In this document: piece after piece, positions 1 through 64,000 of the stretch | How positions within the stretch are numbered: the first letter of the stretch is position 1 | How the letters are laid out: every line of letters starts with the position of its first letter | Sequence record: OP310983.1 | Strand: one strand, 5' to 3' | DNA length: 64,000 bases | Program-made: the position numbers and the translations under genes | The notes under the pieces: generated by a model | What the model saw: only the letters and a program-made list of their open reading frames with translations | Database searches by the model: none | What the model was told of the DNA's origin: nothing

Positions 1-1
1 A

Positions 2-157
2 TTCACTATTAATCTTTATACATATAAAGAATTTCAAGAAGAGGTTACTAATAGGTTAAACATGTCAGCTTTTTTGACCACCAGTGAACCTTATCGTGAT
101 TTCTTACTAGCGATGCAAGAACGTCTACTTGCCATCCAGGATATTGTGGAAAATTAA
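2..157 (+). CDS. 3' end of a CDS entering from the left edge
   Basis: Open frame from position 2 (FTINLYTYKEF...DIVEN) to TAA at 155-157, followed by a hairpin at 211-238. Confidence 0.6.
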   Translation, partial: FTINLYTYKEFQEEVTNRLNMSAFLTTSEPYRDFLLAMQERLLAIQDIVEN

Positions 158-256
158 TGAAGTTTAGAATGTTAAAAGTTAATGTATTAAATTTACTCTA
201 CTACATACTTTACCCTACTCCATATTGGGGTAGGGGTATTAAGGTGGGGTATAAAT

Positions 257-550
257 ATGTCAAGCAACAAACTATCTGCACAACTTAATCGTCATCACAA
301 TACTCGAATAGTTAATTATTATGTTTCACTAGCTGCAAGTTGTTATGGAGACACCAATCCTTCAGCAAAGGCTAAAGGTAAATGGCGTAAACATAATCCG
401 TTTAACTGCGGTAGGTCTCGTTGTATGCTATGTGGTAATCCGCGTAAACATTGGAATAGGATTACTCTTAATGAATTAAAAATAAATATTTCATTAAAAG
501 AGCAACTCAATGATCTTTATGTAGATTATGCTACGCTGACTGAGGATTAA
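257..550 (+). CDS. hypothetical protein with C-x4-C-x2-C-GNPR putative Zn-binding motif
   Basis: HNPFNCGRSRCMLCGNPRK; GGTGG/GGGG upstream of ATG. Confidence 0.7.
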   Translation: MSSNKLSAQLNRHHNTRIVNYYVSLAASCYGDTNPSAKAKGKWRKHNPFNCGRSRCMLCGNPRKHWNRITLNELKINISLKEQLNDLYVDYATLTED

Positions 551-621
551 ATTATGCATGAAGAATATGAAGCAATTTAATAGTTTAAATTAACCATTCG
601 AAATAAATTTGGAATTAGCAA

Positions 622-744
622 ATGAAAGTTAAAAATAAGCAACAGCCTAAGTTTGTCAATCTAGCTACCATGCAAGCTGCTTGGCGGCTTAATAATGCAG
701 AACTCAAAGCTAAACGTGAAGCTAAAGAAAAGCAAAAAGAATAA
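622..744 (+). CDS. small basic protein (40 aa, not in ORF track)
   Basis: Hand translation MKVKNKQQPKFVNLATMQAAWRLNNAELKAKREAKEKQKE; ends just before terminator 761-790. Confidence 0.5.
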   Translation: MKVKNKQQPKFVNLATMQAAWRLNNAELKAKREAKEKQKE

Positions 745-760
745 AACTATTTAGTTGCAT

Positions 761-790
761 AAAGAGAGAGGAATTTATCCTCTCTCTTTT
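761..790 (+). terminator. intrinsic terminator
   Basis: AAAGAGAGAGGA-ATTTA-TCCTCTCTCTTT inverted repeat followed by T-rich run. Confidence 0.8.
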
Positions 791-930
791 TATGTTGTTT
801 TATAATTTGTATACTACAGGTATATTTCAATATGGAATCTTACTTACACGTACCATTCTAGATAGAAATATCCTAACTGATATGTTTGTTCTTTATTCTC
901 GGATCACTGAACCTAAAGAGGATTTTTAAG

Positions 931-1413
931 ATGGTTGAGCATTTAAATAAAGATAACTTCTTTTCATGGGGTGCTGTAGTAGGTGGTGCGCTATTACAGT
1001 ATTTTGAAAATGGTAAACTTGAAGGTGGGTATGATATATTTAAATTCAGTGATGATGTCAACGGCCTAGTTATTACAGGTGGTATAACGCATCGAAAAAA
1101 TATCGGGATCCTGAATGGTCAAGGTGATGATGAAGATCTGTTTTTAGTATTTGTCATAAGTAATACCAATAGTCCATATGTCGTATGGTATTATGATATT
1201 TATAAAGATAATGAAGGTATTAGTTTTACAAATGCTTCACCTACCAGTGGTCGTATTTTTAAATCAGATACCGATGAAAATAATGACCTGTCAATAAGTC
1301 AATTACTTAAAGTAGTTAAACACTTAGTAGATGAACGAGTTCGTTTAAATAAAAATATAGTTAATTCACCAGGTTATGAAATCATTGAAGAAGATAAAGA
1401 CTTTCAACTATAA
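931..1413 (+). CDS. hypothetical protein
   Basis: Track ORF 886..1413; better start is ATG 931 after GAGGA. Confidence 0.75.
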   Translation: MVEHLNKDNFFSWGAVVGGALLQYFENGKLEGGYDIFKFSDDVNGLVITGGITHRKNIGILNGQGDDEDLFLVFVISNTNSPYVVWYYDIYKDNEGISFTNASPTSGRIFKSDTDENNDLSISQLLKVVKHLVDERVRLNKNIVNSPGYEIIEEDKDFQL

Positions 1414-1440
1414 TAAGTCTTTTACAAAGTTACCATAAAT

Positions 1441-1458
1441 ACCTCCCTTCGGGGAGGT
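1441..1458 (+). terminator. intrinsic terminator (TTCG-loop family)
   Basis: ACCTCCC-TTCG-GGGAGGT followed by T tract. Confidence 0.8.
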
Positions 1459-1480
1459 TTTATATTGTATTTTTTTGTAT

Positions 1481-1506
1481 TCAAACATATTTAAACAGTA
1501 TATTAC
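1481..1506 (+). promoter_or_regulatory. phiKZ-type early promoter
   Basis: TCAAACATATTTAAACAG-TATATTAC; TATATTAC is the published phiKZ early motif. Confidence 0.8.
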
Positions 1507-1542
1507 ACATATGAATTCAATCTTGAAAAAAGGAGATATGTC

Positions 1543-1872
1543 ATGAATATGTCATCTATTTCCACTGGTGTTCTGGTGCTTGGTGGTATTGCATTTGGTT
1601 ACCATCTCTTTGATGGGGCGCGCTCCATTTACAAAGAATGGTCTATGGAATACATTTACAAAAAGCAAATGGCTAAGGTAAAGGAGCAGCTTACCGAATA
1701 TGAAAATAAGTATGTTGAGATTCCATCAATAGCTGAAATAAATATCTATATCGAACCAGTTCTAACTGAAGCTTTAAATAAACTTGATCGGTATAGCTAC
1801 AGCTGCTTCTTACATGATGTCGAACAGTACATCGAGTTTATTATTGATAATTATCGTGTAGTTAATCGATAA
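1543..1872 (+). CDS. early membrane-anchored protein; positional candidate for phiKZ gp241
   Basis: AGGAGA RBS; N-terminal hydrophobic helix TGVLVLGGIAFGYHLF; has its own early promoter and terminator; gp number by gene counting only. Confidence 0.55.
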   Translation: MNMSSISTGVLVLGGIAFGYHLFDGARSIYKEWSMEYIYKKQMAKVKEQLTEYENKYVEIPSIAEINIYIEPVLTEALNKLDRYSYSCFLHDVEQYIEFIIDNYRVVNR

Positions 1873-1884
1873 TAAGAGCATATG

Positions 1885-1904
1885 GCCCTCCCTTCGGGGA
1901 GGGC
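1885..1904 (+). terminator. intrinsic terminator (TTCG-loop family)
   Basis: GCCCTCCC-TTCG-GGGAGGGC. Confidence 0.8.
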
Positions 1905-1930
1905 TATTGCACTAAATTTTATTTGAGATA

Positions 1931-1938
1931 TATATTAC
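1931..1938 (+). promoter_or_regulatory. early promoter core
   Basis: TATATTAC 45 nt upstream of ATG 1984. Confidence 0.7.
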
Positions 1939-1983
1939 ATGTGTGTATTACAAAATCAAATTAATGTGTCGAGGTTTTAATAG

Positions 1984-2421
1984 ATGGACGTAGTTACTAA
2001 CATTTGGGAGGACGTTCTTACGAACGTGCATCACAAACTAAAGGTAATGGCCACTACTGCTGGCGATGTCATTCATATAGTGGAACCCAAATTAAATGAA
2101 ATGATTAAATCGAATATTAATCAACTACAGACAGAAAGGTATAGTCTTAGTTTAAACAAAACTAAAGACAATAAATACTACGCAAAATACCATGATAATC
2201 ATCATGGCTGGGATGTTTATTTATTTGTTGAACAAACTAGGTATGGGGCTATTGTTGGTAGTGGATTACGCCATCGTGCTAAAGAAGCTTGGGGTCTTAA
2301 TAAATTCAGAGAATATAATCTTATCAAAGTAAGGTGTACTCGACAAAATAGTGTTGTTGATAGTATTGTCTTCTTCGACGATCCATCTGAATATTTTCTT
2401 AGAACTGTAAATAAATTTTAA
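1984..2421 (+). CDS. hypothetical early protein (gp242-like by position)
   Basis: GAGG RBS; 145 aa ORF. Confidence 0.75.
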   Translation: MDVVTNIWEDVLTNVHHKLKVMATTAGDVIHIVEPKLNEMIKSNINQLQTERYSLSLNKTKDNKYYAKYHDNHHGWDVYLFVEQTRYGAIVGSGLRHRAKEAWGLNKFREYNLIKVRCTRQNSVVDSIVFFDDPSEYFLRTVNKF

Positions 2422-2441
2422 ATTAACTAAAAGGTAAAAAA

Positions 2442-3341
2442 ATGAATAATCTACAAGTTAATACCACTATTAAAGAATTACATAAACTTCTAATCTGTAA
2501 TATTATTGATGGTAAACTAATTGAATATAATGACATTGTGAAAGAACTGAAAATTACTAATGATGAATTAGATAATCTACTAATAGCTATTTCAAAGCTA
2601 TCTGATACACCAATTAATAATATCTTTAAATCACTTTCACTAGCAATTGATCTACGTACAATTACATCCGTCATTGAAAAACTTAGTAATTCTACGAAAC
2701 TATCTAAAAAAGAAATCCAGCTAGATCTGTTAACTAGGTTAGGAATAAAAGATAATTATTTTTCGAATAGTTTTACTAATGTGTATCATGAACTAAGTGA
2801 TATTATCAAAAAGCTTGAATATAGTGATAAACTATATCAATCAGATTATCAAAACTTTATTATTGATAAAGTAACTAGTCATTTTAAAGATGTATTATAT
2901 TCAGCTGGTTATGCAATCAATGATATTTATAAGTACACTGATTCTAAAGTAGTTAATGTAGATAAAAATGGACTATTGGTAGGTATGAGTATTACCAATT
3001 ATAGCTTCCATAATAAGGATGAACCAATTAGGACTATTGGTTTTTCATTAATTGATAAAACCGAGCGTTGTGTTGGAAAATCTGAAACTATTAAAAAGTT
3101 TGATGTTGAAGATTTTCTTAATACAATGGATACTATCAATATTAATCATAATGATATTATGTTTTTCTCAAAGCAGTATCGAGAAAAAGACTTAGCCATT
3201 CATAATGCGATCATGAATGAATTTAAGGTGAACAAGATTTCAAATGATACACGTGATAATATAATATCTTATCATATTGCCATGATGGGACATAACTGTA
3301 TTATCTCATTTAATCACAGTGGGCTCCTATTAAAAATTTAA
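2442..3341 (+). CDS. hypothetical protein
   Basis: AAGGT RBS; 299 aa ORF. Confidence 0.8.
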
Positions 3342-3398
3342 TAGAATATTAATTAAAAATCATCTTATGTAGTCAATCTAATTAAGGAAACAAAAAGA

Positions 3399-3755
3399 AT
3401 GCCAACTTATATTGAATTAATCAATATTGTCAATGACGATACTCCTGAAGATGATGCAGTTATTAGTGATCTGATGAGCCAAATGAATGATAAACAAACT
3501 GTTCTTGACAGTTGTCGTATCAATCATAAAGGCTATGCTTATTTTAAGTTCCATGTTAAGGGATCAATTAGTAAGGATAAACTTAAGGCTCTAAATGAAA
3601 CTTTAAAAGATTCTAATCTTGTTGTGACTGATGCTAGTACACAACGTGGTTTCATGCCACCTAATAAGTTTGATGATATCACTTATACTGAAGAGAGTGT
3701 TGGTTATAGGGCAATGGTCTGGACAAGCTTCACTATTGAAAAGCTACTTGTATAA
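3399..3755 (+). CDS. probable late/virion protein (gp244-like by position)
   Basis: AAGGA RBS; TATG late-promoter-like motif at 3366-3369; terminator directly after. Confidence 0.55.
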   Translation: MPTYIELINIVNDDTPEDDAVISDLMSQMNDKQTVLDSCRINHKGYAYFKFHVKGSISKDKLKALNETLKDSNLVVTDASTQRGFMPPNKFDDITYTEESVGYRAMVWTSFTIEKLLV

Positions 3756-3756
3756 T

Positions 3757-3776
3757 AAGAGCCCTTCGGGGCTCTT
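3757..3776 (+). terminator. intrinsic terminator
   Basis: AAGAGCCC-TTCG-GGGCTCTT. Confidence 0.8.
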
Positions 3777-3805
3777 TCTATTTCGCAATTAGGTATCTGT
3801 ATTAA

Positions 3806-4240
3806 ATGGATAAGTATCCTATTCTACAAGCTATGTCTAAAGAAGAGGCATTTAGACTTTTAGACATACAAGGTGAGTTTAGAAAAACTCAAATGAAAGA
3901 AAGGTATTGGAATGAGGAAACTGGTCTATGGTGGTGGGAACAACATCCCGATGTGAAATTAAGGATAGTTGCCGCCTGCAATAGATGGAAGGATGTTTAT
4001 TTCATTGCAGCGAGGCATTCATCAATCATAATGACTCAACAACAGCTAATGTATGGTGGTCTTAAGGTATTGCATGAATATGCAGGAGATGATCATGAAC
4101 AAGGTTTTATTGATCAGTATGAAAACTTCCACTCTAGGGAAGAAGCAGTAATTATCGCTAAGAATAATAATCAGTTATATCGAGCTGAATTAGAAAATAG
4201 ATTAGTAACTAAATATTTATTTAGTGAAGACCTATATTAG
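3806..4240 (+). CDS. conserved phage hypothetical protein
   Basis: AARH...EQGFIDQ..FHSREEA...LFSEDLY pattern recognised from a widespread phage family. Confidence 0.7.
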   Translation: MDKYPILQAMSKEEAFRLLDIQGEFRKTQMKERYWNEETGLWWWEQHPDVKLRIVAACNRWKDVYFIAARHSSIIMTQQQLMYGGLKVLHEYAGDDHEQGFIDQYENFHSREEAVIIAKNNNQLYRAELENRLVTKYLFSEDLY

Positions 4241-4270
4241 GTTTCCAATAATTTAAATAGGAATATAACT

Positions 4271-4927
4271 ATGCTAATGAATGAAATTATCGATATTCTA
4301 GAAGGAGGGAAAGAGAATATTCTCTTAACTAACCATCTAGGTAATGGCAAATATTCCAATGCGGGTAATGCAATGGCTGCATCATATGCCATTGCGGCAC
4401 ATACTGCTGTTGGTCAATTGCGAGATGGTTCAGGAAAACCTTACTGGCATCATTTATTACAAGTAGCTGAGATGGCGCAATTATTCGACCTATCTCACGC
4501 TGCTTATAAAGCAGCATGGTTACATGATGTAATTGAGGATACTGCTGTAACTGCTTCTGATCTAACTAAACTATTCTCAATCCCTGTTGTTAATTTAGTA
4601 ACTGAACTAACAAATGTAACTTACGAAGGTAATCGTAAAACTAGGATTAGTTTACAACATGAAAGACTTTCTCGCATTTCATGGAGTGGTCAATCTCTTA
4701 AGTTACTAGATTCCATTTCAAACATGTGGTCGATTGTTAATGATAAGCCTGATTTTGCTGAACTGTATCTGACTGAGAAAGCTCAACTAATCAGTAAGTT
4801 AAATAATTGTCACCCCGCTATTAAAGATCTGGCTATATCTGTTCTCTATGGCAGGTGTACTATGGTTGGTGGGGATGCACTAAAAGAATATAATAAACTA
4901 TTTTCTGATAATGAAATTGTATGTTAA
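4271..4927 (+). CDS. RelA/SpoT-type HD hydrolase (small alarmone hydrolase/Mesh1-like)
   Basis: AH..GQLRDGSGKPYWHH, AAWLHDVIEDT and LKLLDSISN match the HD_4 (SpoT hydrolase) motifs; no synthetase domain. Confidence 0.85.
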   Translation: MLMNEIIDILEGGKENILLTNHLGNGKYSNAGNAMAASYAIAAHTAVGQLRDGSGKPYWHHLLQVAEMAQLFDLSHAAYKAAWLHDVIEDTAVTASDLTKLFSIPVVNLVTELTNVTYEGNRKTRISLQHERLSRISWSGQSLKLLDSISNMWSIVNDKPDFAELYLTEKAQLISKLNNCHPAIKDLAISVLYGRCTMVGGDALKEYNKLFSDNEIVC

Positions 4928-4945
4928 AATAATTACTTAATATAC

Positions 4946-4964
4946 ACCCTCCCTTCGGGGAGGG
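4946..4964 (+). terminator. intrinsic terminator
   Basis: ACCCTCCC-TTC-GGGAGGGT followed by T tract. Confidence 0.8.
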
Positions 4965-4984
4965 TTTTATTTATCTTTTTTTGT

Positions 4985-5012
4985 ATTTAAACTATTTAAA
5001 AAGCTATATTAC
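4985..5012 (+). promoter_or_regulatory. early promoter
   Basis: ATTTAAACTATTTAAAAAGC-TATATTAC. Confidence 0.8.
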
Positions 5013-5045
5013 AAATATGAATTTAATAACCAAGAGGGCAATACA

Positions 5046-5309
5046 ATGACTGAACGTTTGAAATCCGTATGGTGCGCTTGCAGCTTACTGCGTGAACGCT
5101 GGAGACACATCCAAGACATTGCTGTCGGGGATGAACATCATGTCATAGTAAAAAACGATATGCTGATGGTGTTTCGTGGTCAAGTACCGGTAGGTAGCAT
5201 GTACCGGGGTGACAGTGACCCACTCATCTACGAGGGTGGTGCACTGGAAGAATTTACTAAAGTTGTATTGGATTTAGAATTCAATACTCGTGGTGAAACC
5301 AATAGTTAA
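5046..5309 (+). CDS. hypothetical protein
   Basis: GAGGG RBS; first gene after the early promoter. Confidence 0.75.
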   Translation: MTERLKSVWCACSLLRERWRHIQDIAVGDEHHVIVKNDMLMVFRGQVPVGSMYRGDSDPLIYEGGALEEFTKVVLDLEFNTRGETNS

Positions 5310-5335
5310 TAAAATTAATTTTGAGGTAATTCATT

Positions 5336-5743
5336 ATGAAATATGTAATTGCATTTATGTTGTCTATTGTAACTATCACTGCTAACTCGGCTGTCATGTA
5401 CACTAATCGTGATTCATGCATCGAGTTTGTAAAACAGGCAGATGAATTGTTTGTAAAAGGTGCATCTGTAACTGAAGTGCAAATGAAGACTTATGAAAGG
5501 ATTCATTATATCCTTAATAACACTAAAGATCTAAAGACCAACCAGTCTAAAGTTGAAGAACTCACTGGTCTATTTTACCTATGGTCTAAGGTAGATAAAA
5601 TGGCAATTGAGGCAAGTTTGCCACGTGCAACAAATGCTGCTAAAGTCTATAAGACCACTCCTGAGAAATTCATCATTGATGGTTATTTCCAGCGTTGTGT
5701 AGCGGCAGGTGCGTTTGAAGCAAAACCACTTACTCTAAAATAA
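5336..5743 (+). CDS. secreted two-Cys helical protein (paralog 1)
   Basis: Sec signal MKYVIAFMLSIVTITANSA; RDSC near N-terminus and QRCVAAG near C-terminus. Confidence 0.8.
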   Translation: MKYVIAFMLSIVTITANSAVMYTNRDSCIEFVKQADELFVKGASVTEVQMKTYERIHYILNNTKDLKTNQSKVEELTGLFYLWSKVDKMAIEASLPRATNAAKVYKTTPEKFIIDGYFQRCVAAGAFEAKPLTLK

Positions 5744-5755
5744 TGGAGGTACAAC

Positions 5756-6115
5756 ATGCTTAAGAATTGGCTATTATTCCTTTTCCTGCCAATCCTGTCC
5801 ATTGCATGTCAGCCTGCCCACGCTGTAGAAGTGGGTATTACTAAGAAATCATGTAATGTGGCAGTAAATCTTTCACAAAAAGCAACTGAGCTTTATGATA
5901 AGAACCTATCCCAATTTGAGATAATGATGCAGTTAGACATGATCTCTCGTAAGGATATGGATGACTTGGAGTTCTATGCAGGTGCGGTATATGCCAAGTT
6001 AAACTTAGTTGATATTCGAGTAAATAAACGAAAAGGATTTACCAATGGAGCTATCCTAGATAGGTTAGCTGAAAATTGTGTTGAAGCAATTGGTACTAAA
6101 TTTAACTTGGAGTAG
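5756..6115 (+). CDS. secreted two-Cys helical protein (paralog 2)
   Basis: Signal ending AHA; TKKSC ... ENCVEAIG. Confidence 0.8.
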   Translation: MLKNWLLFLFLPILSIACQPAHAVEVGITKKSCNVAVNLSQKATELYDKNLSQFEIMMQLDMISRKDMDDLEFYAGAVYAKLNLVDIRVNKRKGFTNGAILDRLAENCVEAIGTKFNLE

Positions 6116-6118
6116 ACT

Positions 6119-6913
6119 ATGATTAGTATCTATATTGTCATTATGCTCATGGCTATGCTAGCTGCATTGACATGTGGTAATTTGGTAGATAGTTGGGTAA
6201 GGCCAGCTATTCTAAAATGGTTGAATGATGATGTTGCTATTCATTTCACCAAGGCCACCTGGATGGTTGGGGGAATCCCTAATGATGTTCCAGTGCAACT
6301 AGGTAAAGCTGTTTGGTTACCCAAATACGTGGGTGATGGAATACGTCTTTACATTACGGCTGATGAAATAAAATTTGGATGGAATGGTAAAGAAAAAGAT
6401 GCTTTAGCACGAGCCATTGTTGAAGTTATCTTTATTGGTAAAAATCCAAATAGTAAACTTCTTGAAGTAAGTATTAAACCTATTTGGTTACACCCTTCTA
6501 TCCAAAAAGAAAGTTTCTATTTAATGTTTGATTGGGAAAAGCTTTATACAAAAAATGAAGAGATGCGTATTTGTTGGAAGACAATACGTCACACTTTTTT
6601 CTATGGATTCCTAGGTTTGCTATTTGGCGGTAGTGCCAATGCAGATAACCTTGTATTAACTGAACGTGGATGTGACCAATATGAAGCAATGGTGAGAACT
6701 ATTGCATCTAAAGCTTATATTGGATTAGATCCAGTTATGGGTAGGGAATTCATTATTAATGATCCTGATATGTTAAATGCCCGTGAGAAAGCACAACGTA
6801 ATACCCGTATCATTATCGATATGGTGGAAACTGGACAAGAACCCAAAGACATTGCATTATGGATGAATACTCAATGTAAACAAGAAGCAGTGTCAAATTT
6901 AATCAAACAGTAA
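6119..6913 (+). CDS. membrane-anchored protein joined in frame to secreted paralog 3 (internal start 6563)
   Basis: N-terminal TM helix; internal MRICWK...GGSANA signal peptide followed by TERGC ... TQCKQE. Confidence 0.7.
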   Translation: MISIYIVIMLMAMLAALTCGNLVDSWVRPAILKWLNDDVAIHFTKATWMVGGIPNDVPVQLGKAVWLPKYVGDGIRLYITADEIKFGWNGKEKDALARAIVEVIFIGKNPNSKLLEVSIKPIWLHPSIQKESFYLMFDWEKLYTKNEEMRICWKTIRHTFFYGFLGLLFGGSANADNLVLTERGCDQYEAMVRTIASKAYIGLDPVMGREFIINDPDMLNAREKAQRNTRIIIDMVETGQEPKDIALWMNTQCKQEAVSNLIKQ

Positions 6914-6926
6914 AAAAGGCATAGAT

Positions 6927-7310
6927 ATGAAAAGAAATTTTGAAGATGATCACGTGGTAATGGCAGTGGAAGTATATGAGAAACTGAAAGAAGCTGCTGC
7001 TTATTCATTACACTCTTCTGAAATTAGTAAGATCGAACGACATATGCGTAAGTTTAATCGTGTTCAACGCGATAAACATATTGAAAATATGCATATGGAA
7101 ATGCTTGAGAAACGCGAGGCTATTAGAAAAGCAAAATCTTTCTTTTCTCAAAATGCCGGTAAAATTGGTTGCGTAGTAGATAGGCTTGTCAAAGTATGTG
7201 AAGTGTATAAAATGGATAAGTCTATGGTGGTTGTTGAGTTTCTCCAACATAAATCTAAAATTAAAGTTCCAGTAAATCCTGAAAAAATTACTATTCTTAC
7301 CATTAAATAA
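6927..7310 (+). CDS. hypothetical protein
   Basis: AAGG RBS; charged helical N-terminus, beta-rich C-terminus. Confidence 0.75.
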   Translation: MKRNFEDDHVVMAVEVYEKLKEAAAYSLHSSEISKIERHMRKFNRVQRDKHIENMHMEMLEKREAIRKAKSFFSQNAGKIGCVVDRLVKVCEVYKMDKSMVVVEFLQHKSKIKVPVNPEKITILTIK

Positions 7311-7327
7311 ATGAAGAAGGATTTAAA

Positions 7328-7783
7328 ATGAAAAATGTAATTGCAGCAGCTTTCGCTGGTCTCATTGCCATTACCGGTATCATGTTCAATACCGCAATGG
7401 CTGAAATCAAGATTGGTAAAAAAGATGCTCAACTCACTGTGCAGTCGTGTGCAATGGTTGAAACCATTACTAAACAAGCTGTATTTCGAATGAGTGAAGG
7501 TCATAGCGCAGATGAAGTTGGTGTGCTTATGCTCAACAACTCTGCTAAACTAAAAGATGAGTTGGATACCAATAATTGGATTGCGTTAACATTCGTATTC
7601 AATAGTCTTAATAAAATCAATAATGACCTTAACAGTAAAGAGATCCATGATTATATCCGTAGTCAAGGTTACAATGTGACTACTCCTAATCTGGCAGCTT
7701 TTATCAGCGGGTATTATGGCAATTACTGCATGAAGCATATTGGTGAGAAATTCACTCACATGGTAATTGTTGAACTCATTTAA
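7328..7783 (+). CDS. secreted two-Cys helical protein (paralog 4)
   Basis: Signal ending AMA; TVQSC ... NYCMKHIG. Confidence 0.8.
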   Translation: MKNVIAAAFAGLIAITGIMFNTAMAEIKIGKKDAQLTVQSCAMVETITKQAVFRMSEGHSADEVGVLMLNNSAKLKDELDTNNWIALTFVFNSLNKINNDLNSKEIHDYIRSQGYNVTTPNLAAFISGYYGNYCMKHIGEKFTHMVIVELI

Positions 7784-7815
7784 TTCATATCGAATACTTT
7801 CAAAAGGAAAATAGG

Positions 7816-8193
7816 ATGAAATACGTCTTCTCGCTCATTATCACTATGGTAGCAATGTCGGTTAATGCACAACCCGTAACCGTGTCATCTTGCTACGTGC
7901 TGCACAGCTTGGCAAAGAATATGGTTCAATTCTACACTAATGGCGGTGAGCCATTGGAGATGTATGCAATACTGCAAGATGAACTATCCATTGCCATAGA
8001 TAAAAACCAGAGTGATAAGGCACTCGCTATTAATATCGCATTGGATAATGTCGATGTAATATACCAAAATCTCACTGATCCCGCACTTAAGCTTTTGGCA
8101 AAGAGCGAGGGAAGTGATCTTGGTGAGATGCTGACTGAAAAACTCAGTAATGGGTGTTTCAATATAGTCGGCGAGGAGTTGTATGATAACTAG
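7816..8193 (+). CDS. secreted two-Cys helical protein (paralog 5)
   Basis: Signal ending VNA; TVSSC ... NGCFNIVG. Confidence 0.8.
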   Translation: MKYVFSLIITMVAMSVNAQPVTVSSCYVLHSLAKNMVQFYTNGGEPLEMYAILQDELSIAIDKNQSDKALAINIALDNVDVIYQNLTDPALKLLAKSEGSDLGEMLTEKLSNGCFNIVGEELYDN

Positions 8194-8422
8194 AATCATC
8201 CTAATTGTTGCATGGGTATGGGTAATCTCTCTTATGGGAATGATTACGTATGTTCTTTATGATACGTATCAATTTCGTAAGAAATTAGAAATGCCTGTTG
8301 TAGAATGGGAAGATAAGGCGAAGGACACTCCTGTTAAGAAGTGTCCAGATGAAGTATTATTCGCTGAAGACCCAAAGGATGGCAAACTCAAAATGGGATG
8401 CCCTGAGAGTTATAAGAAATAA
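8183..8422 (+). CDS. small membrane protein with C-terminal Cys pair
   Basis: TM helix IILIVAWVWVISLMGMITYVLY; KKCP...MGCP. Confidence 0.7.
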   Translation: MITRIILIVAWVWVISLMGMITYVLYDTYQFRKKLEMPVVEWEDKAKDTPVKKCPDEVLFAEDPKDGKLKMGCPESYKK

Positions 8423-8424
8423 TT

Positions 8425-8444
8425 AGAGGACCTTCGGGTCCTCT
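8425..8444 (+). terminator. intrinsic terminator
   Basis: AGAGGACC-TTCG-GGTCCTCT followed by TTTT. Confidence 0.8.
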
Positions 8445-8504
8445 TTTTAACCGACTGGACGGTTAAAACTAGGTGGGATAAATTAAACTATTTGAGGAAA
8501 TCTA

Positions 8505-8612
8505 ATGCAACTTAGTAATGAACTTTTCTATGTGGGTATGGTAGCTGTATCAATGTCAATCGGTATGCTATTTAGCTATATTTATCACACTCATAAGAAA
8601 AAATATAAATAA
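8505..8612 (+). CDS. single-TM microprotein (35 aa, not in track)
   Basis: GAGGA RBS; [35 protein letters not shown]; terminator 8622-8641 follows. Confidence 0.65.
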
Positions 8613-8621
8613 AGTCATAAA

Positions 8622-8641
8622 CCCTCTCCCAAAGGAGAGGG
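8622..8641 (+). terminator. intrinsic terminator
   Basis: CCCTCTCC-CAAA-GGAGAGGG. Confidence 0.75.
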
Positions 8642-8668
8642 CTTTTACATTAAATTTTTTTTGAAATC

Positions 8669-8676
8669 TATATTAC
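8669..8676 (+). promoter_or_regulatory. early promoter core
   Basis: TATATTAC 40 nt upstream of ATG 8716. Confidence 0.7.
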
Positions 8677-8715
8677 ACTAATACAACATTAAACTATTAA
8701 ATAGGTAATTAAAAA

Positions 8716-9090
8716 ATGAATGAAAATATTAAACGCTCATTTATTGGTATGCCACTGTCTATCAATATTGGTAAAGATATTGATTTATCAATGTATGAAC
8801 GAATTGTATTTGTATCACAAGTAGATAAAAATGATATAAAATACTTTGTTTATAAATTAAATAAATCCAAATTTAAACATGAACCAAATGTAGTTAATTA
8901 CGCCGAAACAGATAAGGATATTATTATTTATCCCCCGCTTGATTTCATTCAGACAATTAATGAATATTATCGAGTATCATTGGAAAATGAATTTATGTGT
9001 CATCCTGTTATTCTAAAAGCAGATGATAGTAATAATCAAGAAGTATTTTTGAAAACTATTAAAATGGTACATGAGTATGTCGATGAATAA
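8716..9090 (+). CDS. hypothetical protein
   Basis: AGGT RBS; 124 aa. Confidence 0.75.
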   Translation: MNENIKRSFIGMPLSINIGKDIDLSMYERIVFVSQVDKNDIKYFVYKLNKSKFKHEPNVVNYAETDKDIIIYPPLDFIQTINEYYRVSLENEFMCHPVILKADDSNNQEVFLKTIKMVHEYVDE

Positions 9091-9538
9091 CTGCGCATTT
9101 ATTAATTTAAGGCAACGTTTAGTTAATGATAAACTAACCTATGTGATTCATCCCATAGTGAAGGTTTATGATTTCACTAGAAAGGCTATTAGACAATTAA
9201 CTGATTTTGCTATTTTAGATAGTTATAACTTCCCAGAGGAAACTTCCAATATTAGTGTTCAGCCAACTATCACAGATGATACTAATAATAGAAATTCTTT
9301 GATACATCTTGGGGTTATAGAAGAGCCTGATTTTGGACCAACTAGATTATACGCCATCTTAGATAGAGAAATCAAAGATGATTCTAATCTAATTGAAACA
9401 ACTGATGATGGCTGGTATACATTGGATGAGTTAATTCTAGTTGAAGACGATATGGATGAATTCGCGCGACTTATTGTTCAGTACTTGCGAACTATTCCGA
9501 GGAAGCCACAATGGTTAACTTCGACAAAAGATGTTTAG
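9071..9538 (+). CDS. hypothetical protein, weak Nudix-like C-terminus
   Basis: GWYTLDEL...MDEFARLIV resembles the end of the Nudix fold, but there is no Nudix box. Confidence 0.6.
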   Translation: MSMSMNNCAFINLRQRLVNDKLTYVIHPIVKVYDFTRKAIRQLTDFAILDSYNFPEETSNISVQPTITDDTNNRNSLIHLGVIEEPDFGPTRLYAILDREIKDDSNLIETTDDGWYTLDELILVEDDMDEFARLIVQYLRTIPRKPQWLTSTKDV

Positions 9539-9741
9539 AAATAGAGCCTAATCAGTTAGGTTATGTATTTACAAAGATCGGTTGGGAAATATGTGTTACT
9601 ATTGGCATACGACATATATGTGCTAAAACCTATTATACAGTGTATTCACTTAATGATAAATGCATTTATTACATTGAGCATTCAGCGCAATTTACTAAAC
9701 GCATAAAACCAAACTATATACAAAGGTTTCATGTTCTATGA
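9511..9741 (+). CDS. hypothetical protein
   Basis: Fills the gap and ends in an ATGA overlap with 9738. Confidence 0.5.
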   Translation: MVNFDKRCLEIEPNQLGYVFTKIGWEICVTIGIRHICAKTYYTVYSLNDKCIYYIEHSAQFTKRIKPNYIQRFHVL

Positions 9742-10424
9742 TCAATACAACCGATAAAACTATAGTTGGTATAGGATTTGAAACAAAGGTTTCAGATTCA
9801 CCGATTGAACAACCTGTAAAGAAAACTAAGACTCCTAAGATAAATAAACAAAAAGAATGGGAGAAAGTAGATGATCCGAGAGAATATACAAAAGAGGAAC
9901 AAACTTCTCTCTTTGTAAATTGGCTTCAAAGCACACGTAATTACTGGCATAAACAGTATACCGATACTCAAAATACAGATAAGGCACTATCTATCAGAGA
10001 TATGCTTGATGGATTTATATATAGCATCGCAGCTGGCCTAGATGGCAATGATCCAAATATACCCGGATTCAAACTTATACCTAATGTTACTCAAGAGGAT
10101 ATTGACTACCTAATAAGTATTGGTGAGAATTATTGGCCAGTAAACCCAGTTGAAAATTTAAAAGATAATATCCGTGCAAAGTGTGATGCAGTTGATATTT
10201 CTGGTAATCTACGTTATCAAGTTTCTAAGACATTTACGGAACCTTTCAAAGGACCACATGCACTATTGAACCATTTCCTTAGTTTAGCAGGTGAGAAACC
10301 TGTTAAGTATTACTCGGGTAATTTTACGCAAGAGCAACTTGCTATGTTAGTAGAAAAAGCTAAAGAAAAAGCGGAAAAGATACAATCACAAATAGCTGAT
10401 GATATCAGTCGAATAATGCGTTAA
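9738..10424 (+). CDS. hypothetical protein, paralog of 10469..10843
   Basis: LDGNDPNIPGFKLIP ... DISGNLRYQ vs LDGNNDDCPAFHLIP ... DLAGELRDY. Confidence 0.8.
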   Translation: MINTTDKTIVGIGFETKVSDSPIEQPVKKTKTPKINKQKEWEKVDDPREYTKEEQTSLFVNWLQSTRNYWHKQYTDTQNTDKALSIRDMLDGFIYSIAAGLDGNDPNIPGFKLIPNVTQEDIDYLISIGENYWPVNPVENLKDNIRAKCDAVDISGNLRYQVSKTFTEPFKGPHALLNHFLSLAGEKPVKYYSGNFTQEQLAMLVEKAKEKAEKIQSQIADDISRIMR

Positions 10425-10468
10425 TGAACTAATAAATTTATAAGCTACTGATAACAAGGTATGTAATT

Positions 10469-10843
10469 ATGATCTATTTTGAAGGCGATGGTAATGTTAA
10501 ACCTGTAACACAGGAACAAGTTAAAGAACTATTTATTAGTAGTGTTGTCAATATGCGTGATAATGCTATCAATAACTCTAAACTTGATCAATTTACAGAG
10601 CCAGCTGATCGGGACAGGGCTGTAGCAGATAGTGTCATTACAGGCATGCTAGATATACTAGATGGCAATAATGACGATTGCCCAGCGTTTCATTTAATTC
10701 CAGCAGTTGGTGAGGAAGAATATTTAGCGGCTGTAGAAGCAGGTGCTGATTATATCCCTTATGATGATGGTAGTGATAATTATCAACCATTAGATTTAGC
10801 TGGTGAACTACGAGATTATTTTATCTTTGTTAATAGGGGTTAG
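10469..10843 (+). CDS. hypothetical protein, paralog of 9738..10424
   Basis: Shared LDG...P.F.LIP...D..G.LR pattern. Confidence 0.8.
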   Translation: MIYFEGDGNVKPVTQEQVKELFISSVVNMRDNAINNSKLDQFTEPADRDRAVADSVITGMLDILDGNNDDCPAFHLIPAVGEEEYLAAVEAGADYIPYDDGSDNYQPLDLAGELRDYFIFVNRG

Positions 10844-10845
10844 TA

Positions 10846-11280
10846 ATGACTGAGGTAGTGATTGCACTTATCCTGTCAGCAATTATTGTTTACTTAATTA
10901 ATATTTTTAAACAATCGAAAGTAATTTATACTAATGCCATAAATGATAATGTCTTTGTTGTTACTGGTTGTACTTACATATCAGAAAATAATGAGGACGG
11001 TACATTAACAACTTTTTCACCTAAATTAAATAATAGGTTAATAATTGATTTAACTAAAGGTCAACCCAATAAAGACTTTTATATTTCAGTATTAGATAAC
11101 ACACTTAAATTCCATCACACTGTTGATGAAATCATCACAGCTAATAAATGGGAAGCTTTATTTAAAATTAGCATAACTAAAGAGGATGTGTGTATCTCAG
11201 GAATACCTCTTAAAAATAAAAGCATGAAATGTAATTTACACTGGGTTATAGCACCAAGTAAAATGGTGAATAAGTTGTAA
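10846..11280 (+). CDS. N-terminally anchored membrane protein
   Basis: TM helix VVIALILSAIIVYLINIF. Confidence 0.7.
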   Translation: MTEVVIALILSAIIVYLINIFKQSKVIYTNAINDNVFVVTGCTYISENNEDGTLTTFSPKLNNRLIIDLTKGQPNKDFYISVLDNTLKFHHTVDEIITANKWEALFKISITKEDVCISGIPLKNKSMKCNLHWVIAPSKMVNKL

Positions 11281-11293
11281 TAGTTATTATAAT

Positions 11294-11314
11294 GCCCTCC
11301 CATTGCGGGAGGGC
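11294..11314 (+). terminator. intrinsic terminator
   Basis: GCCCTCCC-ATTGC-GGGAGGGC followed by T tract. Confidence 0.8.
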
Positions 11315-11334
11315 TTATATTTTATTTTTTTGTA

Positions 11335-11361
11335 TTTAAAGCATTTTAAACAGTATATTAC
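11335..11361 (+). promoter_or_regulatory. early promoter
   Basis: TTTAAAGCATTTTAAACAG-TATATTAC. Confidence 0.8.
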
Positions 11362-11404
11362 AAATGTGATATTACTATCTAAATTGCAAATAGGTAAATC
11401 AATT

Positions 11405-11764
11405 ATGTTGGACTATGCTTTGGAAAAGTGTCGTGAAATCCCTTATGTAAAACATCGTCAACGTGTTTATTCAGTCATTACTGATAAACGTGGTAGGATC
11501 ATTAGTGAAAGCCAAAATATGTATGGTAAAACACATCCTGCTCAGAAACGTTATTCTCTAAAAGCAGGATTGTCCGATCTACGTTGTGAGATGCATAGTG
11601 AGTTGCGTTCTATCATCCTCTCCAAGGGAAAAGGATATAGGATCTATGTTGCGCGAGTCGGTTCTGATGGTAGGCCATTAGATGCATATCCGTGTCCCAC
11701 TTGTCAAATGGCAATTAATGACCATGGTAAATTAAAAGAGGTAATTGTATCTATTGGTAAATAA
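11405..11764 (+). CDS. cytidine/dCMP deaminase-superfamily protein
   Basis: Zn motif MHSE ... PCPTC (HxE/PCxxC); start moved to ATG 11405 because the track start overlaps the terminator and promoter. Confidence 0.75.
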   Translation: MLDYALEKCREIPYVKHRQRVYSVITDKRGRIISESQNMYGKTHPAQKRYSLKAGLSDLRCEMHSELRSIILSKGKGYRIYVARVGSDGRPLDAYPCPTCQMAINDHGKLKEVIVSIGK

Positions 11765-11809
11765 TAACACTATAGTTAATTTCCTTATTTATTTAAAAAG
11801 GAAAATATA

Positions 11810-12340
11810 ATGCCTAATGATTATTTAAATAATAAACCATCCAAATATCTTAAGAGGATTCATCTTACAGCAAATGGTACATTGGCTACAACTGTAGAAA
11901 CATGTCTAGAATATCAACCAGTTAGTGATATCCACAAGTTCTATCCTTACTTCAATTTTACACCAGCGGAACTTTGGGATAAATTTTCTGAATCTAGTTT
12001 TAATGTACTAACTATTTTTGGTAAACCAGATACCGGTGAGTCAATCTTCGCTAGAGAAATGTTGAATCATCGAGGCTGGGATGATAAAATTTATTTAGCT
12101 GATCGGTCCGATATTTTAGAACATCCTGAATTCGCTGACCTCATTAGAGGTTTTCCAAATGGATCTGTTATTATTGCCGAAGATGTTGATAAAGTAGTGC
12201 GTGCACGTACAGGTGGTAATGGGGTTATGTCAGCTATCATTAATGCTAGTGAAGAAATTACCAAACGTAATATTAAATTAGTCATCACTACCAGCTTACC
12301 AACACTTAAGGATACTGATGTAGGCATTTTGATGTTCTAG
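11810..12340 (+). CDS. degenerate, truncated AAA+ ATPase domain
   Basis: Walker A-like FGKPDTGES (K to E), Walker B IIAEDVD, MSAIIN, VITTS; stops before the Arg-finger segment. Confidence 0.65.
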   Translation: MPNDYLNNKPSKYLKRIHLTANGTLATTVETCLEYQPVSDIHKFYPYFNFTPAELWDKFSESSFNVLTIFGKPDTGESIFAREMLNHRGWDDKIYLADRSDILEHPEFADLIRGFPNGSVIIAEDVDKVVRARTGGNGVMSAIINASEEITKRNIKLVITTSLPTLKDTDVGILMF

Positions 12341-12360
12341 AATTTAATTAGGATCAAACT

Positions 12361-12783
12361 ATGAAAAATACACACTTAGTTGAAGTAGCAACACATGCTT
12401 ATTGTCTGGTTGGTGGACTTCCTAAACCAGAAGAAATGGATGAGGCTGAAAAAGAGTATTGGGCATCTGTACCAAGTGAGGATATTAAATTAGCTTCATA
12501 TTGGAAAATGGTCCAACCACCACTATATGACCTAGTGATGAAATATAGTGGAATTGATTACAAAAGATTTTATCCTTATCCTGGTGGTCCTTCTCTTAAC
12601 ACTGGCGAACTTGAAACATTCAGGCTTCCAGGTGCAGATGAAGGGGCTCTGGTTTGGCGTGATGTCTGTATTACGTGGTATAAAAGACCAGGTCGATGTA
12701 TGTGTATTTCTCGTAATCTGACTGATGATGAACTCGTACAACTTGAACAGGAACTCATCAAAGCCATCGCAAAACCGGAATAA
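12361..12783 (+). CDS. conserved phage hypothetical protein
   Basis: ITWYKRPGRCM..SRNLT pattern (WYK..GR family). Confidence 0.75.
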   Translation: MKNTHLVEVATHAYCLVGGLPKPEEMDEAEKEYWASVPSEDIKLASYWKMVQPPLYDLVMKYSGIDYKRFYPYPGGPSLNTGELETFRLPGADEGALVWRDVCITWYKRPGRCMCISRNLTDDELVQLEQELIKAIAKPE

Positions 12784-12836
12784 CTTATAAAAGAAGTTTA
12801 ACAGATTTTTTTAATCCAACTAAAAGGAAATTGTAA

Positions 12837-13070
12837 ATGCAACATGTAACTGTAAAGACTATGAACTCTGGACTGAAAGTCATTGATTTGGATGGTATCC
12901 GACTCAAAGAAAAAAATATTATCCAGCTACGTTCTATTATGAATCACGATGCAGCAAAGCAATCATCAGCTTTTATGCATCACGATAGCCAGTTCAATAA
13001 TGTACGTATTGAATTTTGGCGCGAACCATCAGCGCGAATTATCTCGCTGATTAAAGATGCGGTCGCATGA
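12837..13070 (+). CDS. hypothetical protein
   Basis: AAAGGAA RBS. Confidence 0.75.
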   Translation: MQHVTVKTMNSGLKVIDLDGIRLKEKNIIQLRSIMNHDAAKQSSAFMHHDSQFNNVRIEFWREPSARIISLIKDAVA

Positions 13071-13097
13071 CCGCTTTCTTTTAAGAAGGTAACTAAT

Positions 13098-13376
13098 ATG
13101 TCTATCTCTGATGTAGTATTTGAAGCCGCTGTCAAAAGTGGTGTTAGTCTTGAACACCTTGGTAAAGAAGAGCCTATTCTAAAAATTCGCTCTGTTAAAG
13201 AAAGTGATGGATGGGATATCATCCTCTATTATCCTGGTAAGATTACCAAGACTGTGAAACTACTATCAAGCGATGTAGCTGGGTCAGATGCATCAAAGTT
13301 TATTGAACATGTATTTGGAGATGTTCAATTTGCTAAAGAAGCAGTACGCAATGCTGAAGGCATTGTAATAAAATAA
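13098..13376 (+). CDS. hypothetical protein
   Basis: AAGGT RBS. Confidence 0.75.
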   Translation: MSISDVVFEAAVKSGVSLEHLGKEEPILKIRSVKESDGWDIILYYPGKITKTVKLLSSDVAGSDASKFIEHVFGDVQFAKEAVRNAEGIVIK

Positions 13377-13400
13377 TCAATCTGGAAAAAGGAAATATAA

Positions 13401-13820
13401 ATGTATCTTGATGAAAAGTATTGGGCTTATTCTGTAAAAGCTATGGATAACAAACATCCAGTTTTGATGAATGTACATGGTCTTCATTGGTATTCACCGT
13501 CTTTGGTTAATTGGAGCCTAACTGCTGTCAAACGGGATGGGACACTTTCATCAAAAGAAGTGTTTGATATCACTAGCAAATATGTCAGCCATCTCATTGA
13601 TAATGAAGTTAAAATCGTTAATGATCAGTTGGTCTACCTGATCAAAAATAATCTGATTAGTGGTATCACTGAGCTTGATGATGGTTTCTTTGTATTTGCA
13701 AATATTGATGGCGAGTCATGGTCCATGCATGTTGTAATTGAATGCTTGATGGAACATGAAGAAGATTGGGAAAAACTCGCTGCCGTTAAATGCAATGAGT
13801 TGGCCATTTCTGCATTCTAA
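13401..13820 (+). CDS. hypothetical protein
   Basis: AAAGGAA RBS; hairpin follows at about 13834-13851. Confidence 0.75.
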   Translation: MYLDEKYWAYSVKAMDNKHPVLMNVHGLHWYSPSLVNWSLTAVKRDGTLSSKEVFDITSKYVSHLIDNEVKIVNDQLVYLIKNNLISGITELDDGFFVFANIDGESWSMHVVIECLMEHEEDWEKLAAVKCNELAISAF

Positions 13821-13898
13821 TTAATTATGAAAATGGGGGTCTAAAGACCCCCTATCTATTTAATAGAATGAAACTAATCTTAATAATGGTGAATACTA

Positions 13899-14195
13899 AT
13901 GAATAAATATTACCATTTGAAGAAACAGAAGGATGCTACATGGACAATTGAATTTCTAGGAAAGATGCGTAATTTTAAATTCAACCATGTAACTAAACAG
14001 AATAATAGCTGGGTTAGCATGGGTATTGAAGGTTATCCAGCACTTAAATTTAACTGTGATGGATTTGGTAGATTAGAAAGTATTCAACCCATTGATGATG
14101 ATTTAACCATCGATGAAATATTTATTCCACGTAAACATTCTGTTTCACAGTGTATCGATATAACAACACTTTACATAGGTGGTCAATGTGACTGA
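13899..14195 (+). CDS. hypothetical protein
   Basis: GGTGA RBS. Confidence 0.7.
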   Translation: MNKYYHLKKQKDATWTIEFLGKMRNFKFNHVTKQNNSWVSMGIEGYPALKFNCDGFGRLESIQPIDDDLTIDEIFIPRKHSVSQCIDITTLYIGGQCD

Positions 14196-14625
14196 GATAA
14201 TATTAGTTATTTTATCATTGTTTGTTCTTTCAGTCATAACCGGCTATTGTATAACCCGGTTAGAGAAAACCGAAGATATAGCCTATTATGTTAAATCAAT
14301 TACGTATTACTTAGGTGAATCCGGTGATACATTTTTTAATAGTGAACCCAAAGTAATACAGCTGGATAACCCTGTAAAACTAGTTTTCACTAATGAACCA
14401 GTTCAAATAAAAACACTTTATTTAGACCTAGATAAGAAAGAATTATATCTTAATCATCCCGAACATGCTTGTATTGTAATGCGTGTTATTTTCTTTTTAA
14501 ATTATCATAACCAGAAAAAACTCATCGGTTATTCAGATGAGTACTATCATGACAATGAGTATGTTGATAGTGAGTTTGATATGGTCATAAAGAAAATTAG
14601 TGTAGAATGCTATAAAGGTTTATAA
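14179..14625 (+). CDS. N-terminally anchored membrane protein
   Basis: TM helix IILVILSLFVLSVITGYCI; real start may be GTG 14188. Confidence 0.7.
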   Translation: MVNVTEIILVILSLFVLSVITGYCITRLEKTEDIAYYVKSITYYLGESGDTFFNSEPKVIQLDNPVKLVFTNEPVQIKTLYLDLDKKELYLNHPEHACIVMRVIFFLNYHNQKKLIGYSDEYYHDNEYVDSEFDMVIKKISVECYKGL

Positions 14626-14661
14626 TGGTCAATTTTATAGACCATCAATCAGGAGTTAATA

Positions 14662-15093
14662 ATGAGTGTTCTACAACAGCTAGGAAGTTTCCCAGTATAT
14701 AAGAAAACTAATGGTGAAACTCGATTTCTATTAGACCATGATGTTGCTATCAGCATGGTTACAACTGAGCAAGGTAGTTTTATGACTGCCCCACTAAAAA
14801 CAGATGGGGTAGAGTTCAATCTATCTGAAGTCTTTGGTGATTATAAAAAATTCGATAATGTGATTGTAGATAAACTCTACTATCGTGATTTATCTGGTAA
14901 AATGCAGTCTAAAAAAGTACCAACTATCCCACAGCTTTATAAAGACATGACTGTATTTAAAAGTGGGTATACCACTAAAATAAATAACCTTCGCTGGGGT
15001 TATTGTGTAACTATTAAAAATGATGGTACAGCTAAAATTTGGACAGATTCTAATAGTCCTATTTGTGGTGTGTCAATTCGTTTCACAATGTAA
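14662..15093 (+). CDS. hypothetical protein
   Basis: AGGAG RBS; terminator 15104-15121 follows. Confidence 0.8.
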   Translation: MSVLQQLGSFPVYKKTNGETRFLLDHDVAISMVTTEQGSFMTAPLKTDGVEFNLSEVFGDYKKFDNVIVDKLYYRDLSGKMQSKKVPTIPQLYKDMTVFKSGYTTKINNLRWGYCVTIKNDGTAKIWTDSNSPICGVSIRFTM

Positions 15094-15103
15094 CGCCATA
15101 ATG

Positions 15104-15121
15104 GCCTCCCTTCGGGGAGGC
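15104..15121 (+). terminator. intrinsic terminator
   Basis: GCCTCCC-TTCG-GGGAGGC followed by TTTT. Confidence 0.8.
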
Positions 15122-15155
15122 TTTTATATCCCTTTATATAAACAGGTATATTCAA

Positions 15156-15458
15156 ATGAAAATGAATAATAAGGTAATTGACTCGGCGTCGTATATGTTG
15201 GCTAATACCGATAAGTTCATTAGTACTGTATTCGCTGGTGAAGACCGGTATATTGAGTCCTGTACTGGGCTCATTAGCGCACATGGTGATAAGGTGGAGC
15301 AGTACCGTAATGGTTGGGAAGAGGCTGGATTAGACTTTAATAAAGCACAAATAATCTATCTTCTAACCTATACTAAACTACTAGGTGATACTCCTAAGTA
15401 TATGTCTAATCAATGGGTGATTGACAACTATTCTAAATACAGTGAACTATTGCCATAA
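15156..15458 (+). CDS. hypothetical protein
   Basis: 100 aa ORF after the terminator. Confidence 0.7.
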   Translation: MKMNNKVIDSASYMLANTDKFISTVFAGEDRYIESCTGLISAHGDKVEQYRNGWEEAGLDFNKAQIIYLLTYTKLLGDTPKYMSNQWVIDNYSKYSELLP

Positions 15459-15541
15459 TGCATAAATGGTTTATTATAAGTAAATTTAAAAATATATAAT
15501 AACCATGCTAAGTTAGATAATCATTATTTGAGGTACTCAAA

Positions 15542-15694
15542 ATGGAAGGAATCAAATATGTAGCACTGTTTTTGATTATAGCTATTTTAAGTAGTACATT
15601 AGTTGGTATTAATAAAATTATTAGTATAGGTGATATCGATGGATATAGATCAGAAAAAGAAAGAATCACCGAAATTCAATCCCATCATAAATAG
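15542..15694 (+). CDS. single-TM microprotein (50 aa, not in track)
   Basis: GAGGT RBS; MEGIKYVALFLIIAILSSTLVGINKIISIGDIDGYRSEKERITEIQSHHK. Confidence 0.65.
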   Translation: MEGIKYVALFLIIAILSSTLVGINKIISIGDIDGYRSEKERITEIQSHHK

Positions 15695-15750
15695 TATCTT
15701 TAACAAGTCATGGTTAACTGAAGATAAAAGTGGTAAAGAGGTAAAAAGAA

Positions 15751-16053
15751 ATGAGTTCAACAGTGAGCTGTCTAGCAAACGCGCTAGCTAATGGTATTAG
15801 TCTTATCGCTAAGAATAAAGTTCAAGTAGGTATGATTCTACAAGCAACACAGGATATTTGGATCATGCGTACTTGTAAAAAGAATGGTTATTTAGAATGG
15901 AAGTTTGCTAATGAAGGTGATGACCTAACCGTATTAGGTGTTGATGAGGGTAATCCCGAAGGCGGCTTTAGAGTTTTAAATGCCGACAATTATAATCAAA
16001 TTGAAACTGTACAATGTACAGATATGGATGATATTCTTCACGCCTATAACTGA
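15751..16053 (+). CDS. hypothetical protein
   Basis: GAGGT RBS. Confidence 0.75.
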   Translation: MSSTVSCLANALANGISLIAKNKVQVGMILQATQDIWIMRTCKKNGYLEWKFANEGDDLTVLGVDEGNPEGGFRVLNADNYNQIETVQCTDMDDILHAYN

Positions 16054-16061
16054 GGTGATAT

Positions 16062-16274
16062 ATGTCAAATTCATTTAAAGCCGGTGACAAAGTTGTAGTC
16101 AATACAGATATTATTAATAGCACCGGTGAATGCGGCTATGATCTTACACTATGCAAAGCTGGCACTGTAGTTATAATCGAGTCTGTTAATGGAGACCATC
16201 TGTTAGTTTATCCATCTAATAGTGGTCCTAGTAATGGGTTTTATGTTCATCTACATCAGGTTAATGCACAATGA
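16062..16274 (+). CDS. small SH3/KOW-like beta protein
   Basis: FKAGDKVVV...GTVVIIESV...FYV pattern. Confidence 0.65.
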   Translation: MSNSFKAGDKVVVNTDIINSTGECGYDLTLCKAGTVVIIESVNGDHLLVYPSNSGPSNGFYVHLHQVNAQ

Positions 16275-16648
16275 AACTTGAATGCGTAAGAGATACTGCA
16301 CAGATCCTCTATAGTAAAAGAGCTTTTATAAAAGGTAATTATATTGGTAGCGAATATCATATTTACCAATTACTAACCCATCTTCATCATCGTATCGTTA
16401 ATGCGCTTATTGAAATATATGATGATGATTCACTAACTGATGTGCTAAATAAAAGTCCTGATGATATTATTATCTTGTTCTCTAAACATGCGACTAATGC
16501 GTACCAGCATTACAAAGTTCTTCGCCAAAATATAAATGCTAAGATTGAAGAAGTAAATGCATCACGAAATAGGTATACTCTGTGGTCTAACTTAGTAGAG
16601 GATATTCTTAAGTTTAGACTATATTGCAGTAAACTAAAGGTGGGTTGA
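16271..16648 (+). CDS. hypothetical protein
   Basis: ATGA overlap with the upstream gene. Confidence 0.7.
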   Translation: MKLECVRDTAQILYSKRAFIKGNYIGSEYHIYQLLTHLHHRIVNALIEIYDDDSLTDVLNKSPDDIIILFSKHATNAYQHYKVLRQNINAKIEEVNASRNRYTLWSNLVEDILKFRLYCSKLKVG

Positions 16649-16649
16649 G

Positions 16650-17015
16650 ATGATCGAAATTAATTCTGCTGAAGTAGAAATGCTTGTTAAAACGATTACT
16701 GGTGATCTGTTATACTCTATCCATGACGGCACATATCCAGCTGAAACTTATTGGATGTTTAAAACAGATGTTGCAATGTTGGATGCATGGTTTGCTAAAA
16801 TTTATCAGTTTGGTATGTCAAAGCAAATCCCATATGCCAGTATCCCATTTACCAATCTAGTGGATGTATCGACTGAGTGGTTATTCCAATATATGGCCAA
16901 TCTGGCAGCTGATCTAGGTGATTTTGAAGAGGTCCAAGAACCTATTTTCAATATCATCAATAAGATCCATTCAATGTGGTCAGTTTATGATAAGTATTCA
17001 TGGACTGGTAGCTAA
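16650..17015 (+). CDS. hypothetical protein
   Basis: Adjacent start; 121 aa. Confidence 0.7.
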   Translation: MIEINSAEVEMLVKTITGDLLYSIHDGTYPAETYWMFKTDVAMLDAWFAKIYQFGMSKQIPYASIPFTNLVDVSTEWLFQYMANLAADLGDFEEVQEPIFNIINKIHSMWSVYDKYSWTGS

Positions 17016-17058
17016 TACTTGACCGTCCAATTAGATAGTTATAGGACGGGAATTAACC

Positions 17059-17394
17059 ATGTTTATAGTTGATGATAAGTGTTATAGTTGGTCGAGTACT
17101 TCGCACGGTCGTGGGAAAAGAAGTGAAATAGTTGGAGCAGGTGTTTATGTTATTGAACACATTGCAACTGGGAAGTATTTAGTAGGGCTTTCAAAGACTG
17201 TTAGTAATGAAGTTGATAAACATATCGCTGCATTACGTAATAATAGTCATCAAAATAAGGCGATGTTAGGTTTAGTACATCGGGACATGGATTTACGTTT
17301 ATTAGAATACCCCATTAGTAAGGTTAGTGATCAGAAAGCACTTATTGCTAAGATCCGAGCCACCACTGAACCTAAATATCTAATGCTTAATTAG
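17059..17394 (+). CDS. degenerate GIY-YIG-fold protein
   Basis: GVYVIEHIATGKYLVGLS...KH...LRNNSHQN; second Tyr, Arg and Glu catalytic positions appear substituted. Confidence 0.6.
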   Translation: MFIVDDKCYSWSSTSHGRGKRSEIVGAGVYVIEHIATGKYLVGLSKTVSNEVDKHIAALRNNSHQNKAMLGLVHRDMDLRLLEYPISKVSDQKALIAKIRATTEPKYLMLN

Positions 17395-17439
17395 GGAGGG
17401 TAATACCTCCCTTTTTTATATAAGAAAAGGAAATATACA

Positions 17440-18126
17440 ATGAGTAACCCGTTAGTTATCAAATCGGCAAGTGATCTAGTAGAACCAAAAGAGATAGATT
17501 ACAAAGCGCCTATTTTTAAGGCCAGTCACGAATATGCATCTATTCGTGAGAATAGCAGACAGTTAATTGAAAAGCAAATGAAACTATCCAAAAAGCCTTT
17601 TGCCGTGCTTGAACGAGAAGGTGATATTGGTCCCAATGTTGTTTATTACACGTGTGGGTGTAATAAAGAAGATCCACTCTTTCCTGAACTGGTGATCACT
17701 GCATGCATCACTAAGGAATCGGCAGTAAATACCTTTTACGCCATTTTTGAAAAATTAAAAGAAGTGAAACAGATCACGGGTAGCGTAGAGATTGCAGATT
17801 TACTGAGCGCATTTGAAGAAGATCAAAGGATGGGACGACAACCTAAATTTGGTATTCGTCTAATTGATACTCATCAGTTTGTATATGGGTTCGGTGGTAA
17901 ACTCCACGCATACTACAATATGGATGACTATTATAACCAATTGCCCATCTGGCAAATTCTCATCAGTGATATTGAAGGATTCCTACCCACTGATAGTGGT
18001 TATCTACAAACAGTTTGTCCGCAGTTTCTTCTAGCCGATAAACCTTTCGGACAAGCTGGTAATATCTATCCTACTGACATTTTTAAAACTATGAAATGTC
18101 GTCCTTCTGCAACAGTTATTCATTAA
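17440..18126 (+). CDS. DUF4262-like protein
   Basis: YYTCG...PELVI...WQILISDIEGFLP.D.GY...PQFL matches the DUF4262 pattern as remembered. Confidence 0.6.
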   Translation: MSNPLVIKSASDLVEPKEIDYKAPIFKASHEYASIRENSRQLIEKQMKLSKKPFAVLEREGDIGPNVVYYTCGCNKEDPLFPELVITACITKESAVNTFYAIFEKLKEVKQITGSVEIADLLSAFEEDQRMGRQPKFGIRLIDTHQFVYGFGGKLHAYYNMDDYYNQLPIWQILISDIEGFLPTDSGYLQTVCPQFLLADKPFGQAGNIYPTDIFKTMKCRPSATVIH

Positions 18127-18138
18127 GAGGTTAATATA

Positions 18139-18378
18139 ATGCGTGAGTTTCGTACTGGTCAATATTGTATTACTAAAATTGATATTCCTCATCCAAAACC
18201 CAATGCATTAACTGGCCCAACTTATTTAACAGCTGGACAGCAGTGCCAAATTATCGTTTATGATCCATCGAAAACACCTTCTACTGGTATTCGTAAAGAA
18301 GGTGAAAACTTCGCAATGGTTTATGTAGAAGAATCTGCACTAATTGCTGATCCATCAAAACCGGTTCCAACTCTATGA
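18139..18378 (+). CDS. small SH3-like protein
   Basis: FRTGQYCIT...AGQQCQII...MVYVEES. Confidence 0.7.
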   Translation: MREFRTGQYCITKIDIPHPKPNALTGPTYLTAGQQCQIIVYDPSKTPSTGIRKEGENFAMVYVEESALIADPSKPVPTL

Positions 18379-18734
18379 TATTTAAATTCTTTGATGTTAA
18401 TGGAGAGTATGATCCACGTAACTTGTGGTTACCCGCTGAACGTCAGCTATATATCTCTATTATTAATCCAGAGGGTCATGAGGTGCTCTGGTATGCTAGA
18501 AAACCAGGCACTAATGTAGCTATGTTGACACCTAAGCGAGATGATTATGAACTTGTAAATTGTTCAAATATTCTGAAGGCTAGGAATGTTCTATTGGTTA
18601 ATCATGAGGCTGGTTCAGTAGAAAAAGCATTACGTTATTTTGACTTACCTGTTAAAGGTAAATATAAATTAGCAAGTCGTACATGGGAATGTAGTGAACT
18701 ATTCACTCTTCAATTTATTGAATATAATTTTTAA
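18375..18734 (+). CDS. hypothetical protein
   Basis: ATGA overlap. Confidence 0.7.
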   Translation: MIFKFFDVNGEYDPRNLWLPAERQLYISIINPEGHEVLWYARKPGTNVAMLTPKRDDYELVNCSNILKARNVLLVNHEAGSVEKALRYFDLPVKGKYKLASRTWECSELFTLQFIEYNF

Positions 18735-18748
18735 ACAGGTAATTATAA

Positions 18749-19270
18749 ATGGCTCTTATTTGTGGATACGGTGAAAATGCCGTGCTATTTGGCGGCGATG
18801 TTGATGTAGTCGACTATGCGATGTCTCAAAGAAAATATACCTTAGATAATAAATTCATTATCCGTGGTATCGCTGTTATGAGTGCTGATAAAAAAGCGCG
18901 ACATAGTTTCTGCCGAGCTAATAGTGAGCTGTTTCTTAGCCATCGCACAAAAGACTATAATGTAATCACACAACAATTCCAAGAATCGGTTAATAATTAT
19001 AAAGTGATGGTTTACATTGTATTCGATGACGAACTAGCCGTCTTTGTACCGAATACACCAATCACTGTACTGAATTATAAAAATAACCCGGATGGAGTTA
19101 CTGTGATTAATAAAGGTTTCCGATATAAACAAAGGGAGAGGCTTAAAGTTCTCATTAAAACATATCACGATGATCTATTGTTATTGGCTAAGAATATTGC
19201 AGATAATTCATTGAAAGATGTTAATCAACTAACTGTCTTTAAAGACGGAACTACCCAACGGTTTATTTAA
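18749..19270 (+). CDS. hypothetical protein
   Basis: AGGT RBS. Confidence 0.75.
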   Translation: MALICGYGENAVLFGGDVDVVDYAMSQRKYTLDNKFIIRGIAVMSADKKARHSFCRANSELFLSHRTKDYNVITQQFQESVNNYKVMVYIVFDDELAVFVPNTPITVLNYKNNPDGVTVINKGFRYKQRERLKVLIKTYHDDLLLLAKNIADNSLKDVNQLTVFKDGTTQRFI

Positions 19271-19281
19271 GGTATCTTTAC

Positions 19282-19581
19282 ATGACCACTAAACAACAGC
19301 GCATTACCTATCACTATCATTGTAAAGGTCTTAAACAGACATATCACCCAGTCATTGGTAAAGATGGGGAATTGAAACTGTCTGTACTTACACCTGATAA
19401 TATTTATAGTCAATATCCATTATACGAGGATGTAGAAGATGGAGCTATTGATAAATTATGCGATCAGGTAGAACAGCTACTGAGAAAAGAACTTGTGGGT
19501 GTAATTGCTATTAAATATAATGTAGATTATCTAGCTACCCCTGGTGAAAAATTAAAAGAAGTATATAGACTCGTAATTTAA
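19282..19581 (+). CDS. hypothetical protein
   Basis: AAGGT RBS; terminator follows. Confidence 0.75.
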   Translation: MTTKQQRITYHYHCKGLKQTYHPVIGKDGELKLSVLTPDNIYSQYPLYEDVEDGAIDKLCDQVEQLLRKELVGVIAIKYNVDYLATPGEKLKEVYRLVI

Positions 19582-19594
19582 TAATGGTATAATT

Positions 19595-19612
19595 GCCCTC
19601 CTTCGGGAGGGC
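19595..19612 (+). terminator. intrinsic terminator
   Basis: GCCCTCC-TTCG-GGAGGGC. Confidence 0.75.
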
Positions 19613-19639
19613 TTCTATTTCGTAAAAAGGAAAATACAA

Positions 19640-20080
19640 ATGAAAGCATTCATTCCAAAATGGCGCCAAGATCCAAATAACGTTGACCATAAGTATGGTT
19701 ATGAACTGAATGCGTACACCTCTGTTTCTGGTACTCGCGTCTTCATCGAACGTCGTGTTGAATACTACAATAAGAAAAAGAAACAATGGTGCGATGAAAC
19801 AATTCAAGTAATTCATCTTGGTAAACTGAATTGTTATATTTGGAAACACTATCCAGTTATCAGTTTCAGAGATGTTGGTGTAATCTACGGTCGGTTAGAA
19901 TTTGATGAACTAAAGAAAGTAAATAAACTTATTCAGAGTTCAAATTCCGTATCTATTGAACTGATGGAATCTATTTCAAAAGAATATCAGGTTTATATCA
20001 CAGCTGTAATTAATAACATCAAATATGTGTTCAGCCCTGAACGCACTTATGTATCTGATGAGGGTTACGTAGATGACTAA
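19640..20080 (+). CDS. hypothetical protein
   Basis: AAAGGAA RBS. Confidence 0.8.
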   Translation: MKAFIPKWRQDPNNVDHKYGYELNAYTSVSGTRVFIERRVEYYNKKKKQWCDETIQVIHLGKLNCYIWKHYPVISFRDVGVIYGRLEFDELKKVNKLIQSSNSVSIELMESISKEYQVYITAVINNIKYVFSPERTYVSDEGYVDD

Positions 20081-20585
20081 AACACTCCGTGTAGTACGTG
20101 TCCGTGATGGGATCGTTGATAGTCTTAATAACGATGGTCTATGGGTTAACAAACATACCTTTTGTATGGAGGAGGTATGGGAAGCCCACAAACAAACAAC
20201 CCAATTCCAGTCTTACAACTGGGGGACTATGTACTTCGTTAGTGAAAATGATGTAGCATGTAATCCATATCCCCATCATCAATACCGTGAGGTATGGATC
20301 TGTCAACGAGGTGTGCAACAAAAACTGGAACTATGTGAGGATTTAGAATCCGGTATAGTTGGGGATGATCATGTTGTAGTTATTATGACTACTACGGATG
20401 GATTAGATTATAGTTTTGTGAGTGGTGTGTATGGCGACCGTATTAACTACAGTCCTTACTATGGTGATGCCATTTCTATACCTTGTACCAATAATCAAGA
20501 AGCAGACGATGTCTATCATAGCCTAGCTAAAATGGCCAATGGCATAAGTCTATCTGTTCCTCTAGTAATGAAGCTGATTAAATGA
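20073..20585 (+). CDS. hypothetical protein
   Basis: Overlap with the upstream stop; GAGGG upstream. Confidence 0.75.
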   Translation: MTKTLRVVRVRDGIVDSLNNDGLWVNKHTFCMEEVWEAHKQTTQFQSYNWGTMYFVSENDVACNPYPHHQYREVWICQRGVQQKLELCEDLESGIVGDDHVVVIMTTTDGLDYSFVSGVYGDRINYSPYYGDAISIPCTNNQEADDVYHSLAKMANGISLSVPLVMKLIK

Positions 20586-20592
20586 AGGAGTA

Positions 20593-20826
20593 ATGATTAT
20601 GGATTATAAATGGCATGATAAGTTCATTATAGAAATTATTAGTAAAAGTTGTAAAAAAGATGGAATCTGTAAAAGTTACTTAGTACGTAAAGGTTGGAGA
20701 GATGTTAATCAGCGTGATTACGCCATTTTATCACGTATTGGTTTCCATGACACTCTTTTGCTTGATGAACATGAAGTCGAATACTATTTGAACAATGTGG
20801 TATTTGATATCGTAAAGGCCGTATGA
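20593..20826 (+). CDS. hypothetical protein (frame stays open 43 codons past its TGA)
   Basis: AAGGAG RBS. Confidence 0.65.
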   Translation: MIMDYKWHDKFIIEIISKSCKKDGICKSYLVRKGWRDVNQRDYAILSRIGFHDTLLLDEHEVEYYLNNVVFDIVKAV

Positions 20827-20998
20827 GAGTCTGAAGGTAAACCAAAAGATACTCATATGCATATTCGGGCATTGCGTGTAGATATGGATAGTCTATCTGA
20901 TAGATTCAAGATATATGCTGATGTAAAACTAGATATGGATAAGCACCGGAAATCGTAAAAGATATCCATCGTATACATTTATTAATAGGAACCTACAA

Positions 20999-21355
20999 AT
21001 GCAACTAGATAAAGACAAATTGAAAGAATTGGTAAATATCATTGAAGAGAATACACGCCTTAAAGGTAAAGTATTCCACCAGGAAGTCTACTCCAGTGTT
21101 CACGGTGAAATAGAGGTTCGCAGTTACGCTGGTACTTTCACTTTTTACAAAGATCATACCACTGAACATTATGCAATGTTTAATGTAGAGTTTGACACAC
21201 ATGGTAAGGTAGTTAGATTCATAGCACCTGCACTATTACGTGCGACTGTCATTTGGGAATTGAACGAAGAACCGGAATACTACAAAATCAACATCGAGCA
21301 TATGCTGATCGAAGCAGTAACCAATCACTTCAATACGGCCACACTGCTACCTTGA
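20999..21355 (+). CDS. hypothetical protein
   Basis: AGGAA RBS. Confidence 0.75.
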   Translation: MQLDKDKLKELVNIIEENTRLKGKVFHQEVYSSVHGEIEVRSYAGTFTFYKDHTTEHYAMFNVEFDTHGKVVRFIAPALLRATVIWELNEEPEYYKINIEHMLIEAVTNHFNTATLLP

Positions 21356-21401
21356 AGTTAATTGATAACCATAACTCTTATAAAGCATAGTGGATTTTAT
21401 T

Positions 21402-21917
21402 ATGAATAAACCAGAATTACTTTACCATGGTTCTCTTTATAAACAAGATGAATTAATGCCAGGATTTAAAAGATCTGGTGAACTTGTTATGTGGGATGGT
21501 ATTGAGTCTAACCAATACCTATATGCAACGTCATCTGAAAAAGATGCATCTTATTTAGGTATTGGTAGCGCTATCGAAAAGTTATTTGATAGTGATAGAT
21601 ATGCTACTGTTGATAGGGATATTACAATCTATTGTCAAAATAATATCGATAAAAGTGATATTTTAAAAATGGTTGTGTATGTTTATACCATTCCATTTAG
21701 GGACTCTGACAAATGGATTAAGAATAATAATCCTCACAATAGCATTGATACTGAGTGGATTACGAAAAACACTATCCATGATGTTACTGTAAGGAAATTA
21801 GATATTGGTGAATTTTTAAAAGGTGCTCGCTTAACTGTCACTAAAGCACCAGTGGATGTTGATCCATTAAACATCATGTCACAATATCGTTCAGTAACAG
21901 AGCGTTATCTGTTTTAA
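21402..21917 (+). CDS. putative ADP-ribosyltransferase-fold protein
   Basis: LYHGS...LMPG...YLYATS...VYVYTI...EWIT resembles the strand order of the H-type ART fold. Confidence 0.5.
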   Translation: MNKPELLYHGSLYKQDELMPGFKRSGELVMWDGIESNQYLYATSSEKDASYLGIGSAIEKLFDSDRYATVDRDITIYCQNNIDKSDILKMVVYVYTIPFRDSDKWIKNNNPHNSIDTEWITKNTIHDVTVRKLDIGEFLKGARLTVTKAPVDVDPLNIMSQYRSVTERYLF

Positions 21918-21932
21918 TTAAATAGGTTAATT

Positions 21933-22397
21933 ATGTATCACATATCGACAGTATACCTTGGGGATTATGTTTTATTAAGGCCATATATTCCAAGTAATAG
22001 AGCTGATGGCGAAGACAGTGTAACCAACCGTATATGTGTGGCCCCATCAGTTATTGAATGTATTGCAGCTAAAAGCGGGAGTTATGATATCGATCTTAAT
22101 TTACTTGGTTCTAAATCAACTATTTACGCATACCGAAGTAATTCTACTGACTACATTGTAGGAAATGTACCTGATCAAAAACAATATAGGGAACACTGGT
22201 ATTTAAAACCAACTTTATTTACGTATGTTGGCTCTCTGCGATTATTAGAGACTGGGGTGATTAAGGTAAGTAGTGAAGTCGATATGCATTCTAAATTAAT
22301 GGTATCACATCGGTTAAACTACTTCAATAATATTATTAGTAAAGAAGAACTAATACACCATTGGCATATAGAGGCTTTATCTATTTTAAATGGTTAG
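21933..22397 (+). CDS. putative ADP-ribosyltransferase-fold protein
   Basis: MYHIS..LRPYIP...ED..TNRICVAPS...VPD...REHWYLKP, a recurring phage ART-like pattern. Confidence 0.5.
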   Translation: MYHISTVYLGDYVLLRPYIPSNRADGEDSVTNRICVAPSVIECIAAKSGSYDIDLNLLGSKSTIYAYRSNSTDYIVGNVPDQKQYREHWYLKPTLFTYVGSLRLLETGVIKVSSEVDMHSKLMVSHRLNYFNNIISKEELIHHWHIEALSILNG

Positions 22398-22417
22398 ATC
22401 ATAATTTATTTAAGATC

Positions 22418-22425
22418 TATATTAC
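22418..22425 (+). promoter_or_regulatory. early promoter core
   Basis: TTTAAGATC-TATATTAC. Confidence 0.7.
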
Positions 22426-22452
22426 AAGTGTACTATCAATAAACTAATAGGA

Positions 22453-22815
22453 GTGATACAAGTGGATTTTATAATTGAAATTATCGATAATCCCAATAGT
22501 GATACTGCGTTGTATGTTTATGATTATTGGGGTACCCTAACTACGGTTGTGGGTAATGCAAAAACCCTGGCAGAAGCATATAGTTTTAAATATTCATCCA
22601 TTGACAGCATTGAAAAATTAAAAGCTGTCATTGGTAAAAATATCGAATGCATTTTTAAAGAAATGTATGATCAATCAAATAAGGTAATTCGTGTTAATAT
22701 CGTAAAAGTAGATCTAGAGAATAAGATTATTAGTAAGCGCATCGAAATTGTAAAAAGCTATAGTGTTATCAATAGTGATGATGAACTTATTCTAATCACA
22801 GATGTAGTACGGTAA
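22453..22815 (+). CDS. hypothetical protein
   Basis: AGGAG RBS; start uncertain (22453 or 22462). Confidence 0.7.
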   Translation: MIQVDFIIEIIDNPNSDTALYVYDYWGTLTTVVGNAKTLAEAYSFKYSSIDSIEKLKAVIGKNIECIFKEMYDQSNKVIRVNIVKVDLENKIISKRIEIVKSYSVINSDDELILITDVVR

Positions 22816-22856
22816 TTGAATAAATAATTCATTAATTTAACATAGGTGATATAACC

Positions 22857-23729
22857 ATGGCACGTCGTTCTAATAAAATTCGTATTGGTTTTAACGTATC
22901 GCTTAAAGCGCTTGAACGAAATGGATCTGATGTAATTAAACTACATGATGACATCATATCTTGTTTTAGTGAACTATATCAAAATTACGTAAAAATTGAT
23001 ACAACTACTGACAAAGATGACAAATCACTAAAACAAGGCATTATTGATGTCGTGGTGTATGTCGATCTAAATACAGCGAACCAAGCCATTCGTTTTAAAG
23101 GTATTAGTGATCTGGTAAACCATCTACAGTTTAATGTAATGGCGAATGATGTTATCGTCGATACAAGTGAATATATTCAGCCTAGCCATATGTCATATAT
23201 CGAAGATGGTCACCTGAATATGTTAGTGCGTCGAGAAGGTAAAGAGGTTATCAAAACCATTTTCACTGATGAATATGGTGTTGATCCACTAGTTAATAGT
23301 GGATCAATAGGAGATGGATGTAGTGTTTCCGGGATCTATCTAATCGGTGAAGAAAATCGGGTTAATAAACTGGCACGTATTGTTTCTAACAACATTCGCA
23401 ACGGAGAGTTTAATTTCAAGACCGAAATAGGTATCCGTAAATTCTATTGGAGTGTACTCGGAAAACCAAGTGCGCAATTTAAGTATATCCACAGTGTGGT
23501 ATTTAAGTACATCCACAATGAAATATGGAACCGTAATAGTTTCTATGTGGATACACTGATTAAGCTAACCAATGGCAATGTTTATAGCTATGCTAAGAAT
23601 GGTTTTGTTGGTGGACCTACTGAACTAGAATTCCATTATTATGGTGTAACTGATCGAGAAAATTGGGATAATGCGTCAGACAATTTCCTATATCAGGAAT
23701 TCGAGCAAAGTTGGTCTGTAAAAATCTAA
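22857..23729 (+). CDS. hypothetical protein
   Basis: AGGTGA RBS; 290 aa. Confidence 0.8.
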   Translation: MARRSNKIRIGFNVSLKALERNGSDVIKLHDDIISCFSELYQNYVKIDTTTDKDDKSLKQGIIDVVVYVDLNTANQAIRFKGISDLVNHLQFNVMANDVIVDTSEYIQPSHMSYIEDGHLNMLVRREGKEVIKTIFTDEYGVDPLVNSGSIGDGCSVSGIYLIGEENRVNKLARIVSNNIRNGEFNFKTEIGIRKFYWSVLGKPSAQFKYIHSVVFKYIHNEIWNRNSFYVDTLIKLTNGNVYSYAKNGFVGGPTELEFHYYGVTDRENWDNASDNFLYQEFEQSWSVKI

Positions 23730-23734
23730 TACAT

Positions 23735-23756
23735 AAAGGGCTCTTCGGAGCCCTTT
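23735..23756 (+). terminator. intrinsic terminator
   Basis: AAAGGGCTC-TTCG-GAGCCCTTT. Confidence 0.8.
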
Positions 23757-23785
23757 ATTTTTTCTTTATTTGGCAGGAATATAAA

Positions 23786-24571
23786 ATGCATCGTCGAACT
23801 ATGTACAGATTTAGCTTATCATATTCCAATAAACTTATTAATAATAACCCACTTGGCTTTACAGTCGAGAGTTATCTTGAAAGCTGGTTTGACAAACTCA
23901 AGTGCCGATTAACTAAAGGTTATACCAAAAGCCATGCTATTCATTTTCGTGGAAGTTGGAAATACTTTGAATTAGATCAATATAAGAACAATGCTTTCTT
24001 CAATCAATATCACATGGTGATGCAGTCACTAGAAGATCTAGAAAGAAAGATTAGTGGAGTGATTGGGTTAAGTATCAAAATCACTAAACCAGAACGACAT
24101 TTATTTCATGTTCTATTTAACCATGAAAAGATTATTCTATCCCCTAATGGCATTATCTTTGATGTACGTGTTCCAAAACACACCGTGATAGCTAATCCTG
24201 ATGTTATGGGATATCGTAATTGCAATGTAGATAAACTGACGGTATTTGGCGAGCGCTCTAAAGTTAACTATGTGGTTAAACAAGTACGTTATGCCTTAAA
24301 GCAGAAAGGGGTGACAACTGTTGCCAATAGTTCAATGGCTCGTTTTTTACATGACCTATTTCATCCAAAATACAGAGACAATCAAATTTATAACTACGGC
24401 ATGACTATGTCTGATGTTTATGTAATGGCCGTATTCAAAAATGGGTATACGGAAATCTATGGTAAAGATGTAGGTGAAGTATTTGAAAGTCATACTCTAG
24501 ATTTCCTAGAGCGTGAGTACATGATCTGTGGACAATATTTTCCCATGTTATCCAGAGGGCTGCTAGTATGA
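23786..24571 (+). CDS. hypothetical protein
   Basis: Start moved to ATG 23786 after AGGAA because the track start overlaps the terminator. Confidence 0.75.
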   Translation: MHRRTMYRFSLSYSNKLINNNPLGFTVESYLESWFDKLKCRLTKGYTKSHAIHFRGSWKYFELDQYKNNAFFNQYHMVMQSLEDLERKISGVIGLSIKITKPERHLFHVLFNHEKIILSPNGIIFDVRVPKHTVIANPDVMGYRNCNVDKLTVFGERSKVNYVVKQVRYALKQKGVTTVANSSMARFLHDLFHPKYRDNQIYNYGMTMSDVYVMAVFKNGYTEIYGKDVGEVFESHTLDFLEREYMICGQYFPMLSRGLLV

Positions 24572-26094
24572 TTATAGAGACCTTATTGCAATATTACGCC
24601 ATGTTCATCGACATCTCTCAAAAGAATATGGTGATGGGTGGTGCGATTGGTATGGCGATTGGTGGTGTATTATGGACCACTATCCGAGGTCTACCAAGTA
24701 AGATAGTTAGATTCACATTAAATCAATTTACAGTTAGTTTACATATCACTAATACTGGTAATGGTTTAAATGAGAAAAACTTTGACTCATTTATGGAGTG
24801 GTATATTAAACAACCATTAGCTGGATTTAATCGCCGTTTTTCAACCAACGTTGATGAGCAAAGTTATAGTGCAACTAAACAGAAAATTGGTGTTGGTTTT
24901 GGCTTACATTTCTTTCTGTTTAAAGGTAGGTTATTCTGGTTTGTAAAAGCACGCCGGGATAGCCAAAATGCCAGTCGAGACCAGATGGACATTACTATCC
25001 GTGGATTATCTAGAAGTAGTAAACTTATTATTGATTTAGTTGATGCGTACCACTGGCGTCCAAATGAAATGGGTCTTACTATCTCACATTGGGATGGTAA
25101 TCGCTGGGGTAATGAAATCGAAGTTACTAAACGCGATATCAACACGGTGATTTTGCGTAAAGAGATCAAAGAAGAATTCCTTAATAAGATTGAAGAATTC
25201 TATTCTGATCGGAAATGGTACGATGATCGTGGACTACCCTATAAATTCACTTGTGTTCTAACAGGTCCTCCTGGTACTGGTAAAACCTCAATCAGTAAAG
25301 CGATTGCCTCACATTTTAATAAAAATGTTAGTGCACTGTCATTAGCCTCTATGACCAATGATAGTCTTAGGCGGGCATTTACTACACTACCTAAAGGTAA
25401 TATTCTTCTAATTGAAGATTTCGATGATACCCCGGCAGTTAAAGATCGTGTTTTAAATGATCCTGTAAAACTAGATAAAGAGATAAAGGAATTAGAGAGG
25501 AAATATTCTTTTATTGATTTAATTGAAAAATATCCGTCTGCATGGGTTGATCTTAAAGATGACTATGAAGGATACTCTGTAGTTGGGTTTAATGACACCA
25601 TCTATATCTTTGATGAAAATAGCGATGATCAAGGTTTTGGGATAAGTGCTTATGCTATGGCTGAACTGGGTGTTTCAAAATGGGCCGATGAAAAAGATCC
25701 ATTATTTACCACAATTCGCCGATGGTGGAAATTAAAGAAGTGCATGAAGAATGGAATCACGTATGAACAACCAGCTAGCGGATTAACTTTGTCAGCTCTA
25801 TTAAATGGTCTAGATGGCATTGTTCCACTAGATGAAACTATGACCATTCTAACTACAAACCATCCTGAGAATATTGATAAAGCACTTCTAAGGAAAGGTC
25901 GCGTTGATTACATGGTGGAGATTCCATATCTACGAGATCAAGAGGTTAGGGAGTATATTAAACTAATGTTCCCTGACTTCGATATTCCTGAAGATATCAG
26001 ATTTAAAGATCAACCAGGGTGTGATGTAATGGCGGCTTTTTCAAATAACCGTTATGACCCTAATGCTTTTATCAATAGTCTATTGAAATATTAA
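24568..26094 (+). CDS. membrane-anchored BCS1-like AAA+ ATPase
   Basis: N-terminal TM (MVMGGAIGMAIGGVLW); Walker A GPPGTGKT; Walker B LLIEDFD; LTLSALLNGLDG; TTNHPENIDKALLRKGRVD. Confidence 0.9.
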   Translation: MIIETLLQYYAMFIDISQKNMVMGGAIGMAIGGVLWTTIRGLPSKIVRFTLNQFTVSLHITNTGNGLNEKNFDSFMEWYIKQPLAGFNRRFSTNVDEQSYSATKQKIGVGFGLHFFLFKGRLFWFVKARRDSQNASRDQMDITIRGLSRSSKLIIDLVDAYHWRPNEMGLTISHWDGNRWGNEIEVTKRDINTVILRKEIKEEFLNKIEEFYSDRKWYDDRGLPYKFTCVLTGPPGTGKTSISKAIASHFNKNVSALSLASMTNDSLRRAFTTLPKGNILLIEDFDDTPAVKDRVLNDPVKLDKEIKELERKYSFIDLIEKYPSAWVDLKDDYEGYSVVGFNDTIYIFDENSDDQGFGISAYAMAELGVSKWADEKDPLFTTIRRWWKLKKCMKNGITYEQPASGLTLSALLNGLDGIVPLDETMTILTTNHPENIDKALLRKGRVDYMVEIPYLRDQEVREYIKLMFPDFDIPEDIRFKDQPGCDVMAAFSNNRYDPNAFINSLLKY

Positions 26095-26117
26095 TATACT
26101 AAAAAGGAATCTGTAAA

Positions 26118-26516
26118 ATGAGTCTACTCAACATTCTAAATACCGTTGCGGCTGCTAATGGTTTGGTACATAACTTTCTAGAATGTGATGAAAGTTATAA
26201 AAAGGTAGTTGATAAACTGCCTTCTAAACTACATCAGCTTATTCAACGTTGTGAAAACCACCGTATCACCATTACGCCCTATCAGGTATTACTTACAGAG
26301 CTTAGTAAGCTTGATAGGGAAGTAGATGATTTTAATATCACCTATTTAAACGATACGGATGTGTCATTTAGTTATACCTCATTTCGATATCAGTATGTTG
26401 ATGAGGATCGTATTACACATATCTTCATTGCTTCTGAAAAAATCGAACAGGTTCGCTCATTTGTATTGTTGGCAAAACTAACTGGTTACAATGTAACTGT
26501 AAATACATGTATTTAA
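26118..26516 (+). CDS. hypothetical protein
   Basis: AAAGGAA RBS. Confidence 0.75.
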   Translation: MSLLNILNTVAAANGLVHNFLECDESYKKVVDKLPSKLHQLIQRCENHRITITPYQVLLTELSKLDREVDDFNITYLNDTDVSFSYTSFRYQYVDEDRITHIFIASEKIEQVRSFVLLAKLTGYNVTVNTCI

Positions 26517-26607
26517 TTTTGAAAACATACTGGAGTTATTGATGTATTGAGTTGAAACTCAATAATAACTCCTACTTTAATTTAAAAAATACAAAAGGAA
26601 TATTTCC

Positions 26608-27261
26608 ATGGCGTCAATCATTAGTCTACCTTTTATCAAACTAGTAATCAGCCGTAATAATAATTACACTGTTAACCATCAGTCAGGTACTGATAATGTA
26701 CCTCATCTATGTGTTAAAGTAAAACATTCTAACGGTTATGCCTGGTTCGGTATTATCATTGTTGATTATGAAAAACGTACCAGTGGTTGGACTGAAGAAG
26801 AATTCAATGCAGTTGTAACTCGTTTCCATGAGGCAATGAATTCTCAATGTGATATCCAACGATTAGAAACAGACATTAACCGACTAATGGATTCCATCCA
26901 AGATGTTGTTACTGGTCGGAAACGACCAACCCTATTCGGCGGTGATGGTAATGACTTCATTCAAATGCATCTTCAAAATAATATCCAACTTGATATTTAT
27001 CGGAATGAAATTAACGAAGATACTCTAACCTATGGTGGGTATCGTGGTAAAGTAAGTCTTCGCCATGGTTATGAAGAATATAACTTCTTCCTGTATCATC
27101 GTGGTATTATTCTAAACCATTACATCGATGCAGAGATTGCTAAAGAGCTAATTGAAGATGCTCTTAATAAGACTTTCCCGGAGATTACTTATCTACCGCG
27201 AGCCACTGTCGAACCTACAGCAGTGGAACGCACTCGTAATAGACATCTGGATAAAAGTTAA
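26608..27261 (+). CDS. hypothetical protein
   Basis: AAAGGAA RBS. Confidence 0.8.
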   Translation: MASIISLPFIKLVISRNNNYTVNHQSGTDNVPHLCVKVKHSNGYAWFGIIIVDYEKRTSGWTEEEFNAVVTRFHEAMNSQCDIQRLETDINRLMDSIQDVVTGRKRPTLFGGDGNDFIQMHLQNNIQLDIYRNEINEDTLTYGGYRGKVSLRHGYEEYNFFLYHRGIILNHYIDAEIAKELIEDALNKTFPEITYLPRATVEPTAVERTRNRHLDKS

Positions 27262-27262
27262 A

Positions 27263-27676
27263 ATGACTAGTCAACTTATCGTAGTTGATTTACAAAACCC
27301 TAGAAATAAACATATATACAGTGAATTAACTCATGAACATCCTAGAACAATAACATCACATCTAGTTGAAGAATTAGATGATTTTGATGTTCACCAATAT
27401 TCATACCAAGCGGAGTATAAATCTGGGATTGATCTTAGATTAATATTCTTTTGGGATGGGCCATACACTGAACCAAGAGAAGAAGGTTACGAACCAACTG
27501 ATCTAGAGAAAAGGTGTGTGAAGTTGTGTAGGCAATATGAGGCTGCGATTAACGGGCAATTATCTGTAGTTGATCACTCTCGGTTCCGGACGGTGTGTAC
27601 CTTCAGATCAGATAATAGTTTACCAACAACTTTAGACTGGATTCATAAAGAACCCCCATCTAAAGAGGTTATGTAA
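27263..27676 (+). CDS. hypothetical protein
   Basis: In-frame ATG 27263 right after the upstream stop is preferred to the overlapping track start. Confidence 0.7.
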   Translation: MTSQLIVVDLQNPRNKHIYSELTHEHPRTITSHLVEELDDFDVHQYSYQAEYKSGIDLRLIFFWDGPYTEPREEGYEPTDLEKRCVKLCRQYEAAINGQLSVVDHSRFRTVCTFRSDNSLPTTLDWIHKEPPSKEVM

Positions 27677-27769
27677 AAAATAGTAAAAGAAATACACTAT
27701 TCTATGTAGTTCCTTTACGATTGCTCTTTTATCTTAGTTTCAGTTTTGCTGAAGAAGTACCAATGAGAT

Positions 27770-27792
27770 ACCCTCCCCTGATCGGGGAGGGT
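27770..27792 (+). terminator. intrinsic terminator
   Basis: ACCCTCCCC-TGATC-GGGGAGGGT followed by TTTT. Confidence 0.8.
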
Positions 27793-27817
27793 TTTTGACA
27801 TCTAAGAGGAAAATATA

Positions 27818-28198
27818 ATGTGCAAACAACATCGTGTAGTATCTATGAAAGTTACATGCACGCAAGCTCGCTATCCGATCGGTCTGTGCGATCTCGGATT
27901 TGATAATGCTGCTGATGCTCGGCAATATCTATTAGATGTCGTTGAGTACAATATGGATCGTCTCCACCCGCAACATGCTAATACATTCCAGCTACAAAAT
28001 CTACAAGACGGGTTCGTAGTATCCTACGATATCGAAAAAGATGGATCCGTTTATCTTCGGTTAACACTGGCGGCTGTAGCTTATCAATCAATCGATCTTG
28101 AGTTGGGGGTTACCGTTAAAGAAAATGAAGGGATCAGTGTTGTAATCAAAAATTGGATCAATGGTGAGTATACTGCGGGGAACAAATACTTGCAGTAA
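27818..28198 (+). CDS. hypothetical protein
   Basis: GAGGAA RBS. Confidence 0.75.
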   Translation: MCKQHRVVSMKVTCTQARYPIGLCDLGFDNAADARQYLLDVVEYNMDRLHPQHANTFQLQNLQDGFVVSYDIEKDGSVYLRLTLAAVAYQSIDLELGVTVKENEGISVVIKNWINGEYTAGNKYLQ

Positions 28199-28224
28199 TA
28201 CCATATGTAAAGAATACCCAAATC

Positions 28225-28288
28225 GGGATCTCCCGGACTATCTCCCTTCAGCGTTCCCGTCCGCAAATGAAGGTGCCGCCGAGATCCC
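28225..28288. ncRNA. candidate structured RNA: H-type pseudoknot enclosed by an 8-bp helix
   Basis: GGGATCTC/GAGATCCC (28225-32/28281-88), CGGAC/GTCCG (28234-38/28259-63) and CCTTCA/TGAAGG (28245-50/28268-73); GC-rich intergenic stretch. Confidence 0.5.
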
Positions 28289-28301
28289 ACCTATTGATAA
28301 T

Positions 28302-28321
28302 GCCCTCCCTTCGGGGAGGGC
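28302..28321 (+). terminator. intrinsic terminator
   Basis: GCCCTCCC-TTCG-GGGAGGGC. Confidence 0.75.
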
Positions 28322-28364
28322 ATTATTTCGCTTAAGCCTATTTATTTTATTATAAGGAGTGAAA

Positions 28365-29096
28365 ATGACATATATCGTAAATGATGGTAAAGTCATGATT
28401 GCAGACTGCCTATTAATTGAGCGGAATAATGCAACTGATAGCATTGGGCGACTTCCAGTATTAGATAACGGTTATATTGATCTAACTGCTAAAGCTGAAG
28501 GTGTAGATGTATATTACAATGATTGCCACAAGATAATTTTTCATCCGACAGTTACTTGGCAAGGTAAACGTGTTAAAACTATGGCTTTTGCTGGAACTAT
28601 AGATAATGTTTATGATCTATTGAATGCCCTTACCGCAGGTGTTGATTTAGCTGATTGGTTTAAAGTTGAAGTAAATATCTTGCCAGTCATAGAACGCAGG
28701 TTGTTTAATGGTAATACTTCTATGATGTTCACTATGGAGAATGGTGACATATATACAGTTATTCTTAAAGACATGGGTATCAACATCACCAAGAAAGATT
28801 GGGCTCATTTGGGTAGTGGTGTAGATGCAGTTAATAGTGTACTTGAGTTTATCCCTAATTGTAATGATAATGGATCAACCAAACTAACTGCACTTGAAGC
28901 ATTTGCTATTGCATGTGCACATACTACTACTGTAAGTCGTAAATTTGATTATTACATCCATGCTACAGGTGAGTACAAGCAAAATCAAGAACTATCAACT
29001 AAACAACTAAAATGGATACTAGCGCGCATTCAAAAGCGGATGGATCTTACCCGCATTTTCAATGACCGCGAATATGCCAATAACATATGGGGTTGA
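28365..29096 (+). CDS. Ntn-hydrolase (HslV/proteasome beta-like) protein
   Basis: AAGGAG RBS gives M-TYIVNDGKVMIAD (Thr1 after Met removal); FAGT, HLGSG and ALEAFAIAC motifs. Confidence 0.65.
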   Translation: MTYIVNDGKVMIADCLLIERNNATDSIGRLPVLDNGYIDLTAKAEGVDVYYNDCHKIIFHPTVTWQGKRVKTMAFAGTIDNVYDLLNALTAGVDLADWFKVEVNILPVIERRLFNGNTSMMFTMENGDIYTVILKDMGINITKKDWAHLGSGVDAVNSVLEFIPNCNDNGSTKLTALEAFAIACAHTTTVSRKFDYYIHATGEYKQNQELSTKQLKWILARIQKRMDLTRIFNDREYANNIWG

Positions 29097-29617
29097 TTTG
29101 TATGAGTAATTCTAATATGGATATGCTATATTACACTAATGTAAATTGGGAGCAATATTTTCATCATGTGAAACAACGTGCAGATGATACTGTTAAAGTA
29201 ATGTATAAACCTGAATATGAAGATCTTATTGATGAAGCATGTAGGCCATTAATTAAATGGTTTAATCAATTTATCAATGTTGCAACTATTTATTGCTGTT
29301 CAGGCCATGTTGATGAAGAAACTGGTGGTAGCCCTGGATACATTAGTCTTTTATTTAAAGATACCAATGCAGAGAATTCTGCAATGCGTTTATTGCGTGA
29401 AGCAATGTGTAAGGGGCGTGAGTGTAAGATCCCATTCGAAATTGAACTGGGGGCTTATTTCGGGCATCTACATGAGACCATTGATCAGAATCACTGGGTC
29501 GCCAATCTAATCATCCGCACCAATAGCTACAAACGTAAAAATACGTATGATCGCTATTGGCATCGTCTTTACAATATCATAACAACATGTAATACTGAGG
29601 GTTTATACACCGTCTAA
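29087..29617 (+). CDS. TYW3-like (D..I..N...T..CxGH) phage protein
   Basis: IDEACRPLIKWFNQFINVATIYCCSGH. Confidence 0.55.
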   Translation: MGLICMSNSNMDMLYYTNVNWEQYFHHVKQRADDTVKVMYKPEYEDLIDEACRPLIKWFNQFINVATIYCCSGHVDEETGGSPGYISLLFKDTNAENSAMRLLREAMCKGRECKIPFEIELGAYFGHLHETIDQNHWVANLIIRTNSYKRKNTYDRYWHRLYNIITTCNTEGLYTV

Positions 29618-29635
29618 AAAATCTGAGATAATTTA

Positions 29636-29785
29636 ATGAATGATATTAAAAATACATTATTAGTTAGATTAAAGAGGAAACAAAAAGCTAAGCGTATAGA
29701 TAAATTACAAAGACTAGGTTTATGGTTTATTCTATTGCTATGTGTATCTAATCTATTTGTCCAATTAATAAAAGGTATATTCTAA
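29636..29785 (+). CDS. basic, C-terminally hydrophobic microprotein (49 aa, not in track)
   Basis: MNDIKNTLLVRLKRKQKAKRIDKLQRLGLWFILLLCVSNLFVQLIKGIF; stop abuts ATG 29786. Confidence 0.55.
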   Translation: MNDIKNTLLVRLKRKQKAKRIDKLQRLGLWFILLLCVSNLFVQLIKGIF

Positions 29786-30466
29786 ATGGCAGAAAAGCTC
29801 AGTTTTGCTGATATATTTAAGATGGCTAAAGAGGAAAATGTTAAGCTTGAATTGCATTGTCTAATTGGTACTCGGCCAGTTAGGGGTCTTATTAAAAGTT
29901 TAAACTTTAATCCAATCAGACCTGATGTATACGAATCTGTTAATTTATATGTAGATGTATTTTCTAAAGTAGTGGAGACTAAAATAGATCCATCAAGTAC
30001 TACTGCTGATTATGGTTGCTGGAGAATGACACCAGAAACTAAGAATTATGTAGATAGTAAATATAACTTACCAGAAAAAATGGATATCACTAATCCAGAT
30101 ATCGTTAGGAGTAATATTAATTATTACCTCAGTTTACCTACTCAGGAACGTATTGCGTTATTTAATAAAATAAATAATCCTAATGTCATTGAGGCGATAA
30201 ACAAAGAATGGTCTAAAATGGTTGTAGAGTATTATCAATCTGAGATCGATTCATTTATTGGATTAATTGATTTCGATCATGTCCTTATCAATAAGTTCAT
30301 GGTATTTAACTGGATGGATGATCTGTTTGAATATGCTTTAAATATCCCATTAAAACAAACCAATACAGTAAATGAAGGTACCTGTTGCTTACTGGTTCAC
30401 AAAGATAAAAAGGCAACATATACCCATTTTACTGATATTAAAAATCTTATCAAAGTAAGTGTATAA
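29786..30466 (+). CDS. hypothetical protein
   Basis: AAGGT RBS; 226 aa. Confidence 0.8.
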   Translation: MAEKLSFADIFKMAKEENVKLELHCLIGTRPVRGLIKSLNFNPIRPDVYESVNLYVDVFSKVVETKIDPSSTTADYGCWRMTPETKNYVDSKYNLPEKMDITNPDIVRSNINYYLSLPTQERIALFNKINNPNVIEAINKEWSKMVVEYYQSEIDSFIGLIDFDHVLINKFMVFNWMDDLFEYALNIPLKQTNTVNEGTCCLLVHKDKKATYTHFTDIKNLIKVSV

Positions 30467-30478
30467 TTACGGCATAAA

Positions 30479-30500
30479 CCCCTCTCCACATGGAGAGGGG
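30479..30500. terminator. bidirectional terminator between convergent blocks
   Basis: CCCCTCTCCA-CA-TGGAGAGGGG. Confidence 0.75.
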
Positions 30501-30528
30501 CTATGTCTTTATTTTCTTTTATTTAAAC

Positions 30529-30918
30529 TCACTTAGAATAATCTTCTACTGGAATATCATCCAGCCAATCATTAAGTAGTTTAAATTGATGAGGGTGCTG
30601 CATCTTAGTAACTTTACCATACTTAACACTAACTGCTTTACCACTCGATACAGCAAGATCAACTAGTTTCTTTTCGTATGCATTAAACTCATCATACCAC
30701 CGAGTATGAATAAGTTTTGCTAGGCGATCGTAAGCCGTCTTTCGATAATGATCTTCTAGTTCGCGACGTTGTTCATCAAGTAGTTCTTTTTGACGTTGTT
30801 CTTGCTGACGCTTTTCTTCTTCCTGTTTCTCTTTCTCTAGTCGTTTCTTCTCAGCAAAATATGATAGAACCGGTAGTTTGAAAAGCAGGCTTAGAAGTAG
30901 TTGAAAGAATTGTTTCAT
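30529..30918 (-). CDS. amphipathic N-terminus plus coiled-coil protein
   Basis: GAGGA RBS before MKQFFQLLLSLLF; E/K/Q/R-rich helix. Confidence 0.75.
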   Translation of the reverse strand: MKQFFQLLLSLLFKLPVLSYFAEKKRLEKEKQEEEKRQQEQRQKELLDEQRRELEDHYRKTAYDRLAKLIHTRWYDEFNAYEKKLVDLAVSSGKAVSVKYGKVTKMQHPHQFKLLNDWLDDIPVEDYSK

Positions 30919-30998
30919 TAGTATTTCCTCAGTTTGATTAAATAGATAATTTACAAATGGCAATCCGCCTAGTTACATACTAGATAGCTGTAAGTATT

Positions 30999-31409
30999 TT
31001 AATCCGTTACAATATCTGGATAACGTTCATCAATTAATGATTTCCTATATGCAAACTCACGCACCTCTACTTCTAACTTTTCTTTAGTTGCATCTGTAGC
31101 ACCGATCACAATAATTGAATCATTATTAATTGATAACTCTACGTTATTATCTTTTCCAAATACTAATTTAAAAACAGTATTTAATTCATCTAATTGATCT
31201 TGAATGGTTACTGTATCATCATGGATTGCCCTAGACGGTTCCTCTAATAGGCCCTCTAGAACTTTATAAGACTTTATAAAAAGAGTATCATTAAAATCTT
31301 CTTTTAACCATGCTAATTCAAGTGTATATAAATCAACCACTCTATTAATATTTGAAGTAGTTATATCTGTTTTCCATTCATAACCTAGATAGTTAGTTTC
31401 ATTACTCAT
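30999..31409 (-). CDS. hypothetical protein
   Basis: GGAG RBS. Confidence 0.75.
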   Translation of the reverse strand: MSNETNYLGYEWKTDITTSNINRVVDLYTLELAWLKEDFNDTLFIKSYKVLEGLLEEPSRAIHDDTVTIQDQLDELNTVFKLVFGKDNNVELSINNDSIIVIGATDATKEKLEVEVREFAYRKSLIDERYPDIVTD

Positions 31410-31451
31410 TATAAACTCCTTTGATTAATACATATTAAATAATCTGGAGTA

Positions 31452-31628
31452 TTATTTCTTTGTAATGCGATAACCAACTGACCATAAATCTACACGGACG
31501 AAACCTTTTTCCTCATGTTGACCGTATACACATACGCGTAACATTCGATTGCCTGGCTTCATATCAATTCGTGTTATCTCAAATTTATTAGTAATGTATT
31601 CTTGGATGATAAATAATAGATGCCTCAT
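31452..31628 (-). CDS. hypothetical protein (58 aa, not in track)
   Basis: AGGAA RBS; MRHLLFIIQEYITNKFEITRIDMKPGNRMLRVCVYGQHEEKGFVRVDLWSVGYRITKK. Confidence 0.6.
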   Translation of the reverse strand: MRHLLFIIQEYITNKFEITRIDMKPGNRMLRVCVYGQHEEKGFVRVDLWSVGYRITKK

Positions 31629-31659
31629 TTTATATTTTCCTGATTAATGACAAACATAA

Positions 31660-31679
31660 GCCCCTCCATATGGAGGGGC
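31660..31679 (-). terminator. terminator downstream of tRNA-Thr
   Basis: GCCCCTCCA-TA-TGGAGGGGC. Confidence 0.7.
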
Positions 31680-31757
31680 AATATGATTTACTGAGTCTTT
31701 CACGTTCAATCCCATCCTAACTAATATATTTAAGAATAGTTTAAACCTCAGTAAATT

Positions 31758-31834
31758 TGGTGCCGCCACTCCGAATCGAACGGAGGACCTACGCATTACA
31801 AGTGCGTTGCTCTACCTAGCTGAGCTATAGCGGC
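31758..31834 (-). tRNA. trnT: tRNA-Thr(UGU)
   Basis: Full cloverleaf; anticodon loop CTTGTAA; GTTCGA T-loop; encoded CCA. Confidence 0.97.
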
Positions 31835-31894
31835 GGAATCTTCTACATATAGTGTATATGAAAGTATTATTTTATTATAATAAATAGAGTTATA

Positions 31895-31921
31895 TTCAAA
31901 CTTATTTAAACAGTATATTAT
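31895..31921 (+). promoter_or_regulatory. early promoter (TATATTAT variant)
   Basis: TTCAAACTTATTTAAACAGTATATTATTAACTTGATATT, nearly identical to the promoters at 46761 and 48613. Confidence 0.7.
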
Positions 31922-31977
31922 TAACTTGATATTACTAAATGTAATATTTTCTATTAATTGTAAATAGGATACTAAAT

Positions 31978-32115
31978 ATGAATATTGATCCAAAAACTTT
32001 TGGTATTATTGTTAGCGCCACTATTGGCACCGTAGGTGCTCTTATTCTTACGTATGGTATCGTGAGAGCAGTGCGTGGAAATAATAAACCTGATGTAAAA
32101 GATGTAGCAGAGTAA
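31978..32115 (+). CDS. single-TM microprotein (45 aa, not in track), monocistronic early gene
   Basis: AGGA RBS; MNIDPKTFGIIVSATIGTVGALILTYGIVRAVRGNNKPDVKDVAE; own promoter and terminator. Confidence 0.75.
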   Translation: MNIDPKTFGIIVSATIGTVGALILTYGIVRAVRGNNKPDVKDVAE

Positions 32116-32123
32116 GATAACAT

Positions 32124-32150
32124 AGAGCTAGCCCATTAGGGGCTAGCTCT
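32124..32150. terminator. bidirectional terminator
   Basis: AGAGCTAGCCC-ATTAG-GGGCTAGCTCT. Confidence 0.8.
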
Positions 32151-32173
32151 TATATTTATTTTTTTTATTTGTT

Positions 32174-32800
32174 TTAACTTGGGGTACTATAATAAATAAA
32201 TTTAGTTAATTCGGCTTCTTGCTCTTTGATTATATTATTTTTTGTTTGCTTAACATTAATATAAGATTCAATAGATAGCCAACGCTGATCATATTCGGCT
32301 AAGTCATTGAATTCAATTTTCTCGAATCGCCATGACTGAACAGTGGTTCTAATCAGATTACCTGATTTATTAACAATATAACCTTGCATTGTCTCAAAAA
32401 AGTCATCTGCTTTACTAATAACAATAATTAGATATACATCATCTGTGTTTTTAGTATGCATTGATTTTAATTTATAGACACGTGGGTTAAAAGAATCAAT
32501 ATCTTTATAATGTTCTTTGATTTCTAGAACAGCATCAATCATCATCTTGGCGCTATTTTGAATACCGTTATTAAGTAGATATTCATTAAGTTCTTTTAAT
32601 GAGTCATCACTCAATGATGCTTCGATATGTTCTTCACTTATAGGGTAGTGATAAACTAATTTATTAATAGCTGAATTAACAACATTTAGTTTATCAACAT
32701 CATAAACTTCTAATGTTTGCTTGCCAACTTTTATTTTTAATCCTTTATTTGAATCATTAATAAAGTTGTCTAGATCTACTTCAGTAAAATGAAAAGCCAT
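32174..32800 (-). CDS. hypothetical protein
   Basis: AAGGTGA RBS before MAFHF (start moved from 32842). Confidence 0.75.
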   Translation of the reverse strand: MAFHFTEVDLDNFINDSNKGLKIKVGKQTLEVYDVDKLNVVNSAINKLVYHYPISEEHIEASLSDDSLKELNEYLLNNGIQNSAKMMIDAVLEIKEHYKDIDSFNPRVYKLKSMHTKNTDDVYLIIVISKADDFFETMQGYIVNKSGNLIRTTVQSWRFEKIEFNDLAEYDQRWLSIESYINVKQTKNNIIKEQEAELTKFIYYSTPS

Positions 32801-32937
32801 TTTAATCACCTTTATGTTTTCCGTAGTGAAGTGAATAAACACACACCCGGTTTCTGGTTAGGATAAAGTATGGTTAATCCATACATAATAAAATACGCAA
32901 GAGTATTAAATTAAAAAAACTAATATAACCTGATAAA

Positions 32938-32960
32938 AACCCTCCCATAATGGGAGGGTT
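32938..32960 (-). terminator. intrinsic terminator
   Basis: AACCCTCCC-ATAAT-GGGAGGGTT. Confidence 0.75.
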
Positions 32961-32964
32961 ATAA

Positions 32965-33423
32965 TTAGCTTTTAAGAACAGGTTTTAATATTAGATAAAT
33001 ATAGCAGTTAGCAGTAACTGTGGTTTCAACTACTTTACCATCACTATCGATTGCTAAAAGATTAGATGGATTATTAGTGGATACAGTTGATGATAGTATT
33101 TTATACGAATCTGCTAATCGGATACTAATTAAAGGGCGTTGAGTACGTTTAACTCGACTACAGAAGAATGTTAAAAGGTATTCAGTACACTCTTCTATAG
33201 TAGGTATACTAACCTCCCAAGTAACATCCTGCATTTCGATATTACGACCTTGTTGAACAGGGCCTCCTAAAGCAGTTATCATTGCACTTGGTAACTTATC
33301 AGTCATGTCACCGGAAGACGCCATTAAACCAGCTTGATATATAGTTACAGCACTAACTAAATATATTGACGCTGTATCGAAAAGAGCTATGTATTTATCG
33401 CCAATCCCATATGTTACTGGCAC
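32965..33423 (-). CDS. hypothetical protein
   Basis: 152 aa; frame is open further upstream, so start is uncertain. Confidence 0.7.
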   Translation of the reverse strand: MPVTYGIGDKYIALFDTASIYLVSAVTIYQAGLMASSGDMTDKLPSAMITALGGPVQQGRNIEMQDVTWEVSIPTIEECTEYLLTFFCSRVKRTQRPLISIRLADSYKILSSTVSTNNPSNLLAIDSDGKVVETTVTANCYIYLILKPVLKS

Positions 33424-33602
33424 CGCATCTAAATCGGCAAACTTAATAGGTTTACCAGGAGTAGCCGCAATTAATGAATGGGTTGGTTTATTTTCTGGAA
33501 CATATGTTTTAGTTAAATGACATACACAAAGCCATTTTTATGACTTCGCGTATGCGTGGCACGTATCTATTAAGATGATACAACTTCATATCATAACAAC
33601 AT

Positions 33603-33627
33603 AAAGCCCTCCGTGATGGAGGGCTTT
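33603..33627 (-). terminator. intrinsic terminator
   Basis: AAAGCCCTCC-GTGAT-GGAGGGCTTT. Confidence 0.75.
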
Positions 33628-33644
33628 TATTTTATTTTTATACT

Positions 33645-34169
33645 TTAACTAAAACGAACTACAATTACACTAGTACCAAAAGTATCAGCTACCCACTGAT
33701 TAAATTCTTTATCAGTAATACCTCGTAAATTCAGATTATAAGATGCGTTATCTACAAGTATATAGCGGATATCTGAAAGTAAATTTTCATTAAAGTCTTT
33801 CTGGATCGTTGATAGTCCAGATTTATGGATATAGCTACGTAGTTTAAATGTAGTTAAATATGGAATAATGTTATCTGGTGTTTTGGATAGTTTATCTTGA
33901 GCACCACGTCGAATTCTTTCGTCGGTGAATACTGCCAAACATTCACCAGGGTAGCGTTTTGAAAATTCCATTAATGCTGTAGTACTACCAGATTGACGAC
34001 CAATAAAAAACCCTACTGTTCTATGATCACGTATAGTGATATGACTGACATCATTAAGATGATAATGCATCCCATACTTATTCCAATTCTCATTAGTTTT
34101 ATATATCAATGCATCCAGGATAGCCTGGTAATCAACAATAGTTTTTACAAACTGATTTGTGTTATTCAT
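33645..34169 (-). CDS. stand-alone degenerate P-loop (terminase-ATPase-like) protein
   Basis: GFFIGRQSGSTT (compare RQxGKT/S) and RYILVDNA (compare Walker B hhhhDE). Confidence 0.55.
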   Translation of the reverse strand: MNNTNQFVKTIVDYQAILDALIYKTNENWNKYGMHYHLNDVSHITIRDHRTVGFFIGRQSGSTTALMEFSKRYPGECLAVFTDERIRRGAQDKLSKTPDNIIPYLTTFKLRSYIHKSGLSTIQKDFNENLLSDIRYILVDNASYNLNLRGITDKEFNQWVADTFGTSVIVVRFS

Positions 34170-34320
34170 TATAGAAGTTCCTTTATTACAATGTAGTATA
34201 TAACCTTTATTAAATTAGGTTATATACCGGCTATGGAAAAGGCCTCGTCACCTTCCCTTCACCTATATTAAATATCAATAGTGGTTATAAAGAACGAGAT
34301 ACACTCATTGACATAATATA

Positions 34321-34343
34321 GCCAGGGGTGGCAAACCCCTGGC
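34321..34343 (-). terminator. intrinsic terminator-like hairpin
   Basis: GCCAGGGGT-GGCAA-ACCCCTGGC. Confidence 0.7.
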
Positions 34344-34460
34344 ATTCAGACACACTCTATAATTAAATCTACCACCGAGTGTATTTAGTGGATAGCTTTA
34401 GGATTATCTAGATAAAGTAATCCTACATAATATCATCGCACTAGTATTTTTATCTTTAGT

Positions 34461-35468
34461 TTAATCGAGAACTAATGGGGCTACTTTAACTTGATATATA
34501 CCAGTTAATAATTGGCTTTTCAACATATATGCTCCACCACCAACCGCCATTTTAGATCCACCTACAATGATCATGCTATTATCCGGACCTTTAGCTATAG
34601 ATGAAATATTAAGGAATCCGATACCTAGTTCAAATGGTTCAGCCCATTTCCGGCGCCTAATATTAAAACGTTGTGCAAACATTTTAGTTACACCGCCGAC
34701 ATCAACAGCGTTAAGGTAATTAAAATAGTCCCCATCTACATAACCATTACCTTGCCAGATTGTTCCTTTATCAGCAGGTATAATCATCCAAGGTGTTTGC
34801 TCCCATATTAAGGTAGTTGCATTATATCGATAAACTTCAAGATTAGGTATGTTCTTTGTATTATCCCAACCACCAAAATGGTAAAAGTAACCATTATAAA
34901 AGAATAACTGTTGACCTGAACGAGCACCACCTGAATAGTCTTGCCCGCTAAGCCAAGACTTACTTGATGGTTTTAATCGCATTGCGTTTACGCCAATTGG
35001 GTTAACGCATAGAATAAGATCATTACCATCTGATGCGGAGGCTGTGCCCCAAAGTGGTACGGGACCACTATATCGCTCAACCCTATTGCCTGTAGCTATA
35101 TCAAAATGTTGTATAAAGTTAGATGTTCCCGTACCACCATTACCAGCCGAGTTCCATCCAGTAATACCGCCATAAACAATAAAGTTATTCTTATGTAATG
35201 TCCCAAATCCTAAAGATACCCCTGGTAAGAATGTTCCAGAAGCAGTTGCACCTATATCGGCAAATGGCGATATGGTAAAACGTCTGAACACAGTTGCAGC
35301 TGTTTGTCCTTCAGTATGATGACCAGATCCAACATACAGTGTATTTCCATCCACATATGACATTGTACCAGCTAACGCTACAGGTAGATCACCTAATTTA
35401 ATAATTTCATTAAATCCAACCAAGGGTAACTCTTCGCCTATATCTGGCGATAATAGTAATTCAAACAT
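34461..35468 (-). CDS. Kelch-like beta-propeller protein, probable virion protein (gp298-like by position)
   Basis: Repeated hhhhGG motifs: LYVGSG, FIVYGG, FYHFGGWD, MIIVGG. Confidence 0.7.
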   Translation of the reverse strand: MFELLLSPDIGEELPLVGFNEIIKLGDLPVALAGTMSYVDGNTLYVGSGHHTEGQTAATVFRRFTISPFADIGATASGTFLPGVSLGFGTLHKNNFIVYGGITGWNSAGNGGTGTSNFIQHFDIATGNRVERYSGPVPLWGTASASDGNDLILCVNPIGVNAMRLKPSSKSWLSGQDYSGGARSGQQLFFYNGYFYHFGGWDNTKNIPNLEVYRYNATTLIWEQTPWMIIPADKGTIWQGNGYVDGDYFNYLNAVDVGGVTKMFAQRFNIRRRKWAEPFELGIGFLNISSIAKGPDNSMIIVGGSKMAVGGGAYMLKSQLLTGIYQVKVAPLVLD

Positions 35469-35522
35469 GAGTGTGCTCTCAAGTAAATCATTTTAATTCA
35501 TAAGATAACCCATGGCAACATA

Positions 35523-35546
35523 AAAGAGTAGCCGAAGCTACTCTTT
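35523..35546 (-). terminator. terminator downstream of tRNA-Asp/Asn
   Basis: AAAGAGTAGC-CGAA-GCTACTCTTT. Confidence 0.8.
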
Positions 35547-35552
35547 AGAATA

Positions 35553-35628
<76 letters not shown>

Positions 35629-35634
35629 ATTAAA

Positions 35635-35711
35635 TGGCGCGCCCAAGGGGACTCGAACCCCTGACCACCCGCGTGACAGGCGGGTATTCTAACCAACTGA
35701 ACTATGAGCGC
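35635..35711 (-). tRNA. trnD: tRNA-Asp(GUC)
   Basis: Cloverleaf; loop CTGTCAC; encoded CCA. Confidence 0.97.
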
Positions 35712-35763
35712 AAACGTATGGACATGACTTCCTACATAGTATTACATAACCAGTAATATTTTA

Positions 35764-36111
35764 TTACGGGCGATCAGTCCAGTGCTTGAAATAGTTACCA
35801 TCCTTGGGACGATCGTACTTAGCAAGAATATTTTTAAGTTCTTCGCCGGACAACTTAATACTATCGCCTACTGGGCTATCCAGTTCAGGGCAAGGTTCAG
35901 TTTTACGTGTAATGATTAAATTATCAGTCCCATCTTTGAAGATAAAGATAAACTGCGTTTCATTAGCACTAATCTTTTTCTTAACGCAATGCTTTACTTC
36001 TGGATGTTTCTTGTGGATCGTTACAAAAGATTCAACAAGAGTTAGCTTTATAAACTCAGGGCTAATAAATGTGAAATATACAGCGCTCTGCGTTGGGGTT
36101 AGATGATCCAT
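35764..36111 (-). CDS. hypothetical protein
   Basis: GGAG RBS. Confidence 0.75.
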   Translation of the reverse strand: MDHLTPTQSAVYFTFISPEFIKLTLVESFVTIHKKHPEVKHCVKKKISANETQFIFIFKDGTDNLIITRKTEPCPELDSPVGDSIKLSGEELKNILAKYDRPKDGNYFKHWTDRP

Positions 36112-36113
36112 AT

Positions 36114-36401
36114 TTACTCCGTATGTTTGAGATAGGCTTTAACTGCTTTAAGACCTTTATTAAAGAACATAGCTTCAACATAAGTAATGTTACTTACATC
36201 CTCGCCGATAAGTTCCCATTTGATGTAACGTGTAACAGCGTTGATTGTAATATCTAATCCGTTTGGGAATAGGGTTACTTCATCGGTCAGGTGAATCCAA
36301 TCGGGAGCCTTCGCTCCATTACGTAAACGGGGACTAAAAGTAAGATTATAAAGTGTTTGTAATGGTTGTCTCAATAGTTCTTTTTGTTCTTGATGTTCCA
36401 T
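36114..36401 (-). CDS. hypothetical protein
   Basis: AGGAA RBS before MEHQEQ (start moved from 36419). Confidence 0.7.
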   Translation of the reverse strand: MEHQEQKELLRQPLQTLYNLTFSPRLRNGAKAPDWIHLTDEVTLFPNGLDITINAVTRYIKWELIGEDVSNITYVEAMFFNKGLKAVKAYLKHTE

Positions 36402-36409
36402 GTATTTTC

Positions 36410-36631
36410 CTAGAGACATTTAAAAATATAAATAGAATGGTTATCTCTTTCGGTTATCTTTAGAGTATTCTCATTTCGAATAACTTCAAGAGACTTGTAT
36501 TTATGTTCCAGAATATCCAGATGAGAAATACACTGTTCCCTATTTTCAAATAGGATATTACTTTCATTAGTCGAAATGAAACCAAATAATCCAACTTTGA
36601 TAGATAATACCAACATTATTACTGTATTCAT
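36410..36631 (-). CDS. small exported/membrane protein
   Basis: GAGGAA RBS before MNTVIMLVLSIKVGLFG; FENREQC motif. Confidence 0.65.
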   Translation of the reverse strand: MNTVIMLVLSIKVGLFGFISTNESNILFENREQCISHLDILEHKYKSLEVIRNENTLKITERDNHSIYIFKCL

Positions 36632-36683
36632 GTTTTCCTCAATGAGACAGTATAAAACCTCCCCCAAGTGGGAGGCTAGTATA

Positions 36684-36760
36684 TGGTGGGCCCAGCAGGA
36701 CTTGAACCTGCGACCAAGCGATTATGAGTCGCCTGCTCTAACCAACTGAGCTATAGGCCC
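36684..36760 (-). tRNA. tRNA(CAU), most likely Ile2 (lysidine, reads AUA) rather than Met
   Basis: Cloverleaf; GGCGA-CTCATAA-TCGCT arm and C4-G69/C5-G68 pairs as in enterobacterial ileX; lacks the initiator GGG/CCC anticodon stem and C1:A72 mismatch. Confidence 0.9.
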
Positions 36761-36767
36761 TTTTTAT

Positions 36768-37061
36768 TTATTCTGGTAAGAATGTTCCATCTTTTTGACG
36801 GACTAATACACCTGACCATTTGAATGTATTTGTATCACTAGCAGGGCACTCTCTAATTACATTGGTTCTAAATGTGCCATGTGGATAGGTTACAGTGAAT
36901 GTAATATGGTTATTACAAACATGTAATACAGAAGACTTTGCTTCTGTTAGATAGTGTAAGCCTTGAGCTAATTGAATATTAGTTAATTCAGGGTCACTAA
37001 GAATAGCGTAAAGAGCTGTTCCTATAATTTGATGTTCCCATGATATCCATTTATTATCCAT
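36768..37061 (-). CDS. hypothetical protein between tRNAs
   Basis: AGGA RBS. Confidence 0.7.
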   Translation of the reverse strand: MDNKWISWEHQIIGTALYAILSDPELTNIQLAQGLHYLTEAKSSVLHVCNNHITFTVTYPHGTFRTNVIRECPASDTNTFKWSGVLVRQKDGTFLPE

Positions 37062-37082
37062 CCTATTTACCTATTATTAAAA

Positions 37083-37158
37083 TGGTCGGAGTGGGGAGAC
37101 TCGAACTCCCGACATCCTGCTCCCAAAGCAGGCGCGCTACCAACTGCGCTACACTCCG
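37083..37158 (-). tRNA. trnP: tRNA-Pro(UGG)
   Basis: Cloverleaf; loop TTTGGGA; encoded CCA. Confidence 0.97.
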
Positions 37159-37167
37159 TATTTAAAT

Positions 37168-37252
37168 TGGTGCCCGAAGTCGGATTCGAACCGACAAGAC
37201 CGTAGCCGGAAGATTTTAAGTCTTCTGTGTTTACCAATTTCACCATTCGGGC
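37168..37252 (-). tRNA. trnL: tRNA-Leu(UAA)
   Basis: Cloverleaf with long variable arm; loop CTTAAAA; encoded CCA. Confidence 0.97.
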
Positions 37253-37310
37253 ATTGTGCTTCAATACATAACATGTAATGCTAGGTATTTTATTACAACT
37301 TATTTTAAAT

Positions 37311-37763
37311 TCAACGTGGCCATTGTAAAGAAGTTATCTTATTACCATTAATGTAGACATCGGTCACTTCGCACCAATCATTAATTCTGTGTTCAATAAT
37401 TGGAACATCATTTCGGCCAGCCACTCCAATCATATTCCATTTAACATAAATATTCATTAGATCAATTGTTAATTTCTCTTTTATGAGTTTAGGAGAAATT
37501 AATTTAATAATATTAATGTTAAAGAAGTAATTATTAACTTCTTCTAAATATTCATTAGTATTAGTAGTACTAACTTTGCCTTCATGTTCAAGTGAGGATG
37601 GTTTATTCTGATTTACAATATTGCTCACTAGACTTCTTAAAACGGCACTTGCCCTACCAGCTTCGCGTCTTTTATACTTATCATAGTCTTTTACATTAGC
37701 TGCAATTTTATCAAATTCTTTTTGGGCATAGATTAGCCCTGGTAAAAGTTCATTTTTGATCAT
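37311..37763 (-). CDS. hypothetical protein
   Basis: 150 aa ORF. Confidence 0.7.
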   Translation of the reverse strand: MIKNELLPGLIYAQKEFDKIAANVKDYDKYKRREAGRASAVLRSLVSNIVNQNKPSSLEHEGKVSTTNTNEYLEEVNNYFFNINIIKLISPKLIKEKLTIDLMNIYVKWNMIGVAGRNDVPIIEHRINDWCEVTDVYINGNKITSLQWPR

Positions 37764-37834
37764 GTTATAATTACTCTATTTTATTTATACATATTTTAAG
37801 GTACACTAGTAAAAAAACAAAAAAAAAATATAAA

Positions 37835-37852
37835 GCCTCCCCGAAGGGAGGC
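37835..37852 (-). terminator. intrinsic terminator
   Basis: GCCTCCC-CGAA-GGGAGGC with a long T run downstream on the - strand. Confidence 0.8.
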
Positions 37853-37991
37853 GATATATCGTCATTAATGCCCAGCAAAGAGTTTTACTCTCTGGGAGCC
37901 AGTTGGAAGGGGGACTGGCTCCGATTTATTATGACTAATGTAGAAACGAGGGGGAGGGATCATTTCTACATATCATTACATACTCAGTAAG

Positions 37992-39875
37992 TTATTCTTC
38001 AATACCAATGAGCGTATTGCGTTCATTAGTGTTCTCTACGGATGAACCACTTGGGAAGCTACTGATAGACGCTTGCATTAGTTTCAACATATCGATAGCA
38101 AATACTCGATAGGTAGATTCGACCTTAGCATCGTCGTACGCTGCATGAATGTTAAGAATGATATTATCGGCCCGTTTAGCCAGCAGATATACGTCCTCAA
38201 GAGCATCTTTATCTTTAATAGTGGATAGCTTATGTTTGTAGATATCCCCATTGACAGATAGGTCAGGATACTGGGCTACCCAAGTGTCCGCAATAGTCTT
38301 AGTGTTGTTAGACAGAACGTCAATGATAACGTTAGCTGCTTCCACAATACCGGTAGCATCAAGCAACTTAATCTTAGCACCAGCATTATCTGGCCATTTG
38401 GGTTCTTGGAAGTTTGTCTTTACATTGGGTTTCCATTCAGCCAGAAGAGTAGCGACTTTCTTAGGGTCTTGCCAATCATTCCCTTTGAACAGATTAACCA
38501 CGGGGGCTAGTATCTTACTGTTCTCATCCAGAACTTTCTGGTTGTGACGATCAGCTTTAGCTACAGCATTAGTGATATTGGCTTTTGCGGTCTTAGGATC
38601 ATTAGACGCGAACGTCTCGTAACTCGATACTTTTACTTCGCCGGTTTTAAGCTTTGCTTCTGCCACCCATTTGGCATCACCATAGGTACTTTTCAGTGTA
38701 GCAATAGCTTTCTTCTTTTTATCAAGATTGATCTCAGGGCCAGAGTCGAAGATACTCTTAATGGTGTCGATAAGACCTTCATTTGAGACTTGTATAAAAC
38801 CGGGAGTATTAATGATGGACTTCTCTACATACCCGCCACGAATAACTCGATTTATAAAACCATTAAGACCACTACCAGTTTCGGCCATATCTTTCATGAT
38901 TTCTATATTTGTTTCACCAGCACTCTGGGCATTGTATAAATAATAAGAACCATCTTTAAATTTTAGTATAATCCAGTCATCTCCAGTTAGATATGAATCA
39001 ATATTACTATCATTCATACTTTGGTATTTAATGAATTCTGGATTAGTACTTAGTACTTCTTCAATAAACTCTTCTAATGCCGCAGAATTATTAATAGCAT
39101 CAACAGGTGGAATTTCACCATCAATGGGTTCAGTAGTTGGACCAGTAACAATGGCAGGTAACGGATCCTCCTCTACAATAACAGTTTCTTCCACTGGTAG
39201 AGCACCACATGAAGCATCAATTAGTTTATTAAAACTACTAATGATCTCACCAAGTGCTACAAGAACTGCTGGCTGTTCAACTTGTTCAACTTTAGCAATA
39301 CCAGTTTCTGTAAATTCTTCAGTGATTCGGTTATAAACTTCTACTAGTTGGTTAGTAAGTTCTGCTACTTTTGGCAGAGTCTGCTTAGACAGAGGTTCAA
39401 CTACAGTTGTATCTGCTTCAACAAAAATAGAATCATCTTCTTCTAAACGGCTAGTATTAGCTGAGCCAGCTGTGAAGTTATAAGGCATATCTTGAATTAC
39501 TTCATTAATTTCAGATGCCTCCATATCTTCATTTAGACGACCACTATAAGTACGCATCATACCTTCTGCTTCTTTAATAGTGGAATGCGCTAAGCGTCCC
39601 CAATCACCACGCATAATACCGCGCTCGGTAAGACCGCGTGCAGCTGAACCAAGATCAATAGGTTCTTCAATAAATGATTGTTCTTCAACCCACTCCTCAT
39701 TACTGTAACATTCTTTTAGAATGGTTTTAAATTTAGTACTAAAGGGTTGTAGAATCTTTTTATCTACTTGTTCAACATTTGTTTTAAAGTGTTCTAGACT
39801 TGGTGTAGCTTTTGAAGATACTTTTTCAGTACCGCTATATAGCGTACGGTTTAGGAAGTTTAGCATTTTATTCAT
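37992..39875 (-). CDS. multi-domain virion head/inner-body protein (gp303-like) with internal KTSC-like module
   Basis: Two copies of LK..Y....WV; S/A-x-E motifs (PSLE, AALE, VSNE, SVE) typical of gp175 cleavage; acidic linkers; position two genes downstream of nrdB. Confidence 0.7.
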   Translation of the reverse strand: MNKMLNFLNRTLYSGTEKVSSKATPSLEHFKTNVEQVDKKILQPFSTKFKTILKECYSNEEWVEEQSFIEEPIDLGSAARGLTERGIMRGDWGRLAHSTIKEAEGMMRTYSGRLNEDMEASEINEVIQDMPYNFTAGSANTSRLEEDDSIFVEADTTVVEPLSKQTLPKVAELTNQLVEVYNRITEEFTETGIAKVEQVEQPAVLVALGEIISSFNKLIDASCGALPVEETVIVEEDPLPAIVTGPTTEPIDGEIPPVDAINNSAALEEFIEEVLSTNPEFIKYQSMNDSNIDSYLTGDDWIILKFKDGSYYLYNAQSAGETNIEIMKDMAETGSGLNGFINRVIRGGYVEKSIINTPGFIQVSNEGLIDTIKSIFDSGPEINLDKKKKAIATLKSTYGDAKWVAEAKLKTGEVKVSSYETFASNDPKTAKANITNAVAKADRHNQKVLDENSKILAPVVNLFKGNDWQDPKKVATLLAEWKPNVKTNFQEPKWPDNAGAKIKLLDATGIVEAANVIIDVLSNNTKTIADTWVAQYPDLSVNGDIYKHKLSTIKDKDALEDVYLLAKRADNIILNIHAAYDDAKVESTYRVFAIDMLKLMQASISSFPSGSSVENTNERNTLIGIEE

Positions 39876-39930
39876 GTCTACTCTCTCGTTGATGACTGTT
39901 AATAAGAGTGCTATAGAATTGTTAGCATAA

Positions 39931-39952
39931 ACCCTCCCAATTAAGGGAGGGT
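39931..39952 (-). terminator. intrinsic terminator (identical core to 41605-41626)
   Basis: ACCCTCCC-AATTAA-GGGAGGGT. Confidence 0.8.
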
Positions 39953-39960
39953 CATTATGT

Positions 39961-40374
39961 CTACATTATATCCCGTGTACCATCATTCATTTCAACAACA
40001 GTGACTTTATCACCAACCTTTGGTTTTTCATTGGTAACTGTTTGAACCATGTACTGCTTGCCATCTGTATTAACAATCAGTTTACATTGGAATGTTTCAG
40101 TAGCACTAACATTATTACCGACTGCACCGCCAGCGGCACCACCGATTAAACCACCTACCCAACCTCCAGATTTACCAAAGATTGCTCGACCTAATACAGC
40201 GCCTGCGGTGGCTCCAACTGCACCTCCAACAGTAGTACCGACAACACTACTATCTTTAGCAACTAGCTGACATTCTGAATGTGCAATAATACCATCTGTA
40301 GTTGATTTTACTTCAGTTGCTGCAAATAGAACAGTAGACCATATTAAAACTACGAATGCGATAATCTTAATCAT
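39961..40374 (-). CDS. exported glycine-zipper 2TM protein (YcfJ/SlyB-like)
   Basis: Signal peptide; GTTVGGAVGATAGAVLG...GGLIGGAAGGAVGN; C-terminal beta domain PKVGDKVTV. Confidence 0.8.
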   Translation of the reverse strand: MIKIIAFVVLIWSTVLFAATEVKSTTDGIIAHSECQLVAKDSSVVGTTVGGAVGATAGAVLGRAIFGKSGGWVGGLIGGAAGGAVGNNVSATETFQCKLIVNTDGKQYMVQTVTNEKPKVGDKVTVVEMNDGTRDIM

Positions 40375-41534
40375 AAGAAGTCAACCTCAAATTCTTCTTC
40401 TTCACCAACATCATTTACAACGTTGACCATGTAATCAGGCTTCTCTTCTTCCTGAGGAGATGCTTGGGTTGATGAAATATCTAGGTAGTCTTCCATATAA
40501 AGAAGTGGGTTCTTCTCTGGCCAAACAAAATCAAATCCAGCTGATTCTTTAAACTCTACTTGATACTGTTCTACAACATCATTTTCAATACTTAGGAATG
40601 TTGCTGCGGCATTAGCATTGAAAAGTACCCAGTTAATAAGTTTAGTCGCATTAACACCAGTCAGTTCACGACCTTCAGAGAATAGATAATTAACCCAGGT
40701 AACTTCAGTCTTTACAATTTCCCATAGTAGTTCAATGATTTTATCTTTACATTGGCTGTAAGCGAGTTTACCACGTTCAGTTGCCAGTAGTGCACGAATA
40801 ACTTCTTGACCATACTGCGCATGGATTTCGAATTCGTCTTGGGCAATCTTCTTAACAGCAGCTGCAATTTGCTGGAATGCACCGGTGCGGCCAATAGCGA
40901 AAGTTACAGCAAAGGATGCCATGAACTGAATACGCTCAAGGAAATATAGAGCGATGAAGAACATGAATACCTTATTGTAAAGTTCTTGATCATTGGGTAC
41001 CTGATTAAGAGCATACGCGTGAACTGCGTCATGTGCTTCACCCATAGTGCGGGCTACTGCAACCATTCGTTCTTGTGCTTCTTCTACCCTAAGAATTTCA
41101 TCTAGAATAACTTTAGGATCTTTAAAGCTATTACGTACAATCTCAGAATAAGTTAAAGCATGTACGTCTTCATTATCATTAATACGTACATATCCTGCCC
41201 ATACTCGTGAATCAGTCATGACAGGTGATAGAATATTAACAATGGAACGACTGGCTACAGAGTCAGCTTCCCATTGCCACGCCAGTGTCTTAATCATCAT
41301 GTCATAAGTTGATTTATCACATGTTTCAAATTCTACTAGACAAGTAGAAAAGTCAAATTCTAACTCATCCCAATCAAGCATTTTTAGACGCTTATATAGG
41401 TCCCACATTTTAGGATAATGAGTGTGGATTGAATCTAGTAGACCTGGGTCATCTCCAAGAATAATTTCTGGTAGATGATAATCACTCTTAGCCGCATTGA
41501 AGATTTTCTTTGGTAGTTGTGATTTAGTAGACAT
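40371..41534 (-). CDS. nrdB: ribonucleotide reductase class Ia beta subunit
   Basis: WEADSVA, NEDVHALTYS (radical Tyr), LERIQFMASFA and DEFEIHA di-iron motifs. Confidence 0.96.
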   Translation of the reverse strand: MSTKSQLPKKIFNAAKSDYHLPEIILGDDPGLLDSIHTHYPKMWDLYKRLKMLDWDELEFDFSTCLVEFETCDKSTYDMMIKTLAWQWEADSVASRSIVNILSPVMTDSRVWAGYVRINDNEDVHALTYSEIVRNSFKDPKVILDEILRVEEAQERMVAVARTMGEAHDAVHAYALNQVPNDQELYNKVFMFFIALYFLERIQFMASFAVTFAIGRTGAFQQIAAAVKKIAQDEFEIHAQYGQEVIRALLATERGKLAYSQCKDKIIELLWEIVKTEVTWVNYLFSEGRELTGVNATKLINWVLFNANAAATFLSIENDVVEQYQVEFKESAGFDFVWPEKNPLLYMEDYLDISSTQASPQEEEKPDYMVNVVNDVGEEEEFEVDFL

Positions 41535-41602
41535 GTCAGTTCCTTTACAATTTAAAAATATTTCTTACAATAAATAATAGAGGTTAGTATAAATTGGGAA
41601 TA

Positions 41603-41628
41603 ACACCCTCCCAATTAAGGGAGGGTGT
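41603..41628 (-). terminator. hairpin between nrdA and nrdB
   Basis: ACACCCTCCC-AATTAA-GGGAGGGTGT. Confidence 0.75.
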
Positions 41629-41634
41629 ATACAC

Positions 41635-43923
41635 TTAAAGAGTGCACGAACCGCCTGCACACCCAACTTCGGCATTAGTTACCTCAACAGCACGTTCGAG
41701 TGATTTAATATCAAGTCCTGCTGCTGTTTCTAGATTTACATAATACCGGGTTTTCATTCCACGTTTCACCATGTAGAAGTGATTACTTAGCATTTCATTA
41801 GAAGAGATCTTTTCAGAACCTACAATGCGTCGATAGAGGTCCGCACTGATTGTTTGATCAGTCCACTTTTGAATAATGGCATAGCAATCAATAAGATCTT
41901 TAGTGGGGATATCATAAGCTGATTCATACACATAAGAATCATCATCTCCATATGGAGCAGCCCATAGTACACGTGCGCCATTATCAGTCTTATTAAGAAT
42001 TAGACGACGTACCGGATATGGACCATTAGTTGATCCTAGTGCTTTAGATGACGCCTCACCCGGCATGTATGCAGCTAGTACGGAGTGTGCAATACCACCA
42101 TTCTCCTTAATCTCTTTCTCTAGCTCATCCCATGGATAAAGTTCTTCAAAACCACCTTCAATGATAGTGTCCACTGACTTATTATAAGTCTTACGTGGAG
42201 TCCATCCCTCTGGCCATTTAGTCTTATGAATCCAAGGCGCATTACCACGTTCTTTAGCAATCTTAAGTGACGCCTTAATAAGGAAGTACATATGCCGTTC
42301 AGCAATGAAGTGGATTTCAGCTTTACCAGCATCGCTACTATATTTAAGGCCAGCACGTGCCATATGCGTAGCTAGACCCATGATACCAACACCAGCACTC
42401 ATTCGATTCTTAGCGGTTAGTGCAAGGTGTGGGAAAGCATACTCTGCATTAAGGATACAATAGTCAATCATCTTAAGTGCGTAGTAAGCTGCCATTTCAT
42501 AAGTTTGCTTATCAGGAACATTATCCACTGCAATAGCAGCCAGTGAACAAGTAGCAATTTCACCGCGACCATGATCCTCACTAGAATAAAGATCTTCCAT
42601 TCGATAGTAAGGCTTAGTGGGTTCTGCGATTTCAAGGCATAGGTTAGAACTGTAAATAGGTTCTTTAAATGGCGTATGATGATTGAGTTCATCAATTTGA
42701 GCTGAATAGATGGTTCCAGTCTCATATGCTTCAACTAGCATTGATTTGAGAAGATCCCGAGCATTTACATAGGTTTTCTCAAATTTAGGATCTGCTTCAT
42801 ATTTTTCATAAAGCTTAATAAACTTATCAATATTACCACTATAGAAAGCCTCATGTAGATCTGGTGCAGTAAATGGATTGAATACAAAGATCATGCCATC
42901 TTTCTGCGCCGCTTTCTTAGCAAAGAACTTATTACTTAGGAATGCATAGTGAAGATCACGGTTCTTCCTATCCTCAGTAGAACGTGGATTACGTAGCTGG
43001 GTAATCATATCTGCTTCAGGATCGAAAGCACTATAGTAACACGTAACAGCACCACCTCGACCATTCTGTAGGTTAGCCCTTACTGCTTTACCCATTACAT
43101 CGATGTATGGTTTCTTACCTTGGTGAATGATTAGACCATTACGGATAGGATCACCAATTGACCTAGTCATTAAGTTAACACCAATACCTGCTGATGATTG
43201 GGTCATGATGTTGGCAATATAATCACCCATTGCCAGTGATACGCCATTATCACCAGAAGCAAATAGGCAGCATGATGCAAAACCACGAAGCTTAGTACCT
43301 AGATTAACGTAGTTAGGTGTTGGGGCACTAAGAATTTTATTAGAAAGTAGTTTATAGTAATTCTCCACATGGGTCATGCGAGTTTCAGCTGGCTCTTTTT
43401 CAGCTAGAGCCATTGCCATTCGCATATATACAAACTGGGCAGTCTCATATTCTTGACCAGTTTTACGATTACGTAGAGCATACTTTCCACGAATGTGATG
43501 AAGTGAAAAATGCGGACAAAGTAGGTCAAGATCATGATCAATGATCTTTTCAATCTGAGCGTATTCTTTACTACTATAATCTAATTTAACAATGATACCA
43601 TCTTTACGCATCCTGGTTTGAAGCGCTTTAACAGTTGGGATGCCATTTAGACCATAGAACTTCTTACGAAGATAAATCGCATATAGTCGACCAGCCATTA
43701 GATAATAAGACCATGTCTTACGATTTAGACATTCTTCAATAAGTTGTAATTGTAGTTCTTGTGATGAAGTTTTATCACCAAGAGCTTGAACAGCATCCAT
43801 CACAACACTACTCCAATCCACCTTATCGCCAAGATGTTGGGCTGCCCATTCACCCCAACCATTAATCTTAGCAGGTGAGTATGCTTCTTCAGTACCGTCT
43901 AGTTTAATGATAGTTTTTAACAT
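41635..43923 (-). CDS. nrdA: ribonucleotide reductase class Ia alpha subunit
   Basis: SAPTPNYVNLGT, FASCCL, SSNLCLEI, MPGEASS, KTRYYVN and C-terminal CAGGSCTL; likely start MLKTIIKLDG at 43923. Confidence 0.97.
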   Translation of the reverse strand: MLKTIIKLDGTEEAYSPAKINGWGEWAAQHLGDKVDWSSVVMDAVQALGDKTSSQELQLQLIEECLNRKTWSYYLMAGRLYAIYLRKKFYGLNGIPTVKALQTRMRKDGIIVKLDYSSKEYAQIEKIIDHDLDLLCPHFSLHHIRGKYALRNRKTGQEYETAQFVYMRMAMALAEKEPAETRMTHVENYYKLLSNKILSAPTPNYVNLGTKLRGFASCCLFASGDNGVSLAMGDYIANIMTQSSAGIGVNLMTRSIGDPIRNGLIIHQGKKPYIDVMGKAVRANLQNGRGGAVTCYYSAFDPEADMITQLRNPRSTEDRKNRDLHYAFLSNKFFAKKAAQKDGMIFVFNPFTAPDLHEAFYSGNIDKFIKLYEKYEADPKFEKTYVNARDLLKSMLVEAYETGTIYSAQIDELNHHTPFKEPIYSSNLCLEIAEPTKPYYRMEDLYSSEDHGRGEIATCSLAAIAVDNVPDKQTYEMAAYYALKMIDYCILNAEYAFPHLALTAKNRMSAGVGIMGLATHMARAGLKYSSDAGKAEIHFIAERHMYFLIKASLKIAKERGNAPWIHKTKWPEGWTPRKTYNKSVDTIIEGGFEELYPWDELEKEIKENGGIAHSVLAAYMPGEASSKALGSTNGPYPVRRLILNKTDNGARVLWAAPYGDDDSYVYESAYDIPTKDLIDCYAIIQKWTDQTISADLYRRIVGSEKISSNEMLSNHFYMVKRGMKTRYYVNLETAAGLDIKSLERAVEVTNAEVGCAGGSCTL

Positions 43924-44267
43924 TGTTAATTTCCAATTGTGAGTCGTAAGTTCATGTGAAAAAGTATTCAACATATCTTTAGATCAACTAAGTATTTTTA
44001 CGACCCATTTTAAATGAATTTAGTTGATCTATTGTAAAAGCATATTATGGTACATTGGATATCTTTATCTTAAAAACCTCTGTAGCCTTAGTGCCTTAAG
44101 GGTTACAGCTATATAGTCCAATATCGTTCTACCATGCTATTTAAGAGCTTTAAACAATAACCCACTATGTACCCTTAGGTTTTATTTTATCAGCAATATA
44201 ACTTAAAATAGAAATATACCTAAGTGCTTTTTACTATACTACTATTATTTATCGGAGTTAATTAAGA

Positions 44268-44657
44268 ATGTCTTTTTATCTACCGAGATACACCGATCCA
44301 ATTGAAGCAATCGAATGGAAAAAGAACGGTGATATACCTGGTGATGGCGTTATCAATAATATCAACCAAGGTGCTATTGTTGGTTATGCTATACCTACTA
44401 AAGAGTCTACTCTTAGTAATGCGATTTGCCCATTATGTAATCTAACTGAATCTAGTCATGGTATTTTACGTGTGGGTTCAGATAAAGATAAAATTGTCTG
44501 TCCGGGTGATTTTATTATTTTAATTCGTAAAAATAATGGGCGTATATTAGATTACAAATTAATGCGTCAACATGAATTTAATAAACTTTATCAACTGGTA
44601 ACAAAAGAGGAAGCTAAACAATGGGCAATGATGTTGGATCCAGAAAAGAAGGACTAA
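44268..44657 (+). CDS. conserved phage protein (gp1-like), CxxC...H and PGD motif
   Basis: EAIEWKKNGD...CPLC...HG...VCPGDFII...EFNKLY; GGAG RBS. Confidence 0.8.
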   Translation: MSFYLPRYTDPIEAIEWKKNGDIPGDGVINNINQGAIVGYAIPTKESTLSNAICPLCNLTESSHGILRVGSDKDKIVCPGDFIILIRKNNGRILDYKLMRQHEFNKLYQLVTKEEAKQWAMMLDPEKKD

Positions 44658-45205
44658 AGTTATATGAAGCTTTAGTTGAGGACATAATCATCACCAATGA
44701 TCTTGGTACTGGTCTTCGACCATCTCTTAATATAACCACTAGTGATGGTGTAACCAGAAATGTTACATTTGATCAACTTGAGAATTTTATTAAAGTTATA
44801 AAAGCCACGCATGATACGCAAACTGTTGGCACTCCACTACAATGGTGTATTTACAGGTATGCTCCTAATTTAGTTAAAGCTCGATATATTGCAACTAGCT
44901 GGAAAATAACTGTAGACCATGTTAAAAAGACTTTGAATTTTCAAGGTACTTTAAATCACGAAGGTACTGTAATTGATCATCCTAACTATGATCCAGATAT
45001 TACCGCAAGAGAACTAATGTTCGATGAAACTATTACTGATTTTAGTCGATTTGAACAAATTGCTCTGTCTGGAAATATCGCTAACTTTAAAGAAGAATTC
45101 AAAATGATGAAATATAGTTTTGACTTTAGTTACATTATTGAAGTTAGTAATGGCATGACTAGACTCAAGGAGTTAGCTAATGATCAAACTGGATTATCAG
45201 ATTAA
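44621..45205 (+). CDS. chmB: gp2-position protein, probable ChmB (phage-nucleus shell-associated protein)
   Basis: Second gene after nrdA and two genes before DHFR (phiKZ gp4); 194 aa is close to the remembered ChmB size; synteny only. Confidence 0.55.
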   Translation: MGNDVGSRKEGLKLYEALVEDIIITNDLGTGLRPSLNITTSDGVTRNVTFDQLENFIKVIKATHDTQTVGTPLQWCIYRYAPNLVKARYIATSWKITVDHVKKTLNFQGTLNHEGTVIDHPNYDPDITARELMFDETITDFSRFEQIALSGNIANFKEEFKMMKYSFDFSYIIEVSNGMTRLKELANDQTGLSD

Positions 45206-45686
45206 ATCAGAAGTCAATCATCTATTAAATAGATTATTAGTTAAAAACTTAGATGGCACTGTTTATTTTAGAACAACTATTAAAGAAGACGATTTAAAAG
45301 ACTTACCTGTTAATCTGATTAGCCTACAAGTACTTATAAATCTATTGATAGGTTATGAAGGACTAGATATTACAACTAATATTGAGGAATTCACACAGCA
45401 GATTAGTCTGATTCTTTGGGACATGCCCATACTAGAAAAAGGCGAAGTGGAATACCTCTATATTGAACAAGATATTAAGTTGAATGAATTAGTTATTAAA
45501 CATAAAAGACCTGGTGTATTAATTGATGAGAAAGTATATGGTGAATTAACGCTATTACAAATGGCTCAAATTAATTACCTATTAGCGTCTACATTTAAGT
45601 TTAAAACTAATTTCACTTGCTGTAGTTGGGCTATTGAATTTAAAGATAATGAAGTATCTTGTAAATTCTGGCCTAAGGAAAATTGA
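45180..45686 (+). CDS. hypothetical protein (gp3-like)
   Basis: GGAG RBS; overlaps both neighbours. Confidence 0.75.
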   Translation: MIKLDYQIKSEVNHLLNRLLVKNLDGTVYFRTTIKEDDLKDLPVNLISLQVLINLLIGYEGLDITTNIEEFTQQISLILWDMPILEKGEVEYLYIEQDIKLNELVIKHKRPGVLIDEKVYGELTLLQMAQINYLLASTFKFKTNFTCCSWAIEFKDNEVSCKFWPKEN

Positions 45687-46207
45687 TGGCTATTAAATTA
45701 ATCGTTGCCCATGACCTAAATGGTGTCATTGGATATAATAATCTATTACCTTGGCATATACCTGAGGATTTAGCTTTCTTTAAAGAAATGACAACTGGTT
45801 GCTGTGTTATCATGGGTAAAAATACTTTCTTATCCTTAGGTAGTAAACCGTTACCTAATCGTAATAACATTGTTGTATCATCAAGTTTATACCGTAACGG
45901 TAATTACCCAGTATCCTGTGATAATAAATTAGGTGTACTCCCTAATCTAAGTGCAGCTGTTGTTTATGCCACTCATTTCAATAAAGAAACTGGAAAGGAT
46001 GTATGGGTAATTGGTGGTTCTCAACTTTATAAAGAAGTCATTGAAAAAGATATTTTAGATGAAATGTACATCACTACTGTCAAGATGGAAATCGATAATA
46101 GTAGTTGTGTTTATTTCCCTAAAGAAATCATTAAATGGGATAAATGGAAATCAACCATTATTAAAGAAACAGATTTGTGTAAATATACACGTTGGATTAA
46201 AACATAA
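45683..46207 (+). CDS. folA: dihydrofolate reductase
   Basis: LIVA..NGVIG....LPWHIPEDL.FFK, VIMGKNTF.SL..KPLPNRNNIVVS, VIGGSQLY. Confidence 0.97.
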   Translation: MMAIKLIVAHDLNGVIGYNNLLPWHIPEDLAFFKEMTTGCCVIMGKNTFLSLGSKPLPNRNNIVVSSSLYRNGNYPVSCDNKLGVLPNLSAAVVYATHFNKETGKDVWVIGGSQLYKEVIEKDILDEMYITTVKMEIDNSSCVYFPKEIIKWDKWKSTIIKETDLCKYTRWIKT

Positions 46208-46211
46208 TAAT

Positions 46212-46233
46212 AGCCTTCCCTAATGGGAAGGCT
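46212..46233 (+). terminator. intrinsic terminator
   Basis: AGCCTTCCC-TAAT-GGGAAGGCT. Confidence 0.8.
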
Positions 46234-46245
46234 TTATGTCATGTA

Positions 46246-46272
46246 TTCAAACCTATTTAAAGGGTATATTAC
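46246..46272 (+). promoter_or_regulatory. early promoter
   Basis: TTCAAACCTATTTAAAGGG-TATATTAC. Confidence 0.8.
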
Positions 46273-46324
46273 AAAAGTGTAATTAAATATAGATTATTCT
46301 ATTTATTATTGGAGAGTACAGTCC

Positions 46325-46729
46325 ATGAAGAAACCTAAGAAAACAACTTATAATGCTATCGATCTAAGTAAATTAAATAAAGATATGTTCAGTGGTAGTA
46401 GGACCTGGGCAGCGGTTGAGTTTGCAATAAGTTGTGCAAATGAGTTAATGGAATTAAATAGTAAAGGAAATATTATTTTATTTGATAACGATATTGTCGA
46501 CAAAGTTGAATTTGAACTTAAGATCTATGATTGGTATGATGCACCACACGGATGTTATCTTTATAGATCTTTATGGAAAAATACTCAGGAAATTGTCTTT
46601 GGTGATAATGTAAATAAAGATGGAAGACTTGTATTGACTAAAGAAGAAGTACGTGAATACTTTTCAAGATTCAAAATTTTCCGTAGTGTCATGTACTTAT
46701 CCAACAGTATTAAAAAGTTAAAAGGGTAA
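46325..46729 (+). CDS. hypothetical early protein
   Basis: GGAG RBS. Confidence 0.75.
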   Translation: MKKPKKTTYNAIDLSKLNKDMFSGSRTWAAVEFAISCANELMELNSKGNIILFDNDIVDKVEFELKIYDWYDAPHGCYLYRSLWKNTQEIVFGDNVNKDGRLVLTKEEVREYFSRFKIFRSVMYLSNSIKKLKG

Positions 46730-46760
46730 CCCTCCCCTACCGATAATACATTCAAACCAT

Positions 46761-46813
46761 TTTAAACAGTATATTACTAACTTGATATTTAACCTTCAAT
46801 TAATGTAAAAAGG
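46761..46813 (+). repeat. early promoter + 5' UTR + SD cassette, copy 1
   Basis: 53 nt identical to 48613-48665; contains TATATTAC and AAAAAGG. Confidence 0.9.
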
Positions 46814-46823
46814 AATCTATACC

Positions 46824-47339
46824 ATGTTCGAAATTAAATTTTCTAAAAAAGAACAATTCCCTGGCCGTGGTCACTGCATCGAACTTTATGGTGATTATGT
46901 CACCGAGCGTGTATGGCATGCAGTGAAACAAATGGTTGAATGTAACATTACCAATCACGAGTTTTATAAGGCAAAAGAAGGTTTCTGTGTATTCTTCCAA
47001 GGTGGGCATGATAACCCTCATGGGAAATGGATCCTTCTGGAATTCTGGGTAGACGACATCGAGAAGACTCGTGAGTTCGTTCGTCTCTTGACCATCACTA
47101 TTAATCGAGTATTGACGGAGCGTTTTACTCAAATCTGCGTTAACCCTAATCAAATGGGTTATGCAGATGGGGCAGGTGCATATACTGTACTTGGCGAAAT
47201 CCATAAAGAAACTGGATGTCGTGTTAATTGGGGTAGTCCGACTACACCCATTACCTTCTATCCAGAAAATAACTTGGAACATCGTAAAGTACTCGACTTG
47301 TGTGAAACCTTCGAACTCCCAGTAACTAAATGGGTATAA
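46824..47339 (+). CDS. hypothetical early protein
   Basis: AAAGGAA RBS; two similar alpha/beta halves. Confidence 0.8.
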   Translation: MFEIKFSKKEQFPGRGHCIELYGDYVTERVWHAVKQMVECNITNHEFYKAKEGFCVFFQGGHDNPHGKWILLEFWVDDIEKTREFVRLLTITINRVLTERFTQICVNPNQMGYADGAGAYTVLGEIHKETGCRVNWGSPTTPITFYPENNLEHRKVLDLCETFELPVTKWV

Positions 47340-47356
47340 TTAGAGGATAAAGTACC

Positions 47357-47593
47357 ATGTACATCGTTATCCACAGAGACGAGTCTGAAAGACATGAATT
47401 GACTGTAGGTGATCCTAAAGATCTTATCGCGATCTTAGTCATTCTGGAGAATAGTGATAAAGTCATTGAATATAAGGTTATCGATTCGGATGTTGGTGTA
47501 ATCAAGGACTTTAGATACTCATTTGGTTGGGGTAACGGGTTCTTCACTAAAAATGCAAAAGATAATTTTAACTGGAATCAATCGAGGAAATAA
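47357..47593 (+). CDS. hypothetical protein
   Basis: GAGGA RBS. Confidence 0.75.
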   Translation: MYIVIHRDESERHELTVGDPKDLIAILVILENSDKVIEYKVIDSDVGVIKDFRYSFGWGNGFFTKNAKDNFNWNQSRK

Positions 47594-47595
47594 TA

Positions 47596-47808
47596 ATGGC
47601 TAACAGTAAAATCAGTGGCGAAGCTGTAATGAAATATCTACGTTCTCGAAATGACCACGTGGATTTTATGCGAGATAAACTGTCGGTTTACATTGAAAAT
47701 GATGAAGTGGTAGTTAAGATTATAGATACTACTTCAGGTGGTTCTGCAACACACCACTCAGGTTATGATGTAAACAACTTTGAAAGAACGTATGGTCAAA
47801 CTAACTAA
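47596..47808 (+). CDS. hypothetical protein
   Basis: GAGGA RBS. Confidence 0.75.
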   Translation: MANSKISGEAVMKYLRSRNDHVDFMRDKLSVYIENDEVVVKIIDTTSGGSATHHSGYDVNNFERTYGQTN

Positions 47809-47839
47809 ATAAATTAGTAACACTTATTGGCGACATACA

Positions 47840-47857
47840 CCCTCCCTTCGGGGAGGG
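47840..47857 (+). terminator. intrinsic terminator
   Basis: CCCTCCC-TTCG-GGGAGGG. Confidence 0.8.
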
Positions 47858-47910
47858 CTTTATTTTCAATATAGACATATTTTTTTTAATACATTAGTTG
47901 GAGTTTAAAA

Positions 47911-48243
47911 ATGTTTAATAAAAATTTTATCAATGGTATTCAAATTTTTGTTGCCGCAACTACTGTTGCTACAACTATTGTTAAGTTAGTCGAATCATAC
48001 AACAAATTAAATGAAGAAAAATCGGCTAACGATGTATGTAAGAAAATCCATATGGAAATCCATAAATTAACTAGCCTGTTTATCGAACAAGATATACCTA
48101 ATGAAGAACGCTGTGTTAGGTTACGTAAAACTGTTGATACATTAGTTAATAAACACTGCTCTAAATTAACTGGCCGGCGGCGACTCAGGGCTGTTGCAGA
48201 AATCACTCGACATGTAGATGACTATTGTCGTCTGTGGAAATGA
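47911..48243 (+). CDS. hypothetical protein with hydrophobic N-terminal helix
   Basis: GGAG RBS. Confidence 0.75.
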   Translation: MFNKNFINGIQIFVAATTVATTIVKLVESYNKLNEEKSANDVCKKIHMEIHKLTSLFIEQDIPNEERCVRLRKTVDTLVNKHCSKLTGRRRLRAVAEITRHVDDYCRLWK

Positions 48244-48251
48244 AATAATAC

Positions 48252-48279
48252 ATTCAAACCATTTTAACCAGTATATCAC
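48252..48279 (+). promoter_or_regulatory. early promoter (TATATCAC variant)
   Basis: ATTCAAACCATTTTAACCAG-TATATCAC. Confidence 0.65.
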
Positions 48280-48324
48280 AACAGTGTAATTAAACCTATT
48301 AAATCAGTAAAAAGGAATCAAACT

Positions 48325-48585
48325 ATGACAACTTTCCTGACTTTTAAATCTGACGAAGACTTGGAGAAAGAAGCAATCCGTCGTGCACGTGCTATCATGG
48401 GTTTCCGTGGTGACCGTGATGCAGCTACTCGTCAGGTATGCATCAATCCTGTACGAGGTAAGGATTACCGTAACTGGTTATCCCATAGCGCTACCTGGAA
48501 AGATGGTAACATTGTTGTTGATGAAGATAGTCTCATTGAGCTAGCCCGTGCCATCATTGATGAGACCTACCTGCACGATATGTAA
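48325..48585 (+). CDS. hypothetical early protein
   Basis: AAAGGAA RBS. Confidence 0.8.
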   Translation: MTTFLTFKSDEDLEKEAIRRARAIMGFRGDRDAATRQVCINPVRGKDYRNWLSHSATWKDGNIVVDEDSLIELARAIIDETYLHDM

Positions 48586-48612
48586 TAACTACTACTCCCT
48601 TATTCAAACATA

Positions 48613-48665
48613 TTTAAACAGTATATTACTAACTTGATATTTAACCTTCAATTAATGTAAAAAGG
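48613..48665 (+). repeat. early promoter + 5' UTR + SD cassette, copy 2
   Basis: 53 nt identical to 46761-46813. Confidence 0.9.
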
Positions 48666-48675
48666 GACTTTAAAA

Positions 48676-48825
48676 ATGAAAGCATTCGCACTAGTGGTTA
48701 TTGGTTTGACTTTTGGTGGACTGTTTGTAAACGCTAAGTTTGAAGAGCAAACTATTTCTAATGAAACTGTTATCCTCGGTCATCGTATCGGTCCCAATGG
48801 TCAAGAAATGCTCGTAACTAAATAG
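48676..48825 (+). CDS. signal/TM microprotein (49 aa, not in track)
   Basis: First ATG after cassette copy 2; MKAFALVVIGLTFGGLFVNAKFEEQTISNETVILGHRIGPNGQEMLVTK. Confidence 0.7.
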   Translation: MKAFALVVIGLTFGGLFVNAKFEEQTISNETVILGHRIGPNGQEMLVTK

Positions 48826-48835
48826 AGAAATAAAA

Positions 48836-49177
48836 ATGGAAAAGTCCGTAGCAGTTAAAGTAATCGACAACATGTGCCGTCCGAATATCGTTGCTCGCAT
48901 GAATGGTAAACTGGTCTACCATGCTCGTAATGTAAAAATAGTAGAAGGTAAGGATCTATGGCCGAACCGCACTGACGTAGATGATGTTCGTGTACTGGTC
49001 GGTGAAGCCTTCCGTAACGGTGAATGGGTACCCATGCGCAGTTCTAGCCTGGTTAACGTAGATGCTGTTACCGGTGTATACGAAACCCTCAACTCTGTTT
49101 ACATTGCTCCGGATCTTCTGGGAAGTCTCTCGGTGGGTCCTGATATCTTCAATGATGATGCAACTTTGAAAGGATAA
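48836..49177 (+). CDS. hypothetical early protein
   Basis: 113 aa; C-ending codon bias. Confidence 0.8.
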   Translation: MEKSVAVKVIDNMCRPNIVARMNGKLVYHARNVKIVEGKDLWPNRTDVDDVRVLVGEAFRNGEWVPMRSSSLVNVDAVTGVYETLNSVYIAPDLLGSLSVGPDIFNDDATLKG

Positions 49178-49182
49178 TCAAT

Positions 49183-49575
49183 ATGAACTTCATCAAAGAA
49201 AACGCACTTGGTCTTATTGCACTGGCAGTTGGCGCAACAGCCGTTGCTGCCATCCTCGCGGTCAAAGCTACCGTAAAGGAAGACGGTCAGGCTGTAGCCG
49301 AACAGATCGAAAGCAGTATCTCTGATATTCTTATCGATAAGATCTCCACCTACCGCAACAGCGAACAACATCGCAAGCTGGTAAGTCGTATTCGTCGTGA
49401 TCGAAATATCACAACGGAAGAGTTCATCAGCCGTATCCAGTTGGATATCGCCATGAACGTCCTGCCGGAAGTAGAAGTACTTCTGGAATCGCATCGTGAC
49501 CAGGTAACCGAAGAAGAATTCGAACGCCTGGTAGCCAACCTTCAACACTTCGTACAACGGATCATTGCCAAATGA
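49183..49575 (+). CDS. membrane-anchored helical protein
   Basis: AAGGA RBS; TM helix ALGLIALAVGATAVAAILAV. Confidence 0.8.
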   Translation: MNFIKENALGLIALAVGATAVAAILAVKATVKEDGQAVAEQIESSISDILIDKISTYRNSEQHRKLVSRIRRDRNITTEEFISRIQLDIAMNVLPEVEVLLESHRDQVTEEEFERLVANLQHFVQRIIAK

Positions 49576-49748
49576 AAGTAAAGATCGGAATGGGATTCAT
49601 TGCAGTACTGATGGGTATCGCTGCCGCAGGTGGTGAGTTCTATTACGATCTCACTAAACCTGAGGGCAAGGTATCTAAAGAGTGGTGCCAACACCCGGCT
49701 AAGCCGAAATGTACCATGTATGCATTCAACGTCAAAGAGGACAAGTAA
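49572..49748 (+). CDS. exported microprotein with Cys pair (58 aa, not in track)
   Basis: ATGA overlap; MKVKIGMGFIAVLMGIAAAGGEFYYDLTKPEGKVSKEWCQHPAKPKCTMYAFNVKEDK; stop abuts ATG 49749. Confidence 0.7.
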   Translation: MKVKIGMGFIAVLMGIAAAGGEFYYDLTKPEGKVSKEWCQHPAKPKCTMYAFNVKEDK

Positions 49749-50351
49749 ATGGAACAGCGTCTCCTGAAAGCTTTCAAGAACATAGATCCCGTGTTCACGC
49801 AGAAACAGCACAACGAGTTGATCGATCGACGCGGTGCCGACATGGGTTTGACTGTCAAGGTCGACGCCATGCTACTGTTGATCAAGAACGACCCGGTCAA
49901 GTACAAAGACCTGGAAACCAAGATCATCGAAGACGCCATCGCCTTCATAAAAGGTGAGCGTTCCTCCGATATCGCCCTGGGCCTGTTCAACAAGATGGTT
50001 TATCAGGACAACGGTCCCGATGCCGTCGGCCTGCTGGAATACGCCAAGGTTTCCGAGTACAAGAACATCCACGTGGATGAGTCCTGTGCTTGGGTCAACG
50101 TCTACCGTGGCAAGCTGAAGACCTTCATGGTTACATTCATCTCCCAATGTGCCGGTAACGCTCTGGTACGTTCGGAACTGAAGACTCTTCAACATCAGCG
50201 TTACAATATCGCTAAGCAGAACTTCCGCGACATGAACAAACCTGTGCCTGAAGGTACTGTGAAAGAACTGGCCAAAATGTACGGTAAATCCATCTCGGAA
50301 ATCCGTCGCATGAAAGCCGAAGGTCGTCTTGGGGAACTGACCCAAGAATAA
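49749..50351 (+). CDS. early protein with C-terminal helix-turn-helix
   Basis: GAGGA RBS; TVKELAKMYGKSISEIRRMKAEGRL. Confidence 0.8.
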   Translation: MEQRLLKAFKNIDPVFTQKQHNELIDRRGADMGLTVKVDAMLLLIKNDPVKYKDLETKIIEDAIAFIKGERSSDIALGLFNKMVYQDNGPDAVGLLEYAKVSEYKNIHVDESCAWVNVYRGKLKTFMVTFISQCAGNALVRSELKTLQHQRYNIAKQNFRDMNKPVPEGTVKELAKMYGKSISEIRRMKAEGRLGELTQE

Positions 50352-50352
50352 T

Positions 50353-50379
50353 AGATGGGTCTCTTCGGAGACCCCATCT
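50353..50379 (+). terminator. intrinsic terminator-like hairpin
   Basis: AGATGGGTCTC-TTCG-GAGACCCCATCT. Confidence 0.7.
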
Positions 50380-50445
50380 CAATGCGTCTTGAAAAGGATG
50401 CATTGAGATGTACTCAACCCAATCAATCGTAAAAAGGAAATTACC

Positions 50446-51558
50446 ATGAAACAGTATCGTGAACCCGTAACCCGTCTGACCAAAGAAAAACTGGAATGGG
50501 TTATCAGCCGTCGTAAAGAAAGAAAGGCCGAACAACCTTTCGGTCGTGCCCATTTCCCTGCCGGTACTCGTGCTATCTTCGAATCCTGCTCCCTTCGTTA
50601 CCTGGATGAGAATGAACGTGTGTATCCTGGACAGCGCTACGAGACATTCGAAGCTACTGTTCTCGGCGTTGTGGCCAATGGTCATAACAGTTATGTCGCT
50701 ATTCTGGACATGCCCTGTGATCTTACTGAAAGCCGTAACAAGGCAATCAACGTCAGTTGGTGCCGTGGTATTGTATCGCGCGGTGAAGGTAATTTCACCT
50801 GGTTCAAAGAAGAGTCAACCGAGTATGATCGCAATCATGGTTGGAACATCCGTGAGAAACATCCGACTGTTCGTTGGGCAGAAGGTCCTCGTCCTACTAA
50901 AGTACGTAGCCTTACCTGGGCAGAGGAATTCGATTATAACCGCGCAGTAGATCCGGTATACATCGAAATCAACAAACATCACAGTCAGTACTATATCACT
51001 GACATGCGTTCGTTTGTGATGTTCACTCTTCGGGAACATCCTGCTTATGCAAACTCGTTTAAAGATCATCTGCACAAACTGGACAAGCTAGTCATGGCGC
51101 TGTACTCCGATCCGACTATCAAAGCAGCTGAAGTAAAGCTGTCTCGCTACTCTGTTAGCTGGTTGATCAGCAAGAAGAAGTTCCATAAAGTCCTGCAACG
51201 CCTGCTTCCGTTCTACAAGACTTCTCGTCGTAAGGCGCAAGAAGAAGACGATAAAGCAATTAGCGAGATGTATGAGGCTGAACTGGACCGTGACCTCAGT
51301 GAACAGTATGGTGAGTCTGATGATACCTCGGATGAATCAAGCTATTCATGGAATGACAGCACGCCCCTGGATGATGATGATCTGAATGTGTTTGATATGT
51401 ACGACGACTCGGCATGCTCGCGTGAAATCAGTGATGATGTTCAACCCAAAACTATTGGTGAACTCCTGCGTGAAGCAATGGGGAACCCTGAAGAAGAGAA
51501 ATCCAAATTAGTTATTGGAAGTATGGAAACTCTTTCTAAAGCGGTTATCATCAAATAG
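50446..51558 (+). CDS. probable phiKZ014-like early ribosome-associated protein
   Basis: 370 aa; basic core with a very acidic low-complexity tail (DDTSDESS...DDDDL); eleventh gene before terminase (gp25) by count; synteny only. Confidence 0.55.
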   Translation: MKQYREPVTRLTKEKLEWVISRRKERKAEQPFGRAHFPAGTRAIFESCSLRYLDENERVYPGQRYETFEATVLGVVANGHNSYVAILDMPCDLTESRNKAINVSWCRGIVSRGEGNFTWFKEESTEYDRNHGWNIREKHPTVRWAEGPRPTKVRSLTWAEEFDYNRAVDPVYIEINKHHSQYYITDMRSFVMFTLREHPAYANSFKDHLHKLDKLVMALYSDPTIKAAEVKLSRYSVSWLISKKKFHKVLQRLLPFYKTSRRKAQEEDDKAISEMYEAELDRDLSEQYGESDDTSDESSYSWNDSTPLDDDDLNVFDMYDDSACSREISDDVQPKTIGELLREAMGNPEEEKSKLVIGSMETLSKAVIIK

Positions 51559-51573
51559 ATTACACGCAATAAT

Positions 51574-51591
51574 GGGAGTCTTCGGACTCCC
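51574..51591 (+). terminator. intrinsic terminator
   Basis: GGGAGTC-TTCG-GACTCCC followed by TTTT. Confidence 0.85.
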
Positions 51592-51662
51592 TTTTATTTT
51601 CTACATCGTAATATTTTTTTATTTAGCAATATATTCATAAACTGTAAAAAGGAAGATATCTC

Positions 51663-52664
51663 ATGATCATCAATGCAACCATCACTCGCGCAATGTTGAG
51701 TGCTCAAACTACAGAATCATCGCTTCTGTTTATTCTGACACACCTACATGGCAGTCCAGATGCTACTTCGTCGGATATGAACGACACCAAGCGCATTCTC
51801 GCCTCTAACGATCCTCTAAGTACCCTGTGGCAATGTGGTTGCCATTTGGTCGTATCGGAAGACGAACGCTGGTTCATTTCTCCATTCGGTGATACTGTAC
51901 GCCTGGCATACCAGCACAAAGTACGTGGTAGCTGGATTACTTTCGGCATAGACCTGTTCGATCCGGAAGAATCCGAATCGGTACTATTGGCTATCCGTAG
52001 GCGGCTCCGCACCGGTTTCCCAGCAGATGAACTTGAAGTTAACTGTGGTATCAAAGGTTACCTCGAAGAAAGTTACGAGGTCAACGGGACCGGTTTGTGG
52101 AGCGTAGGTCGGATCATTCTGGCTCTGCATCCCACCAGCCCTTTCCGTTTTGCTGCTCTGGAACGTTTGTACGAGATTGCTAAGTTCCATAAGAACTACG
52201 CTGACATCGTGGATAATGTCGGGATCAATCATGATCGTAATTACCTGAATAACATCGTTGATGGAAAATGGGTGGTCGAAGAGAAAGATGCTCAAGCTGT
52301 ATTGAACAGCTACTTCACTTCGATGCTGAAGTTATTCTTCGACCGTGGTTTCTACTATCAGGATACTATCGATGGCGGCAGGATCGATGTTCGTAGCAAT
52401 GAAGGATCGTACTACCTCATTGGTGGTAATGCCACTGTAAATACCATCAATATCACTTACCTCAGTGCTAACAAAATAGAGATTCGTGATGGTGAATGGG
52501 AGTTCGCTTGGGACTGCAACAACACTGAATACTTCTTCGCTGAACATCCAGTAGATGCACTGCTTGCATATCACAAGCGTGTTGATCAGGAACATTCTTA
52601 CAAAGCCACTGGTCTTGGTCATAGCCTGGAAGACATCCACAAGGTTCAACATATTCTAAAATGA
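51663..52664 (+). CDS. hypothetical protein
   Basis: AAAGGAA RBS; 333 aa. Confidence 0.8.
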   Translation: MIINATITRAMLSAQTTESSLLFILTHLHGSPDATSSDMNDTKRILASNDPLSTLWQCGCHLVVSEDERWFISPFGDTVRLAYQHKVRGSWITFGIDLFDPEESESVLLAIRRRLRTGFPADELEVNCGIKGYLEESYEVNGTGLWSVGRIILALHPTSPFRFAALERLYEIAKFHKNYADIVDNVGINHDRNYLNNIVDGKWVVEEKDAQAVLNSYFTSMLKLFFDRGFYYQDTIDGGRIDVRSNEGSYYLIGGNATVNTINITYLSANKIEIRDGEWEFAWDCNNTEYFFAEHPVDALLAYHKRVDQEHSYKATGLGHSLEDIHKVQHILK

Positions 52665-52676
52665 GGAAGATTAATT

Positions 52677-53156
52677 ATGTCGTATAACCTAGGCATTGTC
52701 ACTCGCAATAAGTCGGCACTGATTGTCACCAATGATTACAAATATGATGAGTTCGTTCTACTAAAACCGACCAGTGGTCTCAAGGTAGAAGGTCAGTTGG
52801 TGCAATTGGTCTGTATCTGTTTCGGTGACAAGGAAAAGCGTTCTCTGACTCACAAGATCATGACCAATGCTGAACAAGCAGATTACACCAAGGAAGACAT
52901 CCTGGCTATGATGAAGGAACACGGTGTAGAACTTCGAGTGATCACTGATAAGGCAGTTCATGTATTTCAGTACATTCGTGATGTGGCTATCCATGGTGTG
53001 GTTGATTCCAATAACACCACCTTCTGGTTCGGCGACACGGAACACCGAAAATTGTTTTATCCGTATTGCGGTATTGAAGGTAAATCTTTTCATCATGCCC
53101 ATCGTGATAAAGAATTGTGTCGGGTATTTGAGTTTGTCGCTGTAATCAATTGGTAA
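52677..53156 (+). CDS. hypothetical protein
   Basis: GAGGA RBS. Confidence 0.8.
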   Translation: MSYNLGIVTRNKSALIVTNDYKYDEFVLLKPTSGLKVEGQLVQLVCICFGDKEKRSLTHKIMTNAEQADYTKEDILAMMKEHGVELRVITDKAVHVFQYIRDVAIHGVVDSNNTTFWFGDTEHRKLFYPYCGIEGKSFHHAHRDKELCRVFEFVAVINW

Positions 53157-53162
53157 CGATAT

Positions 53163-53188
53163 AAATACCCTCCTTCGGGAGGGTATTT
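53163..53188 (+). terminator. intrinsic terminator
   Basis: AAATACCCTCC-TTCG-GGAGGGTATTT. Confidence 0.85.
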
Positions 53189-53212
53189 ATTTTGTGATTA
53201 GAGGAATAAAAA

Positions 53213-53356
53213 ATGGTAGGTTATCGTATTATTGCTTTTAATGGTACTCAGTGGGAATCTCCGAGTGGGTACACCATTCAGCAAGCGGTGAATGAGTTCC
53301 TAAAGAAATATGATTTACATGAATTAGATATTCGCAGTATTACCGCATTACACTAA
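53213..53356 (+). CDS. hypothetical protein (47 aa, not in track)
   Basis: GAGGA RBS; MVGYRIIAFNGTQWESPSGYTIQQAVNEFLKKYDLHELDIRSITALH. Confidence 0.7.
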   Translation: MVGYRIIAFNGTQWESPSGYTIQQAVNEFLKKYDLHELDIRSITALH

Positions 53357-53384
53357 ATCCAATTTTAAATAGGAATACGTATTA

Positions 53385-53777
53385 ATGAATTATAATGCAG
53401 AGAAATATGCCGCACTGCTAGTTTCAATTGCAGCAAACATTGACACTGTAAATAAACTCACCAAAGAAATTTTATCGTCTTCTGATAATAGGGATTTTCT
53501 CTATAATGTGCATCAAATGACTGACATGTCCCTCGCCAGTCTTCATACGCATCTAACTAAAGAAGTCGAAAAGTTGGTAGAAACAATGGATCTAGTTAAA
53601 GATGGTCTATATGTCCAGGATGTTGAACTCATTAAGGGTAAGGGAAACTGGCGACATATCGCGGATAATGAACCTACCATCAACGCTATTAAAGCACTGC
53701 GTAAACACATTGGCGAAATCAGTGCATTAGAAGCTAGAACTGTTGTTAAAGGTTACAAGGCAGGTGTCTTAAAATAA
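53385..53777 (+). CDS. coiled-coil protein with ribosomal L7/L12 C-terminal-domain-like motif
   Basis: TINAIKALRKHIGEISALEARTVVK resembles KI.AIK.vR..tG.lgLkEAK..Ve. Confidence 0.65.
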   Translation: MNYNAEKYAALLVSIAANIDTVNKLTKEILSSSDNRDFLYNVHQMTDMSLASLHTHLTKEVEKLVETMDLVKDGLYVQDVELIKGKGNWRHIADNEPTINAIKALRKHIGEISALEARTVVKGYKAGVLK

Positions 53778-53839
53778 CATCGAATAGTATTAAGTCTATC
53801 TTCTAGGAGGTATACTTAATAAATCATGAGGAAAATATA

Positions 53840-54169
53840 ATGTCCAATATGAAAAAATCTAGTTTGAAAGAATTCTTCGAACATATCACTCAGGCTGATC
53901 CATTTAATCCTTATTCCTTCATCTACTCCAGACCTATGCAATACGCTGGTGAAGATAGCGAGTACGCACTACATGTTACGTATGTGCATGGTGCAGCTTA
54001 CATTGAAGGTCTTGTTGGCCATGAAGGAATCAGAATCAATGTATTCTACAATAAACTCCAAGGTATTCAACTTTGGACATACTTTGATAACGAACCTCGT
54101 GTTGATTCATGGCCGTATTATCAAGTTGATGCAGCTTTAGAAGAAATCATCCGCCTAACTAAACTATAA
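53840..54169 (+). CDS. hypothetical protein
   Basis: GAGGAA RBS. Confidence 0.75.
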   Translation: MSNMKKSSLKEFFEHITQADPFNPYSFIYSRPMQYAGEDSEYALHVTYVHGAAYIEGLVGHEGIRINVFYNKLQGIQLWTYFDNEPRVDSWPYYQVDAALEEIIRLTKL

Positions 54170-54198
54170 ACTCTATTTATAAAAAATAGGTGAAGAAA

Positions 54199-54408
54199 AT
54201 GATCTATCTGGGATGGTTTACCATTATCTTTGTTACAATGAGTCTATGTCTGTTTTATGTATTTTGTCACCGTAGTATTCGTGAATCACACCCAGGTGTA
54301 ATAGAAAAACAGACTACTCGAAAAATTGTTATTTGGGCTGGTATTCTATTGGCACTCGCTTACTTAAATGAAATCAGCCGAGTCTATATAGAGCAGATGG
54401 TAACCTAA
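54199..54408 (+). CDS. two-TM small membrane protein (paralog of 55792..56001)
   Basis: AGGTGA RBS; 46 of 69 residues identical to the paralog by hand alignment. Confidence 0.8.
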   Translation: MIYLGWFTIIFVTMSLCLFYVFCHRSIRESHPGVIEKQTTRKIVIWAGILLALAYLNEISRVYIEQMVT

Positions 54409-54465
54409 ATATTCAATAACTCCGAAATAATCAAAACTATTTAATATATCAAAAGGAATATTTCA

Positions 54466-54751
54466 ATGTTCGAAACCCAAGTCGCTCTTACTGATGAACT
54501 CTAACAAGCTACGAGGGATACTGACTGACCTCGGTATACTCCCACCTCGCTTTGTTGAGAGCACCGATATCCGTGTCGGCAACTTCCGATTTCAGCGCTG
54601 GAAAACCCAGGTCCTCAAACCTGCTGCTCCTGGTTATCGGAAGTGGATTGACGTGGGTAGGTTAGAATGGGTGGAGGTTAAATACCACCTCAACAAATTA
54701 CTTAAAGAGAATAATCTCAATATCCAAGAAGAAAGTAATCGGTCTGGATAA
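54466..54751 (+). pseudogene. gene split by a +1 frame break (12-codon ORF plus track ORF 54494..54751)
   Basis: AAAAGGAA RBS precedes ATG 54466 (MFETQVALTDEL-stop); removing one base at CTC-TAA-C gives ...DELNKLRGILTDLG. Confidence 0.5.
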
Positions 54752-54897
54752 CCTCCGGAAGCTCCTGTCAGATCAACTCAACCCGCCACGTCAGTTAACA
54801 GACGCTGTACGCGAGAAAAATCTTCACAGCAAGTAACGATATAAGGCCCCTCCCTTCGGGTAGGGATTGTCTATTCATTTCTTAACAGGAAATTCTA

Positions 54898-55233
54898 ATG
54901 GAAGACTTCAAAGAAATCGAGATTTACAGTATGACGTTCATCGACCATTCGGAAAATGCTTCTCGTGTAGTGATTGCACAGATCACTACTTTGGATGATC
55001 GTACTGTTTACGGGGTAATGGAGGTCAATGGTTTCGGCGGTCAGGCCACTACTAATCTGCGTCGATTCGAACAGAACCGTCAACACGCTCGTTACTTCTT
55101 CACCAAGTCGGTAGCCACTGCTCACGCCGAGGCTTACGTCAAGTACCTGAATGACGACATGGTCGAACAAGACTACCTCGATATGAATACCGGCTACAAC
55201 TACACCGAATTTATGAACATGGTAAATATCTGA
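54898..55233 (+). CDS. hypothetical protein
   Basis: AGGAA RBS. Confidence 0.8.
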   Translation: MEDFKEIEIYSMTFIDHSENASRVVIAQITTLDDRTVYGVMEVNGFGGQATTNLRRFEQNRQHARYFFTKSVATAHAEAYVKYLNDDMVEQDYLDMNTGYNYTEFMNMVNI

Positions 55234-55240
55234 GGTCATC

Positions 55241-55795
55241 ATGGACAAAAAATTGAAGGAATTCCAAGCAGTGACCCCTGGTGTTGATCGTTTCGTTTAC
55301 TGTGAGAAGACTGACACCTGGCTTCCGAAGGCTACTCATCCTCTGGATTGTCACCGTAATAAAAACGCGATAACAGCATTCGATAAAGCCAACGAAGAAA
55401 TTCAAGAACGTTGGTTCTACTGGTGCATTGCATGGGAGAAAGCTTCTGTTCGCCCTACAATGGAAACCGAACTCTGGAAGAACCCGTTCATCTCTGTTGA
55501 AGAACGACTGGAGATTGCAGAAGGCGCCATCGCGTTCCGTAACGAGGTCATCAGAAATCTCCAGGGGCGTTTAGTTTCGCCAACGATTGCCGAGTTCAAA
55601 CTTAACGACGAAATGGTGGAAGCTATCTTGGATAGCAGTTACACTGTAAAAGATTTCGATCGGAACTCGGAAACGGGCGAAGTAGAGCTTCAGTATCAGA
55701 TTTCCAATAACTTCCACAATCGCGAGTTGGCACGTGATACTGTTCACCGTATCATCAATGCCCTCAAACAACTTACCCCGGTGCAACAGCAATGA
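55241..55795 (+). CDS. hypothetical protein
   Basis: GAGGT RBS. Confidence 0.8.
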   Translation: MDKKLKEFQAVTPGVDRFVYCEKTDTWLPKATHPLDCHRNKNAITAFDKANEEIQERWFYWCIAWEKASVRPTMETELWKNPFISVEERLEIAEGAIAFRNEVIRNLQGRLVSPTIAEFKLNDEMVEAILDSSYTVKDFDRNSETGEVELQYQISNNFHNRELARDTVHRIINALKQLTPVQQQ

Positions 55796-56001
55796 TCTAC
55801 CTTGGTTGGTTCACCATCATCTTCGTGGCGATGGGTCTTGGTTTATTCGGTGCTTTCTGTCATCGAATAGTTAATTCCACTAATCCTGGATTGGAAGAGA
55901 AGCGTACTACACTGAATATCGCTATCTGGACAGGTATTCTTCTAGTGCTCGCTTATCTCAATGAAATCAGTCGAGTCTTTATTGTAGGAGTAGTTACATG
56001 A
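55792..56001 (+). CDS. two-TM small membrane protein (paralog of 54199..54408)
   Basis: ATGA overlaps at both ends. Confidence 0.8.
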   Translation: MIYLGWFTIIFVAMGLGLFGAFCHRIVNSTNPGLEEKRTTLNIAIWTGILLVLAYLNEISRVFIVGVVT

Positions 56002-56240
56002 CATTACAAGAGCTGCGTGAACTTCTTTATAAAGAAGCTGGTATGGAATCAATCCATGCTAAAATTAAGCAACGGGCGCTCGCTGGTGATTCAGAGGTAA
56101 ACTTCGATTACAGCAACGAGAACACGCCAGTTGAAGGGAAGATGAATAATCGTCAAGCGGAAATCCTCCGTAAAGACGGTTACATTGTTGAATACAATAG
56201 TGCCTGTCTCTGGTACGAAGTAAAAGGATGGGATGAATAA
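55998..56240 (+). CDS. conserved phage hypothetical protein
   Basis: AGGAG RBS; IK.RA..G...LRKDGY.V...W pattern. Confidence 0.75.
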   Translation: MTLQELRELLYKEAGMESIHAKIKQRALAGDSEVNFDYSNENTPVEGKMNNRQAEILRKDGYIVEYNSACLWYEVKGWDE

Positions 56241-56506
56241 TGGGACTCCGTTACATGGGTTATTCCGTTAAAGCAACTGTGACTGACCGTGAAGGCGAGT
56301 CGCATATCTTTGACGGCTTTGCCAAGCCTGGCGAGGGTAATTCGGTTTATCCCGGAGCTAATGGTGAAGGTGATAAGCGTCTTGCAGCTCGCCGCGCACT
56401 GGAAGCCTTCATGGATAGTCCAGTCTTCGAGGAACTAACATCGGATATGTACGATACGTTCGATGTTCGTTTCAATTCTCTTGTGCACACTGGAATGCCG
56501 GAGTAA
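56240..56506 (+). CDS. hypothetical protein
   Basis: TAATG overlap. Confidence 0.75.
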   Translation: MGLRYMGYSVKATVTDREGESHIFDGFAKPGEGNSVYPGANGEGDKRLAARRALEAFMDSPVFEELTSDMYDTFDVRFNSLVHTGMPE

Positions 56507-56511
56507 TAAAA

Positions 56512-56949
56512 ATGTCGATGTATACCAAAGACAACGCTGAACTTTACACCCACAAAGAAGATGGTGGTATTTACTACTACCATGGCTTGGCTCATGGTAC
56601 CGGTGATCAACGTGGAGAACTGCTGCACATCTACAGTGATTACTTCACTGACATGATGTACTACCGTAACCACACCTGGTCTACTCGGATGGAACGCGTT
56701 TCTGCTCCAGGGCTTCGTCTGAGTCGTTCCTTGCATCCACGTCTATGGATCACCACTCTGATCGGTTTGATGATCATTATCATTACTCAGGTTGTTTTCG
56801 GCACCGAGTTCAATGCAATCACTCTCCAAGAGATTGTCGGTACAGCCGTCGCTGGTGTACTGGCACTGGGTCTTCCGAGTTTCATCCTGCACCAACTGTA
56901 CAAGTGGAAGTACAAGAAACCTGTTAAACAGAAGTCCGAAGCGGCATAA
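56512..56949 (+). CDS. DUF1653-like N-terminal domain plus two TM helices
   Basis: YTHKEDGGIY...A..T...E...IY...YYR pattern; hydrophobic C-terminal half; GGAG RBS. Confidence 0.7.
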   Translation: MSMYTKDNAELYTHKEDGGIYYYHGLAHGTGDQRGELLHIYSDYFTDMMYYRNHTWSTRMERVSAPGLRLSRSLHPRLWITTLIGLMIIIITQVVFGTEFNAITLQEIVGTAVAGVLALGLPSFILHQLYKWKYKKPVKQKSEAA

Positions 56950-56951
56950 AA

Positions 56952-57139
56952 GGAAATCCCCATTGGCCGCTAAACCAATGGGGTTCCAAACAGTGCATTC
57001 GCGACTACACTGTCAGCAGGTGTCGTCCAAGAGAACTGCGGATTAGCTACTTACCCCTCGTGGGCATTTTCACTAGCAGTATTATAACAACACCGTACGT
57101 TCTGAAAAGATTAGCCCTCCTGTGCAACCAGGAGGGCTA
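56952..57139 (+). ncRNA. candidate structured intergenic RNA
   Basis: Hairpin CCCCATTGG/CCAATGGGG; ACAGTG/CACTGT with loop GCGAC able to pair with GTCGT; GCAG/CTGC; closed by hairpin 57112-57139. Confidence 0.35.
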
Positions 57140-57469
57140 TATGTCGTCAAGTTTAAGCTTGACTTTTTGCCCAAATGGGCCCACTTGCAGAGGAGACTCC
57201 TAATGAAAGTCTTTGAAACAAGTTCCAGACCAGATCCCCACCACGGGTACTTGACTGGTCTAGAGGTAACAGCATTCAATGGTAAGCCGATCGTCTATGG
57301 GCGAAATGAGCAAATCAAAGTTGCTGTATACGATGGTAAGATGTTCCTTGGTTACATTGGCAATGGTCAGCTTGTAAACAAGCTTTCCGATGCTAAATGG
57401 ATTGACGGATCGTCTAACTATCATATTAATTCTAACTCCAGTAATCTTTTGTTCGCTAGAGTTGCTTAA
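57122..57469 (+). CDS. hypothetical protein (start uncertain)
   Basis: GTG start lies inside a hairpin; ends before terminator 57477. Confidence 0.45.
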   Translation: MQPGGLYVVKFKLDFLPKWAHLQRRLLMKVFETSSRPDPHHGYLTGLEVTAFNGKPIVYGRNEQIKVAVYDGKMFLGYIGNGQLVNKLSDAKWIDGSSNYHINSNSSNLLFARVA

Positions 57470-57476
57470 CTTCAAA

Positions 57477-57501
57477 TACCCTCTTCATTGCGAAGAGGGT
57501 A
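57477..57501. terminator. bidirectional terminator between convergent blocks
   Basis: TACCCTCTTC-ATTGC-GAAGAGGGTA. Confidence 0.8.
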
Positions 57502-57523
57502 ACGTATTATTATTTTTTTTTGT

Positions 57524-59677
57524 TTAATACCAACTATTTCTAGAATATCTGTTAATACGCACTCTACGTGTACGCTCTGCACGAGCTTGATTTAACATGG
57601 CATCAATACCTACACCACTGCTATCATCAATATTAACACGTTTAGACAATTGTTTCAAACGCATTTCTAATTTAGCTGCAATCATCGGGTTCTTTTCACC
57701 GCGAAGCTGCTCAATTATCTCTTCAAATTCTTTGCGACCTTGCTGTTCTTTCTCTTCATGATATTTTTCAAGTTGACTTGGTTCTTTATCACGTAATTTT
57801 GATTTACCTAAGATGGGAACATTGATACCATAATAAGATAAATTCTTACCTTGTATTAATAACCAGTGGGCTAATAATAATGATACCACTAAGTCGTCAT
57901 GGTTCCCCTTAGCATGGTCAATTCTACCATTACGGATAGTAAGTGCTAATAACTCCGTGCTAAGTGGTTTATCATAGATGGTCCTTACCCCATAATGCAT
58001 TGCTGATGGTAATGCCACCTTAAATAGATTATCACGAGAATACTCACCAGTACCTGACGTTGCATAACCAAAATAACGTTTAAACCTATCATAGAACGAT
58101 GGTTGTCTTGCTGATAGCGGAGTCTGAATGTCTCTGAAATCATTTTCTCTTTCTGATGATTCATTGACAATTCTGTTAAAGATACGCCGGAATGGATCTA
58201 CTCCTTTAGTATGTAGAATCAAGATAACATGGTCAATTAACGATATACCTATTGATTTACGTTCTGGTATCCAAAGAATATTAGGATATCTCAATAGCAT
58301 TGTTGCAAAGAAATTACCCATTGATGGCACTGATGATTCATTGTATCTACCAACACACATAACCTCATGTGTTTCTACGTCAACTACAACTGTGCCAGTG
58401 GCGTCATTATCTTCACCAAGAAGTTCAGATGGGTCGGTACCCATAACGAACCTACCCTTCATCATCCGTGAGGCTACTTCATCTTTTGGTATATACCAAC
58501 GAAGTGTATAACCATCATCCGTGATTTCTGTCCAGCTTGGCTCACGCATATTGTTTTTAAGTTTATCTTTCTCATCTGATGATAAGGGTGAACCTTCACC
58601 ACCAACTGTCCAAATATTGAAGAAGTCCCTATCGGCAATTTCACCGAATGAACCTGATTCACGAAGTGTGTTATATAACCACTTATCGGTACGTCCTAAT
58701 TGACGGTGGTTAAATGCACCATAAACTAGAGGTTTCTTTCCAGTAGTGCCTTTTTCTACAACACGATGTAGAGTTTTCTGATCTGGTAGATCAAAGAATT
58801 CCTCTGACCATGGGCAGCCACCTGTTAAGAAGTGATATGCAAATTCACCATCACGGGTAGTGATGTTACCAGCTGTAGTTGTATAGATGTTACCATAAGG
58901 CTGGTTCTCACGGCGAGCTTCATCACGAGCTGCTGAACCTGACGCAAGTGCAACAGGTAGTGAAACACCAATTAAATTAATATATGCAAGTTCGTCAAAG
59001 TGCATATTTGGTACTGTAAGACCACGACCTAATTTATCAGCTGCGTTAACATCATTTCGACCAACAGCTGTTAGATACCTATTACCTAATCTAATACATG
59101 TCATCAATTCGGAGTTATCCGCATCTAATGGATCAGTATAGTGGATATACTCTGGTAACAAATCACGCATTACTTTTAGACGCTCGATGTTAGCATTGCG
59201 TAGTTTGTTATCTTTAGTAATAAGGTTAATCTTAGTGTTCTCACCCCAGATATACATCATGCCTGTATTGAGCACGTCAGTTGATACGGACTTACCTGTC
59301 TGACGAGGCTGTAATAAACCAAAATCTACGTGATTGAAATAACACCAGAATAAAGCAATATTACCACGGTTAGCTTGGAATGGAATTGGATTATTACCCG
59401 AGTTAGGGGGGATTCTTGCCACTTCCCTAAAAAAATACCAAGGATTATATTTGCATTCCATGTTAATACGAAACTTCATTTCTTCGCTAAGATTAGGGTC
59501 ATATGGATCCACCCCAATTAAACCTTGGTCCAATATAGCTAGTATAAATTTGTAATTTTTAATACCCATCTTTTTATAAGTCAAGGCTAACTTTATAAAA
59601 GATTTATTTTTAGTAGTAAGATCAACACTAGCGCTGTAGTATTTATCCCAATCACTATTGAAAAGTATAACGTCCAT
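57524..59677 (-). CDS. terL: terminase large subunit (phiKZ gp25-like)
   Basis: Walker A PRQTGKS, Walker B MHFDELAY, nuclease GTDPS and HDDLVVS; 717 aa. Confidence 0.92.
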   Translation of the reverse strand: MDVILFNSDWDKYYSASVDLTTKNKSFIKLALTYKKMGIKNYKFILAILDQGLIGVDPYDPNLSEEMKFRINMECKYNPWYFFREVARIPPNSGNNPIPFQANRGNIALFWCYFNHVDFGLLQPRQTGKSVSTDVLNTGMMYIWGENTKINLITKDNKLRNANIERLKVMRDLLPEYIHYTDPLDADNSELMTCIRLGNRYLTAVGRNDVNAADKLGRGLTVPNMHFDELAYINLIGVSLPVALASGSAARDEARRENQPYGNIYTTTAGNITTRDGEFAYHFLTGGCPWSEEFFDLPDQKTLHRVVEKGTTGKKPLVYGAFNHRQLGRTDKWLYNTLRESGSFGEIADRDFFNIWTVGGEGSPLSSDEKDKLKNNMREPSWTEITDDGYTLRWYIPKDEVASRMMKGRFVMGTDPSELLGEDNDATGTVVVDVETHEVMCVGRYNESSVPSMGNFFATMLLRYPNILWIPERKSIGISLIDHVILILHTKGVDPFRRIFNRIVNESSERENDFRDIQTPLSARQPSFYDRFKRYFGYATSGTGEYSRDNLFKVALPSAMHYGVRTIYDKPLSTELLALTIRNGRIDHAKGNHDDLVVSLLLAHWLLIQGKNLSYYGINVPILGKSKLRDKEPSQLEKYHEEKEQQGRKEFEEIIEQLRGEKNPMIAAKLEMRLKQLSKRVNIDDSSGVGIDAMLNQARAERTRRVRINRYSRNSWY

Positions 59678-59780
59678 ACACTGCCCTTTAAGGTACTTAT
59701 TTTAATGTGCCATAATAAAGCCGTATTGAACGGCAATTGTAAAGTATAGTCTCATATGGATAATGTGTTAAAAGACGTTA

Positions 59781-59813
59781 TAAAGCCCCCTAGGTGGTTC
59801 CTAGGGGGCTTTA
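59781..59813 (-). terminator. intrinsic terminator
   Basis: TAAAGCCCCCTAGG-TGGTT-CCTAGGGGGCTTTA. Confidence 0.85.
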
Positions 59814-59816
59814 TAT

Positions 59817-64000
<4,184 letters not shown>

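What the first reader, a model, noticed from the sequence alone, without database searches (positions are those of the whole stretch)
5336..8193. Early operon with five highly diverged, secreted, disulfide-stapled paralogs
Seen: ORFs 5336, 5756, 6563 (internal to 6119), 7328 and 7816 each have a Sec signal peptide and exactly two Cys in the mature chain. One Cys lies near the N-terminus (T..SC or T..GC), followed about 15-18 residues later by a Y/F..G/N.S..E turn. The other lies near the C-terminus (C...IG/AG). Identity elsewhere is very low. The unit runs from the early promoter at 5005 to the terminators at 8425/8622 and also holds three TM proteins (6119, 8183, 8505), so 8 of about 10 products target the envelope. 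Inferred: a diversified family of periplasmic helical bundles made right after infection. Possible roles are superinfection exclusion (blocking pilus/flagellum receptors or entry machinery), inhibition of envelope-stress or periplasmic defence sensors, or HdeA-like chaperoning. I know of no description of this family.
Basis: partly seen in the sequence, partly recalled or inferred. Interest (0 to 1): 0.8.

Follow-up and report, generated by a model that had tools for sequence, protein, structure and literature searches.

The report
Exported two-cysteine paralogs in phiKZ
An early operon of the giant Pseudomonas phage phiKZ (genes 246.1 to 253.1) encodes an undescribed family of small helical proteins that are sent to the cell envelope and carry one conserved cysteine pair; their job is unknown, most plausibly guarding the infected cell's envelope against further invaders.

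Summary
The window is a phiKZ-type Pseudomonas jumbo phage. The finding covers phiKZ genes 247 to 252, all annotated as hypothetical.

**Observation.** It holds. Four ORFs and the C-terminal domain of gp249 each follow a signal-like hydrophobic segment and keep exactly two cysteines.

**Corrections:**
- gp248 carries a third, conserved cysteine in a lipobox-like position, so it is probably a lipoprotein.
- "ORF 6563" is the periplasmic domain of a conserved two-TM protein (gp249), not a separate gene.

**Operon.** gp248 protein has been detected 15 min after infection. Published TnSeq shows insertions in every gene of the unit.

**Paralogy.**
- gp248, gp251 and gp252 are linked by profile HMMs.
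- gp247 and the gp249 C-domain are linked only by profile-profile comparison (empirical p about 0.01 or lower, both cysteines in register).

**Structure and distribution.** A confident gp251 model (pLDDT 87) is a five-helix bundle with no solved-structure match and no Pfam or NCBIfam family. A profile scan of 1.84 billion proteins finds only 14 relatives. The named relatives are from Pseudomonas chimalliviruses; the others are unnamed metagenome proteins, several on jumbo-sized contigs.

**Function.** Untested. My best guess (about 0.4) is envelope-level superinfection exclusion.

The parts
4946..4965 (+). Intrinsic terminator closing the upstream unit (gp244-246)
   Evidence: GC-rich stem-loop followed by a T-run. 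The published transcript end T110, phiKZ 240325, equals window 4972.
5005..5012 (+). phiKZ early (virion RNA polymerase) promoter motif TATATTAC; mapped TSS at window 5020
   Evidence: The motif was found and is listed as the phiKZ promoter consensus in PMC7058600. ONT-cappable-seq promoter P122, labelled 'early promoter', has its TSS at phiKZ 240373, which is window 5020.
5046..5309 (+). gp246.1, 87 aa, no hydrophobic segment; first gene of the unit, probably cytoplasmic
   Evidence: It has no counterpart in the 70-85% identical relative L004.
5336..5743 (+). gp247: signal peptide plus a 117-aa mature chain with C28/C121; probable distant family member
   Evidence: A homolog sits in the PA1C cluster (E 1e-5). 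hhalign against the family aligns end to end with both cysteines in register; 1 of 200 shuffles reaches the score. The five-helix model has pLDDT 74.7.
5756..6115 (+). gp248: short-form family member and probable lipoprotein (C18 in a lipobox-like position; C33/C108 pair)
   Evidence: Orthologs occur in phiPA3, PA1C, Phabio, Psa21 and D6. The cysteine at the end of the signal peptide is conserved. Protein of the Churi ortholog was detected 15 min after infection.
6119..6913 (+). gp249: TM1 (residues 1-20), a ~130-aa domain predicted cytoplasmic, a signal-like TM2 (residues ~149-175), and a periplasmic 89-aa domain (6644-6910) with C185/C253
   Evidence: Orthologs in L004 and L011 keep the fused architecture (E 9e-37). 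The C-domain scores 21 against the family in hhalign, and 0 of 200 shuffles reach that. Topology is inferred from charge distribution.
6927..7310 (+). gp250: 127 aa, no hydrophobic segment, cysteines not conserved; cytoplasmic, role unknown
   Evidence: It has the highest dN/dS of the unit, 0.23.
7328..7783 (+). gp251: long-form family member, signal peptide plus a 126-aa mature chain, C41/C134
   Evidence: The gp248-only HMM hits it (E 5e-4; its L004 ortholog 1e-5). It also hits gp248's PHROG. The AlphaFold2 model has pLDDT 87.3 and pTM 0.81.
7816..8193 (+). gp252: long-form family member, signal peptide plus a 107-aa mature chain, C26/C114
   Evidence: The gp248-only HMM hits it (E 1.7e-3; its L004 ortholog 5.5e-4). 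Alignment.
8183..8422 (+). gp253: 79-aa single-TM protein with a conserved cysteine pair in its tail; overlaps the end of gp252 by 11 nt
   Evidence: An ortholog sits in the same position in L011 (E 7e-12). Orientation in the membrane is undetermined.
8425..8444 (+). First terminator of the unit (published transcript end at window 8448)
   Evidence: Stem-loop followed by TTTTT on the + strand. Published T111, phiKZ 243801.
8505..8612 (+). gp253.1: 35-aa hydrophobic peptide, included in the read-through transcript
   Evidence: TU180 includes PHIKZ_p74.
8622..8641 (+). Second terminator (published transcript end at window 8646)
   Evidence: Published T112, phiKZ 243999.

Best explanation
**What it is (confidence about 0.85).** This is one early transcription unit of phiKZ, gp246.1 to gp253.1, read by the virion RNA polymerase.

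- Its main cargo is a phage-specific family of small five-helix proteins that the host Sec system exports.
- Each family member carries one conserved cysteine pair that probably forms a disulfide tying the first helix to the last.
- gp248 (probably lipid-anchored), gp251 and gp252 are firm members.
- gp247 and the periplasmic C-domain of the two-TM protein gp249 are probable distant members.
- Small inner-membrane proteins gp253 and gp253.1 travel with them.

**How it most likely works (inferred, confidence about 0.4).**
1. Within minutes of infection the proteins populate the periplasm, the inner membrane and possibly the outer membrane.
2. There they bind envelope components or the entry machinery of incoming phages. 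They could do this by masking receptors or by neutralising tail-borne cell-wall enzymes or ejection proteins.
3. The already infected cell is then closed to further phages and its envelope stays intact through the long latent period. This is the logic of T4 Imm plus Spackle and of T5 Llp.
4. Each diverged paralog would cover a different target.
For: **Early expression.**
- Mapped early promoter and two transcript ends, giving an 8- or 9-gene unit; promoter motif and terminators are present in the sequence.
- gp248 ortholog protein is present 15 min after infection.

**Export.**
- Signal-like N-termini.
- A conserved lipobox-like cysteine in gp248 orthologs.
- The cysteine pairs of all exported products are conserved in a 70-85% identical relative, whereas cysteines of the cytoplasmic gp250 and gp246 are not.
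- All 22 aligned members have exactly two mature cysteines.

**Family.**
- HMM links among gp248, gp251 and gp252.
- hhalign links for gp247 and the gp249 C-domain, with shuffle and neighbour controls.
- Matching five-helix order in the two models.

**Accessory status and arms-race signature.**
- Every gene tolerates transposon insertions, and the region is described as non-essential and likely host-interacting.
- Relatives are confined to jumbo-phage contigs: 14 hits among 1.84 billion proteins.
- Long forms are unrecognisable by BLAST between genera, yet dN/dS is below 0.2 between close relatives.

**Conserved module with membrane partners.** Seen across lineages.

**From established knowledge, not tested here.** Early small exported or lipoprotein products of lytic phages are typically exclusion factors (T4 Imm and Sp, T5 Llp, Cor).
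Against: - No functional datum bears on exclusion, and no partner is known.
- No sequence or fold similarity to any known exclusion protein.
- No superinfection exclusion by phiKZ is described in the papers I opened from that search.
- Localisation is predicted, not measured.
- The lipobox of gp248 is non-canonical at position -3, and some orthologs lack the cysteine or have Met at -1.
- The cytoplasmic domain of gp249 and the cytoplasmic gp246.1 and gp250 are not explained by simple masking.
Confidence: 0.4

Rival explanations
1. **Lysis-timing or envelope-maintenance module.** The periplasmic proteins would act like the T4 RI antiholin, or like inhibitors of host cell-wall hydrolases. They would bind the periplasmic domain of the phiKZ holin or host autolysins and hold the envelope intact until assembly is complete. 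gp249 would relay a periplasmic signal to its cytoplasmic domain.
For: - gp249 joins a family domain in the periplasm to a ~130-aa domain predicted to be cytoplasmic.
- The phiKZ lysis paper reports a class III holin and slower lysis at high multiplicity, suggesting a lysis-inhibition system whose periplasmic component is unknown.
- A late promoter is mapped inside the start of gp252.
Against: - The operon lies about 100 genes away from the lysis cassette, which is around gp143.
- It is transcribed from an early promoter.
- The PDB fold and sequence searches returned no significant match of any kind, so no holin or antiholin structure either.
- The genes are dispensable in standard culture, although T4 rI is too (from my own knowledge).
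Confidence: 0.15
2. **Counter-measure against envelope-acting threats other than phages.** The proteins would serve as periplasmic immunity-like or decoy proteins. Their targets would be host defence sensors in the envelope, envelope-stress signalling, or weapons of neighbouring bacteria such as type VI cell-wall effectors or pyocins. The paralogs would form an array of specificities.
For: - The genes lie in the large non-essential arm that the TnSeq authors consider host-interacting or defence-related, a few genes from the Juk activator gp241.
- There are tandem, diverged, exported paralogs, one of them probably lipid-anchored. This resembles arrays of periplasmic immunity genes (resemblance from my own knowledge).
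- Overexpressing the gp248 ortholog was not singled out as toxic in the Churi screen.
Against: - No similarity to any known immunity or anti-defence family; the PADLOC library was not searched.
- No envelope-located defence against phiKZ is linked to these genes in the papers read.
Confidence: 0.15
3. **Not one family.** The ORFs would be unrelated small exported ORFans that share signal peptides and a cysteine pair by convergence. gp247 and the gp249 C-domain in particular would be unrelated to gp248, gp251 and gp252.
For: - Pairwise comparisons are not significant.
- The family HMM gives gp247 only E = 0.028, and its L004 ortholog E = 4.
- gp249 lies in the noise for HMMs.
- The gp247 model matches the gp251 entry with only TM 0.30.
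Against: - gp248, gp251 and gp252 are joined by a training-independent HMM (E 1e-5 to 2e-3 among 493 ORFs) and by a PHROG cross-hit.
- With a 22-sequence profile, gp247 and gp249C align end to end with both cysteines in register. They beat 199 of 200 and 200 of 200 column shuffles, and they beat all seven neighbour controls.
- The gp247 homolog in PA1C sits in the same tandem cluster.
- The helix order is the same in both models.
Confidence: 0.07

Closest known systems
T4 Imm (inner membrane) plus Spackle (periplasmic) superinfection-exclusion pair
   Same: - Lytic-phage products made before lysis and sent to the inner membrane and periplasm.
- Small and non-essential in the laboratory.
- A mix of membrane and soluble periplasmic components in one phage.

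The T4 facts are from my own knowledge.
   Different: - No sequence or fold similarity was found.
- Here there is a multi-paralog family with a conserved cysteine pair, and one member is probably lipid-anchored.
- No exclusion phenotype is known for phiKZ.
T5 Llp and phi80/N15 Cor outer-membrane lipoproteins that mask the phage receptor
   Same: - A small, early, exported phage protein with a lipobox-type cysteine (gp248 and most of its orthologs).
- Llp is also disulfide-bonded (from my own knowledge).
   Different: - Only one of the five proteins is a candidate lipoprotein, and its lipobox is non-canonical.
- The fold here is all-helical.
- No comparator structure was fetched, so no direct fold comparison was made.
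Saposin-like proteins (small helical bundles with disulfides joining the first and last helices)
   Same: - Four to five helices in about 80-120 residues, with the first helix tied to the last through cysteines.
- Weak profile hits start exactly at the first cysteine (E 0.6-0.8).
- Saposin A appears in the fold search (TM 0.51 on the target).
   Different: - One cysteine pair instead of three.
- The matches are not significant (Foldseek probability 0.23).
- The gp251 model adds paired N- and C-terminal strands.
MliC/PliC-type periplasmic lysozyme inhibitors (one lipid-anchored, one soluble paralog)
   Same: The pattern of a lipid-anchored paralog and soluble periplasmic paralogs of one small disulfide-containing family (the known pattern is from my own knowledge).
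   Different: - Those are beta-rich bacterial proteins, whereas this family is helical and phage-restricted.
- No similarity was detected.
PHROG families 15284, 22400, 26535, 27482 and 22383 (unknown function)
   Same: The five proteins are the seed-like members of these PHROGs (E 1e-56 to 1e-190).
   Different: PHROGs keeps them as five unrelated unknown-function families. Only gp251 weakly touches gp248's PHROG (E 0.0026). The relationship shown here is not recorded there.

Membership tests
phiKZ early (virion RNA polymerase) transcription unit | AT-rich promoter with the TATATTAC element, and an experimentally mapped early TSS | tested here: met
   The motif lies at 5005-5012. Published early promoter P122 has its TSS at window 5020, and TU179 and TU180 end at window 8448 and 8646.
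Sec / signal peptidase I substrates | Tripartite N-terminal signal: charged start, hydrophobic core of 10-15 residues, small residues at -3 and -1 | tested here: met
   Read directly from the translations of gp247, gp251 and gp252, and from the segment before the gp249 C-domain. No dedicated predictor was available, and cleavage was not observed.
Bacterial lipoproteins (signal peptidase II substrates) | Lipobox ending in an invariant cysteine at +1, with a small residue at -1 | tested here: inconclusive
   gp248 and its orthologs in L004, phiPA3, Phabio, PA1C and L009, plus P0016, P0019 and P0021, have Ala or Gly at -1 followed by Cys and then usually Gln-Pro. Position -3 is never Leu. The Psa21 and L012 orthologs have Met at -1, and P0017 and P0018 lack the cysteine. 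A signal peptidase I site a few residues further on is an alternative.
The gp248/gp251/gp252 family defined here | Profile-HMM similarity of the mature chain, independent of the signal peptide | tested here: met
   An HMM built from gp248 orthologs alone hits gp251 (E 1e-5 and 5e-4) and gp252 (5.5e-4 and 1.7e-3) among 493 ORFs, where noise starts at about E = 1. gp251 also hits gp248's PHROG.
The gp248/gp251/gp252 family defined here | Two invariant cysteines, at the start of helix 1 and the end of the last helix, and no other cysteine in the mature chain | tested here: met
   This holds in all 22 aligned members. Positions relative to the helices come from the gp251 model. gp247 and gp249C have the same arrangement.
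The gp248/gp251/gp252 family defined here | Membership of gp247 and of the gp249 C-domain | tested here: inconclusive
   - **HMMs:** gp247 E = 0.028; gp249 in the noise.
- **hhalign against the 22-sequence profile:** scores 17.8 and 21.0 over 77-78 columns with both cysteines in register. These are reached by 1 of 200 and 0 of 200 column shuffles. Seven unrelated neighbours score 7-11.5.
- **Fold search of the gp247 model:** the gp251 entry ranks 3rd but is not significant (TM 0.30).
T4 Spackle-like periplasmic exclusion proteins | Sequence or fold homology to Spackle | tested here: not met
   No Pfam, NCBIfam or PHROG function hit. The PDB profile search and the Foldseek search of the gp251 model returned no such entry; the best Foldseek E-value was 0.5. 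Whether the proteins work like Spackle was not testable.
Saposin-like proteins | Three conserved disulfides in a four-to-five-helix bundle; significant fold match | tested here: not met
   There is one cysteine pair only. Profile E-values are 0.6-0.8. Foldseek probability is 0.23 with query TM 0.36.
HdeA/HdeB periplasmic chaperones | Sequence or fold homology to HdeA | tested here: not met
   No Pfam hit for any of the 22 members. HdeA is not among the PDB matches.
Disulfide-bonded periplasmic proteins | The two cysteines are adjacent and oxidised | not testable with these tools
Adjacency is inferred from the gp251 model: C16 lies 6 residues after the N-terminal strand and C109 lies 7 residues before the C-terminal strand that pairs with it.

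The most novel reading that the evidence does not exclude
The family is a new fold that Pseudomonas nucleus-forming phages use as a diversifying periplasmic recognition module.

- Soluble, lipid-anchored and membrane-tethered copies would each recognise a different envelope or invader component.
- The gp249 copy would couple periplasmic recognition, for example of a second phage's attack, to a cytoplasmic output domain.
- This would give jumbo phages a trans-envelope sensing and exclusion system of their own, unrelated to those of T-even and T5-like phages.
Probability: 0.15. Interest if true: 0.8.

Novelty: new variant of a known kind. Interest (0 to 1): 0.58.

Why it matters
**A gap in jumbo-phage biology.** Research on nucleus-forming jumbo phages has centred on the cytoplasm: the vesicle, the nucleus, protein import and the ribosomes. 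Two recent reviews of jumbo phages that I searched do not contain the words periplasm or signal peptide.

**What this unit shows.** phiKZ spends one of its early transcription units almost entirely on the envelope. Seven of its nine products are exported or membrane-bound. Five of those seven carry one new family domain that has no solved-structure relative.

**If the family turns out to act on phage entry or envelope integrity:**
- it would add a missing envelope chapter to jumbo-phage biology;
- it would help explain competition between phages that share a host;
- it would be relevant to the behaviour of phiKZ-type phages when they are combined with other phages.

**Value regardless of function.** The family definition, the member list and the confident gp251 model give annotators a name for about 30 hypothetical proteins.

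Tried and rejected
- **Pairwise phmmer and BLASTP among the five proteins.** Nothing was significant. The best was gp251-gp252 at 10 bits, so paralogy could not rest on pairwise data.
- **tblastn of gp251, gp252 and Psa21 gp333 against 50,697 phage records.** Only near-identical copies were found. The long forms are too diverged for BLAST.
- **Word-indexed protein searches.** With gp251, the family alignment and phiPA3 gp303 these returned very few relatives. The index misses members without shared 5-mers. The full HMMER scan was more useful.
- **Two-sequence profiles of gp247 and gp249C against a 12-sequence family profile.** Only short or out-of-register matches appeared. These were superseded by three-sequence against 22-sequence profiles.
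- **Single-sequence AlphaFold2 of gp247.** It gave useful secondary structure, but the tertiary model is unreliable: the other four models have pLDDT 52-61, and it matches its own BFVD entry with only TM 0.57. The failed superposition on gp251 is therefore uninformative.
- **Pfam, NCBIfam, PHROGs function labels, and PDB by sequence and by fold.** No informative hit.
- **Lysis cassette link.** The phiKZ lysis paper does not mention these genes.
- **Literature on these gene numbers.** This gave only the Churi proteomics table. gp247 in the nuclear-shell interaction paper refers to phiPA3 numbering.
- **dRNA-seq paper supplements.** Not held.
- **Considered and rejected:** the ORF at 39961-40374 as a sixth member. 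It is a glycine-zipper protein, HMM E = 59.


Full report
**Where the window comes from.** The region 4900-8700 is 100% identical to a phiKZ-type Pseudomonas aeruginosa jumbo phage and at least 99% identical to 46 other records of the same species. Against the phiKZ reference the ORFs of the finding map as follows:

| Window coordinates | phiKZ gene |
|---|---|
| 5336-5743 | gp247 |
| 5756-6115 | gp248 |
| 6119-6913 | gp249 |
| 7328-7783 | gp251 |
| 7816-8193 | gp252 |
| 5046-5309 | gp246.1 |
| 6927-7310 | gp250 |
| 8183-8422 | gp253 |
| 8505-8612 | gp253.1 |

All are annotated as hypothetical in every record inspected.

**The observation.** The ORFs exist as described.
- gp247, gp251 and gp252 each have exactly two cysteines, both downstream of a hydrophobic N-terminus.
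- Those N-termini have a lysine at position 2, a hydrophobic core and small residues at -3/-1. This is read from the sequence; hydropathy is. No signal-peptide predictor was available.
- gp248 has a third cysteine (C18) at the end of its hydrophobic core. That cysteine is preceded by Ala or Gly and followed by Gln-Pro in the orthologs of L004, phiPA3, Phabio, PA1C and L009 and in several metagenomic proteins.
  - It is not canonical, because there is never a Leu at -3.
  - Some orthologs lack it.
  - "Probable lipoprotein" is as far as the data go.
The ATG has no convincing ribosome-binding site, unlike the other genes. The whole 250-264 aa architecture is conserved in two relatives.
- In gp249, positive charges precede the second hydrophobic segment and acidic residues follow it. 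I therefore infer that gp249 has both termini outside, a cytoplasmic middle domain of about 130 residues, and a periplasmic C-domain of 89 residues with C185/C253.
- The clustering is not chance. Six of the eight operon ORFs of at least 50 aa have an N-terminal hydrophobic segment, against 22 of 112 in the window (P = 7e-4).

**The operon.**
- A stem-loop terminator at 4946-4965 closes the previous unit.
- The phiKZ early-promoter element lies at 5005-5012.
- Stem-loops with T-runs lie at 8425-8444 and 8622-8641, and the next copy of the promoter element is at 8669.
- The supplement of the ONT-cappable-seq study of phiKZ lists early promoter P122 with its TSS at 240373, which is window 5020.
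- The same supplement lists two transcription units ending at 243801 and 243999, which are window 8448 and 8646. They contain exactly gp246.1-gp253 and gp246.1-gp253.1.
- Protein of the 99% identical gp248 ortholog of phage Churi was one of 19 proteins found 15 min after infection in two proteomic experiments. It was not singled out in the growth-inhibition screen.
- The phiKZ TnSeq tables show 4-33 insertions in every gene from PHIKZ246.1 to PHIKZ253.1. The authors describe orf184-304 as a largely non-essential, probably host-interacting arm.

**Are they paralogs?** Pairwise comparison says nothing, so I turned to profiles.
- gp248 has BLAST-detectable orthologs in phiPA3, PA1C, PS119XW, Phabio, Psa21 and D6 at 25-39% identity.
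- An HMM built only from the mature parts of six gp248 orthologs, searched against all 493 ORFs of the window and five loci, gave these hits:
  - gp251: E 5e-4, and 1e-5 for its ortholog in L004.
  - gp252: E 1.7e-3 and 5.5e-4.
  - A 150-aa Psa21 protein: E 4e-3.
  - Noise began near E = 1.
- PHROGs independently shows gp251 touching gp248's family.
- A profile of five members, read against 1.84 billion representative proteins, found only 14 proteins at E of 1e-3 or lower. All the new ones have a signal peptide and the same two cysteines.
- In the resulting 22-member alignment the two cysteines are invariant, a glycine five residues after the second is nearly so, and every mature chain has exactly two cysteines.
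- The family has two forms. The short form is about 95 residues (gp248 type). The long form is 107-132 residues (gp251 and gp252 type) and has an insertion before the last helix.

gp247 and the gp249 C-domain are harder to place.
- HMMs give gp247 E = 0.028 and leave gp249 in the noise.
- gp247 has a homolog in PA1C (E 1e-5). It sits directly after PA1C's gp248-like and gp251-like genes.
- With three-sequence profiles against the 22-sequence family profile, hhalign aligns both end to end with both cysteines in register (P = 0.005 and 0.0025).
- In my own control, 1 of 200 (gp247) and 0 of 200 (gp249C) column shuffles reach the observed scores. Seven unrelated neighbouring proteins score 7-11.5, against 17.8 and 21.0.
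- I conclude that three members are firm and two are probable.

**Structure.**
- AlphaFold2 on mature gp251 with nine family sequences gives a confident model (pLDDT 87.3, pTM 0.81). It has an N-terminal strand, five helices and a C-terminal strand.
- C16 opens helix 1 and C109 closes helix 5. The two terminal strands are drawn as a pair, so the cysteines must lie close together.
- Against predicted viral structures, the matches with probability 0.97-1.0 that carry a name are all uncharacterised proteins of Pseudomonas chimalliviruses: Phabio, 201phi2-1, Psa21, phiPA3 and PS119XW.
- Against the PDB nothing is significant. The best E-value is 0.5, and saposin A reaches TM 0.51 on the target with probability 0.23. 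A sequence profile gives only weak saposin hits at E 0.6-0.8.
- A single-sequence model of gp247 (pLDDT 74.7) has five helices in the same order and proportions, with the cysteines again at the start of the first and the end of the last helix.
- The tertiary arrangement of that gp247 model is unreliable. Its match to the gp251 entry ranks third but is not significant.

**Distribution and selection.**
- gp251 and gp252 are found only in the phiKZ species and in one 79-85% identical relative on a metagenomic contig, L004.
- In that relative the cysteines of every exported product are conserved, while those of cytoplasmic gp250 and gp246 are not.
- Synonymous sites are saturated and dN/dS is 0.07-0.23, so these are real genes under purifying selection.
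- Other lineages carry smaller or different sets. PA1C has three members. Psa21, L009 and L012 have two. phiPA3 and Phabio have one near the HD-phosphohydrolase gene.
- The 47-kb contig L011 keeps the order HD gene, gp248-like, gp249 ortholog, gp251-like, gp253 ortholog. The exported proteins and their membrane companions therefore form a conserved module.

**How it most likely works.**

Shown:
- early transcription;
- early presence of one protein;
- dispensability in culture;
- a conserved cysteine pair;
- a phage-restricted helical family.

Inferred:
- Sec export;
- a disulfide bond;
- lipid anchoring of gp248;
- the topology of gp249.

From these I commit to an envelope-level exclusion or shielding role, with confidence of about 0.4. 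The reasons are:
1. Early, small, exported or lipid-anchored, non-essential products of lytic phages are classically exclusion factors (T4 Imm and Spackle, T5 Llp, Cor; from my own knowledge).
2. Fast divergence between genera combined with purifying selection within a lineage fits proteins that track variable external targets.
3. Several paralogs placed at different depths of the envelope fit several targets.

The rivals are a lysis-timing or wall-maintenance role, a counter-measure against envelope-acting defences or neighbours' weapons, and non-homology of the two weak members. No tool here could discriminate between the functional readings.

**Comparison with what is known, and novelty.**
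- No Pfam or NCBIfam model matches any of the 22 members.
- PHROGs files the five proteins in five separate families of unknown function.
- No paper in the library mentions these genes beyond a proteomics table and data tables.
- Two recent reviews of jumbo phages do not mention periplasm or signal peptides.
- The family is therefore undescribed, and its fold has no solved relative.
- The kind of thing, early exported accessory proteins of a lytic phage, is familiar. I therefore rate it a new variant of a known kind rather than categorically new.

**Limits.**
- Signal peptides and the lipobox were judged by inspection.
- Cysteine adjacency was not measured.
- Only two structure predictions were possible, so gp248, gp252 and gp249 were not modelled.
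- The copy-number survey covers the neighbourhoods fetched, not whole genomes.

Noticed in passing
window 39961-40374 (- strand): A 137-aa ORF with a cleavable-looking signal peptide, a long glycine-zipper stretch and two cysteines. It is another exported phiKZ protein but is not a member of this family (HMM E = 59).
   Followed up: partly
window ~7849 (inside the start of gp252): The ONT-cappable-seq supplement lists a 'late promoter' P123 with its TSS at phiKZ 243202, 33 nt inside gp252's signal-peptide codons. A late transcript from there could serve gp253, or a gp252 form without a signal peptide.
   Followed up: no
window 7816-8422 versus L004 4495-5101: Synonymous divergence from the L004 relative drops from above 1.1 in gp246-gp251 to 0.58 in gp252 and 0.29 in gp253. 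This suggests a recent recombination exchange covering the end of the operon.
   Followed up: no
window 5046-5309; L004 1861-1994: gp246.1, the first gene of the unit, has no counterpart in the otherwise collinear relative L004.
   Followed up: partly
L005 (phiPA3) 5505-5669; L008 6348-6518; L006 5351-5506: An unannotated ORF in phiPA3, just after gp303, is homologous to a ~55-aa single-TM protein with a C-x6-C tail. That protein follows the family genes in PA1C and Phabio.
   Followed up: partly
L007 5334-5792; L012 5549-6004; L010 3980-4426; L013 3-377: Psa21-type clusters carry a conserved ~150-aa protein without a hydrophobic segment between the short and long family members (E 1e-18 to 2e-62). 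It is not homologous to phiKZ gp250, which occupies a similar position.
   Followed up: partly
window 10846-11280 and 14179-14625 (+ strand): Two further ~145-aa ORFs with an N-terminal TM anchor and three cysteines each. They are not family members.
   Followed up: no
window 8669-8676: A second copy of the early-promoter element lies directly after the second terminator and ahead of gp254. The window has 11 + strand copies against 1 on the - strand.
   Followed up: no
PP456878.1 (phage KEN19) 58910-59285: gp252 matches this one isolate at only 89% identity and in two pieces, while 45 other records are at least 99% identical. This may be a local disruption or a variant.
   Followed up: no

Follow-up and report, generated by a model that had tools for sequence, protein, structure and literature searches.

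A short non-coding RNA of giant Pseudomonas phages, about 120 nt in length, carries a structured core that folds as a rod of four nested helices and is conserved well beyond the genus of phiKZ. The reading favored here, at a probability of about 0.5, is that it acts as a discrete, stand-alone phage RNA whose nested-rod core would hold its loops ready for a conserved partner, with coupling to the downstream protein gp289 being secondary. The nucleus-forming giant phages are closely studied, but their non-coding RNAs are almost unknown. The 120-nt transcript was already known; the family, the fold, the invariant bases and the long form are new with respect to Rfam and the literature searched. 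One entry in a transcript list becomes a defined RNA family with a covariation-backed fold, invariant bases, and short and long forms, which gives experimenters a concrete object to probe. The family is found in many lineages of Pseudomonas giant phages, including several named genera, unclassified phages and uncultured contigs, and the RNA is filed as a phage-encoded small RNA or leader RNA.

An initial annotation of the same DNA, made from the letters alone, had proposed an undescribed structured RNA with a pseudoknot. The structured RNA is borne out, as the element is conserved, lies on the plus strand and has a fold supported by covariation. The word undescribed holds for the fold, the family-wide conservation and the long form, none of which is present in the literature searched, but not for the 120-nt transcript, which was catalogued in 2023/2024. 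The pseudoknot is replaced by nested helices, and this correction spares effort on ribozyme or antitoxin assays.

Genomic Context

The window, meaning the whole stretch of 64,000 nucleotides from sequence record OP310983.1 that was analyzed, is identified by its sequence as part of a Phikzvirus genome. The 1-kb stretch around the element is 100% identical to KTN4, fnug, Koomba boorn-mokiny kep-wari Wadjak 1 and Pa_AttikonH10, and 98.8% identical to phiKZ. In phiKZ coordinates, window position 28196 is 263160, and the two sequences are identical across 28196-28295. The element is located between the stop codon of PHIKZ288 (28196-28198) and a terminator with a TTCG loop (28299-28324), as the initial annotation had stated. 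According to the open reading frame (ORF) list and the phiKZ annotation, PHIKZ288 (27818-28198, plus strand) encodes a protein of 126 aa with no assigned function. On the other side, PHIKZ289 (28365-29096, plus strand; 243 aa) is reached through read-through of the terminator.

The product of PHIKZ289, gp289, had been called an Ntn-hydrolase. The position of its gene, starting at 28365 just downstream of the element, is as described, but the Ntn-hydrolase label is a weak one, as all that supports it is a weak match, in PHROG, to an HslV-family peptidase (E 5e-5). No match to gp289 was obtained in Pfam, or in the PDB by sequence, and a profile of eight homologs searched against the PDB gave no solved structure. 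The N-terminal Met-Thr varies in the gp289 family, and position 2 is Ser in PhiPA3. Functional data on PHIKZ288, PHIKZ289 or the RNA were not found in the antisense-oligomer paper, in the transposon paper or by an interactome search, and a literature search returned no binding data for the RNA, for Hfq or for other proteins.

Other non-coding RNAs are also present in the window. Six tRNA genes (Thr, Asn, Asp, Met, Pro and Leu) are clustered on the minus strand at 31758-37252, approximately 3.4 kb downstream; tRNA finders (ARAGORN and Rfam) detected these six elsewhere in the window and none at the element. Another published ncRNA candidate, 89 nt in length and running from phiKZ promoter P129 to terminator T118, precedes PHIKZ288 at about 27707-27796 on the plus strand, and a weak Rfam match to 'Phe_leader' at the same positions is driven by the terminator of that candidate. 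The Rfam scan that had been proposed for the element gave no family, either in the window or in the relatives: the sole overlap in the window is below threshold and driven by the terminator. Beyond the element, the Rfam searches returned only tRNAs and chance matches from the terminator.

Transcript, Promoter and Terminator

The existence of a discrete RNA and its strand, which had been left for experiments to decide, is answered by published ONT-cappable-seq data on phiKZ, in which the locus yields a plus-strand transcript of 120 nt, TU198. Its start site, belonging to promoter P130, was mapped at phiKZ 263172 on the plus strand, corresponding to window position 28208 (Putzeys et al., bioRxiv 10.1101/2023.10.13.562163, microLife 2024, PMC10914365). 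P130 is a middle-class promoter at 28184-28207 (plus strand), with an upstream block from 28184 and a TATG at 28204-28207 that abuts the start site. It has been published that the phiKZ non-virion RNA polymerase requires TATG and that initiation takes place at the last base of the motif. The termination site, T119, was mapped at phiKZ 263292 on the plus strand, or window position ~28328 (Putzeys et al., PMC10914365). The primary transcript therefore covers about 28208-28328 on the plus strand, approximately 120 nt in total, and consists of a leader, the structured core, a tail and the terminator. T119 itself (28299-28329, plus strand) was recognized by reading the sequence and by a terminator scan; it has an 11-bp stem, a TTCG loop and a T-rich tail, and fits the published phiKZ terminator motif. 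In phage T2P, the terminator stem has changes at paired positions, with complementarity retained.

The supplement of the preprint lists TU198 as a 120-nt unit with no annotated feature inside and with read-through extending over PHIKZ289, and its Table S7 contains the RNA as a "5'UTR-derived" ncRNA candidate of PHIKZ289, with an empty validation column (bioRxiv 10.1101/2023.10.13.562163). Such candidates have a mapped start and termination site, a transcript shorter than 250 nt and no ORF with a ribosome-binding site (Putzeys et al.). The RNA in the window belongs to this group, given its listing in Table S7 and the identity of the window with phiKZ over 28196-28295. The layout of promoter, short RNA, terminator and gene is shared by 17 candidates in phiKZ. 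Since it is common in this phage, the production of a short RNA alone is no evidence for a function in trans. Having its own promoter and a factor-independent terminator, the RNA is built as a trans-acting base-pairing small RNA is, and the succession of structured leader, intrinsic terminator and gene is equally that of a terminator-controlled 5' leader. Transcripts from P128 and P129 that span PHIKZ288 (TU195/TU197) also stop at T119 (bioRxiv 10.1101/2023.10.13.562163), so that PHIKZ288 messages, too, have the element at their 3' end.

Conservation and Distribution

The element is kept at 99% identity or more in all 42 close relatives of phiKZ. T2P and three sister phages are mosaic with respect to the window: over most of the 45 kb compared, identity is 96-100%, while a patch of 1.85 kb (window 27900-29750) has 71-89% identity per 100 nt. 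Within this patch, 28200-28299 is 96% identical. The patch covers PHIKZ288-290, with the RNA as a conserved island inside, and has the look of a segment recombined in from a more distant relative. The substitutions in the RNA within the genus are at 28216, 28217, 28266 (two independent changes), 28280 and 28291; every one of them is unpaired and also variable in the wider family. Both the helices and particular unpaired bases are under purifying selection.

Homologs in the same genomic position comprise at least 18 distinct sequences, including those of T2P, RVTF4, D6, Psa21, PhiPA3, PA1C, HPP-Temi, 201phi2-1, Viktualia and Phabio. Several uncultured contigs, each about 300 kb long, joined them through a block-pattern scan of IMG/VR. 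Several routes led to these homologs. BLAST with the 100-nt element finds Phikzvirus only, and scanning IMG/VR for exact 21-mers yields one PA7-like contig. The elements of RVTF4, D6 and Psa21 were located by inspecting the sequence upstream of gp289 homologs, that of Viktualia was detected by a covariance model, and those of 201phi2-1 and Phabio were reached by BLAST from Viktualia, whereas PhiPA3, PA1C, HPP-Temi and more contigs were reached through the synteny of gp287 homologs. A block-pattern scan of metagenomes gave 21 stretches, of which only two are real, both being copies of a known type, and the others fail the covariance model. The same kind of scan in 185,579 bacterial and archaeal genomes (one per species) gave 17 stretches, none of them real and none from Pseudomonas; a host origin or a host copy is therefore unsupported at that stringency.

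The surroundings of the element are constant on one side and variable on the other. It is always found downstream of a gp287 homolog and after an identical promoter layout, and a phiKZ-type terminator always follows, directly or beyond extra non-coding sequence. PHIKZ288 is confined to Phikzvirus, whereas the element is far more widespread. A gp289 homolog is present downstream in nine of the 11 named lineages (phiKZ, T2P, RVTF4, D6, Psa21, PhiPA3, PA1C, HPP-Temi and Viktualia). In RVTF4, D6 and Psa21, the first downstream gene encodes a small membrane protein. In 201phi2-1 and Phabio, it encodes a small basic protein, and the stretch examined contains no gp289 homolog.

Fold of the Structured Core

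The 64-nt core (28225-28288, plus strand) has a GC content of 62.5%, a value reached by just 0.05% of 64-nt windows, compared with 36.6% for the window as a whole; the description of a GC-rich element in an AT-rich genome is thus accurate. Minimum-energy folds and covariation together define the core as a rod of four nested helices on the plus strand. P1 (28225-32/28281-88) closes the rod, and inside it lie P2 (28234-36/28276-78), P3 (28245-50/28268-73) and P4 (28251-53/28262-64), with both P2 and P4 covarying. The nested fold is the RNAfold optimum for the window sequence, with a z-score of about -3 for the core, and in the minimum-energy structure the core and the terminator are two independent domains.

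The same rod is recovered in the relatives. When the relatives are folded individually, 11 of the 12 have it as their minimum-energy structure and the twelfth as its centroid. In a model-guided alignment of the 18 distinct sequences, standard pairs occupy 94.9% of the cells and changes on both sides are seen in 18 of 21 pairs (95 cells); because the covariation alignments were fitted to the model, these counts lean towards it, a bias that is guarded against by the single-sequence folds, which were made independently. For these 18 sequences, the covariation score is 0.658 compared with 0.218 in shuffles, with none of 500 shuffles reaching the observed value, and it drops to 0.12 or less once the partners are slid. 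An alignment of 13 sequences gives covariation in agreement with this result. A few G-U pairs, which are strand-specific, occur on the plus strand.

The core is therefore composed of four nested helices and is not a pseudoknot. The initial annotation had drawn three perfect helices in the order A-B-C-B'-C'-A', and all three are indeed present in the window: A (8 bp) is P1, C (6 bp) is P3, and B (28234-38/28259-63, 5 bp) crosses C. Across the homologs, covariation supports A and C but not B. No compensatory pairs are seen in helix B, whose pairing in the relatives is 45-79%; two of its pairs are formed by invariant bases, one being already taken up by the covarying P2, and the other three are broken in most sequences. 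Its 5' strand pairs instead with 28276-78 in P2, and part of its 3' strand with 28251-53 in P4. With A and C taken as given, 6% of composition-preserving shuffles produce a crossing helix of 5 bp or more. A crossing pair of 5 + 6 bp arises in only 0.7% of whole-interior shuffles, a figure that is carried by the real helix C.

Judged from the alignment, the RNA presents three conserved patches of unpaired bases on a covarying scaffold. The first is an asymmetric 8 × 2 internal loop, of which the 5' side (28237-28244, 8 nt) faces 28274-28275, the second is the apical loop (28254-28261, 8 nt), and the third is the single-stranded 3' tail between P1 and the terminator (28289-28295), all on the plus strand. 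Positions identical in 18 of 18 sequences are 28225, 28236, 28240-28244, 28246, 28272, 28274-28276, 28288 and 28292. In addition, a string search finds the six apical-loop bases 28256-28261 in all 18, and the tail has a per-position identity of 12-18 of 18. Both the internal loop and the apical loop are C-rich. Motifs of six bases are too short for a meaningful target search.

The Long Form

In several phages, the element is part of a larger RNA. PA1C, HPP-Temi, PhiPA3, 201phi2-1, Viktualia and several uncultured contigs have approximately 280-330 nt of extra sequence between the element and the terminator. The resulting long form is ~420-540 nt in length, with conserved blocks and covarying hairpins 3' of the element, and was delimited at loci L049 (7333-7740), L048 (7214-7625), L046 (2411-2920; 201phi2-1) and L010 (2505-3020; Viktualia), as well as at L068, L070, L071 and L073. 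Members of the 201phi2-1 group have additional hairpins 5' of the element as well, which brings their RNA to roughly 0.5 kb. The phiKZ-like phage KEN49 (vB_Pae3705-KEN49) has 281 extra bases between element and terminator (locus L002, 1992-2272), at the place of window 28290-28298. This insert is unique among phage records by BLAST, and it has short blocks in common with the ~300-nt domain of PA1C, HPP-Temi, PhiPA3, 201phi2-1 and Viktualia. MAFFT and RNAalifold give a partial fold only for the 3' domain of the long form, and Rfam has no match to it.

Several annotated genes overlap the RNA or its long form: the start of gp425 in 201phi2-1 (L046, 2858), CDS0139 in Viktualia (L010, 2586-2867) and KEN49_CDS0069 (L002, 1862-2044). 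A 44-codon ORF is also annotated on the KEN49 insert. A comparison with locus L068 places the true start of the gp425-type protein beyond the terminator. The protein genes annotated over the RNA or the long form are probably mis-called, and several protein annotations are hereby flagged as probably sitting on RNA.

In a further, tentative reading, the element could be the shared core domain of a modular RNA peculiar to giant phages, short (~120 nt, as in phiKZ) or long (~420-540 nt, in 201phi2-1, Viktualia, PhiPA3, PA1C, HPP-Temi and KEN49), that works as an RNA machine or an RNA-protein particle with a conserved partner from the cell or the phage. By analogy, such an RNA might be of the same sort as the large ornate RNAs that occur close to phage tRNA genes, and not an ordinary leader; this likeness is put forward with the same reserve.

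Possible Functions

The phage non-virion RNA polymerase starts the RNA at the middle promoter right after the stop codon of PHIKZ288, and the standard phiKZ intrinsic terminator ends it. Some polymerases pass the terminator into PHIKZ289, so that the RNA doubles as the 5' leader of gp289. P1 to P4 stack as a rod that fixes the three invariant unpaired patches in place. Beyond the transcript, its strand, its fold and its conservation, which are shown, we infer a mechanism in which this rod would be a scaffold presenting the invariant loops to a putative conserved partner, either an RNA paired through a G-rich sequence or a protein, and coupling to gp289 by partial termination would be secondary. 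A stand-alone RNA is favored by the presence of its own promoter and terminator everywhere, by the variable adjacent gene, and by a terminator that is uncoupled from the element: the terminator stems differ freely among relatives and are ~300 nt away in the long forms. As a gp289 homolog is found downstream in nine of the 11 named lineages, a role in cis also fits.

Such a role would be that of a cis-acting attenuator, riboswitch-like or factor-dependent, which sets the read-through of T119 into the gp289 operon. This reading is considered unlikely, even though the order of start site, structured domain, intrinsic terminator, ribosome-binding site and gene corresponds to it, terminated and read-through transcripts have both been reported (Putzeys et al.), and most lineages have the gp289 homolog downstream. 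Aptamers likewise show invariant loops in a covarying scaffold. However, the minimum-energy structure has the element and the terminator as separate folding units, and neither inspection by eye nor a fold of the full transcript reveals an antiterminator or any stretch of the element that resembles the 3' half of the terminator. Among relatives, the terminator stems change without a matched change in the element, approximately 300 nt of other structured RNA lies in between in the long-form phages, the downstream gene in 201phi2-1 and Phabio is unrelated, and no riboswitch in Rfam matches.

The element could also serve PHIKZ288, as a 3'-end structure of its mRNA that protects against exonucleases or gives a small RNA derived from the 3' UTR. 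The transcripts from P128 and P129 that cross PHIKZ288 and end at T119 are in line with this. Nevertheless, a conserved promoter directly upstream in every lineage means that the RNA always has its own start, PHIKZ288 exists only in Phikzvirus while the element is found more widely, and a simple protective hairpin needs no invariant loops, which makes this role quite improbable.

It is very improbable that the conserved feature is not an RNA at all, being instead a DNA-level site (a recombination linker or a nuclease target) or a small protein-coding ORF. The conserved island between diverged T2P segments could also be produced by a recombination junction, and ORFs overlapping the element are annotated in some genome records, but the compensatory changes keep pairing and not sequence or reading frame, the G-U pairs are strand-specific and the transcript has been mapped. 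A 22-codon ORF inside the RNA was considered and rejected, as it is shortened to 10 codons in T2P and is not conserved. A likeness to tRNA was rejected as well: the family model matches tRNA-Thr at E 0.57, mainly via the common promoter type. This tRNA-Thr (window 31752-31872, minus strand) is preceded by that promoter type and by a comparable short leader, with P1 aligned to the acceptor stem and ACC after both.

An H-type pseudoknot of B crossing C nested in A is scarcely credible, whether it is meant to sense a ligand, to form a nuclease-resistant end, to mimic an antitoxin or to act as a ribozyme: A, B and C are all perfect in the window, but B is not compensated in relatives, where the competing P2 and P4 covary, ribozyme and riboswitch models in Rfam have no match, and the element is present in a single copy per genome, with no repeat array and no toxin-family match in the neighboring genes.

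Comparison with Known Systems

The candidate reported upstream of PHIKZ289 by Putzeys et al. (TU198, PMC10914365) is the same locus and the same molecule, with phiKZ 263172-263292 corresponding to window 28208-28328. That work gives its coordinates, length and RNAfold energy, but no northern blot, fold, cross-genus conservation or long form. A similar arrangement is described in the main text of PMC11512511 for sRNA005 of 201phi2-1 and the phiKZ small RNA upstream of gp182, which are short RNAs between a promoter and a terminator before a gene and whose position, like that of the element, is conserved among giant Pseudomonas phages. They differ from the element in locus, sequence and neighboring gene; conservation of the present element is not reported in that main text.

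Attenuating leaders and riboswitches resemble the element in having a structured domain between the start site and an intrinsic terminator, and invariant unpaired bases in a covarying scaffold. They differ from it in that the element has no conserved antiterminator and no Rfam family, and its terminator evolves independently and can be 300 nt away.

H-type pseudoknot RNAs include ToxI (a type III antitoxin), the preQ1-I and SAM-II aptamers and the phage T4 gene 32 operator. Type III toxin-antitoxin RNAs are encoded as a tandem array of short repeats beside an endoribonuclease toxin gene. The A-B-C-B'-C'-A' order that would link the element to these RNAs can be drawn in the window alone; relatives do not keep the crossing helix, and no repeat array, toxin gene or model match was found.

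In the RsaE/RoxS RNAs of Firmicutes, C-rich loops pair with G-rich ribosome-binding sites. The element has no sequence relationship to RsaE/RoxS, but by analogy it may be likened to them, as it has its own promoter and terminator and displays invariant C-rich unpaired patches on stable helices.

What the first reader, a model, noticed from the sequence alone, without database searches (positions are those of the whole stretch)
37992..39875. Head polyprotein with a KTSC-like module between protease-site motifs
Seen: domain 1 (after PSLE, with LKECYSNEEWV) and domain 3 (after VSNE-GLIDTIK, with LKSTYGDAKWV) look like two copies of one repeat. Between them, about 38829-39017, lies MNDSNIDSY..GDDWIILKFKDGSYYLY...MKDMAETGSGLNGFINRVIRGGY, which resembles KTSC domains, bracketed by AALE and VSNE. 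Established: the phiKZ head protease cuts after S/A/G-x-E. Inferred: maturation releases a small nucleic-acid-binding KTSC-like protein that is packaged and may be ejected with the genome, so the virion protein acts as a cargo carrier.
Basis: partly seen in the sequence, partly recalled or inferred. Interest (0 to 1): 0.65.

Follow-up and report, generated by a model that had tools for sequence, protein, structure and literature searches.

The report
KTSC-fold core in phiKZ gp303 polyprotein
This gene is the counterpart of phiKZ gp303, a giant-phage head protein already known to be cut during maturation, and its conserved centre is a small KTSC-fold domain fenced by protease-site motifs, while its C-terminal part is a swappable cassette.

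Summary
The ORF (37992-39875, minus strand, 627 aa) is real. The window is a phiKZ-like Pseudomonas phage, 100% identical to KTN4 over this gene, and the gene is the orthologue of phiKZ gp303. gp303 is a non-essential head protein reported as proteolytically processed.

All three observations hold.
- **KTSC-like module.** Residues about 279-354 fold confidently (pLDDT 89). Among 48,161 PDB representatives the only match with Z of 5 or more is a KTSC crystal structure (7x8c, Z 6.5, 66 of 69 residues). Pfam's KTSC model does not reach threshold, so it is KTSC-like and not a Pfam member.
- **Repeat.** Domains 1 and 3 are diverged copies of one helical repeat (0 of 2000 shuffles reach the profile score).
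- **Protease motifs.** The S/A/G-x-E motifs occur at chance frequency, but those beside the module are positionally conserved in 31 of 31 relatives.

- The KTSC-like module is the invariant core of the family, not a swappable cargo slot.
- The exchanged part is domain 3. It is replaced as a cassette between phiKZ and KTN4-type phages, starting four codons after VSNE.
- The released fragment is acidic (pI 4.3), which weakens the nucleic-acid-binding idea.
- Cleavage at these exact sites and ejection remain untested here.

The parts
37992..39875 (-). Whole gene, 627 aa, orthologue of phiKZ gp303 (KTN4-type allele)
   Evidence: ORF list. PHROG 24656 'virion structural protein' matched 1-627, 1388 bits. 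100% DNA identity to KTN4. Synteny nrdA-nrdB-gp304-gp303-gp302-tRNAs as in phiKZ.
39792..39875 (-). N-terminal leader aa 1-28, with candidate cut sites GTE (15-17) and PSLE (25-28). Homologous to the about 20-aa leader ending in [VI]S.E in relatives.
   Evidence: Motif positions. 31/31 relatives have a leader S/A/G-x-E, ending at residue 20 in 22 of them. Removal is inferred.
39072..39791 (-). Domain 1 (aa 29-268): very acidic (pI 4.3, net -27), lineage-specific, diverged copy of the helical repeat; ends in AALE268
   Evidence: Profile of foreign repeat units scores 16.8 bits in two collinear pieces; 0/2000 shuffles reach it. hhalign aligns the LKxxYxNxxWV motif, P 0.008. Charge. AF2 confidence below 50.
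38778..39071 (-). Predicted released fragment aa 269-366 (11.1 kDa, pI 4.3) between AALE268 and VSNE366
   Evidence: 99% identical between phiKZ-type and KTN4-type. Cleavage is inferred from motif conservation, not shown.
38814..39041 (-). KTSC-fold core aa 279-354 (three strands plus helices) with YLY at 312-314 (window 38934-38942) and a conserved GxGLNxF[IV] loop
   Evidence: AF2 pLDDT 89. 7x8c Z 6.5-6.6, 4rgi Z 6.6. Invariant columns Y312, L313, Y314, G334, G336, L337, N338.
37995..38777 (-). Domain 3 (aa 367-627): helical repeat unit beginning right after VSNE (GLIDTIKSIF...)
   Evidence: Repeat HMM hit aa 356-542, E 1e-63. 31/31 repeat units in the family start with an S-x-E motif followed by G/D/S, a hydrophobic residue and so on. 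PHROG 28891 on aa 330-520.
37984..38766 (-). Replaced cassette: no DNA similarity to phiKZ here, while flanks are 97.3% (38767-42875) and 99.0% (35196-37983) identical
   Evidence: blastn against the phiKZ locus. Protein identity falls from 98-100% to 12-30% after aa 372.
39932..39947 (-). Terminator-like hairpin between gp304 and this gene
   Evidence: Pattern scan only
37835..37852 (-). Terminator-like hairpin downstream of the gene
   Evidence: Pattern scan only

Best explanation
The gene encodes a precursor of internal head proteins of a phiKZ-like phage, the gp303 orthologue.

Layout:
- a short leader;
- a diverged acidic copy of a helical repeat (domain 1);
- a KTSC-fold domain of about 75 residues;
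- a second helical repeat unit (domain 3).

Each border carries the S/A/G-x-E motif of the prohead protease (gp175 in phiKZ).

Most likely the protease removes the leader and separates the units inside the prohead. That would leave an 11-kDa acidic KTSC-like fragment (aa 269-366) and one or two helical fragments packed with the DNA.

The KTSC-like domain is the conserved working core of the whole family. The repeat units are accessory and vary in number (0 to 3). In Phikzvirus the C-terminal unit is exchanged as a cassette at the cleavage-site boundary.

Shown here: fold, repeat relationship, motif conservation, cassette replacement.

Taken from papers on phiKZ: head location, processing, dispensability.

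Inferred: use of these particular sites, retention of the KTSC fragment, its ejection, and its molecular target.
For: - Identity and synteny with phiKZ gp303.
[quoted passage not shown] Semi-tryptic cleavages were mapped to gp94, gp177 and gp303 (PMC10449902).
- KTSC fold. Sub-threshold Pfam KTSC hits in 15 of 61 alignment members.
- The module is present in all syntenic orthologues, including the short ones that are little else.
- 31/31 relatives have G-x-E at a fixed offset of 11 residues (one at 14) after the module, and all have a leader site.
- 31/31 repeat units start at an S-x-E motif.
- The Y12 'PA7' variant keeps PGFE plus a 17-aa spacer before VSNE. KTN4 and phiKZ therefore lost one of two sites by deletion but kept the other.
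- Related KTSC-like small proteins lie in phage head modules, for example between a 469-aa gene with no family hit that follows the terminase and the capsid gene in L009. Some are annotated as structural proteins in other large phages: PA5oct, CBB.
Against: - No cleavage map for this protein could be read. Thomas et al. 2012 is not held, so the use of AALE268 and VSNE366 is unproven.
- The motif is short and occurs at chance frequency: 12 seen, 12.1 expected.
- Pfam KTSC does not detect the query.
- Z 6.5 is within the range that common small folds can reach, although here it stands 2.4 units above the next hit.
- gp303-3xFLAG is not among the proteins reported as validated for injection.
- The acidic charge argues against simple DNA or RNA binding.
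Confidence: 0.6

Rival explanations
1. Only the N-terminal leader is removed. The KTSC-like domain stays covalently joined to domain 1 and/or domain 3 in the mature head, and the internal S/A/G-x-E motifs are not all used.
For: The motif frequency equals chance. No site map was available. AALE268 has no conserved counterpart in relatives, where the module follows the leader through an acidic linker.
Against: The G-x-E after the module sits at a fixed offset in 31/31 relatives. Every repeat unit begins at S-x-E. After a 17-aa deletion one site was still kept. Several cleavages are reported for gp94, gp177 and gp303 together.
Confidence: 0.25
2. The KTSC-like domain is an assembly handle. It docks the precursor to the scaffold, inner body, portal or protease during prohead assembly. 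The helical repeat units are the functional cargo, which is the reverse of the reader's carrier idea.
For: The module is constant and always next to the leader, while the C-terminal units vary in number and are swapped. The acidic charge fits protein-protein rather than nucleic-acid contacts.
Against: The PA1C (250 aa) and PhiPA3 (233 aa) orthologues carry the module with no repeat unit, so there would be a handle without cargo. Free-standing 75-aa relatives are widespread outside virions.
Confidence: 0.2
3. One reading: the middle position is a slot that carries interchangeable small cargo proteins, here a nucleic-acid-binding KTSC protein.
For: The module is bracketed by protease-type motifs. 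KTSC has been called DNA- or RNA-binding by prediction.
Against: No relative has another module there. The module is 99% conserved between alleles that differ completely in domain 3. The fragment has pI 4.3.
Confidence: 0.05

Closest known systems
phiKZ gp303 (PHIKZ303, NP_803869; PHROG 24656)
   Same: Orthologue: same position after nrdB and gp304. Residues 1-372 are 98-100% identical. It is a head protein reported as processed and dispensable.
   Different: Residues 373 to the end are only 12-30% identical, with no DNA similarity. This is a different allele of the C-terminal repeat unit. In the held library only four works mention phiKZ's gp303, and none holds the term KTSC.
KTSC domain proteins (Pfam PF13619; structures 7x8c of Methanolobus vulcani and 4rgi, Yersinia pestis YPO2434)
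   Same: Same small fold over the whole domain (Z 6.5-6.6, rmsd 2.4-2.8, 66-69 residues). Central Y-x-Y motif. Similar size.
   Different: Sequence identity is 19-20%. The Pfam model gives no hit on the query and only sub-threshold hits, on the strand half, in relatives. There is an extra N-terminal helix. The domain is embedded in a virion precursor and is acidic.
T4 internal proteins IPI-IPIII with a capsid-targeting leader cut by the gp21 prohead protease (from general knowledge, not tested here)
   Same: Short leader ending in x-x-E. Packaged inside the head. Dispensable in the laboratory. Variable cargo behind a conserved leader or cleavage site.
   Different: Here several units are made as one precursor. 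The constant part is a KTSC-fold domain. The protease is the gp175 type with S/A/G-x-E specificity. Ejection has not been shown.
phiKZ inner-body and ejected head proteins gp93/95/97, gp94, gp177 and SPN3US ejection proteins
   Same: Processed by the same protease at the same motif; helical domains; head interior. The tail of the PA1C orthologue hits PHROG 6807 'internal head protein'.
   Different: No detectable sequence relation between the query itself and those families in the scans run. gp303 is not listed among the major inner-body proteins in the papers read.

Membership tests
Pfam KTSC (PF13619) | Score at or above the curated cut-off (25 bits) of the family model | tested here: not met
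   No hit on the whole protein or on the excised module, even at E<=10. No hit in six-frame search of the nearest record. Relatives reach at best E 2.9e-4, below cut-off.
Pfam KTSC (PF13619) | Fold of solved KTSC proteins (three-stranded sheet followed by helices, about 70 residues) | tested here: met
   7x8c Z 6.5-6.6, rmsd 2.4, 66-67 of 69-70 residues. 4rgi Z 6.6. Only chain with Z>=5 among 48,161.
Pfam KTSC (PF13619) | Conserved Y-x-Y motif in the middle of the domain (from general knowledge of the Pfam description) | tested here: met
   Y312-L313-Y314 are invariant in the 30-sequence alignment A2.
Pfam KTSC (PF13619) | Nucleic-acid binding (postulated only) | not testable with these tools
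   The function is only postulated. Phage fragments are acidic, pI 4.3-5.0.
phiKZ gp303 family (PHROG 24656 / 17428) | Full-length profile match and conserved genomic position after nrdB | tested here: met
   1388 bits over 1-627. Synteny in phiKZ, PA1C, PhiPA3, 201phi2-1, Viktualia.
phiKZ gp303 family (PHROG 24656 / 17428) | Presence in the virion head and proteolytic processing | not testable with these tools
   Reported for phiKZ gp303. 201phi2-1 gp455 is annotated as identified in virions by mass spectrometry.
Substrates of the gp175-type prohead protease | S/A/G-x-E motif at domain borders, conserved in position among relatives | tested here: met
   PSLE28, AALE268, VSNE366. 31/31 leader sites and 31/31 G-x-E after the module. 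31/31 repeat units start at S-x-E.
Substrates of the gp175-type prohead protease | Observed cleavage at those residues | not testable with these tools
   The cleavage table of Thomas et al. 2012 is not held. The supplements of PMC10449902 held as text give no positions.
Ejected internal proteins (T4 IP-like) | Entry into the host cell with the DNA | not tested
   A gp303-3xFLAG construct exists, but gp303 is not in the list of validated injected proteins. A C-terminal tag would not report on the KTSC fragment.

The most novel reading that the evidence does not exclude
The acidic KTSC-like fragment is delivered into the cell with the genome as a decoy or inhibitor aimed at host defence proteins that use KTSC-like modules. 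Free-standing and fused relatives of this module sit in defence contexts: a HEPN fusion beside a ThsB-type TIR gene, and a copy beside an OLD-family nuclease. The module also resembles the C-terminal domain of a chain in the SIR2/HerA complex. The swapping of the neighbouring cassette and the dispensability in PAO1 would then reflect an arms race.
Probability: 0.1. Interest if true: 0.8.

Novelty: new member of a known kind. Interest (0 to 1): 0.45.

Why it matters
gp303 is one of the processed head proteins of phiKZ-type phages that still has no function.

- **Testable unit.** Giving its conserved core a fold, and defining a fragment of about 98 residues, makes it directly testable by expression, tagging, or deletion on strains that carry defence systems.
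- **Family grammar.** The layout is leader, KTSC-like core, then cleavable helical units that each start at S-N-E|G. It shows how these phages build and diversify their packaged protein load.
- **Recombination joint.** The cassette swap at the cleavage boundary between phiKZ and KTN4-type phages suggests that protease sites may double as recombination joints.
- **Uncurated family.** The work also uncovers a KTSC-like family that Pfam does not detect at threshold: 577 clusters at 50% identity. It is spread over phage head modules and bacterial defence neighbourhoods.

Tried and rejected
- Pfam hmmscan on the whole protein and on four pieces: nothing meaningful.
- NCBIfam: nothing.
- Plain BLASTP of domain 1 against domain 3: nothing.
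- hhalign of domain 1 against the repeat alignment: only P 0.008 over 44 columns. The HMM-plus-shuffle test was more decisive.
- Word-based protein search: found only the two close alleles and fragments.
- Profile search of PDB sequences with alignment A1: KTSC 7x8c only at E 0.83, and PBP5 hits judged chance.
- Foldseek against PDB: no hit at E<=0.001, KTSC at E about 0.25. The Z-score aligner was needed.
- Full-length AF2: pLDDT 52, domain 1 unusable. A fold search with it gave only generic helical hairpins and bundles, so no fold was assigned to the repeat unit.
- ESM Atlas: busy or no usable hit.
- The window's own assembly is not held.
- Thomas et al. 2012 and the 201phi2-1 proteome paper could not be read. 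The supplements of PMC10449902 held as text give no cleavage coordinates.
- Weak tblastn hits to the Achromobacter phage JWX 'tail fiber protein' and the Microcystis phage Mel-JY01 were looked at and not relied on.
- No sequence was taken to be human-like.

Full report
**What the window is.** The region is AT-rich phage DNA. The 1884-base stretch is 100% identical to Pseudomonas phages KTN4, Koomba boorn-mokiny kep-wari Wadjak 1 and Pa_AttikonH10, and matches 47 Pseudomonas phage records in all. The ORF at 37992..39875 on the minus strand encodes 627 residues. It matches PHROG 24656, 'virion structural protein', end to end at 1388 bits.

It lies after nrdA, nrdB and a glycine-zipper gene, and before the gp302 homologue and a tRNA cluster (Leu, Pro, Met, Asp, Asn). 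This is exactly the arrangement around PHIKZ303 in phiKZ. It is therefore the orthologue of phiKZ gp303.

**What is already published on gp303.**
- A transposon study calls gp303 a virion protein of unknown function that tolerates insertions and deletion. [quoted passage not shown]
- A proteomics study recovered semi-tryptic peptides and states that eight cleavages map to gp94, gp177 and gp303. It confirmed the S/A/G-x-E motif (enriched as LSxE) (PMC10449902).
- That study also built gp303-3xFLAG. gp303 is not among the proteins it reports as validated for injection.
- The Churi paper notes that gp303 is one of the few genes below 80% identity between phiKZ and a KTN4-type phage.
- In the held library only four works mention phiKZ's gp303, and none of them holds the term KTSC.
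- The original cleavage paper (Thomas et al. 2012) is not held.

**Observation 1, the KTSC-like module.** Pfam gives nothing for the protein or for the excised module, even at E<=10. The KTSC model finds nothing in the nearest held record.

An exhaustive HMMER search with residues 269-372 found 577 clusters at E<=0.001. Many are free-standing proteins of about 75 residues. Others are long proteins with the module at residues about 60-145.

An alignment of the module with 60 short relatives (A1) shows a tight family with invariant Y, G and L positions. 15 of the 61 members give sub-threshold hits to Pfam KTSC, best E 2.9e-4, covering the strand half of the model.

AlphaFold2 with this alignment gives a confident model: pLDDT 89, one helix, three strands, helices. 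The structure searches gave the following.
- **All 48,161 PDB representatives.** The only chain with Z>=5 is 7x8c_A, a KTSC family protein (Z 6.5, rmsd 2.4 A, 66 of 69 residues). The next hit is Z 4.1.
- **Second look at Foldseek's list.** This adds 4rgi, KTSC protein YPO2434 (Z 6.6), and residues 608-696 of a chain in the SIR2/HerA complex (Z 6.3).
- **Predicted viral structures.** The best hits are the gp303 homologues of 201phi2-1, PhiPA3 and Phabio. Nine of the remaining rows in the top 50 are phage proteins annotated as KTSC.

The Y-x-Y motif is present and invariant (Y312-L313-Y314). So the module is KTSC-like in fold and very probably a distant relative. It is not a member of the Pfam family by the family's own cut-off.

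**Observation 2, the repeat.** BLASTP of domain 1 against domain 3 finds nothing. Domain 3 belongs to a repeat unit found one to three times in relatives.

A profile built from 23 units of other phages, none from the phiKZ lineage, scores domain 1 at 16.8 bits in two collinear pieces:
- profile positions 26-68 on residues 33-77, which carry the LKECYSNEEWV motif;
- profile positions 117-179 on residues 118-188.

None of 2000 composition-preserving shuffles exceeds 6.7 bits. Domain 1 is therefore a diverged, very acidic copy of the same unit (pI 4.3, net charge -27). Its predicted structure is too uncertain to compare.

**Observation 3, the protease motifs.** The protein has 12 S/A/G-x-E motifs against 12.1 expected from its composition. 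The bracketing alone is not evidence. Position is.
- In 31 of 31 relatives with the N-terminal architecture there is a leader site, ending at residue 20 in 22 of them.
- In the same 31 there is a G-x-E, as PG[MLFI]E, at a fixed offset of 11 residues after the module (one at 14).
- All 31 repeat units examined begin with [VAPT]-S-x-E followed by G/D/S, a hydrophobic residue and a conserved amphipathic stretch.
- One Phikzvirus variant (MZ444140) still has TPGFE, a 17-residue spacer and then VSNE. KTN4 and phiKZ have a deletion that fuses these to PGFIQVSNE, losing one site and keeping the other.

This pattern is what one expects if the borders are cut. The cuts themselves were not observable here.

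The opposite is seen. The syntenic orthologues range from 233 to 768 residues: PhiPA3 233, PA1C 250, Viktualia 496, Phabio 736, 201phi2-1 768. The KTSC-like module is the one shared part, always just behind the leader.

The variable parts are the repeat units. Within Phikzvirus, residues 1-372 of the KTN4-type and phiKZ-type proteins are 98-100% identical, and identity then drops to 12-30%. At DNA level:

| Window stretch | Identity to phiKZ |
|---|---|
| 38767-42875 | 97.3% |
| 37984-38766 | none detectable |
| 35196-37983 | 99.0% |

. The middle stretch runs from four codons after VSNE to nine bases past the stop codon. Domain 3 has thus been replaced as a cassette whose left joint is the cleavage-site boundary. 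Both alleles belong to the same repeat family.

**Function.** KTSC function is only postulated: RNA binding in the Pfam note as quoted in PMC8541194, and 'DNA-binding' in PMC9503650. The phage fragments are uniformly acidic, pI 4.3-5.0 with net charge -5 to -12. Free-standing relatives have a median pI of 8.0. This speaks against plain nucleic-acid binding by the phage version.

Context of relatives is mixed.
- One lies in a small-phage head module, between a 469-aa gene with no family hit that follows the terminase and the capsid gene.
- Small KTSC-fold proteins are annotated as structural in PA5oct and CBB.
- One is fused to HEPN beside a ThsB-type TIR gene.
- One lies beside an OLD-family nuclease.

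My best reading is a processed internal head precursor whose KTSC-like core is released and packed with the DNA. Whether it enters the host, and what it binds, is open.

**Verdict.** The gene itself is known. New here are the fold assignment of its core, the family-wide grammar of cleavable units, and the cassette exchange.

The notes of earlier readers on this genome concern other places and did not affect this reading.

Noticed in passing
window 37984-38766 compared with L001:4110-4942: Clean allelic replacement of the C-terminal repeat unit between KTN4-type (35 records) and phiKZ-type (12 records) phages. The left joint is four codons after the VSNE motif and the right joint is just past the stop codon.
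   Followed up: yes
L013:301-2211 (MZ444140, phage 'PA7' from strain Y12): A third variant of the gene keeps PGFE plus a 17-residue spacer before VSNE and ends 10 residues early. It shows that KTN4 and phiKZ carry a recent in-frame deletion between two protease motifs.
   Followed up: yes
proteins P0012-P0156: A family of about 75-residue KTSC-like proteins, 577 clusters at 50% identity, that Pfam does not detect at threshold. It has a strongly conserved YLY...GxGLNxFIN pattern.
   Followed up: partly
L010:1375-2409: A 344-residue protein with an N-terminal HEPN domain and a C-terminal KTSC-like module, next to a ThsB-type TIR gene: a defence-island context.
   Followed up: no
L008:3001-3228: A free-standing 75-residue relative lies beside an OLD-family ATPase/TOPRIM nuclease, an MmeI fragment and a Fic/RhuM gene in a bacterial contig.
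   Followed up: no
L009:3534-3806: A 90-residue relative sits in a small-phage head module, after the terminase and a 469-aa gene with no family hit and before the capsid gene. This is the usual place of minor head proteins.
   Followed up: no
P0039 (2835 aa) and P0059 (2307 aa): Giant metagenomic proteins with 11-12 tandem stretches matching the KTSC-like module.
   Followed up: no
PDB 8wld_L and relatives, residues 608-696: The C-terminal domain of a chain in the SIR2/HerA anti-phage complex resembles the module nearly as well as KTSC proteins do (Z 5.9-6.3). A paper notes HerA-like systems coupled to KTSC genes.
   Followed up: no
L003:2809-3561 (PA1C orthologue, = P0010) residues 187-242: The short orthologue's tail matches PHROG 6807 'internal head protein'. 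It carries an AG.DGL...A motif that recurs before S-N-E sites in many long relatives, possibly a shared linker or targeting peptide.
   Followed up: no
window 39932-39947 and 37835-37852, minus strand: Terminator-like hairpins on both sides of the gene suggest it is transcribed on its own, apart from the nrd genes upstream.
   Followed up: no
window 37067-37264: The 65-aa ORF listed here overlaps tRNA-Pro and tRNA-Leu on the same strand and is almost certainly not a gene.
   Followed up: partly
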